Source: Lophium mytilinum | Lineage: Eukaryota | Assembly (NCBI GenBank): GCA_010093605.1 | Contig: MU004186.1 | Location: 265,765 to 329,764, forward strand | Length of the DNA: 64,000 bases | Reading direction: 5' to 3' | Part shown: piece by piece, positions 1 to 64,000 of the stretch | Layout of the letters: the number at the start of each line of letters is the position of its first letter | How positions within the stretch are numbered: position 1 is the first letter of the stretch | The notes under the pieces: model-generated | Database searches by the model: none | Told to the model about the DNA's origin: nothing | Seen by the model: the letters and a program-made list of their open reading frames with translations, nothing else | Program-made: the position numbers and the translations under genes

Positions 1-1649
1 GGGCCACAGGCCGCCGAGGATGCGGAAGAGGGAGGACTTGCCGCACCCGTTTGGCCCGACGATGAGCATGTGGTCGCCGGGTTTTACGGAGAAGCTGAGG
101 GCGCGCACGAGGACGTCGCCGTTGGGGGAGACGATGGGGACGTTGACGAATTCGATGTCCTCGCTTTCGATGACTTTGCCGCGCCCGCTGAGGACGGCGG
201 CGTTTTCTTCGGTGTTTGCTGAGGAAACGAGCTTCTTCTCAAAATGGCCGGCCTGGATGTCGTCGATGACATCTAGTAGTGTTGAAACTCTTGAGGTGTA
301 GCCGGCCAATTCTGTTATTTCCTTGTAGGAGAACATGACGCGACCGAACGCATCGGATGACATTAGCAGCATTCGTCGATTGGTAACAAAGCCTGCTATT
401 TGTTAGCATGAGCTCTGCCAATGCTATGGGAGCAACTTACTCTCCGTCCGGTCGCCCATGCTGTTACCCGCCACGCCAGGGATCTTGAAGAATACTGGGA
501 CACTGCAAAGCATCAAGCCTAATGCGCCCCAGAAGTACTTTATTACAAAGTCTTCCATTACACCGTGATAGAACCGCCTCCTCAGTATTCGGTTGACGTG
601 CTTGATGAGCGTGAAGTATCCTTTGTCTAGGGTGTCCTTTTCCGCCTCATGCCCGTGATATAGGGCCACTTCCTCACTGTAGTCAATGAGCCGCGAGTGC
701 TGGAACCTGAATTCGCCCTCCAGGCGTGCTTCGTCTGCAACATATCTGCCGAATGGTGGTGTAAGAGCTCGCATCACGCTTGCGGAAAGCTGGACAATCA
801 GGCTCATGAAAAACAGTCCTTCTCCGCCAACACTTCGAGACAAAGAGTAGTTGTATATGATCATGTCGAGGACGGGTTTGGCGATGTTCGAGTATAATTC
901 TGCCAAGCTGTTGGAGAACTTCGCGACATCGACGGTAATGAGCTGGTCGGCGTTCTTTATCCGGTCGTCGAGCGCGGAAAGCGTGTAAAAGGTCATGTGT
1001 GAGAGGTATCGATTGTGGATGTAATTCGTAAGGCGGGAACGGTATTGGAGCGAGAGTTTGCATTGGTGGTAGGAAAGCTGCAGAAGGTCAGTCAATACAC
1101 TGTTAGACTCCAGAGTCCATATGGACGTACCATCGAATTCGTAAAAGTGGCTGGTATAGCCACTACCATCCACCAGACCAGCCCAGTGAGGAAGTCTTTG
1201 CCTTTCCCTCTAACCAGACTGCTCACAAGTCTGCCATCCAGCTCGGCGACGTACAGACTGATGAGTGTCCGGAGCACCAGAAAGATGCTATGGCTAATGA
1301 GCAGCCGTAGCTCTTTACTCCTCCATCCCGGTATCACAATCTTAAGCAACCGCAGCAAGTTCTTGAAGAACTCCCGGTTCAACTCCACCTTCTTCCTCGA
1401 TGTCGCCTCTCCTTCGGTGGGGCCCGTCCCGGGTCGTTTCCGGGCCTCAGCTTGCCGCAGCGACGCTGCTTTCTGCTCGGATATGGCATTCCGTATTCGA
1501 TTGATGAGCGCGACGAAGAGAGTGAGGTATACAGCTCGAGAAATGCGCGTGCGGTGTTGGAGGTAGCGGGCAGTCAGTTCGTTGACCACGCGCTTGATGG
1601 CGCTCTCGGAGGGAACGGCGTGGGAGAAGAGCTTCGACTGAGCGGCCAT
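1..1649 (-). CDS. Peroxisomal ABCD-family half transporter (Pxa2-like long-chain fatty acid importer); 3' end runs off the window; at least 2 introns
   Basis: Exons at about 1649-1131, 1080-441 and 393-1. Translation includes [41 protein letters not shown] (EAA-like motif) and Walker [20 protein letters not shown]. Confidence 0.93.
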
Positions 1650-2158
1650 GGTGGTTCGAAGCTCAAGTCAGCATGGAATCGAGTGGGTTCAGTCGCCTGG
1701 AGCTTTGCGCATCGTGTTGGGATGGTGGACGTAGTGAGAGGTGACGATGCTGGTTGGTGCTTCGCATGTGATGCAACGCCTCGGCTCACATTCCGCGCTT
1801 TGCCTTCCCCACAGAATTCACTTCGAGGTCACGCGGCCTGCTGCGGTCGAGCAACACCAACTTCATTTCGGGAGCTGCTACTCGGCATTGAATATAATGC
1901 TCTGGATCTGCGGGCCGTATTCACGATGAGAGAGTTTCAAAAGCAGGAAGTAGTAATAATTCCTTGACCAAACCTCAAGTCTATTCCTCTACGTGTGAAC
2001 AACTAAAACGCATCCTCCAAAATGATATACAAAACGAAACACAGCTGAGCACTGATCGTACAAGAGACAACTACTCCCACAGACCTCAACCTAATCAAAA
2101 CCTCTTTAAAAACGTGCCATTTCGACGTCCGCTGTTCCCAGTAATCTCTCATCGTCAC

Positions 2159-2875
2159 TTAGTTACCCCTAGCTTTGATCGCAGCTCTCTTGCGTCTAGC
2201 TGCGACCTCCGCCGTAGAGACATAGAACCAATACTGCGCTTGGTAATCCACTTGGACCACAGCAGCTGGGTCTTGTCCTTCACATGTCGCAGGCGCCGTG
2301 CCGCCTTTGGTTACCAGTCGGTAGACTTCCTTGACCGCGCTTGTAGTCCCTGCTGTCTGAGCCACAAGCTTCAACCATGGCACGTCGACACTGCCATCTG
2401 ACTCGGCCGGCGCTGTCATAGCAGCATTCTTCTTGAGCTCCGTGTTTCCAAGACCGATGATGTCGAAGTCGGGAGTGGTGCTGTCGACGAAGAAGTGCAT
2501 TCCGATTGCGGCGGCATCTTCATTAATACTGCCCAAATTGCCACTAGCGACAGCACATGAGGCATTGGTAAGAGAGGCAACGGCGCCAATCGCGACAGGC
2601 AGTGTGGTCGATGAGCTGTTTGCGCACGTGTAGTTTTGTGTGCCGGTACCGGCAGCGATCAGGGCGAGTTGCAGACCCGAGGAGACAACGGGAAGAGTGT
2701 TGGCAGGCTGCGCAGTCGCGCTCAGGTCGCAAGATCCACCGGCGCTGACATTCGTCTGGCGCGGAGGGAACGGCGAGGGACGTCTGGTGGGGCCACGAAC
2801 TGGTCGCTGGACGTAAGGAGCAGCGGAGACAGAGACTGCGAGGGCGAATATCGCGAGGAGGGTAGTGGAACGCAT
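2159..2875 (-). CDS. Secreted DUF3455-family protein (often mis-annotated as malate dehydrogenase)
   Basis: Signal peptide MRSTTLLAIFALAVSVSA; family motifs GTGTQNYTC, AIGMHFF, DVPWLKL, VYRLVTKGGTAP, YQAQYWFY. Confidence 0.85.
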   Translation of the reverse strand: MRSTTLLAIFALAVSVSAAPYVQRPVRGPTRRPSPFPPRQTNVSAGGSCDLSATAQPANTLPVVSSGLQLALIAAGTGTQNYTCANSSSTTLPVAIGAVASLTNASCAVASGNLGSINEDAAAIGMHFFVDSTTPDFDIIGLGNTELKKNAAMTAPAESDGSVDVPWLKLVAQTAGTTSAVKEVYRLVTKGGTAPATCEGQDPAAVVQVDYQAQYWFYVSTAEVAARRKRAAIKARGN

Positions 2876-4480
2876 TTTCGCTGATATTAAGGGCAGGCGG
2901 TGGACAAGTAGACTTTTGCAGTTCTGAAGTGTTGGCGGCTGATGTTTTTCCGGATAATCTCGGTGTGAATCTGATGATCAATAAGGAGTGGAGTAATAGA
3001 TGTAGTACATCAGACAAGACGTGTTAAGTATTGATACAAGAGGAAAAGAAGGCTGCCAGAGCCAAAGAGAATCGAAGGTAAGTGAACGAAGATAAGAGAA
3101 AAAGAAAGGGTAGACTTCCAGAGTCGAGAATCAGGCAGATGAACGCTTGCTGGTTGAAGGAACTATTGGGCGGTGTCCCTTCGAGTTTATATCCTCCCAT
3201 ATACCTATGCCTGCCACACGGGCGATCATAAAGTCCTATTCCGTCGACGTTAGTCCTCAGGAGGATCGAGCACATCAAACATATGCCCCTGTGGTCATCA
3301 GGCCTAGACAGGAACTGAAGACACGAACTAGCGGCATGCAGGCTATGATTCATGTTGGAGAACTCCGTTGCAACCAAAGCAGGAAAAGAGAAAAGGAATA
3401 TACACTAATGTCGAACACCCCGGACAGAGTCTAGGGCATGAGTTGGTACCTGACGGGGATGGCACGGCTGCATGGATCTATTCCACATGGCGGCTGGCGT
3501 AACGGCTCAACAGCCTTCATGCGGAGTGTTCCATGCCATAAAGCAAAACTAATACCGGCCATCCCTATAGCTATTATTACCTGAGCTATCAGATAGTATC
3601 TAGATCATATACCGAGGCTCTCTTTGGCAGGTCTGGCTGGGCTCGAGATTTTAGTAGCGACGTGCGAGATGAGACTTCTCGCTGGCTGCTCCCTGGTGTC
3701 ACTCGTCGGAACCACGTCTGCGGGATCCTTCTCTTAGGAAGGCCAGGCTCGCGCGGTTGAAACTAGAGCTCCTGCAGCATCTGGAGCGCAAGTCGAAACG
3801 GTGAGGTTGAGGATAAATGAAGGAAGCGTAGTGGCATTCTGGAGGCAGGCAACTAGGCGATCTGAAACAGCCGCTGGAAAGACCCCAGCGGACCTACCGT
3901 TGCGAAGGGCGCGCCTAGGAAGGTGGGACAAGCGGGCGATGCCTTCCGACGGGCGCAAATATACGCGGGACGCTGCCTGCTTGCGTCGCAGCCATTGAAA
4001 CTTATCTGAAACCTGATATAGCCCCGGGTTTGACGGTGGCGAGTGGCATCGCCGTCCCGCCTCTCCAACGTCCCTACCATCGCTTTCTTCGTTGGCTCGT
4101 GTCTGAGGTGTTGAATATACACTGACGATGGGTGCATTTCGACGTCCCGTGGGTGGTGATGTCGCGACTCTGACGCGAATGGCTGAGGTCTCTTTAAGGT
4201 TCCCGGTGCGCGAATCAGGCGAACTTGGCGACCCTTGGGACGCGCAGAACAACGGCCAATGGCTTCAATGGAATTTGCACAGCCTGCTTGCAGGTCCACG
4301 GGTTGCTGGCTATGCGGCAGAGCGGTCGTCAGCCTTGTCCGCAGTCTTCTCGTAACGTTGCCAGCCACCTCGCTGCTCCCGTCCAAACTCCATCAAACAC
4401 TCTTCCCGGCGCCCAGCTTTGTCCTGAGATTTCCGTACGACTCGCGCTGGACGCAGAGTGGCCTTAATCTTTGAAACGCC

Positions 4481-7400
4481 ATGTCATCTGACCTCAGGAT
4501 GGATGCCATGCCCCCAAGAACTTCAGTCGCAGAACTCGCCCGTCGTGCCGGCATCAGCCCTCCTGTCAGCCGTCAGCCGTGTCTCTCCGCTCCCTCGAAT
4601 CCCCCACCACGAGTCGCGGATGAAGACCGCGCTCAGGCTCGGAATCTACTTAGCGAGCAGCGCAAGGGAAAGCCTGGGTATAAGGAGCCAGACAAGCAGC
4701 TGAAACGCATCTTCAGGTCCTCCAAGGTGAACGAGCAGCTCGGTGATCCGAACCACTGGACATTCTCCCAAGAGGAATTAGACGAGGCACTACTAGGACT
4801 ACTAAACGGCCACCCACGACCATCATTAGTGCAGGCACTCCTAGACCTAGGCGCTAGCGTCAATATCGTCGAGGCATCCAACGACAAGACGAAGAAGAAA
4901 AATGACAGCCTCAAGAGACGCAGTACCGTTCTCCAGCGGGCCACCTCTCGGCGCAATTTTGCGTCTGTCAGTCTCCTGGCAAGTAGTGGTGCCGACAGGC
5001 AAACGTTAAACGACGGCCTCAAAGTTGCCCTAGCGGCAAAGGATCTGTCGTGTATTGAAGAGTTGCTGCGACATGGTGCAGATATAAACCAACATAACGA
5101 CGGCTTCACACAGGCTGTAGCTTCCGCGGACCTCGCGCTTCTACAACTGTTACTTCGCGCACCTCAACCTCCGACTCCAGATCTCGTCTCACGATCTCTC
5201 CATCTTGCCGCCCAATTTCAATCTGTTCCCACAGTATGCTTGCTGATTACCTATGGCGCGGACCCGAACCACCACGATGCGTCGGCCTTCAAGCAGGCCC
5301 TCTCGACTCGAAATTATCACCTAGCCTTGGCAATAGCTCGTAGTCCCATTGCTATTACGCCTCAATCTCTGCAAGGCACCTTCGACATCGTCTTACGGAA
5401 TCCAGACCAAGCAATATTAGAAGACTTCATCGAGCTTCTGCTAGCCTGTGGCCTACCTTCCAACATGGACGGTATCTCTCGCCTACTCGTTTTCGCTGCG
5501 AAAAGTAATCGAATAAGTTTTGCGCGCAAGCTCGTCAGTAATGGGGTATCACCAGACTACAATGGCGCGGAGAGCCTCAAGCGTGCCATCTCAGAATGTA
5601 ACTGGCTAATGGTAGATATCTTGCTCTCTGGCACCATCTCACGCATAAACGCCTCAGACGCTGTGGCATCAATTCCCGCAAGAATCAGCCGGCAAGAAAG
5701 GCTGTCTATTATCGACAAATTGGCGCAAAGAGGGGCCACAGGAGTACCACTCGGGGAATTCCTCATTGTTGCCGCTGAAGAAGATGACCTCGAGTTGCTC
5801 TCACTTCTTGTTCGCCTCGGAGCCCCATTAGAGAACAGAAGTAACCGAGCACTTCTCTCAGTCATTGCCACGCGAGATCTTCGAAAACTCAGGCTTCTCC
5901 TGCACCTGGAGGCTACCCCAACAGCGCTAAGCCAACTGTTTCCATTGCTTCGCCAAGGATACACAAGGCCCGAACGACTCGATGCCAGCAGGCTTCTGCT
6001 CGAGGCTGGTGCAAAGGGGCGTGAGGTCGATCAGGCTCTTGTTGATGCCGTAGCAGATACCACTCCATCAAGAGACTTTGCTCTCATTGAGCTACTTCGA
6101 TCTAGAGCAGACGTTGACTGCGAGGAAGGAATGAGTCTTGTTCTGGCCATTCAGCAGAAAGACCTGTCCGTTATTCGAAGCCTGTGCGTTGCAGGGCCCT
6201 CTGTTTTCACCGTTTCGAAAGCCTTGCCACTCGCATTCGGAGTGGATGGTTTGACGGCGTCTGAGGTCCTCCGCATCGTCGAGTTGCTTTTACCACTTAG
6301 ACCTTCCAGCGAGTCCGTGGCGCAAGCTGTCACTCTCGCAGTAGGTGGAGGCTCCCAGAATATTGAAGTCATCGCCCACCTTGTGGGGAACGATGCTGTA
6401 TTGGGTGGTCTTGCGTTTCGGGCCGCCCTGAGGTTGACGAGCGTAGAGGAGAAGTTGAGAATACTATCCAACCTTCTTCCAGGATCCTTGCCATCTGAAG
6501 AGATCGGGAGAGCTCTGATTGCGGAAACGCAAACGGCAGTGCATAGCAATGTCTTTACTCTAGTCCAACTACTTTTGCACAATGGAGCCCCTGTAGACTT
6601 CAACGAGGGCGAGGCGCTGCGAATTGCCGCAGCTTCTTCATCCGTTCGGCTGTTGGATGTGCTATTGAACACTGGCCGGCGGCCACAAACCTTGTCAGTG
6701 ACAAAGGCCTTTCGGGCGCTTATGCACGACGATGGCTCCCAGAAAAACCAAGAGTCGGTACAAGTTGCAGAACTACTACTTAAAAGAGGAGTTGATCAGC
6801 CTGCTATAGATTCCGGACTACGTTCTACCCTTGACGAGCTCTCTTGGGGGAGCAGCTCTGGACAAATGGTGGACCTCTTACTAGACCACCACGCAAACGT
6901 CAATACAGCCGATGGCACCTGCTTTACCTTTGCGGCTCGAACCAACGCTCTCGATTTATTTGCCAAGCTACTGGCACATGACCCGGACTACAGAGTCATT
7001 GTTCCTAGCCTACTAGGCTCCGGTCTAGATGAGCCCTCTCTTGTCCCTGCTCTGAAGAGTTGTTTCGAGAATGGATGCCCTCCTGCACTACTCGACTTAT
7101 GTGGGCGAGGCAAAGACCCCCCATTGGTCGTCGCGATGCGAGACTACCCGCGAGGCAAGTCGCTAGTATCTCTGCTATTAACGCATGGATGTACCCCAGA
7201 TATTGCCACAAAACATGTTCTCGACCATGACATAGGCGAGGAAGCGATCTCTGCACTACTCTGGGCCCTCGACCAACCGCAAAAGAAGATTTCCACCAAT
7301 GTTATTCAGGCCCTCCTTGAAGCTGGATGTAAGTAATCTGTCCACTTCTTACCTAACTTTGACTAATTCAGCATGTAGCCTCACCTCTCCGTCGGTCTCC

Positions 7401-8634
7401 TCGATCTGATATATCCCCGCTCACCCTTGCTGCTCGTGAAGCACGTCCGGAAATTGTCGCCGAATTGCTTGCACGCGGCGCTGAACCTTCCTTCAGAGAC
7501 AGCTCAAACCGCTCTGTGCTATTTTACGCGAGCAGCAAACCCGTTCCCAGCATCGTCAAGTCTCTTTGCGAAGCCAAGGCTTTGAGAGACGACGGCAGCT
7601 TACACGAAGCAGCATGCTCACTGCAGCTAGGCAACGCTTCTCTGCTTCTCGAGCATGGCCACAAACCAAACTTTCCTTCTAGGCTGCATGGTGGTCGGAG
7701 TGCTCTCGGCCAACTGTGTTTGGGAGCTGAAGTCACCAATTCAGATCAGCGGACTAAACTACGACAGATGATTCGGTTGCTCTTAGACGCCGGCGCGAAC
7801 GCAAAATTCCGAGCCCGCGACCAGAAATCCGTGGTTATATTGGCTCTCGACAACCCTCACCACGCAGTGGAGGTGACTGACGCCCTTCTCGAGACCGAAG
7901 TATGGGAGGACTTGAATGATGATAAACACCTCTATCATGACGACGCCGGCTACTGCTACTCGCCGCTCAAGTACGCAGAGCTGATGCCACGGCCTGGGCG
8001 TGACGCGCAGAAGCGTGAGCTCATGGAAGTCCTGATAGACAAGGCATGCGTTCCAAAGTTCTACGCCGAGGAAGGAGAGCAACCTGCCGGTGCCGTCGGA
8101 TTACCAGCACATCTAGCTCGTATAGCCGCTCGGAGGGCCGAGCAGAGGACTGCGATGCAGCTGGAACGCGAAGCAGACGAACATACACGACGTTTAGCGG
8201 AGACCAAGCATCTAGACGATATTCGTAGAACAAGGGAGAGAGAATTGGCGGCGCAGGCTGCCCTACAGAACACGCACGCTGTGCAAGCGCGACTAGAGGC
8301 GGCGAAGCACGACTCGGAGATCCGCCGGATTCGAGAGGCGGAGAGGGTGAAGAGGGACCAGCGGCAAGAATATGCGAATCAACAGCTGCAGATTGAGGAG
8401 CGCGAAGGAGCTGCTACGTACCAGCGCGAGCAGCTATTCATTGAGCAGCGGAGGAAGGAATTGGACTATAGGAACTCGGCTGAGCAAAGGGCTCTTTTGG
8501 ATAAGGAGAAGGTGTTTGAGCGGAATGTGCAACGGCAGAAGGCGTTGATCGATCGGAACGATCAGAGTGCGAGGCTTCATGCGAAGCTGCAGCAGGAGAA
8601 GCCGAATCAGTTGTATCTTGAGCAGCCTGATTAG
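4481..8634 (+). CDS. Large ankyrin-repeat protein (about 1370 aa) with a C-terminal charged coiled coil; one intron 7329-7378
   Basis: Many degenerate ANK units (LLRHGADIN, LITYGADPN, LLHNGAPVDFNEGEAL, LLDHHANVN, LLDAGANAK). A GTAAGT...CTAAT...TAG intron joins the 951-aa and 389-aa ORFs in frame. Tail is E/R/Q-rich. Confidence 0.85.
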
Positions 8635-9380
8635 GGAGCGACTTGCTGTTCTGTTTTGTTTCTGGAATTCTCGGGTATGTAGTTGTTTGCATTTAGGGTG
8701 CGTTGCTTTAGGTGTTGGGTTTTCGAGGTGTTACATAGTCGGCGCCGGGTTTCTGTCAAGATTGATCAGACGCTTGAAAAGTCTCCTGCTCTTGGATATT
8801 ACAAATCACCTCTCTCGCTCAGATAAAAAGCTACCCAAGTTCAATCGACGCTTGTTTTGCTTAATCGTTTTATTGAACACAACTCCACAGAAACGTGTAC
8901 ACTCATTCAATACCACCCTCTGAGGAAAGAATTTGAGTGTGGCGCGTGGACGCTTTCTTATAGCTAGCAAGACGAGCCAACTTAGATTGATGACTCACCG
9001 GCGCTAGAGGTTTTAATCGACCCGGACTAGACGTTGTAGTCGTGCCAATGCATGCGCATAAGGAAACGGGTGTGGGAATGCGTTTTTGGGTTGCGTTATG
9101 CATGTTCTATCCTCACCCACGAGTTAGGGCCTCATCTGTTCGGAGATAGAATGAATTCACGTGAAGCAAGCCCTTGAGCAAGACCACAACTCGAAAGTAA
9201 TACTGCTGGTGATTCTTGTGGTGAAGAAAGAGGGAGGTGAAACTCCGGATCGGCCAAACGTTGAAGCGAACAGCCCGGACACGACCTCTCCCGCCCCAAG
9301 CCACCGCCGCGTTCCCCAAACCCGCCAGGACTGCCCGCCAGGGGGCCCAGCAACCCGCCGCAATCGCCCACCCCTCCACG

Positions 9381-11660
9381 ATGACCGACGTCGAAGGCCC
9401 TCTCAAGCTCGCGGAGCTGCTGCGGCACCCGGAGGACCTGGACAAGATCCCCGCGCTGAAGGCCGAGTTCACGCGCAAGAAAGCGACGGTCGACGAGCAG
9501 CTGCGGCATGGACTCCGCGAGCAGCTTGAGGTGACGCAGGCGGGCATGACGAGCATCACGGACGGCACGCGCACTGTCAATCAAATCAAAGAAGAGATGA
9601 TGAAGATCGACAAGCTGTGTGCGGAGGCGCAGAACATGATTCGCGATTTCCCGCATATCAACCTGGTGGCGCAGACGCATCGGAACTTTGAGCAGGTGGA
9701 GAAGATGAAGAGGGATATTGATGCGTTTGAGGAGAGGTTGGCGGGGTTGGAGGCGCTGTTGCAGGAGGATGATGCGGATTTGGAGAATCAGCCGAACTTG
9801 CTCGAGGTGCATTATGGGTTGACGCTGCTGAGGGATATCCGGGATGAGGCGATGGAGCAGATTAAGAGCTCGGAGGAGGCGGGGACGGAGCTGATCGAGA
9901 ATCTGAGGCTGGATAGCGGCGCGACGGTGCAGGAGTACTTTGCGAGGCTGGATGAGGTGGTGGATTGGTTTGATGATCATGTGGGCAATGCTTGCATGAA
10001 TTTGATACCGCTGGTACAATCGGGCAATGCGGGCATGGTTGTCCGGCTTGCGCTGATTATTGAAGAGGAGGAAAAGAAAGACAAGAAAGTCAAGGCGTTG
10101 CAGGATGCGCAGAGAGAGTTCAAGGGGCTGGCGGCAAGATTCAAGAGCATTGCGACTGGGCCCAAGGAGTTACGAGGATACAAGGAAAAGTTCTTGCAAG
10201 CTATTAAGGCAACTGCGGAGTTGAGGATAGCGGAATCCAATGAGACGTTTCTAGGCGAACCGGACAAGCTGGACAAGATTACTAGGTGGCATTTCAACGA
10301 CTTGAACACAGTAAAGTTGGGTATGGTCACCCTTATGCCGAAGAAATGGCGGATTTTCAAGCAATACACGGATATCTACCACAATCTCATGCACGACTGG
10401 CTCGTTGAGCGTATCGACGATCAAGAACTGGCACCGACACACATGCTTGCTATCATTCACTGGGTGGACAAGTACTACATAAAGATGGCCAAGCTTGGAG
10501 TCCCGGAAGACCTTCTCGCACCTCACCTGATCGATAATCGTGGCCCTGAGCTTGTCCGAGAATACCGGCAACTTATCATTAAAGCTGTCGAGGAATGGAT
10601 GGACCGGATGGCAGTCACAGATAAAGAGAACTTCCTCTCCCGCAGCGAAGGAGCTTTGGAAACGGACGAAAATGGTTGGTTTCGTACCAAGACGCTGGGC
10701 GACATGTGGCGCATGCTGCGAGAACAGTTGCTTGTTGCCGGCAACAGTGACCGCACAGATGTCGCCGAAGGTGTCGTTGAAGCTATGTTCCGTGCCCTTA
10801 CATCTCGCCAGAGAATGTGGGAATCGCTCACCGAGGCCGAACTGGCGAAATACTCCGTCCCCACGGCCGACCAGGACGGCCTACAGCCACTTCAAGACTG
10901 GCTGATCTCCATCGCCAACGACCAAATCGCCTGCATCGACGAACGCGATTCAGATCCCGACACCAACGGCTCCTACGTCTCAAGCTTCCAACGCGATGTC
11001 ACCTCTCTCGTCTCCCCAGCCTACGCCCCGATCATCGACGGCTCCATGGAACAACTTAAAAACGGGTACATCGACCTCGGCGCGCATTGCATCCACATCT
11101 TCGCTTCCCTCATTTTCCTCGTCGACTTCCGCTCCATCCTCTCTGAGTTCTTCACCGGCGCCTGGTACTCCCAAAAGCGCATCGGCCAGATCGTCAACAC
11201 ATTCCAAGACTACCTCTCCGACTACGAATCCGTCCTACACCCCTCCCTCCGCGATATCCTAGTCGAAGAACTCGCAGACGAACTCCTCGTGCACTACCTC
11301 TCCGCTGTCCGCAACAGGGGCGCTCGCTTCCGCCGCGCAGACCCCTTCACCGAAAAAATCAAAGACGACGTCGTCACGGCGTTTGAGTTCTTCCAGGCGT
11401 ACCCCTCCTTCGCCGATATCAAGCAGAAGTGGCGCGTGATGGATGGCTTCGTCAAGCTACTTGAAGCGGATAAGACTCAGGTCGTCCACGTGTATGCCGA
11501 TTTCAAGGAGCACTACTGGGACGTGCAGATTGGGTGGGTGGAGGCGGTGTTGCGGTCCCGAGACGACTTTGAGCGGTCCATGCTTAACCAGGTGAAGAGC
11601 AAGGCCGCGGAAGTTTATGTGGAGAGGGGCGATGATACGATCATGGGGAAGGTCAAATAG
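9381..11660 (+). CDS. SEC6: Exocyst complex component Sec6
   Basis: Intronless ORF starting MTDVEGPLKLAELLRHPEDLDKIPALKAEFTRKK and ending VLRSRDDFERSML...TIMGKVK, typical of fungal Sec6. Confidence 0.93.
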   Translation: MTDVEGPLKLAELLRHPEDLDKIPALKAEFTRKKATVDEQLRHGLREQLEVTQAGMTSITDGTRTVNQIKEEMMKIDKLCAEAQNMIRDFPHINLVAQTHRNFEQVEKMKRDIDAFEERLAGLEALLQEDDADLENQPNLLEVHYGLTLLRDIRDEAMEQIKSSEEAGTELIENLRLDSGATVQEYFARLDEVVDWFDDHVGNACMNLIPLVQSGNAGMVVRLALIIEEEEKKDKKVKALQDAQREFKGLAARFKSIATGPKELRGYKEKFLQAIKATAELRIAESNETFLGEPDKLDKITRWHFNDLNTVKLGMVTLMPKKWRIFKQYTDIYHNLMHDWLVERIDDQELAPTHMLAIIHWVDKYYIKMAKLGVPEDLLAPHLIDNRGPELVREYRQLIIKAVEEWMDRMAVTDKENFLSRSEGALETDENGWFRTKTLGDMWRMLREQLLVAGNSDRTDVAEGVVEAMFRALTSRQRMWESLTEAELAKYSVPTADQDGLQPLQDWLISIANDQIACIDERDSDPDTNGSYVSSFQRDVTSLVSPAYAPIIDGSMEQLKNGYIDLGAHCIHIFASLIFLVDFRSILSEFFTGAWYSQKRIGQIVNTFQDYLSDYESVLHPSLRDILVEELADELLVHYLSAVRNRGARFRRADPFTEKIKDDVVTAFEFFQAYPSFADIKQKWRVMDGFVKLLEADKTQVVHVYADFKEHYWDVQIGWVEAVLRSRDDFERSMLNQVKSKAAEVYVERGDDTIMGKVK

Positions 11661-12853
11661 ACGCGTGTTTGGCTGGGGCGGGAGTGGTTTTGTTAGAGAT
11701 TTTGGTTGAATAGGTCTTAGCGCGGTTGAAAACGGATGCATGGGTTGGTGTTTGGGGTTTGGGGTTTGGTTGAATTGTACGAATACCCGAAGCGGTGTGT
11801 TTATCTACAGTTATTTCATGCGGGCTCCATGCATAGAATTTGGCAGTCTACGAATCTGTTCTGTTTCAGTCATTCAACCTGCCACCCTCGAGCGGCCCGG
11901 AACCCTGCAGAAAACAGGACCGAAACTTAGCGCTAAACAATGACATCCTGCATTCACACCACGAGCGGGCTAAATACTCTACAAACGCCCTGATATCAGG
12001 CGGCCTCCATATTGCAATCGCAATCTCGAGCGTGAGCGCCAGTTTCCACAGACCTTACAAGCTACCTCCCCGCATTTGGACCTAGCCACCAGAGTTTTCC
12101 TTATACCAAATAGAAACTGCGACGTGGACGTCAATCCGCTCGAATGACTCCCGGACAGACGTGCTAGCATCTCAGTCTACATACCTTTGAATGAAGGTTT
12201 GCTGGCTAGCCTGACCGTAATTGCGTTTACTGAAGCTGGTGCCGGAGCGATTTCGAAATTTGGGCCTCATGCGACGTCTTCAGTTGCGGCTCTTGTCCTA
12301 GCAATACTTGCCACAGTAACGTTACTCTAAGTGAAACCGTCGGAAGCGGCTGGAGCAGCTTGCCCTCACAAACACCAAACAGCTTCCTTGTTTTGTTACT
12401 TGCCCTTGATAGTTTGCTCTGAAGGCATCGACTCGAACTTTTTCCGTCATTTTTTGTTCTCTTCTGACTTCATCTGTCGCATTTTTATCACTTTGGAAAG
12501 ACAGATGGCTTAAAGTATCATGAGGAATATGCCTCCATATTCTTATATCCTTTCCTTCATCAAAGTCAAAGTCCATCTCATCAACTCCAAGTTTGTGTAT
12601 GACGAATATCTATACTCCGTAATGTTGAAGCAAACAATGAGGTTGGGAGAATTTTCTATGCAGCTTCAGTCGCAAACGCCTACGTCAGGACCTGCGTCGC
12701 GGTGCTCCTGGATGAAAGATGTCGGATGCGACACGAGATTAACATATAAGATGTTCTAGGAGGTCTGCGGGAGGAAGTGCAAAACAACCTGATCACTCTG
12801 CATCTCGTGACAACAGCGATTATCGCTGCTTTCGGACGTTTCACTGCCTCAGC

Positions 12854-13612
12854 ATGACTTGCGTTGACCGCAAGAGTTTTAGCAGCCCCTCCTTCGAGAG
12901 GTTTGCTCCCGACCCATCCTTTTCTCCTTACGTTGACCGCAATGGAGTCTCCGAATCCCCACATCCTGGTTTCCAGCGCGCACGACGCCCAGCTTTGATT
13001 CCACCGAACCCATCCTTGACTCTCGCTGAAGCGGAAGAACTGGTTGGCAACCGTATCAATCGGCCGCTTTTCCCTCCGCCAGACCCGAAAATCTTCAGTC
13101 AGCTCAGCTCTCGAAAGTTATCCAGCTCTAGCAACACTTTCCCGCAATCGCCATCTCCTCAATCAGCGCCTGGGTCGCAGACTCCAATTGAGCCGCCTTT
13201 TCCAAACAAGGAAGACGTACAAACGGCGGCCCGATGTCTCTTCCCTGCGCCATTGACCTCAGATAGTCGTCGACGAACCTCGTGGGTGAAAGCACGTGCC
13301 CACTACGCAAGAGACAGGAAAATCCAATTAGAACGGGCGCAGATGTCGGCGCAATCTTCAGAGTATGCCATGCCCAAACGCAAGCACAGCGCTTTCCTTC
13401 TGGATGAGGAGATGAAATGTCATCGAGAAGATGTCGTTGGTACACCGCATCTTAGCGAAATGGTCCCCGGAGATGATGCGACCGATGAGATTGGCGTGGA
13501 GGATCTGAGTATGGGTGATCCGGCGATGATGTACGTCCCTGAGGGAAAGGAGGCTGTATTGCACCCGCAAGGCCACTCGACGCAGTGGTTCAGGAGCTCT
13601 GAGAGAGCATGA
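12854..13612 (+). CDS. Hypothetical Pro/Ser-rich protein (252 aa)
   Basis: ATG-initiated open frame between SEC6 and CEG1; no recognised domain. Confidence 0.55.
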   Translation: MTCVDRKSFSSPSFERFAPDPSFSPYVDRNGVSESPHPGFQRARRPALIPPNPSLTLAEAEELVGNRINRPLFPPPDPKIFSQLSSRKLSSSSNTFPQSPSPQSAPGSQTPIEPPFPNKEDVQTAARCLFPAPLTSDSRRRTSWVKARAHYARDRKIQLERAQMSAQSSEYAMPKRKHSAFLLDEEMKCHREDVVGTPHLSEMVPGDDATDEIGVEDLSMGDPAMMYVPEGKEAVLHPQGHSTQWFRSSERA

Positions 13613-14199
13613 TAGTGGGGCCTGGGGACGGCGGAGGTGTAAACTTGTTTGTGAGCTTGGAAGACCTCCATGGCTATACTAGATAGAAATAAAAGCTCAA
13701 TCGGATATTCTAGAAGAAGTAATTGCAGGGTATCCTTCGCATTAAGTTTGAAGCTTCCAGCATCTGTCCTTTGGATGTGATCTCTATCGGGTCTGCCTTA
13801 AAATCAGTATCATCGTGGCTGAAGTATACGCTTGAAGAATTCCAGTATTATCTCAATCATTATCTTAATCTTGTATCAACGTCGAATCGACATTGCTGGG
13901 GTCTTGTGAGATGCCAGAGTCACGTGATAGCTTTCACTAGCGCCGACCCCCGATCTTTGTCCACCTCGCAAGGTGAATGCGTCAACTCGATACAAGCTCT
14001 AGGGCTCCTCGCCCCGATCACCCCTACTCACCGTACTCGACAACTTACACCGCTGACCAGATACCAGCTGACGCAATAATCTTAACAACGGACCGCGCTT
14101 CACGACCTCAGATAGCTCCTACGATTCTTTTAATACCTCCCGTGCTCACAACCTCCCACCATCCTCCCAACACACCAGCCTCGAATACCAACATTCGAG

Positions 14200-15504
14200 A
14201 TGCCACCCCACTCAGTTCCACCCGGTATCCCCGGCTCGAAGATGCCGGGTGAGGCTGAGCGACAACTTCGCCGTATGGTAGCCGAACTGCTCGAGCGCGA
14301 CACCGATCGGTTTCCCGGCGCACAACCAATAAGTTTCGCGCGAGAACATCTTCATGAGCTGCAGCGGTCCGAATATTTTATGTGTGAGAAGACGGACGGA
14401 ATACGCTGCTTGCTCTTCTTGACTTTCAGTAATAATGAGGACGGTTCCTTTAGGGCCGAGCACTTCTTCATCGACCGCAAGAACAACTTCTACCAGGTCC
14501 CGCCCGGGCTCCATTTCCCGCACAATAGCGAGCCACACAATGAAACCATCTTCACGTACGGCACGCTTCTTGACGGCGAGTTGGTGCACGACTTCGTCGC
14601 AAACGACCCGAGGCCGCGGCTCATGTTCTACATCTTCGACTGCCTTGCCGTCGATGGGGAGAATATAACCAAAAAGCCACTGGACAAGCGGCTGGGCAAG
14701 CTGCATGTCAACTTCTTCGAGCCGCTCAGCATATGGCGACAGCGGCACCCGGAAGCTCAGGGACGTGCGCCCTTCCACGTGAAGCTGAAGGCAGTCCACT
14801 CGCCTTACCATGTCAGCGACATGTTCAAACACATTCTCCCAACCCTACCACATGGCAATGATGGCTTAATCTTCACTTGCAAGAGCACGCCCTACAGATT
14901 TGGAACCGATGAACACATTCTGAAGTGGAAACCGCCGCAAGAGAATACAATCGACTTCAAACTCCGACTAGGAGAGTTTCCGACGTTCGATCCTCAGGAC
15001 GGAGAGGAAGGGGAGATCCCAGATTTCGATGCCATGCCCGATCGCTTCATGTTGTTGGTGCAGCATAGCAATAACCAGTACAAGCCGTTCCAGCACGATC
15101 TTTACATCGAAGAAGCGGAGTGGGAGATACTCAAAGCCTTGGAACAACCATTAGACGGACGTATAATCGAGTGCTACAGAGAGCCATCAGGACGGTGGCG
15201 GTACAAACGTGAAGAGGATGGAACACCACGCTGGCGTGATGACAAGAAGGACGCGAATCACATCAGCACCGTAAATAGCGTCCTCGAGTCCATCGAAGAT
15301 CCTGTTACCGAAGAAGACCTTATAGCTGCGGAGGGTAGAATCAAGGAGGCGGTCCACGCACTGCGTGCCAGGGATGCTGCAGCGGCGCAGGCTCGTCAAC
15401 GCCAGGAAGCAGAGAACATCCAGCGTAGGAGGAGAGATATGGAGGTGAGGGGGGATGCCGAGCAGGAGGCCAAGAAACGGAAATTGTCGAATGGGATTGA
15501 CTGA
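14200..15504 (+). CDS. CEG1: mRNA capping enzyme alpha subunit (guanylyltransferase)
   Basis: FPGAQPISF, catalytic motif I CEKTDGIR, GTLLDGELV, HGNDGLIFT, LKWKP, WRDDKKDANHIS. Confidence 0.96.
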   Translation: MPPHSVPPGIPGSKMPGEAERQLRRMVAELLERDTDRFPGAQPISFAREHLHELQRSEYFMCEKTDGIRCLLFLTFSNNEDGSFRAEHFFIDRKNNFYQVPPGLHFPHNSEPHNETIFTYGTLLDGELVHDFVANDPRPRLMFYIFDCLAVDGENITKKPLDKRLGKLHVNFFEPLSIWRQRHPEAQGRAPFHVKLKAVHSPYHVSDMFKHILPTLPHGNDGLIFTCKSTPYRFGTDEHILKWKPPQENTIDFKLRLGEFPTFDPQDGEEGEIPDFDAMPDRFMLLVQHSNNQYKPFQHDLYIEEAEWEILKALEQPLDGRIIECYREPSGRWRYKREEDGTPRWRDDKKDANHISTVNSVLESIEDPVTEEDLIAAEGRIKEAVHALRARDAAAAQARQRQEAENIQRRRRDMEVRGDAEQEAKKRKLSNGID

Positions 15505-16299
15505 GCTAACTTCAATATCTATGCAGAGAGGGCATAGACGACTGCACAAACGACGACGCGATTCGCTAGGCGATAGTACAGGGTGTGGCTCTTCATTGCC
15601 ACGAAGCGATAATGCAATGCCCTATCATGAAGGAGGGCAGGGAATACGGACGGATGGCGAAAACAGTCATTCTCATAGAACCGCTTGTGCTGATGAAAGC
15701 GCTTTTGCAAACCGTTGCGGAGGGGACCCAAGGCATCATTCAGCACTGCGTCGAACGGAGTTCGGCACCTCGTCACAGGTCTTTGCACAACTTTTCAGCA
15801 ACGCTTAGGGCGCTTTGAACGCCATTCAAGAAACGTCCAGTTATGAAAGAAGTTCTATTGCCGCAGAATCGCATTGGCACTTTGTGGTCTTGCTTGGCCG
15901 GGTACTTGCTTGGATGACTCCAAGAAGTAGCATTTCAATATTAATGGGCCAGAATTCCGTCGCATATCACACTAAAGCAAAGCTTCATTGGTACCTACAC
16001 AAGGGACTTCCCAATTGTGTACTTTATTGGTACGATATGAGACACATTATAGAATATCAGCTTCCAGCATTCATTCTTGCGAGTCGGTCATTTGATTTGG
16101 TTTGCAAACCGTCTACTTGAACGCCAGCACTTTTCTGTGTCCCCACACCCCTCCCCTATCAAACTACCAACCCTTTTCATTCTTCCACTCGTATCCTCAG
16201 ACTATCTACCATTTCACATCTCCTACACCGTCCGTACTTTTACCGATCACGTTCTCAATCCCCTGACCTACCCTCTCAGCACCTGCCCGTGCACTCTTT

Positions 16300-17520
16300 A
16301 GATCCCGAGCACCAGGCCCTCACCTCAGCCCTGCCAGTCTTCCCGTGACGAGTAGGGCACGTCCATCCTTACACAGGGCAATCAACTTTTTGTCTTGATC
16401 GGGAAGTCCCAATTGAGAGTCTCCAAAAAGGGGGGCGTACTAATGTCGAAAGTCCGTCGCAAAGTAAATGTAGTCAATAGGCGGCAGATGGGGAATCTAC
16501 GGGGAAGTGGTAACTAATGGACTACGCATCGAATGCTCAAGTTTCGTAACATCTCGACGAACCGCGAAATCAGCGATTAGAGCTGGAGTGAGAGCGCCTC
16601 CGGTTATCATCACGTTATTCGCCATTTTACTCTTGATTCTAGCCTGGATGGATGGATCTGGGAATTTCTGTTCTAGATTTGCATGCTGTGGCATGTACTT
16701 ACTATACTTTGTGTGCGAATTGATCGGGGAATGTGGGAGCATTGCCGAGCCCTACGGCTAAGACAATCGCTTGTGTTTAGTGAACGTCCTTGTCCATAAA
16801 CTTGGTAAGGATATATTCACCTTTTCCAGTCACATCCTCAACTTCCCGGAAACTAACATTCTTCACAGTTTCTTGACGAACAGCCCCCCTACGAAGACCA
16901 TTTCAGCCGATAACGTCAAGGAGTGAAGTAACGCTTCCGATCACGTTCGTCAATCACCACTCCAACCCTCGGCCTCGAAAAATTCGGCACATCGCTAGCA
17001 ACTACAGTCGTAGTTCACTCCGGCTTCCGACGCCTCATCCGCTTCCTTGCATTCCCATGCGCATGCGCCAGAAACCCGACTCGATTCCCGGATCAAATTA
17101 GGATTGCATTGAGCGATGCAGTTGCTGCATATCTGAAATTTTGCAGGTAGCGTACCAGCGCTTCGTCCACGCGGCGCCGGTGCTGTTGAGAACGAGGGAT
17201 GAGTAGCTACGCCCGACCGGTATTTGGGTGGATGTACGGCATTGGTTTCCTTGGATTTGTTGAGGATCTATTGATAGCGCTAGTGATCTTTGTCGGTGAA
17301 GATGGCGGAGAGGGTGTGTCAGTAGAGGCGACCGGCCATTACGAGCCTGCAGGGGCCGGCGCCGATTATTAGGACGGTGTGCATTGTCGAGGCCATGACA
17401 GCTGGCTTTGATGGGAAGTATGTACAGATGGGGGTTCTCTAAGGTTGGGGCAATAATTTGATTGCGAAGAGGGCTATCAAGGCACGGATATCAGGACGTA
17501 TACGCGTATGTGTATCATAT
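16300..17520 (+). other. Candidate spliced non-coding or micropeptide transcript
   Basis: Canonical intron at 16805-16868 (GTAAGG...ACTAAC...CACAG) preceded by a probable 24-nt exon. All frames across the junction stop within a few codons. Hairpin at 16328-16358. Boundaries are approximate. Confidence 0.35.
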
Positions 17521-18152
17521 CCGAAGACGTTTTTGTATTGTACTGTACTAACATTTTCATAGTTGATGGAGCTTCACATAGTGCGTGCATCCTTTGCAGG
17601 CGATCATCCATCTCAATTCAACGTCACCTCCGAACTACATTTGTCAATGTCGGATGCGGTCAAAAGAAACTGGGCTGAAAGTTTGAGAGAGTGCTTGAGA
17701 AACCACACGTCCCCACAGCTTTCATTCACTTGTCCAAAATCGCCATCTTACAGGGACTAAATGTTACATTCACTATATTTTCCTTCTGGCGCAGGTGAAA
17801 GTTCGCCGTTGGCTGTGAACAGAGAGCATTGTCGAAAGGAATGATGGCGAAAAAAAGGATACAATGCAGAGACACTGACGGCCAACACCTTCACAATACA
17901 TGCATCAGACAGACTTTTCGCCCAGAATGCAGAAACGTGTATACACAATACTCCGAAAACCACAGTATAAGGAGGCGGTTGTCCGCTCTTGGGCCATTTT
18001 TTCTCACATCAGTTCTGATCTGCAAATATCAGAAGCAGTTGTCCGTCTTTCAAGCTCTCAGAATTAGACCTCTGGACCTCTCAGTCAGCAAGAAACCCAC
18101 GCAAGTTCTCACAATACATTCGTCAAGTCAACCGTCCCGTCACACTCCAGAT

Positions 18153-19085
18153 ATGCCGCATTCGCAAGACACATACCATTCCTATCGCGGGGGACATTCC
18201 GTTCCCGGTGAGCAGATGCTAGAGACATACACTGCACCGCGCCATGAGCTTGGACCCCCTCAGCGTCGCATTCGAGCGGCTGGAGCTCCACGCGATCAGA
18301 TGCGAGAGGCTTCCACGATACCTATCCCTGGATCTCGACCTCAGCATCGCGTACATACAGCTGAAGTACCACGCAATCAGGTGCGAGTGGTGCCTACGAT
18401 ACCTCTCCATGAGCCTCAACCACAGCGTCGCGTTCAGCTAGCTGAAGCTCTACGCAGTCAGGTGCGAGAGGCCTCTATGTTACCTCTCTATGAACCTCAA
18501 CCACATCGTCGCGTACGACCAGCTGAAGCTCCACGTGATCAGATGCTAGAGACATACTCGATGCCTCGCAGTGAGCCCCAACCACAGCGCCGTGTACCGA
18601 TAGCTGAAGCTCCACGCAATCAGGGGCGAGATATCGAGTATGTCTCTCGCCCTGCCCTTGGACCCCTGCATGTACCTGAGGCTCCGGGCCGCCCAATCAC
18701 CGCTCCAGCTGCTCCAGTCGCTCTACCTCAGACGCAAGAGCAGATGTCCACTATTCAGGCCCGTCTACGAAAGCGGCTCCTCAAGGAACGAACTCCTCGG
18801 CATCTACGTCGATTCAATTCCGATAAAGGACCGCGAATTCATCCTCATGAGAATCCGAAACACGCGCGCTTCTGGTGTAGCGATGATGGTCTCGTGCAGA
18901 GCCATGTGCCAAACCCCGCCATTACGTTCGAAGGGTTCCTTAAGCCACATGAACACACTACCATGGATCAATGGGAATACCATCAGTCGAAGCGAGGCAA
19001 CGCGAAGCGATACTGGGACAAGTTCGTGCAAAAGGTAACCAAACCTTTCCGAAACACTCGTCAAGCCGATCCAGGCCAGGAATAG
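18153..19085 (+). CDS. Orphan Pro/Arg-rich protein with about 5.5 tandem 27-aa repeats
   Basis: ATG at 18153. Repeat consensus xQ(M/V)RExxxxPxxEPQPQRRVxxAEAPR is also visible as about 81-nt DNA repeats at 18210-18630. Confidence 0.65.
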   Translation: MPHSQDTYHSYRGGHSVPGEQMLETYTAPRHELGPPQRRIRAAGAPRDQMREASTIPIPGSRPQHRVHTAEVPRNQVRVVPTIPLHEPQPQRRVQLAEALRSQVREASMLPLYEPQPHRRVRPAEAPRDQMLETYSMPRSEPQPQRRVPIAEAPRNQGRDIEYVSRPALGPLHVPEAPGRPITAPAAPVALPQTQEQMSTIQARLRKRLLKERTPRHLRRFNSDKGPRIHPHENPKHARFWCSDDGLVQSHVPNPAITFEGFLKPHEHTTMDQWEYHQSKRGNAKRYWDKFVQKVTKPFRNTRQADPGQE

Positions 19086-19135
19086 AGTGATCGTGTAAGG
19101 CATCTGATCTTCCTCTGGCTGGGTTTCTGCTGACT

Positions 19136-19210
19136 TGGCACCAAAATCTTTGCGGACATAGCATCACAATCTTTGCAAACTGCGGACATGGCACCACAAT
19201 CTTTGCAAAC
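19136..19210. repeat. Imperfect tandem repeat, about 3 units of TGGCACCACAATCTTTGC(AAACTGC)GGACA
   Basis: Read directly from the sequence, downstream of the repeat-protein gene. Confidence 0.75.
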
Positions 19211-19761
19211 GCGTCGTTCGGTGGCTCTAAATGTTTCGAGCATTCGCTGTTAGTGTCTTCGAGTACGTTTCTTGTACTGTTACGTTCAGTTTTTTTCCCT
19301 TGGCCGTCAGAAAATCTGGCGGTTTTTTGGCTGTGCGTCTGCTAATTTGGCAAACAAATACTCTGCGAAGCGAACATTTTCGGCGCAATGCTCTGGATCG
19401 TTCTCTGTGAGTGATCTTTTTGTAAGATCCTCACTCTCTCTAGAATAAAACCTCTACCCCCCTTATATATGACTTCCGAACATCTTGCTGATGTATTTTC
19501 GAAACCATCGACGCAACTTGAAATCTTTGAAGAGATTTAGTTCAACGAATAGTCTACGCGGACCCAGGGGTCATGCAGAGCGAAGAGATGTCTTTTCAGG
19601 CTTGTTCTCGGCGCCTCTTTCTTCGTCCTATATAACGTGGTGAATGGATATAATATAGTGACAGAAACAATCTGACGAGAGAACCGGAGATGCGGGAAGT
19701 GAGCTCCCTGAAATGTTTTGGCTTTATAGATATGAAGGTTGGCAAAGTACATTTACATATC

Positions 19762-19846
19762 ACTAAATACGATAGTGCGCTCACATATTACTAATTACGA
19801 TAGTACGTTCACATATTACTAGTTACCATAGTGTCTTCACAATACT
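19762..19846. repeat. 28-bp tandem repeat x3 (ACTAATTACGATAGTACGTTCACATATT-like)
   Basis: Three imperfect copies just upstream of a CATATAAAG box near 19882. Confidence 0.75.
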
Positions 19847-20062
19847 GTATATTAATTATACACATTGCCACTCCATACGTACATATAAAGCTCCTTCGAC
19901 CCGAGGAGTCTCTCAATACCACTCAAAACCTGAAGAGTACCTCAGCTCACATCAAAACTGACACTCTCCAGCACCACTCGTTTCCCATACTCCCAACTCG
20001 GGATAGGCAAGCTTCAGGTGCTTAATCGACCATCACCCACTAGCGAAGGCTGTGTCGGAGTC

Positions 20063-20488
20063 ATGCTACCATTATACGAGGAGCAGCCACCCCTGGTCAC
20101 CGCTTACGCTTCCGTCCAGCTTCAGCACCCGCAGCCAGTAGATACGCGGGTCAAACGATGGCTCAATGAGCATTCGCTGCCAGATCTGTGGCTTTCTCAA
20201 ATGGAGGAGGTGCCACAGCCTTCAGGAGCTTCCCACATCATGTTCAAAGCCGCGGAGCCACAAGTCAAGCGCAAACTACTTAGACTCCCTAATCTGACAT
20301 CAACTGGCGACCCCTACAGTCAAGCCAACCTTCGCCTCCTCGAAGACTCGTGGCCTCAATCACTCCCAAAAGGTAATGAGGGGGCTGAGCGTCGACTGAC
20401 AGGTGCAACGCATCGCATTCGACAGAATGTAGCAAACACTGGTAGAAGCATCATGAAGTGTATTCGAAAATGGTTTGGTGGGAGGTAA
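20063..20488 (+). CDS. Orphan hypothetical protein (about 141 aa)
   Basis: First ATG in the ORF (MLPLYEEQPP...); TATA-like box upstream; ends in a basic amphipathic segment GRSIMKCIRKWFGGR. Confidence 0.45.
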   Translation: MLPLYEEQPPLVTAYASVQLQHPQPVDTRVKRWLNEHSLPDLWLSQMEEVPQPSGASHIMFKAAEPQVKRKLLRLPNLTSTGDPYSQANLRLLEDSWPQSLPKGNEGAERRLTGATHRIRQNVANTGRSIMKCIRKWFGGR

Positions 20489-21162
20489 GTCAAGAAAACT
20501 CACTTTTCCGAGCCGGTCTTAGCCTTCCAGAATGCTAGAGTATGAGCACTTATTTCCTTTGTCATAGCATCTTTGATAGTTCAACTCATTATTGTCGGTA
20601 ATTCTATCTTTGAACTCGAATCTCTCTTTTCCTCGCTTTGACGGTAGACGTTGCGCAAAAGTTCCGCAATGTATTCAAGATCTAAAGAATTCCATGTCCT
20701 TAACCAGCTAAACCTCATATCCGATTTCCTTGCAATTGACATCTCAGTAAACGTGATTGGTTCTGAAAACCTTGAGAGCAGCTAATCCCTTGACACTCGC
20801 ATAGCCTAAAACGAAGACCTCCCTAAGACACGAATGAGACTTATCTTGATTTGACAGAGGCTCGTCTGCTATAATTCCGACAAGGCAGGATCTTTTGGAA
20901 CGACATAAGCTATCGACTCCGGGGATCCAGGTAAGGGTAAGACGATGGTTCACGATACATCTATGGTAGAACCGCAAAGTCATGCAATCATCATTCACCG
21001 ATGCTTTTTCAGTAAATTCACTTCCAGCCCCTTAGGTCAACATACCCTGCTATGATCAAACCTTCACCGCGTAGCTTATAGGGATCACGTCAAGGCCCCG
21101 AAGCTGCTCGAAGGTGCTTCCAACCACAGAGCCATTTATGCCCACCCATACCTGCAGACAGA

Positions 21163-21741
21163 ATGGCTCTATCCCAAAACACCTCGCTCTCCTCCATCAA
21201 CATCCACCTCTTCAATGACTTCTCTAATCCACCATCCCTTGGACCACACCATTGCTCCACGACGACCCAAGAGACAGAGTCAGAGCCGAAGTTCAGAAGT
21301 TCGCCATCGCGCCATCCCCGACACGATTGTCGAACTCCCCTAGAAGTATTCAATGACCACTGGACTAAGACAGAACGCACCCAGAAGTGGGTCCAAGAGC
21401 AGCAGTCGATCTTCGGTCATGATAGACCCAAACCTGTCCGATTCTATCCTGATTCTGCTGACAAAATGCAAAACAACGATGATAGGGAGGACTTTGGGCT
21501 AAATGAAGTGCTACGGCGTCCTTCCCGCTCGTCGACTGCGGCTGCTACGGGCCCGTCTTTCGAGCAGCTTCCTGACACATCGAGAGCGTACTTTGGTCAT
21601 GATAGACCGAAGCCAGTGAGGCTTCATCAAGACGAACTTGTTCTGGCTGATAAAGAAACGTCCAGCAGACCTAGAGTGGACTTGGTGTGCGTTCAGGCTG
21701 GGAAGAGCATCAAGGCTGCGCTGAAGACGTGTTTCGTCTAA
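21163..21741 (+). CDS. Orphan hypothetical protein (192 aa) with a duplicated FGHDRPKPVR motif
   Basis: The internal repeat is identical at protein level with synonymous DNA differences (ttcggtcatgatagacccaaacctgtccga vs tttggtcatgatagaccgaagccagtgagg), which supports coding. Confidence 0.6.
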   Translation: MALSQNTSLSSINIHLFNDFSNPPSLGPHHCSTTTQETESEPKFRSSPSRHPRHDCRTPLEVFNDHWTKTERTQKWVQEQQSIFGHDRPKPVRFYPDSADKMQNNDDREDFGLNEVLRRPSRSSTAAATGPSFEQLPDTSRAYFGHDRPKPVRLHQDELVLADKETSSRPRVDLVCVQAGKSIKAALKTCFV

Positions 21742-22678
21742 GGGATAAGGGACACTCGGCAATCCTATCTTTCCATAAGATTCACTAAGTCGACGCCTTT
21801 TTCATGTTCAAGCTGAGCTTACGGAAGGAGAACAGCGCAGGGATTTGAGAGCGCTAGGCAAAATACTGTTAGCTATTCTTTTAACACATACTCATATCCC
21901 TAAAATGTTGACTATATGCAAAGTGATGTGTTGGAGAAGCTGTGGCGTTCGCAAGTGAATAGATTACAGAGACATCACGACAACAATGTAGGCTGAAGGC
22001 GCAGAAGCTGAAAGACTCCGTCGGCTCTCGGCACGGTGTATTTGCGTTCTCTTAAGTGGTTCTAATAGATTGACACGGCTAGCTAGATTGGGAGTGCTTC
22101 CTCGTTACACACCTGATGTCGCTGCATCTTGCAACTCTACATAAAGTCAAAACAGGCTCCGACAGGAACCTTTTCAAGCGAATCTGAAGTCAAGGGTCGT
22201 GCCCTGGCATTTTTCTAGAGAACCACGGACAGGCTGTGTTGCCTTACACATGATATACTAATCATGTGATCATCACGTGCATAGTCCCAAAGTTTCCTCG
22301 AACTCTTGTCTCAAGAAATGAAGTTTTATTAGCCTCCTAGTACCAAGTCAGAATGGCCTCCAGAGTCTTTTACCCTGACGGTAGATCACGGTCGTGCAGA
22401 GAAGCGCATAGTGTAAAGAGTATAACTTTGAGTTTTGTATTCATCAAACCCGAATACGAATTCATTCGCCACTACGCTCATAATGCTGTACAATGCTGAA
22501 CAAAACGACCGATCCCAATCCCATACTCCGCCAATACAAATGAGAAAATTCTGGAGTGCGAACATGTTAAGTAGTGGAAAGTGAAAATCCCCGTGCGTAA
22601 CTTGGCTCTGATTGGCGCAACTCTCCGTTGACGTCTCGCTTCGGGATGGAGGCTGAGCTGACCCACCACCTCCACCCT

Positions 22679-23770
22679 CTAGCGGACAGCTGCGAATCCC
22701 TTCTGAACACCAATACCAGACCAGACCGCGGATGCCGCCATCGGAGACGAAGCATTGCCTTGTGCGAGACCGGCGTCTAGCCCGATGCTACAGATGGTCG
22801 ACTGAATGTTCCTGGCCTGGCTGATGCCCCAGCTCTGGGCATTCGATGGGCTCCACGCACTCGTGTCCAGGCTCATCATGAACATGACGGCAAAGTATAG
22901 CAGGATCGAGCAGATGGTATAGAAGCTGATGCCCAGGAACATCGACAGGTGCTTGACCTTGGCAATGTAGCCCTTCTCGTTGAGCCGTGGGAACGGCCGG
23001 TTACCAGCGATGGAGATGTCCTTGCCGACGAACTTGCACAGCGGCGCCCAGCCCATCTTAGGGTGGAACTCGAGCAGCTTTTGTTTCGGTACAACCTCCC
23101 GCACCCAGTTGTTGTGGAAGTAGAAGAGCTCCTTGCATGGCTTGTCCGGGATGCCGAAGTTGCGGTTGTATTTCCGGGTCCAGTTTCTCAGCAGATCGCT
23201 GGACGAGGCAGCGCCAGGCATGAAGTACACGATCGCGCGATACAGGTTGCCTCGCACGTCTAGGCCCATGCCCTCGTAGGACTTGAGCCACACGTCGGGG
23301 TTCTCACGATATGAGAGAATGAACTATGATGAAAATGTCAGCCGCTTATTCAAGACTTCCGGCCCTTAGGATTAAGTTTCGACGCTAGTATGGAACAGAT
23401 CTGCAATGCTTTGCAGATCATGATGAAATCAAAAGAGCCTCACCTTTGCATCCGGGTACATCTCCACCAAGTCGTCGACGCATGCGCTGACCGGCATTTC
23501 GAGCGCCGCCTCGTATCCGTCGAATAGCTCCCGCAGCATCTTCTGGCGCTTCTCCTTATTCGGCTCTGCGAGAAGAGCAGCACTCTTAGCTATCCGCTCG
23601 AACTGAAACATCGGGTCCAAGAGGTGATGGCATGGTCCAATGCCTAGCTCTTGAAGAGCTGCTTTGATGCTCGTTGTGCAAGTACGTGGAAGACCGACTA
23701 CGAAAAGTTTCGGTTGCTTCTTGGAAGGAGCGGTAACAGGAACGCCGGCGTTCTGAATCTGTGAAGACAT
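22679..23770 (-). CDS. Sulfotransferase-like P-loop protein (Sulfotransfer_4-type) with a C-terminal TM segment; one intron at about 23325-23443
   Basis: VVGLPRTCTTSIKAALQELGIGPCHH, DLVEMYPDAK|FILSYRENPDVWLKS, HNNWVREVVPKQKLLEFHPKMGWAPLCKFVGK...PFPRLNE. Confidence 0.85.
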
Positions 23771-25432
23771 TGTGGCAATGTAAAGATGGTTGAAAATTCA
23801 ATGATTGTGCAAGAGGTTGAAAAAAGATGGAATTATCAGTCGATCCTGTCGATGATTGAATGATTGAAGATGCTGCTGTGCTCATCCAAGAGGCCTTCTT
23901 TGCAAAGACTATATACCGGACTTGTGCATGCGTGTGCGCTTGTACCACTCCGAAGCCACACTGGACTACGGCGTGGACGGTGGCGATCCATCGCTCAGAA
24001 TCTCAGTATACACCTGAGCGCTATCCTTGGCCTCCAGCTCAGACCATTCTCAACGGGAAACGCTGTCTCGGCTACGACACCGCCGATGCAAAGTGTGGCT
24101 ATAGAACGAAGTGCGGCCTCCAAGTCGGCGTGTCGGTGCCTCCCATGAAGTCCCGTGTCAGATTATACACCCTACCTGAAAGAGATGGCGTCGATTGTAC
24201 GGGGTACATTGGCTAGATTTGGACATGAAACAAGTCTCATCGGCTCTGAAGAGCCGCCAATCTAGCCCTTGGTAGACTAGCCACGGTTTCAGCTGTATGC
24301 GGACCCCGTGTGGGACTCTACCCTCTTCGGACTCACAGTTGCAAAACAGTGCCCCAAAATCCGGAGTCGGTGTGTAGGCACCGTACCGCCGACTCTACGG
24401 TTATGTCACGTCCGGGTTCGTCCTTGCTCAACACCTATACGGTACTCGCGTATCTCGAATCGTATACGCTATACTCAGTCGTATATACTCCCGAGATGTA
24501 TGTGGGCCCTTCGGCTCGGACTGACGTAGGCAACCAAGAACCGTCTGAGAGCCGCCTACGAGGCTACGTTCTTTAGTTAACGGAGCGAGGATCGTGCTGT
24601 CACTTCACTACTCTCCTCCGCCATCTCCACTTCTCTATGGCTGTATTACTCACCGACTCGCCGACTCCGTCGATGATGTCTTTGACAAACTCTCACGGTA
24701 ATGAGGCTCAAAATGAGATGACGCAGGGTTGGGCCCTTCTCTGGCCTGGTGTCTGACAGCACCAAGGCCTAGCTGAAATGCTTGTCAAAACTAACGCATG
24801 CGAATACCCATAGAGCCCGTTGCTAAGCTTTTCCCTGCCTGCTCACGGCATCACGATCTCAATCGTCATCAAGAGGTCGGACTCACGAGGCTGCAATCAC
24901 AATTTACCAGGTTGAGCCTCAATTTGAATTCCTTCCTTCTATGCATTCTCCCATACTACGGAGCTTCGGTCGTTTGCGCAGCTTCTCTCGCTGCGATCCG
25001 ATTATCATCTATAAACTACTTAATAGCCCATCCCCCCATCGCATCATCTTGCACAATCCTAGCTGCGCTATCGCAATCGTAGTTGTGACAAGATCTTCGA
25101 ACTTGCCATGCCCATCGGCGTCTCACGAGCGACATTCACGGACTCATTTAAATGAGTGAAGTCGTTGATGTGATCCTCCATTTTCTCTACTTCATGCGTC
25201 ACATGTAGCGTTCACATAGTCCGATTGTCGACACAATCAATGAGAGCAGAGATATATGCAAAATATTCAAGACGATGTATTCGCGCTACTTATTTGAATC
25301 CAAAGGGCCGTCCTCTCTACGAGATATACAATAGGCCGACCCTAACATCGCCACTCCGGACTCCGTTTTCTAAATTCTAAGCTCTCGCATCGGAACAACA
25401 CCCCCTGCATCTCAGATGCCGCTCGGTTCAAT

Positions 25433-27060
25433 CTACTTCCGGTAAGTGACCCTCGCGGGCATCGAGTCCTTCGGCTTCGCCGTCACATGCAGCGTCTGGT
25501 ACATCCTCTCACCCTCCATCTCTGGGCCAGGGCCCTCATAGCATGCGGCGATGTCGAACTTGCGGATAACGGACACGAGGATCACCTTCGTCTGGACAAG
25601 CGCCATAGCCTCACCAACGCAGAAGCGTGGGCCCTTCTCGAATGGGCGCCACGCGTTCTTGGGCACCGCGAGCGGGTGGCCGTCTGGCACGAGGAAGCGC
25701 TCTGGGTTGAATTCCAGGGGGTTCGGGAAAACGTCTGCGTTGCGCATAATGGCGTAGTCGTTGACGTAGCAGGCGAAAGGCCAGGTTGGGTAGGTCTGGC
25801 CTTCGTAAGAGAGGGGATGTCTGGGAAACTGTTAGTAATGTTCGCATTCGTTATCTCATATGGCACTCACTCTTTGCTTCCGAAACGGTAAGATCCAGCG
25901 ATCGGCGGCCACTTGCGAAGCGTCTCTTTAATCACTGCGAGCGTGTAGTCCATCTTGTTCAAGAGCGCCGGGTTCGCCTTGATGATATCTGCCGCCGCAT
26001 CGACATCGGTACCGAGTATCTCATCAAGCTCGGCGCGCACCTTTGCGAGGACTGCAGGGTGGCGGCTCAGCTCGTGGAAGATGTAGCAGACGGTGTTTGC
26101 GGAGGAGTCGTGGCCAGCGAAGATAACGGACTTGATCTGGCTGGTCATCATTTCAAGAAACTGCGGGCTGATTCCGGTAACCTTGCCATCGGTTTGCTCG
26201 TTGAAGGCTTCCAGGGCCAGATCGACGAAGTGGTGCTTCTTCACCTTCTTGCCCTCGGCGTTGATGGGGTCGGGCTTAGCAACTCGGTCTTGTACGATGT
26301 CGACAATGAGCTTGTTGATTTTCTTCGTGTTGTTGGCGCGTTGCCAGCGGCGGTACAGATTCGGGTCTGGTAGGTATCGAGCCATGAGAGCCACGGGTTG
26401 CAGATCGGCCTGCATGCGGATACCGGCCGTGAGAGGGTGGTCCTCGGTTTGGGCCTTGCAATCGATGTCGAGCGCCACGCGGCACATGATGTTGATAATA
26501 ACACGCGCGACGGCTTCCTCCATGTGAAAAACATCGCCTTTCTTCGCATGTCCTTCAAGAATACCGGCGAAGATCTGCGCGTCGTCGATGATTTTGGGGA
26601 TATGCTGCTGGAGCGCCGAAATGGCGAATCCAGGATTCAACACTCGGCGGACCATCTTCCACTCGGCACCGTTCAGAGCGACGACAGACTTCTTGCCGAC
26701 CAGCGGCTCCATGAATTTGGAGATCATGGCGCCCTTGTCGAAGTTCTTGACCTGGGTGATGTAGGCCGCGATCTCGGGCTCACAAGCGACAAGCTGCGAT
26801 TCGGTGAGTGGCCATAGATCCATGTAGAAGAAGTCGCCCAGGCCGTATTCTTGCTTGATGTAGTGGGCGTAGGCTTGCGGGTTTGCGTCTGGGGGCATGG
26901 AGGCTGCGATTTTGCCCATAACGGGGAGATGGCCGAATAACCAGCTGTGTGGTGGTCCGGGGAGGTTGCGGAACATGCGGCGGTGGGTGATGAGCTTCAC
27001 GACAAACATAACGGTGAGGCCCACCGAGGCGGCGGCCGCGAGCCACAGTTTGTTGCCCAT
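25433..27060 (-). CDS. Cytochrome P450 (StcS/VerA-like); one intron 25821-25870
   Basis: N-terminal anchor plus LPGPPHSWLFGHL; I-helix FAGHDSSA; ExxR KETLR; FNPERF; heme motif PFEKGPRFCVG. Confidence 0.93.
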
Positions 27061-27911
27061 GGTGAGGGTTGAGGGGTGATGATGATGGAGTGGGAGAAGT
27101 AGTGCTTGCAGTCGTAGAGCGAAGGTTTCAGGCTATCTCAAACGATGGAACAAGGCCTAAAGATACTAAGTTGCAATGTCGCGGAGAGGCAACAAAAAAT
27201 GAGAGAGCGGTGCTTGAAAGATGATGTGATTGCAGAGACAGACGGTTAACTTTTGAGGGAGACAAATCCGCCCAGAACCAATGCCGTGAATCCTGATCGC
27301 CTGACCGGACTCTTTGCCGTACAATCTCCATGCTCGGCAGCAATGGGTCTTACCATAAAGTCCGATGATGTATGGGAGTAGCATTGGACTGAACGCGGTG
27401 CTTATGGCGGACATTTATGACTTAGGCCAAAAGGGGCTAGCGTGACGGACTTCCAGGGGTTAGACTACCTTAACCCAACCTCTCTCGTGGCTCTCTCCAT
27501 TCTACTTCAGAAATAGTGCGGGAGATAGTCACCTAGCCAATAGCACTGCCTACGGACCTGTATATCGAGCCGATCCGCCCAGCCCTAGGCTGACAAGATA
27601 CATTCATGCCAGAAATCAAGCATCCGTGGACGGCGTCCGTACCGAGTCTAGTGTATTAGCTTCTCCGGGCAGTTCTAGGCGTGCTCAGGAGATCTTTGAG
27701 GCTATCAAGGTACTGGCAAGTGGATTGGGTTTCATTGGCCTTGTAGACTTCGAATCCGTTTCCTTGAATACCATCACGTGATCTTACCTAGCAAATCATG
27801 TTGACTACTCGGGGCACTGCTATGAAGTGGCGGCGAGCCTACTTCTCTTAACCTGTAAGTCTTCTTCGATCTTAGATCTTCTGCTTTTCAAAGTGATACA
27901 TTCTTCCATCA

Positions 27912-28234
27912 TCACGAGTGTTTCCCGATCCATGTCCTAACCACCTCCGCAATCTCATCACTATTCAATTCCAGGAAGAAAACGTGTCCATTCCCCTCCA
28001 TCCCCACATCTTTCATATGAAGTTGATCCGTGCTCTACCCAACCTGTCGTGTAATCTTGACCGGGCACCAATCATACCCCCATGCCACCATGCCTACGCA
28101 GTCACCACTAGCACCTTCACACTCTTCAACCTCACCAATCACCAGGGCGTAGGGCTCTCAGCTGGAATCACACACTCTTCCCAGCCCTTCTTCAATTGCA
28201 ACTCCGCATCCGGCTAGGTCACCGGAGGCTCATG
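27912..28234 (-). pseudogene. Degenerate 3' fragment of an alpha/beta-hydrolase (secreted lipase/esterase-like)
   Basis: Manual translation gives HEPPVT*P...CVIPAESPTPW*LVRLKSVKVLVVTA*AWWHG (frameshift) YDWCPVKITRQVG*...VGMEGNGHVFFLELNSDEIAEVVRTWI. It has 4 stops and 1 frameshift, and the GxxGNGHxxFLExNS catalytic-His motif is retained. Confidence 0.75.
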
Positions 28235-28610
28235 CGGCAACGAGAATATCCGTAAATCGCCATTTTCTTACCTTCACGCACCCGTGAATATCCGGCTCGA
28301 CGAACGTTGGTTCTGTAGGCTCTGAAGCTATGAGAAAGACAGGGTCCATAATACCGGAAACTAAAAGCGATATTCGAGTGAGAGCTCGACGAAGCAAGTT
28401 GAATGGCTATTTTGACCGTCTGATCACCGCCGTCTAATCATCGCCTAGATTGAGCAACCATGATAAAACGAGAATAGAAGATATTCGGTATTGACGTTCC
28501 CATAGAGCTAAACTACTTTGGAAATGAGGCCATTGGCACCCCAGTATTTCTCCTCACATGACATCTTCCAGACAACATCCCTGATTGAAACTACGCTCAT
28601 TTTACCAAAT

Positions 28611-30225
28611 CTAGACTACATTGCCTTCTCTCTTCGTGATATACGCGAAAACACTCCTCTTATCTCCCACCCCATCCACCTTCGGCGCCGGCACCATCCT
28701 ATACCTATACACCAAATTACTCACCACCTTATACACTTGAAGCATCGCAATATTCTTCCCAATGCAAGTGCGCGCACCATGACCAAAGCTCAAGTCCCCA
28801 CGTTCCATCGCAGCCCGCCTCTCTTTAAACTCAGTCTCCGTTTCATATCCTCTCCGCATCCACCGCTCTGGCTCCCACTCTTCTGCATTCGGGCCCCAGA
28901 CATCTTGTCGGCGTGCAACAACGTAGGGTTTCATACCAACTTCTATTCCAGCGGGGATGACGGAGCCGTCGACCAGGCGGAGGCCCGACGGGGGCGATTC
29001 GCGGATGAGAGGGACGCCGACGGAGAGATGGAGACGGACGCCTTCTTTGACGAGGCCTTCCAGGAAGGGGACCTCCTGGATTTGTTTCCAATTGATCGGG
29101 TAGGAAACGTTTGCTTCTTTCATAGCGGCGTACAGCTTGTCCTGCTGTTCAGGGTGTGCGAGGAGGTAGGTTACGATACCCTGTAGAACCTTGGAGGAGC
29201 CGAGCGCGCCAGCGCCCATGTTGACGACTGCGGTGGACGTGATTTGCGCTGGCGTCATGATGTCCGGGTACTTTTCTGCGGAGGCGATGAAGTGAGACAA
29301 CATGTCCATTCGCTCTGGCGGAGGTGCGTTGAGCCGGTCGGCAACTTTGATTTCTGAGAATTCGACGAAGGTATCGCGTGTAGGTGCGAGTACGCCGAGG
29401 TAGGCGAGGAGCGGGTTTCCAGCAAGAAATTTGTGGAGGATGGGCATTTGGATCACGTGGCGCACGTATTGGACGATTAGGCCTTGGAACTTGATGAGGT
29501 TGTATGCGTCTTTGCCACTATCCAGGAAACCGATGGGGGAGCCGAAGGAGAGATAGCCTACAACATCGTAGGCGTCTGATTTGGTCAGCCTGGGGCTTTG
29601 CTAGCCATGTAACGTAGCACTTACAGTAGAATAGCCACCGAGCAATATCAATTGGCTTGCCCCCTGCTGTGAATTTATCGATTTGTCCGAAAAGCTTCTC
29701 GAGCATCTCATCTACTTGAACCTCATAGTCCAGTAGAGAGGAGAGCGAATAGGCACCGGCAATGGGTCGACGGTATTTCCCATGCTTTTCGGGGTTGCGG
29801 ATCGTTACGATATTTTCGGTTCGCCCATGAGATAGGATGACTTCGATTGCGGAAGGCTAATGACATAAGTTCAATTAAAGAAGGCAAGAATTGGAATTAG
29901 CAGTTGGGATTACCTTGTGTAATCTGGCCTTGTTTCCATAGATAGCGGGAATATTGGCAGGATCCGCGACATTCACAGCATGAGGGCCGACTCGAACAAC
30001 ATCGCCATACTTCTTGTGCATTTCATGCATGTAGTCCGCATCGCCGCCCGTCTTCTTAGTTTCCAAAAGTCGCCAGAGGTTGGTGTATTTCGCAAGCCAT
30101 GGTCCAGGGATATCATTGAGTCCAGCAGTCCGACTTTGGTGTACTTGGTACGCAACTAGGAAGATTATTGATCCGGCAATGAGGAAGAAAGGATGAGATA
30201 AAACGGGTGCCAGTATATTCGACAT
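28611..30225 (-). CDS. Cytochrome P450 (pisatin-demethylase-like clan); introns at about 29858-29913 and 29576-29624
   Basis: IPGPWLAKYTNLWR, HKKYGDVVRVGP, KEGVR (ExxR), WEPERW, heme motif SFGHGARTCIG. Confidence 0.92.
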
Positions 30226-31242
30226 AATTGGTCCGAGAGCCAATGAAGTCGTTGAGATAAACTATCCCAATGTGGCTAAGCAGTCTTCGCAGCAATATGC
30301 AAGGCAACAACAGAAGTCGATAGAAAGCCTTTGACGTAGATAGAAGATAGAACGCAAATACGTAGAGCTTGGAAATAACTATGTGCTCATGTGGTCAGAG
30401 GTAAATAACTCATATCGGACTCTTTCTTTGTTGACCCGTGCGCCACCAAGTCATCAAGCCTGTCATTTCCACTCCGCTGGGAAACGGGCGGAGTTCGCGA
30501 AGCAGAACCCGCTAGATCTGTGAGTATGCAGTCCGTGCAAACGGCTGCTGAGATCTCTATGCAGGCACTGACGCCTGTCAGCCTCTTGGCCTTCAAGGAT
30601 GTAAGTCAGATGGCGGAGTCCGTCTTCCTTGCATAACGAAACCCTCAGGATTTGAATCCCACATTGTCATGTTGCAATGTTCAGACAGTATGATAGGAGG
30701 GAATTTGCAGGTACATACTGTGCCGCAGAGGCAAGTTGGAACGATACAGCACTCCCCATGCTTCGCCACCCACAGAGTCGGAACAACGTTTTAGAATTAT
30801 TAAATTTGATTTTTCCTTGCCGGTAGGCTGAGGTCGACACTCCGACACCTGACGAGGACATTCCTCAGCTGCAAGAATCAGTCTGTTGTATGGAAGACGT
30901 TGTGGTGTTGGATGAAACAAGAAGAGGCACAAGTACTAATGCTTCGTCTCAAGCGCGACAAGGGTCCAGCCACTACGGACGTCGATCCGTGTAGATCACC
31001 TCCGTCACCAACGCCCACTCGCCGGTGGCAGCGAGGCTAGTCCCAATGCGTGTCTCGTACTCGGGTTTGGGTGAAGCACTCAGATCGCTATATCTTGCGT
31101 TTGTCCGCCGTATGTAAGCTCCTCCCCGCAAACAAAATCTCCCTCTTTCTTCTGTGCACCTGTCTCATCCAGCTGAACTCTAAATCTAATTCCAATATTG
31201 GAACTGTCGCTCACTACACCAACCACAACTACCAACACCACC

Positions 31243-32058
31243 ATGACTCTCGATAGCCACGGCCAGCTTTCCGTGGCAGAACTCGCTATCTATGGACCAT
31301 GCGCCATCGTCTGCTTCGTGGTAGCATTCAAACTGGGCTGGCGAAGGTCTCTTACGTGGCTTTATGTCTTCACCTTCTGCAGCATCCGTATAATCGGATG
31401 CATAATGGAGGTGCTCGCACAAGTGAAGAACGATCCGAGCAAGCTTCAAACCGCCGGTATATTGGATGGAGTTGGTCTTTCACCACTTTTGCTAGCGATG
31501 ATGGCTCTCTTGTCACTCGGGTAAGTACTTACTGAGCAGAGTTGTTCGCGTCAGTGCTAATCGAGACGCAGTTGCAAAGGACTTCCCCAGACGAAGATCA
31601 ACACGAAACAGCTCCACTGGCTGCATCTGCCCATCCTCACCGGTCTCGTCCTAGTTCTTGTCGGAGCAAAGAAACTCTTCAAACCAGATGGAAGCGACCT
31701 TAGCAAGTACAAAGCGCTCGCAAGCGTTGGAATCGTCCTCATGATCCTTTCGTTCGTCGTCCTAGTCGCTTTGACGGCCGTCGCATTGATCCGTGCGAAC
31801 GTGGCCTCGGGCGTGGTCGAGAAGAAATACCTATTCGCAATCGCTTTCAGCATTCCGTTTCTCTGCGCTCGTTTGATCTACTCCGCTATCTTCTTCTTCA
31901 CCGAAAACACCGACTTCAGCCCCGTAGGCGGCAACCTCGTCATCCAGATATGCCTTCAAATCATCGAAGAGATGGTGACTGTTTTCGCATACTTGATCGT
32001 CGGCTTTGCGTCGAACAAGCAAATGGAAAAGAGAATTGAGTTGAGGAGCTACTCGTAG
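31243..32058 (+). CDS. Multi-pass integral membrane protein (DUF7702/RTA1-like fungal family); one intron near 31521-31570
   Basis: LSVAELAIY, WLYVFTFCSIRIIG, GVGLSPLLLA, SIPFLCARLIYS, LQIIEEMVTV; about 7 hydrophobic segments. Confidence 0.8.
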
Positions 32059-32895
32059 GAGGCTGAGATGAGGCTGTGAGGGTGCATAGCAAATGATTCC
32101 CGCATCGAAGGAATGCAAATTGAGCATAGCACGGCGTTTTAAGGAGTCAAGACCTTGCAAACGCGGCGGCGATTCGCACAAGATCGAGAGTACGACAGGA
32201 GCGTCTTTAGATCTGGGTTTCTTACTGGGTTTCCTTGTTGGGGAGCATACTACGAGCATAGACACTGTCTATCTGCAATTCACACGATTCTTTCTCGTGT
32301 ATCAATATGAAATATAGAAATTACCGTTGATTGATGCGGTATCTAATTTTAAACATCTCTCTACTAATTCGTGAACCGCTGGACCTGGGAGCCCTGAGAA
32401 TCATGGTGTCGGTGCCCTAGGAACGGACGGTACTGAGCCAACGATAAATGTGGAGGTCATCCGATCAGCCATCGAGTTTTCGGATTCAGGCTTCGTTCAT
32501 TGGCCAAAAAGTCCGGCAACCAGGAGGCTGGGCGAAACCCGTGTGTCCCCAGTTTTAGCGGGAGTCTGTCGATCCGATATTGCGGCGGGTAACAAGGTAC
32601 GCCAGCATGCGGCGGAGTCCATACGTGTCGACAACGAGCCCCAAGAGGCGATGTGATGGCGAAGCGCTCTCCTTTCGAAATAAGTGGACGTGGTGGAGTC
32701 TGGTGAATGTTTGATTAATTAGGGGGCTGGCGCCTTGGCATGTTTGCTGTGGCTGGATACATCGCACCGCCACACCTCTAGTCTCCACCCGCCCTTGGAG
32801 CACAAACATTGCATCGTATTGATCAACAGAGATGCGGATAGCTGGGAACAAACGTGTCATGAGCAGCAGAACATCAAAAACCACTTTTCTCCACG

Positions 32896-34191
32896 ATGCT
32901 TCCCCCAATTGACCTGTCAACGCTTGACCAAAATCCAGGCTTCAACGCGCTGTACAAGGACCTGACCACGAGGAAATTCAATACCGATGGCTCATCCAAG
33001 GATCTCAAAAGACAACGAGCACATGCCGAAGTGCAAAAGGTAGGGCCTCAATACTTGCTATTTCGCTATGTCTTTTGCACATCAATTTCTTCTCTTCAAC
33101 TTACTATTCAGCCTTTTGACCATTCATCCAGAAGCTCCAAAGCGCAAGAATCGAAGCAGCAAAGTCCCAAATTCTACGTGCTAGCCTAATCGATCTCCCT
33201 TCCAAATCAGATGGCCTACCTCCAGAGGTATGTATTGGGTTCTTGCCCCTACATCAAACTCTCAAACTGACCAACTCAGCTTCACGAAGTAATCGAGATC
33301 ATTTGCGCCCAGTTGAACGGTCAAATACCCCCAGAAGATCGTGACATCCTCCAAGACGACGCCGATTACTTTCTCGTCAGTCATTATCATCTCTCGAAGA
33401 TCCTGACGACACGGGTCTAACACAGAAACTACAGGAAAACATCGCCCCAATCACCGCAGCCATATCCGCCAACCTCACAATCACCGCTCAACATCTAGCC
33501 CGCATCGCCAACCCATCAGGCACGCCCCTTCTGTCTCCTCCTTTCTACCTGTAACATTGATCTAACCATCTCCTAGCCTCCGACCCCCCAGACCCAGCAA
33601 CCCTCCCCAGCGCCACGCTCTCCCTCCTCGACTCCAACACCGCTCTAGCCAACGACCTAACCACCACCCGCCACTCCCTCGCAACCCTTGCCTCAACGCT
33701 CCTAACCACTCACACCTCCCTCCTGACCGCCCTCATCCGCATCCTGGAGCAGACCCTCCATGGCGCTGTATCCCGCGGCACGCGCGCCCACGCGGAGCAG
33801 CTGGCTGTGAAAGCTGACGTGTTGAACGCGCAAGCTAGGTATACCACCTTCCCTTTCCTCCATCTTCTTGTTCCTTTGTTGGACAGGTATACACGTTGAA
33901 GATGTGTCAAATCATGGGACTAGTCTGAACTGACCTGTTTTCAGTATCCACGCACTCACGCACCCCCTCCCGACGCCGCTCGTGGAGTCACTGAAAGAGT
34001 ACTCGGCTGCGCTGGAGAAGGAGCAGTTGAGACTCAAGACGCGCGAGCGAGCGGCGCTGAAGATGCTGAAGGCGTACGAGGACGCAGGAGGGAAGGGGAT
34101 GGCGGAGATCGCGGGGAGGTTTGCGGAGGTGGGACGGGAGATGGAGAGGGTAAGAGAGGAGATTGAGAGATTAGAGAGTGGTAAGAAATAG
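32896..34191 (+). CDS. Conserved coiled-coil protein, probably augmin/HAUS4-like; multiple introns
   Basis: Starts MLPPIDLSTLDQNPGFNALYKDLTTRKFNTDGSSK, contains LIRILEQTLHG, ends LKAYEDAGGKGMAEIAGRFAEV...EIERLE. Several GT-AG introns. The HAUS4 label is from memory of the C-terminal pattern. Confidence 0.65.
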
Positions 34192-34619
34192 GGGTGGGTG
34201 ATTAGCAGAAGTGGTAGATTTCCAATGTCACACTCCTGTTTATCTTAATCACATGCAACAAAGTATAATTCAAGAAATCGGAAAGCCCGAACGGGCATAT
34301 ATGGCCAAAACTATAGACGCCCCAGAAATGAACAAGACAAATCCTTAGTACATAGCCCTACAAGGCCCGCAACTGCTATAAACGCGTGCCGTGCGTATTC
34401 GGCCAAAGATACTCCATGAACGCCGTCGAAATGAGCTTCGCTTCCCGTCGTAGTTCTACATTTGCGTGTCGCAGAGGCTCAGCCCTGGTCGCAGTCGTGT
34501 TCCATCACCGCCGGGACGCCGGAATGTGTGTGCCCGGACTCTTTGCTCTCTTCTCTTTCTCGCTAGCGTCTTGCTAGGGGAGACTGTCATGTCTTTGGTT
34601 GCATGGGCTTTATGTGCCT

Positions 34620-35741
34620 TCATTCGCTCTTCTTTCCCCCGTCTAGTCTTTCGAGATAGGGTTCCATGACGTCCAGGCAGTTTGGTCGCTCTTGGTCACA
34701 TCGGGGGAAGTTGGCGACGAAGTCTGCCTCCTGGTACATGCCCTTGGCGTTGTTGCCGGTTGTGTCGATGGTGTAGGAGTTGAAGGTTCGCTGGGGAACG
34801 AGGGCGAGCTTGGCGAGGATAGTGCCGTGCCATCTACACGAGATCTCGTCAGAATACATTAATACAATTCGGNNNNNNNNNNGGGCGAGGTCTGATGCGG
34901 AATCGGGATCTGGGAGTCTCGAGGGCATACTCACTGCACAATATGCTCCAGCGCATGTCCCTCAGCCTTCTGGAAGTTGTAGCTCCTGTATAAGGGATCG
35001 AACCACGCATCCAAGAAATATTTCGCCCATTCGCCTCTCCGCACAATGAAGCTGGACTGCGAGAGACCATCATGGTCCTGTGATATTACAAAGTCTATAC
35101 GATCACCCTTTAGGTGTTCAAATGTTCGAATGACGCTGTCTGGCGGCACGACAGGCTCGTTGGTGATCATGAGTGACTCCAGGCGTTCCTTATTCATTAT
35201 GTGGTCAACCAGGGAGAGGTCATGATTCATTATGAGGGCCGTGTGTTCCAGATACCAGGCGAACGAGGCTCCGGGGTATTTAGTCATTGCGTGTCGGACA
35301 GCCGGGACTTTTGTCCAGGTGAGAGGCTGGTCGTGGAGGATGGAGCGGTAGTCGTTGGCATTGGCGAAGAAAGTTGCGTAGCCTGGTTGGTGATCAGTCT
35401 TGAGAGAGTTGTTGGTCTTGACAGAATTTCTCACCTTGTCGCATAGCGTAATCATTCCTGTTCTTCTTGACCTTATCCACGAACCCGGCTTCTGCGTTCG
35501 GCGGGAAGACAGTCACTATAACCACCGGTGCTGACCCAGCCGGTATGTAGTCGGCCGACGACCCGCCCGAAGAAAAGATGTAGGTGAGGAAACATATGAT
35601 GCTAAAGAAGCCCGCAATGAGGACGGCTAGAAATCGATAGTCGCGCCGCCGAAAGACCCGGGACAGATTGAATGAGCGTGAGTTGCGCATCGCGTATGGT
35701 GGAGGGCGCGATGACTTGCGGGGCGGCATGGCGAAGTGCAT
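34620..35741 (-). CDS. GT34 (GMA12/MNN10 family) alpha-1,6-mannosyltransferase subunit, Mnn11-like; 2 introns; assembly gap inside the second intron
   Basis: Starts MHFAMPPRKSSRPPPY; type II TM anchor; WTKVPAVRHAMTKYP; WFDPLYRSYNFQKAEGHALEHIVQ|WHGTILAKLALVPQRTFNSY. Confidence 0.9.
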
Positions 35742-36696
35742 GTTCGAGGTGAATCCAGGAGGTGAAGGCCAGATCTGTCAAGCTTCGCGTAGCGCGGCGG
35801 GTTCTTTGAGGTAGCGACTGGATTCGCAAAGGGACTGGATCACGACACCATGTCTGAGGCTTGTCGGGCGCGACGCTGAGCCTGTTCTCTCAGCGGTTTT
35901 GAGGTGGGAGTAGGAAAGGGAGTGGTGCGTGAAATTGCAGACTCGTCGGTGGTGTCTTGCCCGACGCTTGGCAGTCAGATTTGGAGATTGGGGGCACGGG
36001 GGGCTAGATCTGCCCCTGTTCCTCGCCATCACCACCTCCTGTTCGGAGTATAGACGCTCAACCCCAATCGAAGTCTGGATCTGTATCGTATGTTCTCCAT
36101 GGTACAGTTCCCGGGGATCGCGTGTGCTTTAAGCTTCAACTCAAGCTTGTGCCTGATCGGCCTGAAACGTTAAGCACACGCGTCTTGCTGACGAGCCATG
36201 GGTGCTGGTAGGCCTTCGCGTGGCTGGACTCTTAGAACCTTGGAAAACGGATCTAGTTAGGCGTATCCAGTAAACGCTATTCGCGGCTATCTCATGGTTC
36301 CTGCGATAGTCTTGAGCTTGCAATTGGTTGATGGCGGCTAGAGCATTCAAGAAGGCTTCCTACTTTCACTACCTTTGTAACAAGCGTCTCACATCACAAC
36401 ACTCTTGAGAAGCTTTCTCTTTCAATTATTTTTACAGCAGCGGTAAAGTTTGAGTAGCTTACAGTATTCAAGTACGCTCGGGACTCTAAACCTGGATCTG
36501 GCAACCCGCGGAAAAGGTGCCGAGCACATGGCAAATCGGCCGTTAATCGACTTATCACTTATGACGTTACCCGCCGTCACAGCAGAGGGCAATGCTATTT
36601 CCATGTCAATGAGACACTCTTCTTTACATTCTATTCTACATTGCCCAATTCTTCATTCTATCACAAAGTCATCTACCTTGTGTTTTCACCATCAAA

Positions 36697-38021
36697 ATGG
36701 TCGAAAAAGTGATTCAATTAAAATGCAACTGCAATGAGTACCCCTGGGGACAAACAGGTTCTGAGTCATTCGCCGCACGACTTTGTGCCAAGACTCCAGG
36801 AACAGATTTCAAGATAGATGAGAAAAAACCATACTCTGAAATGTGAGTGGGTTCTGATAACCATGGCTGCGATGTGCAAATACTAATAAAATAAAAGGTG
36901 GATGGGCACATACCCAGAACTACCTTCTTATGTCCTCAAAACAGGAGAAGATCTTCAAGATGTACTCGACGCCAATTCTAAAGAACTCATGGGCACAGCT
37001 TTACCCAAGAAATTCGGCCATACGAAGCTCCCATATCTTCCCAAAGTCCTCTCCATTGCGAAAGCACTTCCTCTACAGCTACACCCAGTATGCCTCTCTC
37101 CTTTCTACTATTCAAGCTCCAACACAGATCTAGAATAAGAGTTTAGCTGCTGAACTCCACTCTCGCGACCCCTCTCAGTTCACTGATCCTAATCACAAAC
37201 CTGAGATCGCCCTCGCCCTGTCCGACTTCGAGGCATTTGTCGGCTTCAAGCCTTTGAAAGATATCGAAAGCCTCCTGCAACTTGCACCTCTCCAGCCTTA
37301 CATGCCACTTGTCAAAAAGCCAAAGTTCGATGATCAGACCCTCAAGCACGTAGTCAAGACGATGCTTATGGCGTCGGACGAAGACATCTCCAAAACGACT
37401 ACCGCACTCCTTGAGATTCCCCGTGACTCTTTCGGGAAAGAGACATACATTCCAGAAATGATCCCACGCCTAGCGAAGCAATACGACAAAACCGACCCAG
37501 GAATCATCGTCGCGCTCATCACAATGAACTACTTGACCCTGAAACCCGGCCAATGCATCTACATCCCGGCTGACGGAATTCACGCATACCTTTCCGGCAC
37601 GATCATCGAATGCATGGCGCGTAGCAACAACGTTCTCAACACGGGCTTCTGCCCTCGGGGCGACCGAAACTCTGCAGAGACTTTCTGTTCGTGCTTGACG
37701 TTCACGCCTCATGATTCGAGCGAGGCCATTCTGGCCGACGAGAAATTTAGCAAGAGCCGGGATGGGAAGACCAAACTTTACTCGCCGCCATTGAGCGAAT
37801 TCAGCATCGTAGCGACGGAGTTGGGAGACGGGGAGCAAGAGCGCATTGAAGCTATAGAAGGCCCGAGCATTTTTATCTGTACGCAGGGCGAGGGTACGTT
37901 GGAGGCAGATGGGAAAAGTTATGAGGTTAAGGAGGGATACGTTTTCCTCGTTGGTGTAGGAACAGAGATGAATTTTGTAGCAAAGAAGGGCCTGCAGGTC
38001 TTTACTGCATTTGCGGAGTAG
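36697..38021 (+). CDS. Mannose-6-phosphate isomerase, class I; 2 introns
   Basis: NEYPWG, PYSEM|WMGTYP, LPYLPKVLSIAKALPLQLHP, DPNHKPEIALAL, DGIHAYLSG, ECMARSNNV. Confidence 0.93.
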
Positions 38022-38667
38022 GTAGACGAAGCATAAGATTGCTGTATCTATACCGAATCAGAATTTGAGCACCTGGGAGGGCAGTGCAATATGAGGCTTT
38101 TGACTCAAATTGCTATCAAGAAACTGCTATAGCATTACAGTCGTTATTCGTTGCGTTCAACTTTGTGAGGTTTAAATATAGAGCATCTCGCTTACCGCAT
38201 TGGGATTAGCAAAATATTATCTGATCCCTCCCGTCTCCGATCCTTTTCACCACTTCATCAACAACAATCCTCCCAGACTTACAACATCTCGGTGCCTAAG
38301 GAACTAGAAGAACGTGCAACTAGTGAGTACTATCTATATTGCCCAGGACGTTTTTTCTTATATGATACCCAGGGCCTATCTTTCGACTTCTGATGTTTCA
38401 TCCCTGAGCAATTTCTGCATCATTCAAGAAGCCATTGATTCATCAACATAAAGTCACAAAACAAGTATATCTATCTTTCAAACAGATTGAAAACTATCAT
38501 CGGAAATTTAGCCTTGGAATCAGTATTAGAAGATATCCGGCTGTTCCGCGTTTTTACTTCTCTCCTATTCGTTTACTTCCTCATCTCAAATCATATCACG
38601 AAAATACTCTAAAGGGTCTCTCAACACTTCCTTCAAGGCCGCAAATCGGCCTTAAATCTAGCTCAAA

Positions 38668-39527
38668 ATGCCAACCAAAAAGCGAACCGCGCCATCCCGA
38701 GCTCGTCCCTCCGAACCCGCTACCCCAGCCAAACCTCCGCAACCACGTCAACGCCCTAGCTTCGCGGCCATCCAGCTACGATTTGTAGCTTTGATTTCGT
38801 ACGCGATCAGCTTCGAGCATCTGTACTCGCACCCCAACAAGATAAACCAAGGATTCGGAGGCCACTATCAATTCCTAACTAACATAAGTACGAACCTCTT
38901 CTCTCCTTCTCCAATCGCCTGAAACAAAGTCCAAGACTGCAACTAACACGCAACACAGCCCTCGTCCTCGCAACCGCCGCCTCCGCCCTCGGCGCCCTCG
39001 AAATCCTAAATGCGCCCCGCCTGATCCAAAACCTCAAAGCGCAGATCCTCTTCCTCGCCACGCCGGTACGCCTCCCCTTCCCTCTTTATTCCAACCCCCC
39101 TTTCCAGACCCAGGCACTAACACCCCATTTCCAGCTCTCCCTCCTCATAACCTTAACCTACTGGCCCCTCTACCACTTCCGCCCCGCCCTCCTAAAAGAC
39201 ACCACCATCGCGCCCTTCGCCCCGCTCAAGAAAGACATCGGCTTCCACCTCCTCCCCGCCCTCTTCTTGCTCGTGGATGTAATCAACTTCACGCCGAGAC
39301 GGTATGCCCCCTCGCTAGTACGCTCGCTAGGGGTTTTTGGAACGTTTCTCGGGGGGTATGCGGCGTGGCTGTGGCTTTGTTGGCGGATGAATGGGATCCC
39401 GCCGTATCCGGTGATGGCGAAGATGGGGGTGGGGATGATAGCGGGTACGGCGGTGGCGGGCGCGGGGGTGTTGGGGGCGTTGAGTCGGGGGTTGGAGGGG
39501 TTTTGTTGGGTTTTGGAGCAAGAGTAG
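38668..39527 (+). CDS. FAR-17a/AIG1-like membrane protein; 2 introns
   Basis: GFGGHYQFLTNIS, LTYWPLYHF, DIGFHLLPALFLLVD, NGIPPYP. Confidence 0.85.
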
Positions 39528-39797
39528 GGTGGTGGAGGTAGAGACTGTGGGAGGAAGAGGGAGGTTAGGTCACTCGATTTAGAGGCATGTTGGCACGTGA
39601 AGGGTGGGAAGGAGTGTTATGTTGTATGAGACCCTAAATTGATAAACGCGCGGCGTAGCGAATCGATGGTACGGAATGTCGTACTATGATATATTCCTAA
39701 ACGACAGCAATCAAGAACATAATCGGTGAGCTTTTCCATCCCAACTCCAGAGCAAAGCATAGAAGGGACTAAGATGAGCTCTGCGAAGCTCCTATTC

Positions 39798-39912
39798 AAG
39801 CAGTACACGTGCGCGTACTGCTCCAACCGCTTCAAGAACAAGAATGAGGCCGAGCGGCACTAGAATTGGCTGCATCTACGGTGGCATTCGTGGTCTTGCG
39901 TTGCGTTTTCCA
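39798..39912 (+). pseudogene. Relic of a C2H2 zinc-finger transcription factor exon
   Basis: KQYTCAYCSNRFKNKNEAERH*NWLHLRWHSWSCVAF, with TAG at 39861 where Gln is expected. No intact flanking ORF. Confidence 0.7.
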
Positions 39913-39986
39913 GCGTCAGAGACCATCGTTGGATCTTGAGGGTATGTAAGGTCCGATATACTTACGAGACGCAGCCACGGTATCCT

Positions 39987-40580
39987 TCAATATGAGTATA
40001 GTTGAGAGTTCTCAGATTCCCAGAACTCCATGGGTGTCTTGCCGTCATGTTGGCTTGGTAGAGTATCATGACGCAGTTCTTGCTCAAAGCTCGACTCCTT
40101 GGCTGCCTTCATGATTCTTTCCTTCCGGTCGATGGACTCTTGAGACGGGCCATGGGGTGTAGACTTATTGTGATGGTTGAGGTTGGCTTGAGTGAGACGT
40201 GCAAAGGCTTGGTTACTAGAGTCGGCTTGAGATGGAGCAGGCTTGGATAGTGGACTGTCACTACGACGATGAGACTGAGTAGATTGGATAGAGCTTGGGT
40301 GGTTGACTCGGGTTTTACGAAGTATATCAGCTAGTGTCCCTGTGCAGATAGATATCGAGACTAGAGTATATGTTTTCAAAAGACGTCGTGAGGGTTCAGG
40401 CACAAGATGAGAGTTACGGCTACCAAGTGAGAGGGGCCGGGTAAAGTCGAAGACCGAACGACGATGATAGACAGGCCTGGGATTCAAGTAAAGAGACGTG
40501 ATGAGTGACGAGAATACGTACGATGAGTGATCATCAACTCCATCATGACAGCCAGTACTGTTTAGGGATTGCGACGCCAT
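39987..40580 (-). CDS. Possible small orphan protein
   Basis: Long open frame; TATATAAG near 40740 precedes MASQSLNS; structure uncertain. Confidence 0.3.
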   Translation of the reverse strand: MASQSLNSTGCHDGVDDHSSYVFSSLITSLYLNPRPVYHRRSVFDFTRPLSLGSRNSHLVPEPSRRLLKTYTLVSISICTGTLADILRKTRVNHPSSIQSTQSHRRSDSPLSKPAPSQADSSNQAFARLTQANLNHHNKSTPHGPSQESIDRKERIMKAAKESSFEQELRHDTLPSQHDGKTPMEFWESENSQLYSY

Positions 40581-41469
40581 GATAGATTGATAGAGGTCTC
40601 TTTGATTGCCGCAATGTCTCCAAAGTATCTTTGAGAAGGGTTGATGAAGGAAGTCTTGTGTATGAGTATCTAGGAAGGGAATTTTATGCTCGGTTTGTTC
40701 AAGACGAAGCATCTTGACTGCCTGCCTGGGGGGCAACTTATATAGAGTATTTAAGAGCTTAAGCATCAAGGCAATTGGGCCAGCATATCGAGTGCGGACT
40801 CCCAGATGACAGCGCGCCATATCTCGAGTGAGGGACGACGTGGCGATGGCCTCCTTTACGAGCCTGTCACTGTTAGATTTATTCTTAGGCCAATGAGTGC
40901 GATTCATCTTATGGTTGCACAGTCCGGGAGCCGACTAAAAGCAGCGCGATGATTGCTAGGGTCCGCAGGAGTTAGATAGAGGCGTATATCCCGTTTGCGA
41001 GAGCGGTGAACAGCGTATGTAGTTGATAGCTTTCAGTGTTATATTAGTGTAAGATTCCCCGAAAAAAACTGATCCAGAAGGCCTCATTGGCGCATTGCAA
41101 GACTTGGATTTTGAGGTGCTCGTCATGTAGTCTCTAAACGGGGCGTTACGACCTGTATTTTATTGCATTCGAATCCCTGGACTGTGATCAGCTGCGAGGA
41201 GCCCGCTGAGGCGTACGCGCTGTCTCGAAGTGGCTTCCCGAAACACCACCTGCATTGCAAGAAGAAGGCAAAGAAACAGATTCGACGTTCTAGTACTTGC
41301 TAACCGCAAGGCAACTGGTTTCTGCACGCAATGCAGTGCCGGGTGGCCCATTCACGTCCGCGATACCCCGTCGGGCGACCAACCCCCCTGCGAGAATCCG
41401 AGGCTCGATGTTGCCCTGCTGCGGGGACACCGCCTGAGCGGTAACCTGCGGCCACGAGCATCACTAGTA

Positions 41470-41806
41470 CAGTAAACCCCCGTTATAGTGATACGGGTTT
41501 TTGCAAGGGGGTGTGTCACTGTACAGAGAGTATCACTGTATCCAATGTCACGTGTTGGAGATTTGTAAGCCAGACGCCTCCCAAAACACCGAAATTAGGG
41601 GGTTCTAGGGAGGGTTAGAGGTACCACGGACCACCCGCCCATACAAAAATCACCCCTGGTTAGTGTGATCTTGGTGAGCGGGGGCTTATGATACCATAGT
41701 AACCAGCTTATTACTATTCCCATACAAAAACGTACGGTCAGCCGAAATATATCACTCTATAGAGAATATCACTGTATCGCGAAAACACTATAAGGGGGGT
41801 TTACTG
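41470..41806. mobile_element. 337-bp MITE, Tc1/mariner-pogo type
   Basis: 21-bp TIRs CAGTAAACCCCC(G/C)TTATAGTG with 1 mismatch; TA TSD at 41468-69 and 41807-08; internal repeated ATCACTGTATC motifs; no ORF. Confidence 0.9.
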
Positions 41807-42819
41807 TACTCGAGTGAGGAGCCTAGCCACTTCAGTCCACCACGGCACATACGGCCTGACGGTCAGACGCCTCTGGCCGCGAACCCTTCGGACCAGCAGC
41901 GGATCCCAAACCTTAAGGCAGCAACAAGGTATGTTTTTCTTACAGGGGACGGTAATCTATGTTCGGCATGCCATAAGCTGGAGAGAGCTTCATACCGTGT
42001 TCCTGAAGGACACTCCTCATCTTCTCTTGGCCAGCCCCTTGGCCCATCTCGTAGTTGACGTATACTGTGAACATTGGGTGAACATGACTCTTTCACCGTA
42101 TGAATGCTAGCTTGGCCATCTAAACCGGCTCCATAAATGCTCAGTGCTATCGGGATGGGGACCGGCAGAAACTTATGCATCTCGACTGTTGAATTCATTT
42201 GGTCTGTAATTTGACCTTTGAACATGAAAACACCTGTATTCTATTAGCCGTGAAGCTCGACAACGTGAGGTAAAGAAAATGGCCTGTACGATACCTACTA
42301 GATACCGCGTGGGGTGTAGTGTCGTGCGTGAGGTGCAGACGTAGTTGCGGCACAGGGAGATTTATTCTCACGAGCGAGCCGCCCTACGTGTCTCGCCCAA
42401 ATCACAAGAGCCACAACCGTTTCCGCAGCGCTCAACGCCGCTTTACATACGATCGGGCTTATCGGTTCACATACACGACATTCTTGACTGCACAGCAGCC
42501 TATTGCCGCTTTACTCCACGGCTTCCATGCAGGCCATGCAGGCCATGCGGCACACGCCACTCCCCTAAATTTGACCTGCACTCCACGCCCCAGCGAGCAG
42601 CTGGGAGGCTGGAGAGCAGAGCAGAATCGCGTGCGAGGTGGGCAGTCTTGACATGCGTTGGCGTGGTGCGTCTCACCTCGCGCCCTGCCGCAGGCAGCGC
42701 AATGCAGTAATTTGGATTAAATGGCAATTTGATAGCCGGGCGAGCGAACCTTGAATTTCTCCTGTTTCGCTACCGGCTCAATCTCCCGTTGCGGAAAGAA
42801 ACAGACATGCCGGCAGCGT

Positions 42820-43254
42820 CACAGTACCGTATACTTTCTGCATATCGAGACGCCAGTCTTGGCAAGCCCGCTGATCCTCTAAACTCAACAGCGTTGGGAA
42901 GTGGGTCCTAGCGGTGGTGTCAGGCCAACTCAGGGGGTGGGTGGCCCACAATTCAGCTCGCTGGCGTTGACCTGATACGCTGAAAATTTATGCTTGAGAT
43001 AGCGCTGCCAAGACTGGCGTCCCGATATGCAGAAAGTATACGGTAGGCAAAGCCTGTTGTGTCGCTGTTGAAATTCTTCTATCCCTCAGAACACCACAAC
43101 AACGAGCTAAAACTTCATGAAGAGTGGCTAGACTTCTAGAGCAAGGCCGTCGTCATTAATTTTGCAATTTTTCTTGATAGAATTGACCATCATTTAATGG
43201 TTCTAGGGTTTTTCCTTTCGGCCCCCACCGACATCACGGACTTCGCTCACTGTG
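42820..43254. mobile_element. CAC-ended MITE copy 1 (216 bp once the nested insertion is removed), 4-bp TSD GCGT
   Basis: gcgt|CACAGTA[nested MITE]GGCAAAGCC...CTTCGCTCACTGTG|gcgt; about 92% identical to 46103-46318. Confidence 0.88.
42827..43043. mobile_element. 217-bp MITE with CCGTA ends (Tc1/mariner-pogo/Tc2 type), nested in the left TIR of the CAC element
   Basis: TIRs of about 36 bp, CCGTATACTTTCTGCATATCG(A/G)GACGCCAGTCTTGGCA; TA TSD at 42825-26 and 43044-45; the empty site is visible in copy 2. Confidence 0.92.
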
Positions 43255-43548
43255 GCGTGGTGAATCCAGATCTACCATCACACCGGTCTGTCACATTGAC
43301 CACACGACTGCCCAGTAGTGTCATCGTCATCAGCCATTTTAAACCTCATACATCGTGCCAATGCGGGCCAACCTTTTGACCGTACGTTGAGGCGCGAGTC
43401 CCTCCTCCAGGCCTCCCGCCTCACCCGTCCCGCCAGAGCTATCTCGCCGCCCGCATGCTCCGCCGTCCCGTCCTGCATCATCTTTTTCCCCACGTCCCCG
43501 AGTCTCGGCCGACCCGCCTGCTCTTGCTCTGTAAGTACTGAAGTGCTG

Positions 43549-43588
43549 CAAGGACTACCAAGGACTACCAAGGACTACCAAGGACTAC
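43549..43588. repeat. Minisatellite (CAAGGACTAC) x4
   Basis: Four perfect 10-bp units. Confidence 0.9.
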
Positions 43589-44027
43589 AGCATATCGCCC
43601 AACAGCACCATGAATCCTAAAGCCCCTGAAACCTCTTTGCTTTTCCAGTAATCATTAACCGATCCGCCTAGCACTATGCCACCAGGCTTCGAGTATATCT
43701 AGAAGGGAAGGATGCATTCTGATGCCGATCCCCGAACATCGAGAAGCAGGCTTGACACAGCGATGCCAAATGGGCATTGGTGGTGGCTCTCTAATTTACT
43801 CGTTGCATCACTTAACACTTTCCGGTCAGTCTCTTGACATATCAGACTATGCACACATATTTGAGATGCTTCGACTGTTACTTCATTTCACAAGTAACTA
43901 AGATTGAGTCCTTAATCGTCCCCGCATACTTGATGTGTTTCCCACGCTGAACAAACGACCCTTCGAGCATCCTTTTCTCTAGGCCACCTTGTTATAAAGA
44001 TTGAGACTCTCAAAGGCATACCTCAAC

Positions 44028-45362
44028 TCAGACATTTCCAAAACCCTCCCTCTCCGAATGCGTCTGCCGATACTTCTCCGAACTCAACTCCTTCGCAAGC
44101 CCACTCTGCATATGCCCCGAGCTATGCGGCAGCCAATTAGGATCCTTCACCTGCACACCTTTCTCCTCTGGATCCTCGCCCTCGATCACAGTATCGCGAT
44201 GACTACTCGTACCCGCACCATTAGCTTGGTTGCCCGCAGTGACAACCTGCTGCTGGTTGTTGCTCCGCCGCATGGGCCCACCCGCCTCGAGTGCTGTCTC
44301 GATGTTGCCAATGTTGAAGTCGATCTCGACGTTACCCTCGCCGGTGAGGTAGAGGTACCAGTATGGGAGACCGACAAAGACAGCGCCGCCAATGATGTTG
44401 CCGAGAGTGGTAGGTATCAAGGACTTCCAGATATAGTACCCGACGCTTATTGGGGCGCCTTCCCAGATGCCCATGGGGACGAAATACCTAGTGGTGGTAT
44501 CAGGACTGACGTCTTTTGACAGTAGAGGCTAGTTGACAGTAGAGGCTTGGTATGAAAGGTGGCACATACATGTTCGCAACAACATGATCGAAAGCGCAAG
44601 CCACAAAAGTTGCCGTAGGCCACCAGATCGCCGTAACCTTACTCACGATCTCGCGACTGCTAATACTTAGAAAGACAGCAAGGCAAACCAGCCAATTCGC
44701 CGCGATCGCTCGTAGGAAGATCTGGTGCCATTGCGGATTGTGCGCCTTTTGCATCGCGATGGTAACTGCGGTTTCGGTGTAGCCAGGAGTTTCGGAGAAG
44801 AGACCGCCATAGCCGGTGATAATGGCCATGAAGAAGAGCATCCCACCGAGGTTGCCGAAGAAAGAGATGAACCAGATTTTGAGAACGTCGATAATGGAGA
44901 CGCGGCGGTGGAGGTAGGCGATCGTCATGAACTGCGACTTGTGAGATGGGGATTTTTCAAGGATGTCGAGCGACCTTCTTACCATGATGTTGCTCGTGAA
45001 GAGATCCGCGCCTGTCAGCACGATCATTACGAGACCGACGGGAAAGAGGAGGGCTCCCAATGTGCGAATCAGCCCGGGACTACACAACTCAGTTACTCGA
45101 TCTGGTTGTCATTAAAGAATCTGGAAAGGCTCACGCATTTTCCTGGTACCACGGAGAAGAACTTGTACTAATCAGGACTGCACATCTGGAACTAAAGTCA
45201 GTAGGTTGGTCACAAGGTTAATATTGAGCTCACTTACCCGAATCCAAGTAACGGGCCGGCCATGCACGAGTTGACGAACAATTTGTCAAGCCTCATATGC
45301 GCTTTCTTCGTGCCTATGCGAGAGCATAGCTCGACCGTTTGCTGCGTCGTGAATGCATCCAT
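44028..45362 (-). CDS. Formate/nitrite transporter (FNT) family channel; multiple introns
   Basis: MDAFTTQQTVELCSRIGTKKAHMRLDK, LFPVGLVMIVLTGADLFTSN, SFFGNLGG, AIAANWLVCLA, FDHVVANM, PTTLGNIIGG. Confidence 0.92.
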
Positions 45363-46102
45363 TCTAGAAGGTGGCGCTCAGTCTCTGCTTTGCGAATTGG
45401 GTGGACTGTCGCTGGCATACGCAAATCGAGAAATCTCAAACGATAGGAACGTAGAAGAGAAGAAATAGTACAACCCAGGCTCATGAAATTAGTTCTAACT
45501 CTGCACATATGTATGTATAATGGAGAAAGCCTCCACGGGTAGTGCTCCGGTAGTCTACCGAACGAAGTAAAGCACGCTTGGTACTGCACCAGCGCCGATC
45601 ACATCAAGCAGATCTCTACTTTAGATCCCATGGGATTTCAGAATACCATAAGATCAAGGGCGGAGATAGTCTCCAGATGATGGTGATATACACTGTTTTA
45701 TTCCGAAAGTAGATACCATGTGGGAGTACCCCTGCAATGGATCACGGCAATCTACGATCAATCTTGTATAACATCAATGTTTAGTTCCGGAGAAGCATGC
45801 GATAGAGAGGGAGTTGACGTCACTACCCATCCTTAGGGTGCGATAGGAGAAATTCTTGAGCGAACGTTGAAGCGCTGATAAGCACCCGCTTCGATATGCC
45901 GCAGTAGTGTCGATTGAGCCGCCGATCGGTACGCGGTTAGTGGTTGACGTAGCCAGCGGGCTCCAGTGCGAATTCCGCAACGGCTACATTGCTAGAAAGT
46001 ACAACACAGGCTACTCATTTAAAACGCTAAGAGTTCTTAAGAAGAATGTTTCCAGCTGTTCTATTAATGTTCAGTTCTTCTTCCAGAACCAGTCAACACC
46101 CC

Positions 46103-46318
46103 CACAGTAGGCGAAGCCTGTCGTGTCGCTGTTGAAATTCTTCTATCCCTCAGAACACCACAACAACGAGCTGAAACTTTATAAAGAGTGGCTAGACTTC
46201 TAGAGCGAGGCCGTCTTCATTGATGTTGCAACTTTTCTTGATGGAATTAACCATCGTTTAATAATTCTAGGGTTTTTCCTTTCGGCCCCAACCAACATCA
46301 CGGACTTCGCTCACTGTG
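46103..46318. mobile_element. CAC-ended MITE copy 2 (216 bp), 4-bp TSD CCCC
   Basis: cccc|CACAGTAGGCGAAGCC...GGACTTCGCTCACTGTG|cccc; imperfect TIRs of about 26 bp. Confidence 0.88.
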
Positions 46319-46495
46319 CCCCCATAACTGAAGCGGCAGGTCGGTCACCGTCCGTGCCAACCTAACCTTCTACTACGGCACGCGCCACGCCATGCTGCTA
46401 TCTTATATCTATAGTCTACCACCCTTAAAATATAGAAGCTGTAAAGCAGTAGAATAGCGGTAAGTAGAACAGAGAACTAGTAAAGGCTTGGGTCG

Positions 46496-49400
46496 TCAAG
46501 AGCGGGCAGCGTACGGCTGCAACAGCTCAACTATAGCCGTGTAGCCCTCCTCTATCGCCAGTGACCACGGACTTCGTCCGTATCGATCTGTTGAATGGAC
46601 ATCAACCTTGCCCGTCTTGAGCAACATTCCGATTATATCCTCGGAACGACGCAGATTCGTCTCCATTCCCGCATGAATTACCCTATGCATCAGCGGCGTG
46701 CGTCCATATTTATCCTTTAGATCAACGTCAACCTGGCCTGTGTTAAGTAGCGTTTTGAGTGCATTGACATTACATGCGAGACCCGCCGCGTGCGATAGTG
46801 GTGTCTGTCCGACCTCATCCTGTGAGTTGACATCAACTTGGCCTGTGTTGAGTAGTAGCTCGAGTTTCGAGCCGTTATTGGACCCTGTCGCGTATGAGAG
46901 TGGCGTACGCCCGTTGTTGTCCTTCAAGTCAACGTTGACCTGGCCTGTATCAAGTAGCATCTTGAACGTTGTGGCACCTAATTTTGTACCCGCCGCGTGT
47001 GATAGCAGCGTCCAACCTTTCTCATCTTTAGAGTCGGCGTCAAGCTGACCAGTGTCGAGCAACAGCTTAACAATGTCTTCATAGCCCCAACTTGCTGCTA
47101 ATGCTGCAGCATGCGATAATCGTGTCCGTCCATCCTTGTGCTTTGAATCAAAGTCGACTTGACCTGTGTCGAGTAGCTGCTTGACCATGGCTGCGTTGCC
47201 AGCTGTAACAGCGTAAAAGAATGGTGTACATCCGTCTACATCTTCTGAGTTGACGTTGACTTGGCCTGTTTTGAGGAGTAGCTTGACTATAGCTGCATGA
47301 CCCTCTCCAGCAGCTTGGCAAAGTGGAGTGATTTTATCATCGAAATCCTTAGAGTCGGCGACAAACTTTCCTGTCTCAAGCGCGATAGTAAATAACACCT
47401 CATCTCCAAGTTCCGCTAGAAATGAGAGTATGGATTTGTGCTTTGGAAACTCGAACTTCCGACTAAACTCGAGATGAATTTTATCTGCTCCGTTCACGTA
47501 CTGCCGGCTGTCATCATAACAATACTGGCTGCACATCTTACAAAACTCGCTATCCAGACACTGTGTTGAGGCGTAATTTTGCACAAAAGATTGGATAGCT
47601 TCTTTGCTTTTGGTTGCTAGGGATGCGTAAAGGGGAAGTCCATAACGCTCGTTCTCCACTTGAAGAAATGATTGGATCGATGGATGGACTCGAATAAGGT
47701 TCGACATGTTATGCTCTGCCAATAAATACAGAAGACTCGCATGTTTTGTATGTCTTCGTACTTGAGCCTTTTCGAGCAGATTGTCGTATTGGATCCAACG
47801 CTCAAGCGGGAAGTTCTGAAAAAGATTTTCCTGATTGATACCACATTCTACAGCTAGATCTGCATGGTAAAGCACATTACGCACGGCATAATCCAGAAGT
47901 GGAAATGCTCTAGTAGCTGCTTGGCGGTGGTCTTTAGCTTCTTGCGATGAAGCTTTTGGAAGACTATCAGGCAGCTTCAGCAGGGGAAAAACGTCGATGT
48001 TGATATAGTTGAGACAGCAATTCTTCAGCCGCTCATGACTTTGACCATGAAAGTTTCTGCTAAGCTCGGGCCATATTTTTCCAAGCCCGTCCTCTTCTAG
48101 GAGAAAGTCCCTCACCGATTCGTGGATGAATTGGACTTTTTGAATCTCCGATGTTGTAACTTCCACGAATCCTTTAGAAGTATTGAGTATAAATCTCTCC
48201 ATGACGTTTCTTGTGATCTTGTTAGGAACCCACGTTGATAGGGTATCAGGCTCGACTCCAAAAAGAATAGCGTAGTATAGCTCCACTGGACTTAACGGCC
48301 GCTTCGAGAAGAGAACCCACTGAACACACAGAACTAACTCGCCTTGATTGTCCGAGTCGCGCGTTAAAATATCGCGGAAAAGATCGTGCAAGTCGCTAGG
48401 AGTTTCCCGGAGTCTCCGCTGAAGCACGTGCATGTTACCAGCATCGTGTTCCTTGTTTAGTATCCTTACAACCAGAACGACCCACATAAAGATCCCCGAG
48501 GCCTTTTCTTGAAGTTCTGTTCGAATCTGCTCAGCGGGCTCACTGTCCCCAATTTTTAACTCGCTATTGAGGTAGTTTGTAATATCCTGGCCGTGCCCTT
48601 CTTGCCCTTCTAGAACCAGATCAAGGCTTTTCCGGATTGAGATGTGTGGGTAGTGCCTGCTAGCAAAACAGATGTGGAATTTGCCGTCGGCTGACATGGC
48701 ACGCGCGTTAAGACTTCCAAAGAAGGAGATCATGTCCCGGATCTGAAATTCCTCGCATTCATCCAAGGCGTCTATGAAACATACCACGGAGGACTGCCCA
48801 AGACTTTGTATAGCTTCTTTCAACAGCGTTTCCAGTGATTCAACGCTCCATGGGTGGTGTGTGCTGATGTTCGAGGTCGAGAGATCAAGCGAGTCAAAGA
48901 CGCAGTCGAGATTTGGGAGCCTTTCGAGAAGTTGCAGTAGGAGCGACCTGTATGCCCCAACTGTCGACTTTTCTAAAGCCTCGCCTCGCGCATTGAAGAA
49001 GAATGAGATGACGATCCTGCCCTTCATCTTCTTGCGGGCGTTGGTAAGAGCAAATTTCATTAAAGTTGACTTTCCAGACCCAGGGTGCCCTTTGATCCAC
49101 AAGAAGCCGAGGTGCTCGCCCCGTTCAGTAGCATCAAGCCAGTCGGCATACTTGGGATTTCTCAGCAGCCATTCACAAGTCTCAGTGTGGGCGTTCTTGA
49201 TGGTCGTTCGGCGCGCATCGATTTGGTCAAATCTTAGCGAATCTAGTAGCATCATCTTTTGCTCCTGGGTAAGAAGCAACTTCTCTCCTGTTCTAAACCG
49301 ATGAGAGTCTGGATAGGTCAGCTTCACTTGTACATACATGGTAATATTGCCCACTATATGTCTACGTACGGGATATGCTTCGCTGCTGATCCTGCTGGTG

Positions 49401-50639
49401 CGATAGAGCAGCGGTAGTAGATGTAGCGTCGGCATGCCAAGCTACATCTTTCGCCCACCGCGAAAGCTCTCCAGCGACTGCCGTAAACCCGGGGTCGTCT
49501 TCGCTCTCGAACTTTGTCATATCCATGTGATTACTCCGAATACCGATAGGAATATACCCAGGGAGAATAGCCGAGTGTCGCGGGACTACCTGTTACAACC
49601 GTCAGAACACAGGATTATTGTAAAGTCTTGGACTTCACGTACCTCGCCAATGCTTGGTAGAGGCAACTCCTCGTAGAAGCAAGTGATCTCGATGGGCCGA
49701 AGACCTTCCTTGCTCCGCGACCTGATCATAGTATGGAATCCATCCTGAATACGCGCAAGGACCTCAGAGTCTCTCTTTAGGACAGCGATAATCTCAGGGT
49801 TTGTCTGCTTTAGTACGCCAATTGACCTGGCAATCTGTTCTGCCCATTGTGCTAGGCCAGAGCCGTGGTGGGGAGTGCCTAGGAATACAATGCCGTGAGT
49901 TGAGTGAAGGATGCTTCGTAGGTGATCCTCCGGCCTCTGTCCCGCCTGAACTAAAGCCTAAGGTAGAATTTAGCCTGATAACCTTGCATCAGAACTTGAT
50001 CACATACGTCTTCGCACACCAGTCCGCCTAGGCTATGGCATACGAAGATGATTGGGCGGGTGTCCTACTAGTGTGAGCCGCGGTCTCAGAATATCGTTGC
50101 ATGAGGGCCTCACGGTATTATCTTTCCCTCTATGTGTCGCAACGGCGGAAAGTAGGTTCATGGCATGATTTCCAATTCTATTCTTCGACACCATGCCTTT
50201 CCAGTCCGAGACGTATGCGTCGTACCCGAACGTGAGGATGCGAGTATTGGGGACTTTGGCGGCGAGTAGGGTGTGAGGCCATGGTGAAGCTGCACCCTTC
50301 GCCGTCCATGTTTTTTCGCGGTCCCCAGTGAGACCGTGCACAAATATGATACTATCAAGGTAGAATGGCAAGTTAACATAGTTAAGGGCCGATCGAAGGG
50401 TAGTATTCGAGGCAGGCTAATTGGTGCTATATAAAGCATTCGGCAAATAAGCCTGCCAATGCCCAGACAGCGAAACTGACTTACTCTACGACGCTGTTCT
50501 CCGATGCGTGAAGCAGCTTGATTCCAGAAGGAAAGCTCTTTCTACGTTTTCCAGATGTGCTACTTGTAGAAGACGAGGTGCTTCGCTCTGCGTCTTCAGC
50601 CTTCCGCTTAGAACCAAGGAACCAGCGCACGCTCTCCAT
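46496..50639 (-). CDS. NLR-like protein: SesB-like alpha/beta hydrolase + NACHT + ankyrin repeats; about 5 introns in the 5' part
   Basis: IIFVHGLTGDREKTW, PIIFVCHSLGGLV, GIVFLGTPHHGS, NHMDMTKF; Walker A GHPGSGKS; Walker B CFIDALDEC; KASGIFMWV; QFIHESVRDFL; about 8 ANK repeats of type LLDTGQVDVDSKDxxGRTPLSHAA. An intron at about 49309-49369 links the hydrolase exons to the 979-aa ORF. Confidence 0.88.
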
Positions 50640-51413
50640 TTCGTGCGCCGAGGACACGCGCGGACATGCAGGAGGACTTCGACTTATTTGGCAGGCGGAG
50701 TGTTTGCCTAAAGAAACGGCAACAGTTGATAGAACAAGGAGATGAAGGTGTGCCGTGTGGAAAGAGGAATCTGCGTCTTACGCCGCGTAGGTGAGCTGCC
50801 AACCTGGCGCCTATTGTTCAGCCGCAGCCTCGTTGCATCCAATGACACTCCTCTGCACACTTCATATGCGAGCGGATGCACGTGCAGCAACTCAAATCCG
50901 TAGGTAGGCGTCTTTACGAATGATAATAAATGATCTAGGGCGAGCATTAGAACTCGATGAACACGCAACGTAAATCAACGATATTTTACGTTCCCGCTCT
51001 CGTAGCATGTTAGAGTTACAGGTCCTGCGTTCTACCCTTCTTTGGCGCTCCGCTTACTCGACAACAAGTGTTAAACTACGGAATGATACGGACGCTAGGA
51101 ACATGGGAATGCTCATGAGCTTAAGTATGGCTGTGAAGGCTTCTCGCATGGCATGAAACGGATCCCCTGCGCAGTAGAATAACAAGTGTGTTTTGTGTGA
51201 GTCGCGATGCTTTGGTTCATCACGGTGCAGGGCACATAATATTTGGATAGACATTACAATCATAGAATGCATTCCATCGAAAGGGTAAGGTTTAGCTGTG
51301 AACGGTCAGCCAACCTATTTCAAACCCAAGCTTACCCGTGGGTATTTAAGCAAAACTCCATACTAAAGCGCCATACTCCCAATGGTGTTGAACGACATGT
51401 AGCGGGGAAACAG

Positions 51414-52286
51414 CTACGCCTTAGCCTTCCCCTTTCCTTTTGATTGGACATCTTCCGTTATGGTTCCATCGACCTCTTCGTCGCTGTCGCTCATGAATTC
51501 GTCGTCTTCGTCCCAGCCAAAGAATGACCTTGCTTGCGGTTTGTCTGCTTCCTTGGAACTTGTCGCCTTCACAACCTCCATTCCTTCGCTCTCGCTACCC
51601 TCACTTCCCTCGGACCCTGCACCAGAAGTGTCGCTCTCCTTGTCGGCCAGCGCGTTTTTGATCTCGCCAGCCTTGTATGCAGCTATGACTGCATCCCGCG
51701 TCTTCTGCTCAGCCTCCTCTTTGTCCTCAACCCACTTGCCATCTAAACGAGCAGTCTTTCCGCCCCGTATCTCGTCCTCCTTTCGGTCCGCTGCGTCCAC
51801 AATAGCTTCCCAACGCTTCATCTTCTCCTCTCGCTCCTTTTTGTCCATATCCGGCTTGACGGCTAGGTACTCAGCTAGCGCCTTTGCTTCGGTCACAGTG
51901 CGTAGCCTCCGGCCGTCGAGGTTTCGAGAAGATCCATTGTTTTCGCCTTGGCTGCGCTTCTTTCGCGATGACATGCGACCGCCGGCTGCGCGCAGCTGGG
52001 AGCCAAAACCACCTTTCCCTCCACAGAGAGGAGCGGATAGACGTAGCGGAATGAAGGCATCATCGGGGGATGATAAAAGTGATGTGAGGGGTTCGGGAGA
52101 GTGTGGCAATAGTTGCTTGTTGGAGGTAGTGGTAAGGATCAATCGATTGTTCGCGACCTGAGGTATGCGCTCTGATAGTATGGCAGCGAGGTCGCTGATG
52201 GTACTAGAGGCGTCTATGGGGAATGATAGTGTTGAGGGGAGGTCGAGGCCCGGGAATGAGGTGAGGAGGATGTTGATTTGCGCCAT
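51414..52286 (-). CDS. SDE2: Sde2 ubiquitin-fold splicing and genome-stability factor
   Basis: N-terminal ubiquitin-like fold ending LCGG|KGGFGSQLRAAGGRM; SRNLDGRRLRTV. Confidence 0.93.
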   Translation of the reverse strand: MAQINILLTSFPGLDLPSTLSFPIDASSTISDLAAILSERIPQVANNRLILTTTSNKQLLPHSPEPLTSLLSSPDDAFIPLRLSAPLCGGKGGFGSQLRAAGGRMSSRKKRSQGENNGSSRNLDGRRLRTVTEAKALAEYLAVKPDMDKKEREEKMKRWEAIVDAADRKEDEIRGGKTARLDGKWVEDKEEAEQKTRDAVIAAYKAGEIKNALADKESDTSGAGSEGSEGSESEGMEVVKATSSKEADKPQARSFFGWDEDDEFMSDSDEEVDGTITEDVQSKGKGKAKA

Positions 52287-52586
52287 CTCGGAAGAGTGTC
52301 CGTGGAGGTTTGCGAACGTGATGATAGTGGCGCTTTACGCAGCGGCCGGTTCCAGTATCTGAGGTATTGAGGTTGTGTTTTGTGAGTGTATCGAAGTGAG
52401 TCCTGGTTTCGGTGTTTGAAATGGAGGAGGCGGAGAACGAGATGAAGATGAGGCTGGTCATTCGGTTAACCTTTGCCAAGGCCGCACGGACCCCACCGCA
52501 CTTGCATCGATCTCAAAATCACCGCCAACTTCGCAGCGACGACACCACGACCGGATCTCTCCAACAATTCCTCGAGGACCGCCAAG

Positions 52587-53445
52587 ATGTATGTTACAAC
52601 TCTACCAGACCGCGGAGATAGAGCTAATGTGTTCTCAGGCTCATCCCCAAGGCCGATCGCAAGAAGATCCACGAGTATGTCCCCCTCCAAGATCCGAACT
52701 TTCAATTCCATATCATCGCAAACAGCTACGCTGACACTTTCCCAGGTACCTCTTCCGTGGTATGTAGTTCTGGACAATCATAATATCATCCAGCGCAATG
52801 CTGCGATTTCAAGAAGGATAGGCTGACACACGGTCACCAACAGAGGGCGTTCTCGTCGCGCAGAAGAACTTCTACCTGCCCAAGCATGGCGAAATCGACA
52901 CCAAGAACCTCGTAAGACCGAATTTACCTCCCCGAACCGGACTACAATATTGATGCGCGGTGGCAGTTCGTGATCAAGGCTATGCAGTCGCTAAACTCGC
53001 GCGGCTACGTCAAGACCCAGTTCTCGTGGCAATACTGTATGAACAATCCAATCGAGCGGCGCGGAGTTAGAATGTGGGATGCTGATAAAGATAGACTACT
53101 ACACCCTCACCCCTGAGGGCCTCGACTACCTCCGCGAATGGCTCCACCTCCCCGCTGAGATTGTGCCCCAGACGCACATCAAGCAGCAGCGCTCGCATGC
53201 TCCGCCGCGCGGTATGATGGGTGGTGACGAGCGCCCCCGTCCCGGTGGACGCGGTGGACCCCGTGGTGACCGTGAGGGTGGCTACAGACGTCGTGATGCT
53301 GGCGAGGGTGGAAAGGAGGGTGGTGCGCCAGGAGAGTTCAGGCCCGATTTCCGTGGTGGCTTCGGTATGTCACTATTGTTCACCAATCTGACTACATGCT
53401 AATCAATTGCTAGGCCGTGGCCGCGGTGGTCCCCCACCTTCGTAG
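52587..53445 (+). CDS. RPS10: 40S ribosomal protein S10 (eS10); 6 introns
   Basis: Spliced translation [88 protein letters not shown]...GGFGRGRGGPPPS. Confidence 0.96.
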
Positions 53446-53744
53446 TGGATTTCTTCTCGCCTCCTAATCACTCACACCTCATCACATTTTGCTTTCAAAA
53501 CTCTGGAATGGGTCGGGCGGTAGCGTGTTCGGCTGAGTGAGAGAAATTGCCGGGGACGTATAGGTCGAGGGGGCAGTTGACACTGCAGAGAGATATCACA
53601 TGTATTTGTGGCATGACAATACAGATGTTGATGCTCGTTGATCAAGCCTTCTTTTCGTGACAAGTGCTACTAAACCGAGAACACCAATTCCTTATTTTAT
53701 GTACAGATATGCGCCTTCACGGTTCCCCCAAAGCCCAGATCTAC

Positions 53745-55523
53745 TTAAGCACCAACCTCCCAGCCAGTATTCCACGTAAGCCGTCTCTCCGCTCTCATTC
53801 GATCATACCTCACCACCGCCTGCAGCAACACCTGAGCTCCCACCGCGCAGTCCTCTGGACTCGTATACTCCCTCGGATTATGACTGATCCCATCCCTGCA
53901 CGGCACAAAAATCATACTCGTCGGCACCCGCTTCGACGTATACACACTATCATGCCCAGCGCCACTCACCATCTCCATCGTCAACTTCTCCGCCTCCGGC
54001 CCCAACGCCGACGCCGCCGCCTCCGTAACCGCATGAATGCAGTCCGGATGGAACTTCACCGCCGGCGAAACGCTATCCGTCGTAAAACTAACCTCACAGG
54101 GCCGGCCAGGCGTGCATCCCTCACTGATCCCGTCAACCTCCTCCCCCGCCGCGATCCTCGCGAAATCAGCTAGTATATCCGCCTCCAGCATATCAACCGT
54201 GCTGTCCGCCGGCGCCCGGATATCAAGACTTAAACTCACGCTCCCAGGCACCGTATTAGTGCTCCCAGGCTTGAGATTCAAAATCCCCGTCGACGCCAAC
54301 GCCCCTCTCTTCGTCGCCAGCCGATGCGAATGCAATATCATCTTCGCCGCCGCGAGCAACGCATCAGCTCTATTCTCGAAATCCGTCGTGCCGGTGTGAC
54401 AGTCCTGCCCGGTGACGTTGACGGTGTACCAGCGATATGCTTGGACGCCTTTGACGATGCCGATTTTACGGGAAGTGGATTCGAGTAAGGGGCCTTGTTC
54501 GATGTGGAGTTCGAAGTGAGCGGCCATGGGGACGGCTTCGTAGGATGCGGGGACGGTGCCGAGGTAGCCGATGCGGGATAGCTCTGAAGAGAGGGTGGCG
54601 GTGCCGGGGTGGACTTCGCGGAGGGCGTGGGCGGTGGAGAGGGGGATGTGGCCGGACCAGACGCCCGAGGAGAGCATGGAGATGGGGAAGCGGGCGCCTT
54701 CTTCGCTGGGGAGGGGGTTAGTGGGGGGTTTTGGGGGTAGTGGTTGGGCGTTAGGGCATATTTAGGGGGTTAGGGGCTGGGGGGTTTTGAGAGGGGAGAG
54801 TAATGGGGCGGATATGTACGTACTTTGTCCAATTGACAACACCTACTGGGTATTCGGTTTCTACCCAGTAGTCTGCGAGAACTTTGAGCATTTCTACGCC
54901 TGCGGTGACGCCGAGGATACCGTCGTATCGGCCACCTGTTGGCTGGGTGTCTAGGTGGGAGCCGACGAAGGTAGGGGGACCATCGTTCCGTAAGCCGGGA
55001 CGGATAGCAAAGATGTTACCCATCTCATCGATTGTCGTATTGCACCCTAGAGCTTGAGTCGTTTCCACGAACCAGTCTCGAGCTTTCTTGTCCGCGTCCG
55101 AAAGGGACAGACGGGACATGCCTGTTTCGGTGGGCGCACTGGGATGGTCAACTCTATGATCATATTTTACTTCGGAATATGAAACAGAAGTTTATAAAAG
55201 AAACCAGAAGAATTAATATTTGAGATGTATGAACGGTGCAGAGATATAACAAAAATCATAACTTACGTTCCCCAAACTTGTCCTGTGCCCCACTTCGACG
55301 TAAAATGGATATCCTCCATGAGTCTATTCTGGTTCACTTTCAGGCTCGCAAGATCTTTCTCGTTCATTTCTTTCGTATGCAACTGCCATGGTGGAGAGCT
55401 CGAGAACGCCCTGCATCCAATTGGTCTTGAGAGGGTGCCCACAGCTCCGAGGCGTGACCTCGAATAGCTCCGCCCTGCAAAACGAAAAGCTGTTGCACAC
55501 AGCTTCATCCCTGGTACTGCCAT
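53745..55523 (-). CDS. Beta-alanine synthase / N-carbamoyl-amino-acid hydrolase (M20 family, Pyd3-like); 2 introns; mitochondrial-type presequence
   Basis: GSHLDTQPTGGRYDGILGV, NWT|EEGARFP, HFELHIEQGP, HTGTT, MVSGAGHDS, GISHNPRE. Confidence 0.92.
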
Positions 55524-55861
55524 GCTGTGCAAGTTCAATGGAGTTTGGTTTCCATGGGGGTGCAGTTAATATAACAAGCAAGCTGTTGCTTGGTTTTGTG
55601 AGTACTGTGGACCTCAGGTGATGCAGCGGGGAGCTCCGATAAGGTTCTTATCTGTAACTCTCCTGATGTCGCGGGAGTCAAGGTCTCTTTTGCTAGCTAG
55701 ACATAACATTAACGTTGTATCTCACGCCTTGTTCCTAGAGTCTTTGTCCCTCTCGAGATCATTACACCACCTCAAAAGCATTTCATCAGTATCAGACTCC
55801 ATCCTTGTCCCACATGTCTTTGAAGCTATGGAAGGTCTTCGGTTAAGTTGAAGATGTAATC

Positions 55862-56197
55862 ATGAGTTCTTTCATCGATATCTCTTCACTGGTCCTTCGT
55901 GAGGAGGACATACTGCGTTTCGCACAATTCAAACGCATTCTCGGCATTCAGCCTTTCGTTCGTCTCCCACAACTCGAATCAACGCTATCTACCAATCACC
56001 CTAAAAGCACAATCGAAGATGGAGCGGTGGGATGGCTGGAAAACCCTACGCAGGTTGCAGAGGATGGCTCTGCTCGAATTGCACGAGCTAAGGATCTACA
56101 GAAGAAACTAGATGCCGCAGAACAAAGGTCAGTATCTTCCACTTGCCCTGCCCTTCAGTAGCTAACTAAAGTCTGCGGATATAGGAATGAGAAATGA
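55862..56197 (+). CDS. Possible small hypothetical protein (about 92 aa, one intron)
   Basis: ATG ORF followed by an intron-like GTCAGT...GCTAAC...TAG sequence; no recognised domain. Confidence 0.3.
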
Positions 56198-56649
56198 GAA
56201 GTGGCCTCAACTCTTTAACTTTATGAAATCAAGCGTCCTGGGTTCGGTATAAACCAGAAGTACCAAGCTAAATGAAGGATCAGGACCCACAGAAATATGT
56301 CAAGGGCCAAGAGCTAACTCTTACACAATGCAAGAGAGCGATTGTCATGACATACTTTTGCTACTCTTTGCAGTCGTTAACACAATTTCGAAATTTGATA
56401 TTCTGACAGTGCTCTTGCCTCTAGGGCCACTGGCAACTTCCTAGTGCTGAACAGTTGAGAAGGGAATGCTACCAGTACGCAGCGAGCGAGCCAACTCGCC
56501 TTTATCTCGAACCACATGAAATCTTACCACGTCCACAGTCCACTCACCTCTCTAAGACACCTCACTTGACTCTATCACATTGAGTACATTCCAGCGTAGC
56601 CACAGATTTCTTGAATCATATGGAAGACCTTTGAGAAGTGAGCGCCATC

Positions 56650-57587
56650 TCAACATCCATCCGACCCTCTCCCTACCCCCTCTAAAACACCTACCGCCTC
56701 CTCAAAATCTCCCACATCAACCTTCCCCCCCGCCACCTCCTCCACCCACTCCCTCCCCTCTCCTAACTCCAACCCCCTCCTTCTAAGCACCACCCAAACA
56801 ACCGCCACCGCCACCGTCCTCGCATCAAACAAGTTCGCCAGCCTATACTCCCTACACGCCCCCACCGCCAACCCCCTCGCCGCCCTCCCCACCCCCGTCT
56901 CCATAAACCCCACCACCCCAACCTCCTCCCTCTCTACTCTCTCCCACGCCTCGAAATCCGTGTCCGCGGTCCCCGCCTCGCCAACCGTGCGGTCGAGATA
57001 CCTGGGCAGGAAATCGAGCGGCAGCGGGATGTGCGCGTCGAAACGGAGCACGCGTAGCAAGAGTAGCTCGGCCGCGACGACGGTGCTGCGGAGGGCGACG
57101 TAGATTGGGGAGGAGATGGTGAGGGGGGCGTAGGGGCGCTTGTGGGCGTGCAGTAGGCGGTGGGCGGGGAGGAGGAGGGCGCGGAGGCGGCGGGGGGATT
57201 CGGTGGTTTTGGTGGCGAGGGAGAGGGCGGAGAGGGTGAGGGTCTGTTTGGGGTTTAGTTCTAAGCTAGGTAAGGATGGGGGAGGTAGGGATGGGGGAGG
57301 TAGGGCAGGACGAACGTGGGGATCTAGTTTTGGCGCGTCTGTGGCTGTACGCGTGTATTTTGTGAAGCGGTTTATATAGATGAAGCACATGGCGAGGGTT
57401 TCCGAGGGGCTGTGATGGAAGTTAGGGTTGGGTAGAGAGTATTGGGTTAGTGATGTTCCTACAGGCGGAGAATGTCTGCGAGGAGGCTGGCGAAGGACAA
57501 GTGGTCAATTGGTTTCGGGAGGGCAACTGCTTCATTATGAAAATAGGTCTTATTGAGGCTTGAAGGGGCTAGCTCAAGGGCTGCCAT
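56650..57587 (-). CDS. Cyclin-fold protein (transcriptional cyclin-like); intron(s)
   Basis: LADILRL|PSETLAMCFIYINRF, LSALSLATKTTESPRRLR, AELLLLRVLRFD...LPLDFLPRYL. Confidence 0.8.
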
Positions 57588-58172
57588 CTTGATGCTGTGG
57601 GCAATAATGTTGGTGTAAGTGGTGAGAGTTGTCGAGGTGTTGAAGTGTATATTTTATCTCCGAATTGCTCGCAAACGCCGGACTGGACGTCTATTGGTGG
57701 AGGGGAGTTCAACCTCTCACAGTTCAAGATCTGTTCAATTCCGATAGTATAAACAGACTAGTTTGACTTTCATTGAGGCCTGCCGGAAGAGCTGATACTT
57801 TTGCATTTAGGTATTTCAAAACAGCACATTTGTCACGTGTGTCACGACTTTCCAGACTCATCGTCTACAGAAGCCTCTAGCTTTATCGCGTACCATAGTT
57901 CCAGATGATCTCACGGCTTGCAGAAGTATACATTCTCTCAGTTGTCATGGAAGCTCGGATTGGGCCTCCTTCGGCGATAATTGAGGCCGCCTAATTCAGA
58001 TACAATTTCAATAGATTAAGATGCTGATCACGACAGGGTCTTACGGTCCCAGCAATGATAGACAATGCCTGAAATTGAGCTCGAGCCACAACAAGTGACA
58101 TCAAAAGTGTTGATTTGGTGATCGTACAATATGTTACGCCCTAACGCTCACAGTTCACTTTGTATCCATCGC

Positions 58173-58926
58173 CTACAGGGGCGTGATGCCCGAGTGCTGT
58201 TTCGTTGTGGCAGACGCAACGTCTTGATCCACACCCAGCTCAACTCCCAACTCTTTCTTCAGCAAGGCCGTGAGCGAAGTACCATCCCGGAGATAGATCC
58301 AGTCTCCGATGCCCGAGCCCTGCTTCTGGTTCATCGACTCGCCCACGACTACCCAGTCGAACCGCTTTGGCCCGGACAGCGGAGAACTTAGCCAAATCTG
58401 CTTGTTCGGGGGCTGCTTGTTTAGGACGTATGTTCCTTTCGATACAATTGCGACTTCGAGGACTCCCGCCTGAGTTCACGAGGAAAGGTCAGTAATGAAC
58501 TGGTGAAAGCAGAGGAATGGGATAACGTACCGAGAATTCGACTTCTAGATCCTGTCGCTTCTCCTGCTCTTGCTCCAGCCTATTGACCAGCTCCTCCAGA
58601 TATACATCAGCGTGTCGATGGTACTCCTCGTAGGTTATGTCGGTTGGCTCCTTAGCCAGGCTTTCGTGTGCTTCGGTTTCTGGTGGTGCCGGGTCGGCCG
58701 AGTCTGGCATTAAGCCATTGCGAGTAGTCGAAGAGCTGAATGCTCTCGCATTGGAGAAGATGGACGTGCCTCGATTCGTGATCGCGACCGAACGTGAATG
58801 TAATCCGGAATATCTGACAGGGGATTGGACGGCTGAGAAGAGAGAGATTTGTTGCTGGCGCAGGTTCAATCGAACGGATTGACGAGCAGCTGGAGCCCTT
58901 AGGCGAAGGGCTGGCTTGGAGAACAT
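58173..58926 (-). CDS. YFH1: Mitochondrial frataxin; one intron at about 58471-58530
   Basis: Arg-rich presequence; [49 protein letters not shown]. Confidence 0.95.
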
Positions 58927-59123
58927 TGTTGTGATAAGGGTCAAGCTAGACGAATGGCAGATGTGGTGTTTGGTGTTTGGTTGACAGAACGGCCCAGCTC
59001 TAGTAGGGTGATGACGGAATCTGGAGCTGCGGGCAAATATGCGGAGGAGCTTTGACGCTTTTGAAACGCCCCGCAGAACCTCAACACGGCGTCAAAGCCC
59101 ATCTATCAAACAGAACGCCAACC

Positions 59124-59773
59124 ATGATCAATGCTGTCCTCGTCTTCAACAACTCGGGGCAGCCGCGTCTCACCAAATTCTATACTCAGCTAGTATGCGC
59201 CGTCCCGAGTGACCCCAAGCTCGTCCTAACAAGCATAGGAAACGAGCGTCCAGCAGCGGCTGATATCTGAGATCTTCACCCTCGTCGCGAACCGACCCAA
59301 CTCATCATGCAACTTTCTCCCGTACGAACGTCTGTACTACCTAAAAGCTTGTTTTGACCCTTCTCAGACTACCGCCCCTCCTCGCCAGTAGCAGCAAATC
59401 CTCCACGCCTACAACCCCACACAACGATACCCCTTCGCTCGTAACATACCGCCACTATGCGACCCTCTACTTTATCGTCATATCCACCTCCACCGAGTCG
59501 CCCTTAGCTCTCTTGGACCTCATCCAAGTCTTCGTCGAAGCGCTGGATCGCCTCTTCGAGAATGTGTGCGAGCTGGACCTGATCTTCAACTTCGAGACAC
59601 TGCATGCCACGCTTAGCGAGGTTATAGTGGGAGGAGTGGTGATAGAGACACAACTTGACAAAGTAGTAGAGGGCGTCAAGGCGCAAGGACGAGTTGCGAA
59701 GAGGCCGGTCAACGAGGGAAAAGGGGGGTTAAATCTTGGGGCCTTCAGCACGAGATCAAGGGACTTCCCGTGA
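59124..59773 (+). CDS. APS3: AP-3 adaptor complex sigma subunit; 2 introns
   Basis: MINAVLVFNNSGQPRLTKFY, YRHYATLYF, ESPLALLDLIQVFVEALDRLFENVCELDLIF. Confidence 0.92.
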
Positions 59774-60909
59774 GGCGCCGAGGCATTTCAAGATGTGCGT
59801 TTTCCGAAGAAAGAGTTGCCCATCTATGAGCACTCGGCAATGTATAACCCCGCGTGCAAGCGGTTTCGACAGGATGGCATGCTACAATGAATAGCAAGAG
59901 AAAATAGGTATCATGTGGTAGGATATCACCACTTTTATTGTATCCCGACCGCTGTGTTGAATGCAACGAGCGCGTTCAACTACGAAGGGAAAGTTAAGTA
60001 TATTCGCTAGATACCCCAAAGATCAACTTCAGTTCTCCAACCCCCTCAAAGAATAGGGATGGCAGTAAGTGATGGCTGTTTCGCATGGTTGAACTCGATT
60101 CCAAGGGGTATTGCATGACATGCTATCTCCCAGTTAAACGAGGCTCTTTTTCCTAGAATGAAAAACAGATCTAGCAACCCCCAGGTGCTTTCGCCGGCCT
60201 CGCCGAACCCAGCAGTCAATGTAACTCCTCCCCATGGGCCTCCCTTGCTCTCCGTTTCCTCGCCTTCTTTCTCTGCTTCCTCGTCGTAACTTCTTGATAG
60301 AACTCTTCCTGGTCCCATGGTGCGGCTCCAACAAAGCAGATGCACGAGCATAGTAGGGCGTATTTGCAAGTGTTTTTAAACTTGACCGACAGAGGTGGTT
60401 CTTTGTCTCGGTAACGCTCCATATTTAAGTTAAGAAGTCTAGGAGTTCCTCTCAGTATTACGTATTATTGAGCTGAGGGAAATACACGTACGGCTTGGAA
60501 GAGTCCACTTCTTTGCGACTGACGCTAGACATCGATTCAAACAATAGGGCAGTAATAGTGGAGACTTCTATAAGGGACGAGAGCATAATGACTATGATCC
60601 TCGGCTCTATTCTACGAAGCCAAGATGGTACCAAGGCTCACCGGCGGCTACTAGCAGGATAAGTCCTCTAACCAACATTTGTGGCACCATGCCTCTGCTC
60701 GGCAAGACGTCATGCTACGTACAGTGAGCAGGGATGTCCACAATCCACTGAATTTCGCAGAATTGCAACTGTCAGACTCTACGAAATAATTACCATTCCC
60801 TAACGTACGACAGAAAACCGCTGACATTCCTCAATTTACTATCATTAACTAATTCACTATGATTGACTAGTGTCGGCTACTGTCGAGAACCAGCGTGGAG
60901 AATACCGTG

Positions 60910-60954
60910 CACAGCCACACAGCAAAATCCTCCACAGCCACACGTAAAATCCTC
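60910..60954. repeat. Tandem duplication of about 23 bp (CACAGCCACACxxxAAAATCCTC) x2
   Basis: Read directly from the sequence. Confidence 0.7.
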
Positions 60955-61748
60955 CAACCTAGTACCTAGGCGGGCTTCCAATTGGGAGGTTCCCGCTCAT
61001 ACGTCAAGTACCAAGGTTCATTCCCTGAACTACTAGTCCATACACAGCAGGTTACTTACCCTTCACTTGGGCCTTATCTTATCTTGACAGGCGCCAACAC
61101 TAGATCGTTCCATTTTGACGCCACAATTTGACCCTAAGGACGTTAGATGTGGCAGTGCAGAGCGCAGATCATTTCTGTTCAAGAGTTGGCCAACGGCTCG
61201 CTTGCGGTCATCGATGTGGCGAATGTCGACATCTGGAGCAGGTCGTTGCAAGTGCTGTCACTGAACGACCCAGCAGTAAAGACTGCGTATCAAGCATAGA
61301 ACTTTCATCATCTGATAGTAAAAAGGTTACATTTTACCAATGTTCTTCCAGTCGTAATGTTCTACCGTGAACTACTCCAAAGCCTACAGAAATTCCACAA
61401 ACATACCCCAAAAGCCGACCACTCCAACACCTGCCACGCACTCCTCCCCTCAGCCCACCTGCAGGTTAGCGACCTAAATTATGTTACATTCCCCTCATCC
61501 GCCCTCTAAGTGGCCGAACTACCCGTCGTATCCAGGGCAGAAACCAAGTTTCTGCACCCTCGCGTCAACGACACCATGTCTAGCGCCACAAGTGGCGCAG
61601 ATCACCGCCACTGATCATCATTCTACCCCCCGGGTAGGCCCGCCTAGACGCCCACCTGTCACTGTCTTAAATACCATGGACCCGGGCGCGGGGTCTTGGG
61701 CTGTTGTGTGATTCCCATGCAAACGGGCCATCGTTGTATCTTTTCACG

Positions 61749-63292
61749 ATGCGTTCCATCTTGTCAATGAGTATGGCGGCAGCCTTCTTCATGGTTGCTT
61801 GCGTCTCTGGGAATGTTGTTGAAAGAGAGGTAGAGAAGGCTATGGTTACCCCGCCGCCTATGCCAATTGCTATCGTGGAGGCCGAGCTGAGGAAGAGGGC
61901 GTCGATTGATCCGTAAGTACTCAAATATTTGAAACATCTTACCTTTTGCTCTTGAACTCTTTTACTTTATCTTCAAAGTATCTAATTCCTCCCAGTGTTT
62001 CTCTGGAAGCCGTTCTTCTGACGGCTTTGCCCCTCTCTCTCCAACTCATGGCCTTGACCAACATTCCCGCCGTCTCCAAAGTCCTCTGGTCCGAATTTCT
62101 CGATAACAACAAGCCCGACTGGTTCACTGCCCTCCCAGCAGACATCAAATCATACCTTGTCCGGCAATACGGCCCCTCAACAGCATGGGCTACTACCAGC
62201 GCTCCCTCGGCTAGTTCCTCTCCGAGTTCATTCATCACTTCAACCGCAACCCCTTCTTCCTCCATTGCCCTCCCCATCGCCGCTCCAACCTCCAGCTCCA
62301 GCACCAGCGCTTCTCCCCACCATGGCCTGTCCGCCGGCGCAAAGATAGGCTTGGGCGTCGGCATCCCCATTGCTGTCCTTGCTATCATCGCCGCTCTCCT
62401 CGCATGCTGCCTCCTCCGTCGCCGCCGTCGCAACGCTGCAAAACGCAGTTCCCGGCCTCCAACCCCCGGCTTCATCCCCACGAGCACGCGCCACGGGCAT
62501 TCAACCTCGCAAGACCGTCATCCGCTCCGTGGTGGCGCCGGCGTAGCCTCTCCGGCATCCGCTAGCACAGGCTGGAACCGCGACCGCGACAGCGGCTTTG
62601 GGACTGAGCGCGATAGCGGCATGAGCGGTGGGGAAATGCAACATATTCCCCCACCACCAATCCCCTATCACTCGAGCAACTCGATGAGGGGGTCGAGGAC
62701 CAGTTTCAGTAGCCTCCACTCCGTCCCCGAAGAGCACCCCGTTCACTCTGGTATTCCCGTGGTGCCGCCTCGCTCGCCGCATCGACGGTCGAGATCGGGG
62801 AGTCTAGGGCCTTTCGACGATGCATCCTCCAATCCCCAGAACTTCCCTGCTTTTGTGGCTGGCAATGAGCGGAGGAGGAGCAGTAGCGGGCTGAATCCGG
62901 CGTTCGGGATGAACAAAGCGGAAGAAGCGCATGCGGCGACAGCGGGCCAGCACGCGCACCAACTGCCCGCAACGACGCACCCCGCAAGTCGAGGGCAGGG
63001 TATCTATGCAGGTCAACAAAACCCGTTCGGTAACGAGCACAGCTACGAGAGCTCGTCGGACGAGTACGTGTCCGCGCCGGAGAGTGTGGAGATGCGCCAG
63101 GGGCAGGGCGGTGGAGCGTACCCAGCCTATGGGGGCCATGGCTATGGGCATGGGAATGAGCATCGAGCAGAGCTACAGACGCCGTCGAATGAGTGGCGGG
63201 AGTTTGCGGAGTGGCCTTTGAGGAATGAGACGGCGGGCCAGAGGAGTGCGTATGGGAGGCCGGTTTATGACCGGGTTTATGACGGGACGTGA
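61749..63292 (+). CDS. Single-pass type I membrane protein (Mid2/Wsc-like layout); one intron at about 61913-61995
   Basis: Signal peptide; KR site; PDWFTALPADIKSYL motif; Ser/Thr-rich stalk; GLSAGAKIGLGVGIPIAV TM followed by CCLLRRRRR; disordered cytoplasmic tail. Confidence 0.85.
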
Positions 63293-64000
63293 GTGATTGA
63301 TCATGAACTAGAACGTTCGTTTCTATGTTTGATTTCTTTACGTGCAATGAGGTATAGGAATGGGATATCCCAAGGGATGGCGTTTGGCGGATTCATACTT
63401 TCTCTTTTCATTCCTTTCAGAGGGATAGGAAGTACGGTCTCTGGATTTCTTTTCTCTACGAACTTGTCAGCAATGTATAGGGTCTGCTGTATCTAGCCGA
63501 GAAGCCAAAGCACTTCTAAGTTTAATCTCCTTCCCAACGAACTATTGTCAGCAAATTGTACGACATGCAGAGCCGGCACCTATCTTCCAAATTCATATCG
63601 CGTGCGCATCACGTGCTGCCGCTACCCATGAGGTACAAAATTTTTCACTCCCTTCAGTTTGTTTTCTTTCCTTAAGGTGTCGCAAGATAAAGCGGAGGAA
63701 AACTTGTATGCATCGACAACTAATGGAGTGGATTAACTGCAAGCAACGGATGACTCTATGTTGCGAGGCTGTTTGCTGCAGTCCCAAGTTTTTGAAGCTA
63801 TGTCTTCATGCCCATCATTACCAATCAACGTAGATGATTCCCACCTCTTTACATCACAACTTCTCTAGCGCGTCGAAGATTTCCATCAGCACTATTTGCA
63901 CATAGTGACGTTCTTCGTCTCTCGTTGCATCACTAATGCTCCAAATATTCTCTGCCTACTTAACCTAAATACCCAACCATCCCAACCATCAACTCTTACT

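Follow-up and report, generated by a model that had tools for sequence, protein, structure and literature searches.

The locus at positions 46103 to 46318 raises the question of which transposase moved a short inverted-repeat element with CACAGT-type ends through the genome of an ascomycete. By the window we mean the whole stretch of DNA that was analysed, 64 kb in length (G000:C6:265765-329764). A first-pass annotation had noticed two 216-bp copies of the element in the window, had taken their different 4-bp duplications (GCGT and CCCC) as signs of independent transposition events, and had proposed a Chapaev- or Transib-like source.

Structure of the element and its genomic copies

The focal copy, which is 216 bp long and lies on the plus strand, reads CCCC, CACAGTAGGCGAAG...CTTCGCTCACTGTG, CCCC, with its left TSD at 46099 to 46102 and its right TSD at 46319 to 46322. 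The left TIR (CACAGTAGGCGAAG..., 46103 to 46128, plus strand) and the right TIR (CACAGTGAGCGAAG... read inward, 46293 to 46318, minus strand) matched at 12 of 14 and 19 of 26 positions, in agreement with the imperfect TIRs of about 26 bp first reported; each proved to be the outer portion of a longer degenerate inverted half, about 105 nt on the left (46103 to 46208) and about 108 nt on the right (46211 to 46318). The second copy (42820 to 43254, plus strand; TSD GCGT at 42816 to 42819 and 43255 to 43258) is broken 7 bp inside its left end by an unrelated 217-bp MITE (42827 to 43043) whose ends read CCGTA, whose TIRs measure 38 bp, and which duplicated a TA (42825 to 42826 and 43044 to 43045). 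Removal of the nested element and one TA from the 435 bp of this copy leaves 216 bp. Over 215 nt it shares 92% identity with the focal copy, and the coordinates, lengths, termini, and TSDs of the pair were all as originally described. The CCCC duplication, taken alone, reads equally well as 2, 3, or 4 bp. The focal copy is non-coding, its longest stop-free frame being 38 aa. We rejected a reading as structured RNA: Rfam gave no match in window positions 41000 to 46600, and the focal copy folded no better than its shuffled versions (z −1.5). Subfamily B (see below) did fold better than its shuffles (z −8.0), because of its TIRs.

When the 216-mer was used in a BLAST search of the genome (43.4 Mb in 49 contigs), it matched at seven places on six contigs, all of them full length and 91 to 100% identical to the query. 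These copies, which we call family A, range from 214 to 217 bp (n=7) and share pairwise identities of 90.7 to 97.2%. The annotation's 4-bp GC-rich TSD was consistent among them, for tabulation gave an exact 4-bp duplication in 7/7 and a 5-bp duplication in none; the TSDs (CCCC, GCGT, ATGC, CCGG, CCGG, GCGC, and GCCC) comprise six different sequences, the flanks differ between copies, and homology ends at the termini. End-pattern searches yielded sister subfamilies B to E: subfamily B (237 to 239 bp; three full copies with TSDs CAGG, GTGG, and GTTA/GTTG), subfamily C (249 bp; GCCC), subfamily D (216 bp; CTAG/CTGG), and subfamily E (305 bp, including a tandem duplication within the element; GGGC). 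The wider group thus spans 214 to 305 bp and five subfamilies, with 13 two-ended genomic copies; three further copies are partial and their TSDs unreadable. The duplication in the subfamily E copy (G000:C2:1307047) is about 73 bp long and repeats the left end motif.

Across the two-ended genomic copies the TSD was an exact 4 bp in 11/13, had one G/A mismatch in 2/13, and was never an exact 5 bp (0/13), so that the length seen in the window held for the other copies as well. When one metagenome copy (described below) was added to these 13, 47 of 56 TSD letters were G or C, relative to 49% in the flanks, and the CA..TG termini were intact at both ends in 12 of the 14; D carries one RIP-type change and E is decayed. 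An exact 3-bp duplication was present in one of the 14, the CCCC homopolymer. Subfamilies A to E are homologous along their full length, and each element consists of two degenerate inverted halves of about 100 to 115 nt with the TIR as the outer portion. The halves of all subfamilies align, sharing a conserved CACAGTRRGCGAAG end and an inner motif resembling GAAAAAGT; AAGGCA repeats occur in B and C. This two-halves layout suggests that the TIRs of the parent elements were long and imperfect, and that little besides them survived in the MITEs. The group amplified in several waves, and its members are MITEs, being short, non-coding, TIR-bounded, dispersed, length-uniform copies with TSDs. These results established the termini, the constant 4-bp TSD, the copy number, the GC-rich target bias, and the homology between subfamilies.

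Among the differences of family A copies from their majority sequence, 29/47 were C:G to T:A changes, 13 of them at CpA and 9 at CpG, a pattern consistent with RIP-type decay; AT-rich blocks of RIP type are present in the genome and, together with its gene content, suggest a filamentous ascomycete. The most diverged copies were the two in the window, with 10 and 11 differences, as RIP acting on linked copies would lead one to expect.

Search for an autonomous partner and for relatives elsewhere

The annotation had reported no transposase in the window, and Pfam likewise gave no transposase-family match among the 53 window ORFs of at least 150 aa. BLAST searches of the genome with family A (7 places) and family B (5 places) revealed no long element. 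The genome was then covered with six end patterns (exact, mismatch, and RIP-tolerant). Matches relative to a control pattern numbered 44 versus 34, 50 versus 27, and 27 versus 4, and for the RIP-tolerant patterns 15 versus 1, 11 versus 22, and 38 versus 19; no long element bearing the family ends was among them, and unpaired end matches were inspected for most entries, those at C13:1310282, C18:388229, C18:794697, and C22:137398 excepted. A profile of the half-element, run across 100 loci (428 kb), found only MITE halves, and it had no match in five RIP blocks (200 kb). Searches of the genome with PF02992 (Transposase_21) and PF20231 (DUF6589) gave no matches, and since their controls were equally silent neither search proves anything; PF18759 gave 16 matches to Plavaka relics, and the blocks around several of these contained no family ends. 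As the profile scans covered parts of the genome and the assembly contains N stretches, a partner that is diverged, heavily RIP-mutated, or masked could still be present. With no transposase found in these searches, it is by ends and TSD that the elements are placed in a superfamily.

Among sequencing runs, the stretch was present only in the genome's own sample, which is not an independent source. Depth in the own-sample contigs was 722 to 1362 inside the element versus 138 in the flanks (X1), values that do not give a copy number; among the contigs listed, loose ends pointed outward only and none lay inside the element.

In metagenome contigs, a 22-mer had no match and a two-ended pattern matched 115 loci, 80 of which were taken into a similarity check; a 4-bp duplication was found at two of the 115. 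One of these, L236 (Ga0307515_10000583), is a homologue of 228 bp that carries the exact TSD GCTG, shares 68% identity over 177 nt (E 2.5e-12) with family A, and resembles B and C too. Its contig bears a RabGAP-TBC gene and looks fungal; one L236 reading frame, looked up exactly, gave no match. These findings confirmed that the two-copy observation extends to a group of five subfamilies with a relative in a metagenome contig. The other, L168, was rejected: its flanks mirror each other, and it does not resemble the family. Viral contigs gave 0 and 25 loci and prokaryote genomes 0 and 4; we dismissed these 29 loci as chance, for they match only the first 25 to 54 profile positions, which are largely the selected pattern itself. 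Three AT-rich metagenome contigs (L180, L182, and L210) carried short CACAGTG-ended elements, unlike the family, with duplications of 3 bp (TAA/TTA) or 5 bp (TGGAT); these may be MITEs from other eukaryotes, of Chapaev3-like and Transib-like kinds.

Candidate transposases

We consider that the MITEs were probably mobilised by an enzyme of some kind from the CMCT clade, judging by the ends and TSDs. This clade includes EnSpm/CACTA, Mirage, Chapaev, Transib, Plavaka, and ESTA, together with Lanisha, its transposases have C(2)C and H(3-4)H motifs, and its lineages have CA..TG ends and TSDs of 2 to 5 bp (Kojima 2025, PMC12730594), so that both the termini of the MITEs and their 4-bp TSD fall inside the described range. 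The CAC/GTG ends and 3- to 4-bp TSDs that are hallmarks of Chapaev (PMC4079192) agree with the same assignment. There is also an ascomycete precedent: Sly1-1 of Neurospora crassa is an 11.5-kb, two-gene autonomous CMC element with a TSD of at least 3 nt and has homologues in Chaetomium and Coccidioides (Wang 2015, PMC4592977). On the other side, the assignment to a family uses traits, ends and TSD, that are labile, and a 2026 preprint holds that TSD and TIR should not outrank transposase homology (10.64898/2026.08.26.747230). Moreover, the fungal members for which the sources at hand give a readable TSD have 2 to 3 bp or TA rather than 4 bp: EnSpm has 3 bp, Plavaka 2 to 3 bp, and ESTA TA (PMC12730594), whereas the MITEs have 4 bp and are known apart from any transposase. 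Thus the CAC..GTG termini of fungal EnSpm fit the MITEs and its 3-bp TSD does not, and the fungal CMC elements CNEST and CNIRT6 of Cryptococcus neoformans, whose TIRs also start with CAC (CACGG and CACTG; PMC12810828), differ in their TA and 3-bp TSDs and in their basidiomycete host.

The nearest candidate for the partner is an ascomycete element of the Sly1 type, on the basis of its description rather than its TIR and TSD letters. Sly1-1 resembles the MITEs as an ascomycete TIR transposon of the CMC group that has a TSD of at least 3 nt and is subject to RIP, and differs as an 11.5-kb autonomous element from short MITEs. Were the partner Sly1-like, the group would give a fungal family that is known, though poorly annotated, a terminal signature and apparently its first MITEs. 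CMC elements were thus already described in ascomycetes (Sly1-1), and the broad clan in fungi; the statement that such a lineage is rarely reported in ascomycetes goes too far when applied to the whole clan, Sly1-1 being CMC (PMC4592977) and fungal Transib-like proteins being on record (PMC9435367). In the mainly open literature, Repbase and Dfam aside, no fungal family was described as having CACAGT ends together with 4-bp TSDs, and the available portions of PMC4455052, PMC6004678, PMC11969663 and its supplement, PMC4522978, and PMC3627910 contained no match to the group.

DDE transposases pair the ends in trans, excise the element, and join both 3′ ends to the target across a stagger. The course of events that we infer for the group would then be as follows, the inference taking in the family of the enzyme, the sites that it bound, and the disappearance of the partner. 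Each MITE is a non-autonomous cut-and-paste element made of two joined degenerate transposon ends of about 105 to 115 nt, and the group, with at least five subfamilies in the genome, would be old. A DDE transposase acting in trans would bind the CACAGTRRGCGAAG ends and, probably, the inner motifs conserved around positions 30 to 45 and 85 to 100 as well. It would cleave at the exact CAC..GTG termini, excise the element, and join the 3′ GTG ends to a GC-rich target with a 4-nt stagger, repair of which would leave the 4-bp duplication. The partner may since have been lost, with the remaining MITEs decaying by RIP-type mutation.

A narrower form of the CMCT reading, that the mobiliser was a true Chapaev-lineage or true Transib/RAG-lineage transposase in an ascomycete, appears rather unlikely to us. 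The first-pass annotation had based its Chapaev or Transib signature on the CAC..GTG ends and the TSD; the ends do fit the CMC/Transib clan, but any step to a named lineage is putative at best, since the searches yielded no transposase and the length of the TSD is labile within these lineages. For Chapaev, the invariant CAC/GTG termini and a 4-bp TSD inside the 3- to 4-bp range agree with the hallmarks (PMC4079192), a likeness of ends and TSDs; but that paper concerns animals, with no occurrence of "fung" in its available text, and Chapaev3 targets TWA in contrast to the GC-rich targets of the MITEs. For Transib and RAG, in which a 5-bp TSD, GC-rich targets, and a heptamer-spacer-nonamer arrangement are described (PMC1131882), the CACAGTG heptamers at some MITE ends and the GC-rich targets are points of resemblance. 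However, the MITE TSD is 4 bp, a 5-bp TSD being found in 0/14 copies, and the second conserved block, GCGAAG, stands directly behind the heptamer. The heptamer, too, was correctly noticed at the right end, which is exactly CACAGTG, but the left end reads CACAGTA. CACAGTG occurs four times in the 64-kb window, and in the group it is present at one end of A and at both ends of B and C. A nonamer at a spacing of 12 or 23 was absent: the best match among 11 ends examined was 6/9, and the ends of family A gave 1 to 4 of 9. The right end of A does have a 7/9 nonamer match, at a spacing of 32, which is not kept in other subfamilies. We therefore rejected an RSS-type heptamer-spacer-nonamer, the heptamer alone being present; the heptamer is all that links these ends to RAG, and their likeness to an RSS is weak.

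The published record for Transib in fungi points both ways. A 2017 survey found CMC broadly distributed in fungi and Transib absent (Muszewska 2017, PMC5751038), but 20 fungal Transib-like proteins were later reported, with Erysiphe pulchra named in a tree legend (Tao 2022, PMC9435367). Nor is the 5-bp TSD invariable, as 3-bp and TA duplications are described for Transib relatives and exceptions to 5 bp for one Transib lineage (10.64898/2026.08.26.747230). If the partner were Chapaev or Transib proper, lineages that centre on animals and are linked with the origin of RAG1 would reach into filamentous ascomycetes.

Tc1-type TIRs start with CAGT. The ends could therefore be read as CA followed by CAGT.., the flanking TA having been absorbed by an atypical Tc1/IS630-type transposase that duplicates a different target of 4 to 5 bp. 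Long degenerate inverted halves with inner motifs are compatible with such an enzyme, and if it were the partner the TA rule of the superfamily would be broken. We regard this reading as distinctly unlikely, since every intact copy has its 4-bp duplication outside the invariant CA, where canonical TA-targeting chemistry gives none, and the TSDs are 4 bp and GC-rich instead of the TA of Tc1/mariner. When 1.29 Mb of sequence (overlaps included) were scanned for TIR pairs that end in CA and carry 3- to 6-bp duplications, subfamilies B and C alone were returned. It is conceivable, and we suggest it only tentatively, that the group marks an ascomycete transposon lineage not yet described, one that combines CACAGTG ends resembling an RSS with a strict GC-rich TSD of 4 bp; its enzyme would be a true relative of Chapaev or of Transib/RAG in Pezizomycotina, or else one of Tc1 type that has abandoned TA targeting.

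We think it quite improbable that the ends belong to some other or unnamed DDE superfamily and resemble CMCT by coincidence. A terminal match of three to six letters carries little information, as this reading requires; but the known elements with 4-bp TSDs in the source consulted target AT-rich sites, AWWT for Sola2 and TTAN for viral elements (PMC3627910), and CAC..GTG ends are tied to CMC/Transib (PMC12730594, PMC6004678, PMC4079192). Chance or segmental duplication, to which the mere 3 kb between the window copies might have pointed, is refuted by the seven copies on six contigs with different flanks, exact duplications, and homology ending at the termini, and by the 27 end-motif matches versus 4 for the control pattern, and the independence of the insertions claimed in the annotation stands.

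With a CMCT-clade enzyme as the preferred reading, the exact ends and TSD of this well-defined, low-copy MITE group provide a probe for the autonomous partner in fungal genomes; without the enzyme, the result is one at the level of annotation.

Neighbouring elements and genes

The CCGTA-ended MITE nested in the second copy (42827 to 43043) had 33 matches in the genome, with TA on both sides in six of the seven checked. Its ends match those of a 30.7-kb RIP-damaged, TA-flanked element (G000:C13:1213522-1244267) that holds a Plavaka-type transposase relic (C13:1223431-1223928), and the nested MITE may thus be CMCT-derived rather than of Tc1/mariner origin. At 41468 to 41808 of the window there is a further small TIR element with 25-nt arms and internal repeats (TA, CAGTAAACCCCC...GGGGTTTACTG, TA), which looks like a TA-targeting MITE; with this third TIR element, the region contains four MITE insertions within 5 kb.

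The neighbours of the focal MITE are a formate/nitrite transporter gene (about 44000 to 45200, minus strand) and a NACHT-type/ankyrin gene (46496 to 49441, minus strand). The latter, an NLR-like gene with a NACHT-type (NPHP3_N) domain and ankyrin repeats, ends roughly 180 bp from the MITE, and there are other reading frames with ankyrin repeats at 4475 to 8634 (plus strand). Elsewhere in the window, a 428-aa reading frame at 17799 to 19085, for which Pfam gave no match, contains an 81-bp tandem repeat (about 18200 to 18650), and shorter tandem repeats of 30 bp and 28 bp lie at 19128 to 19210 and 19746 to 19829, respectively.
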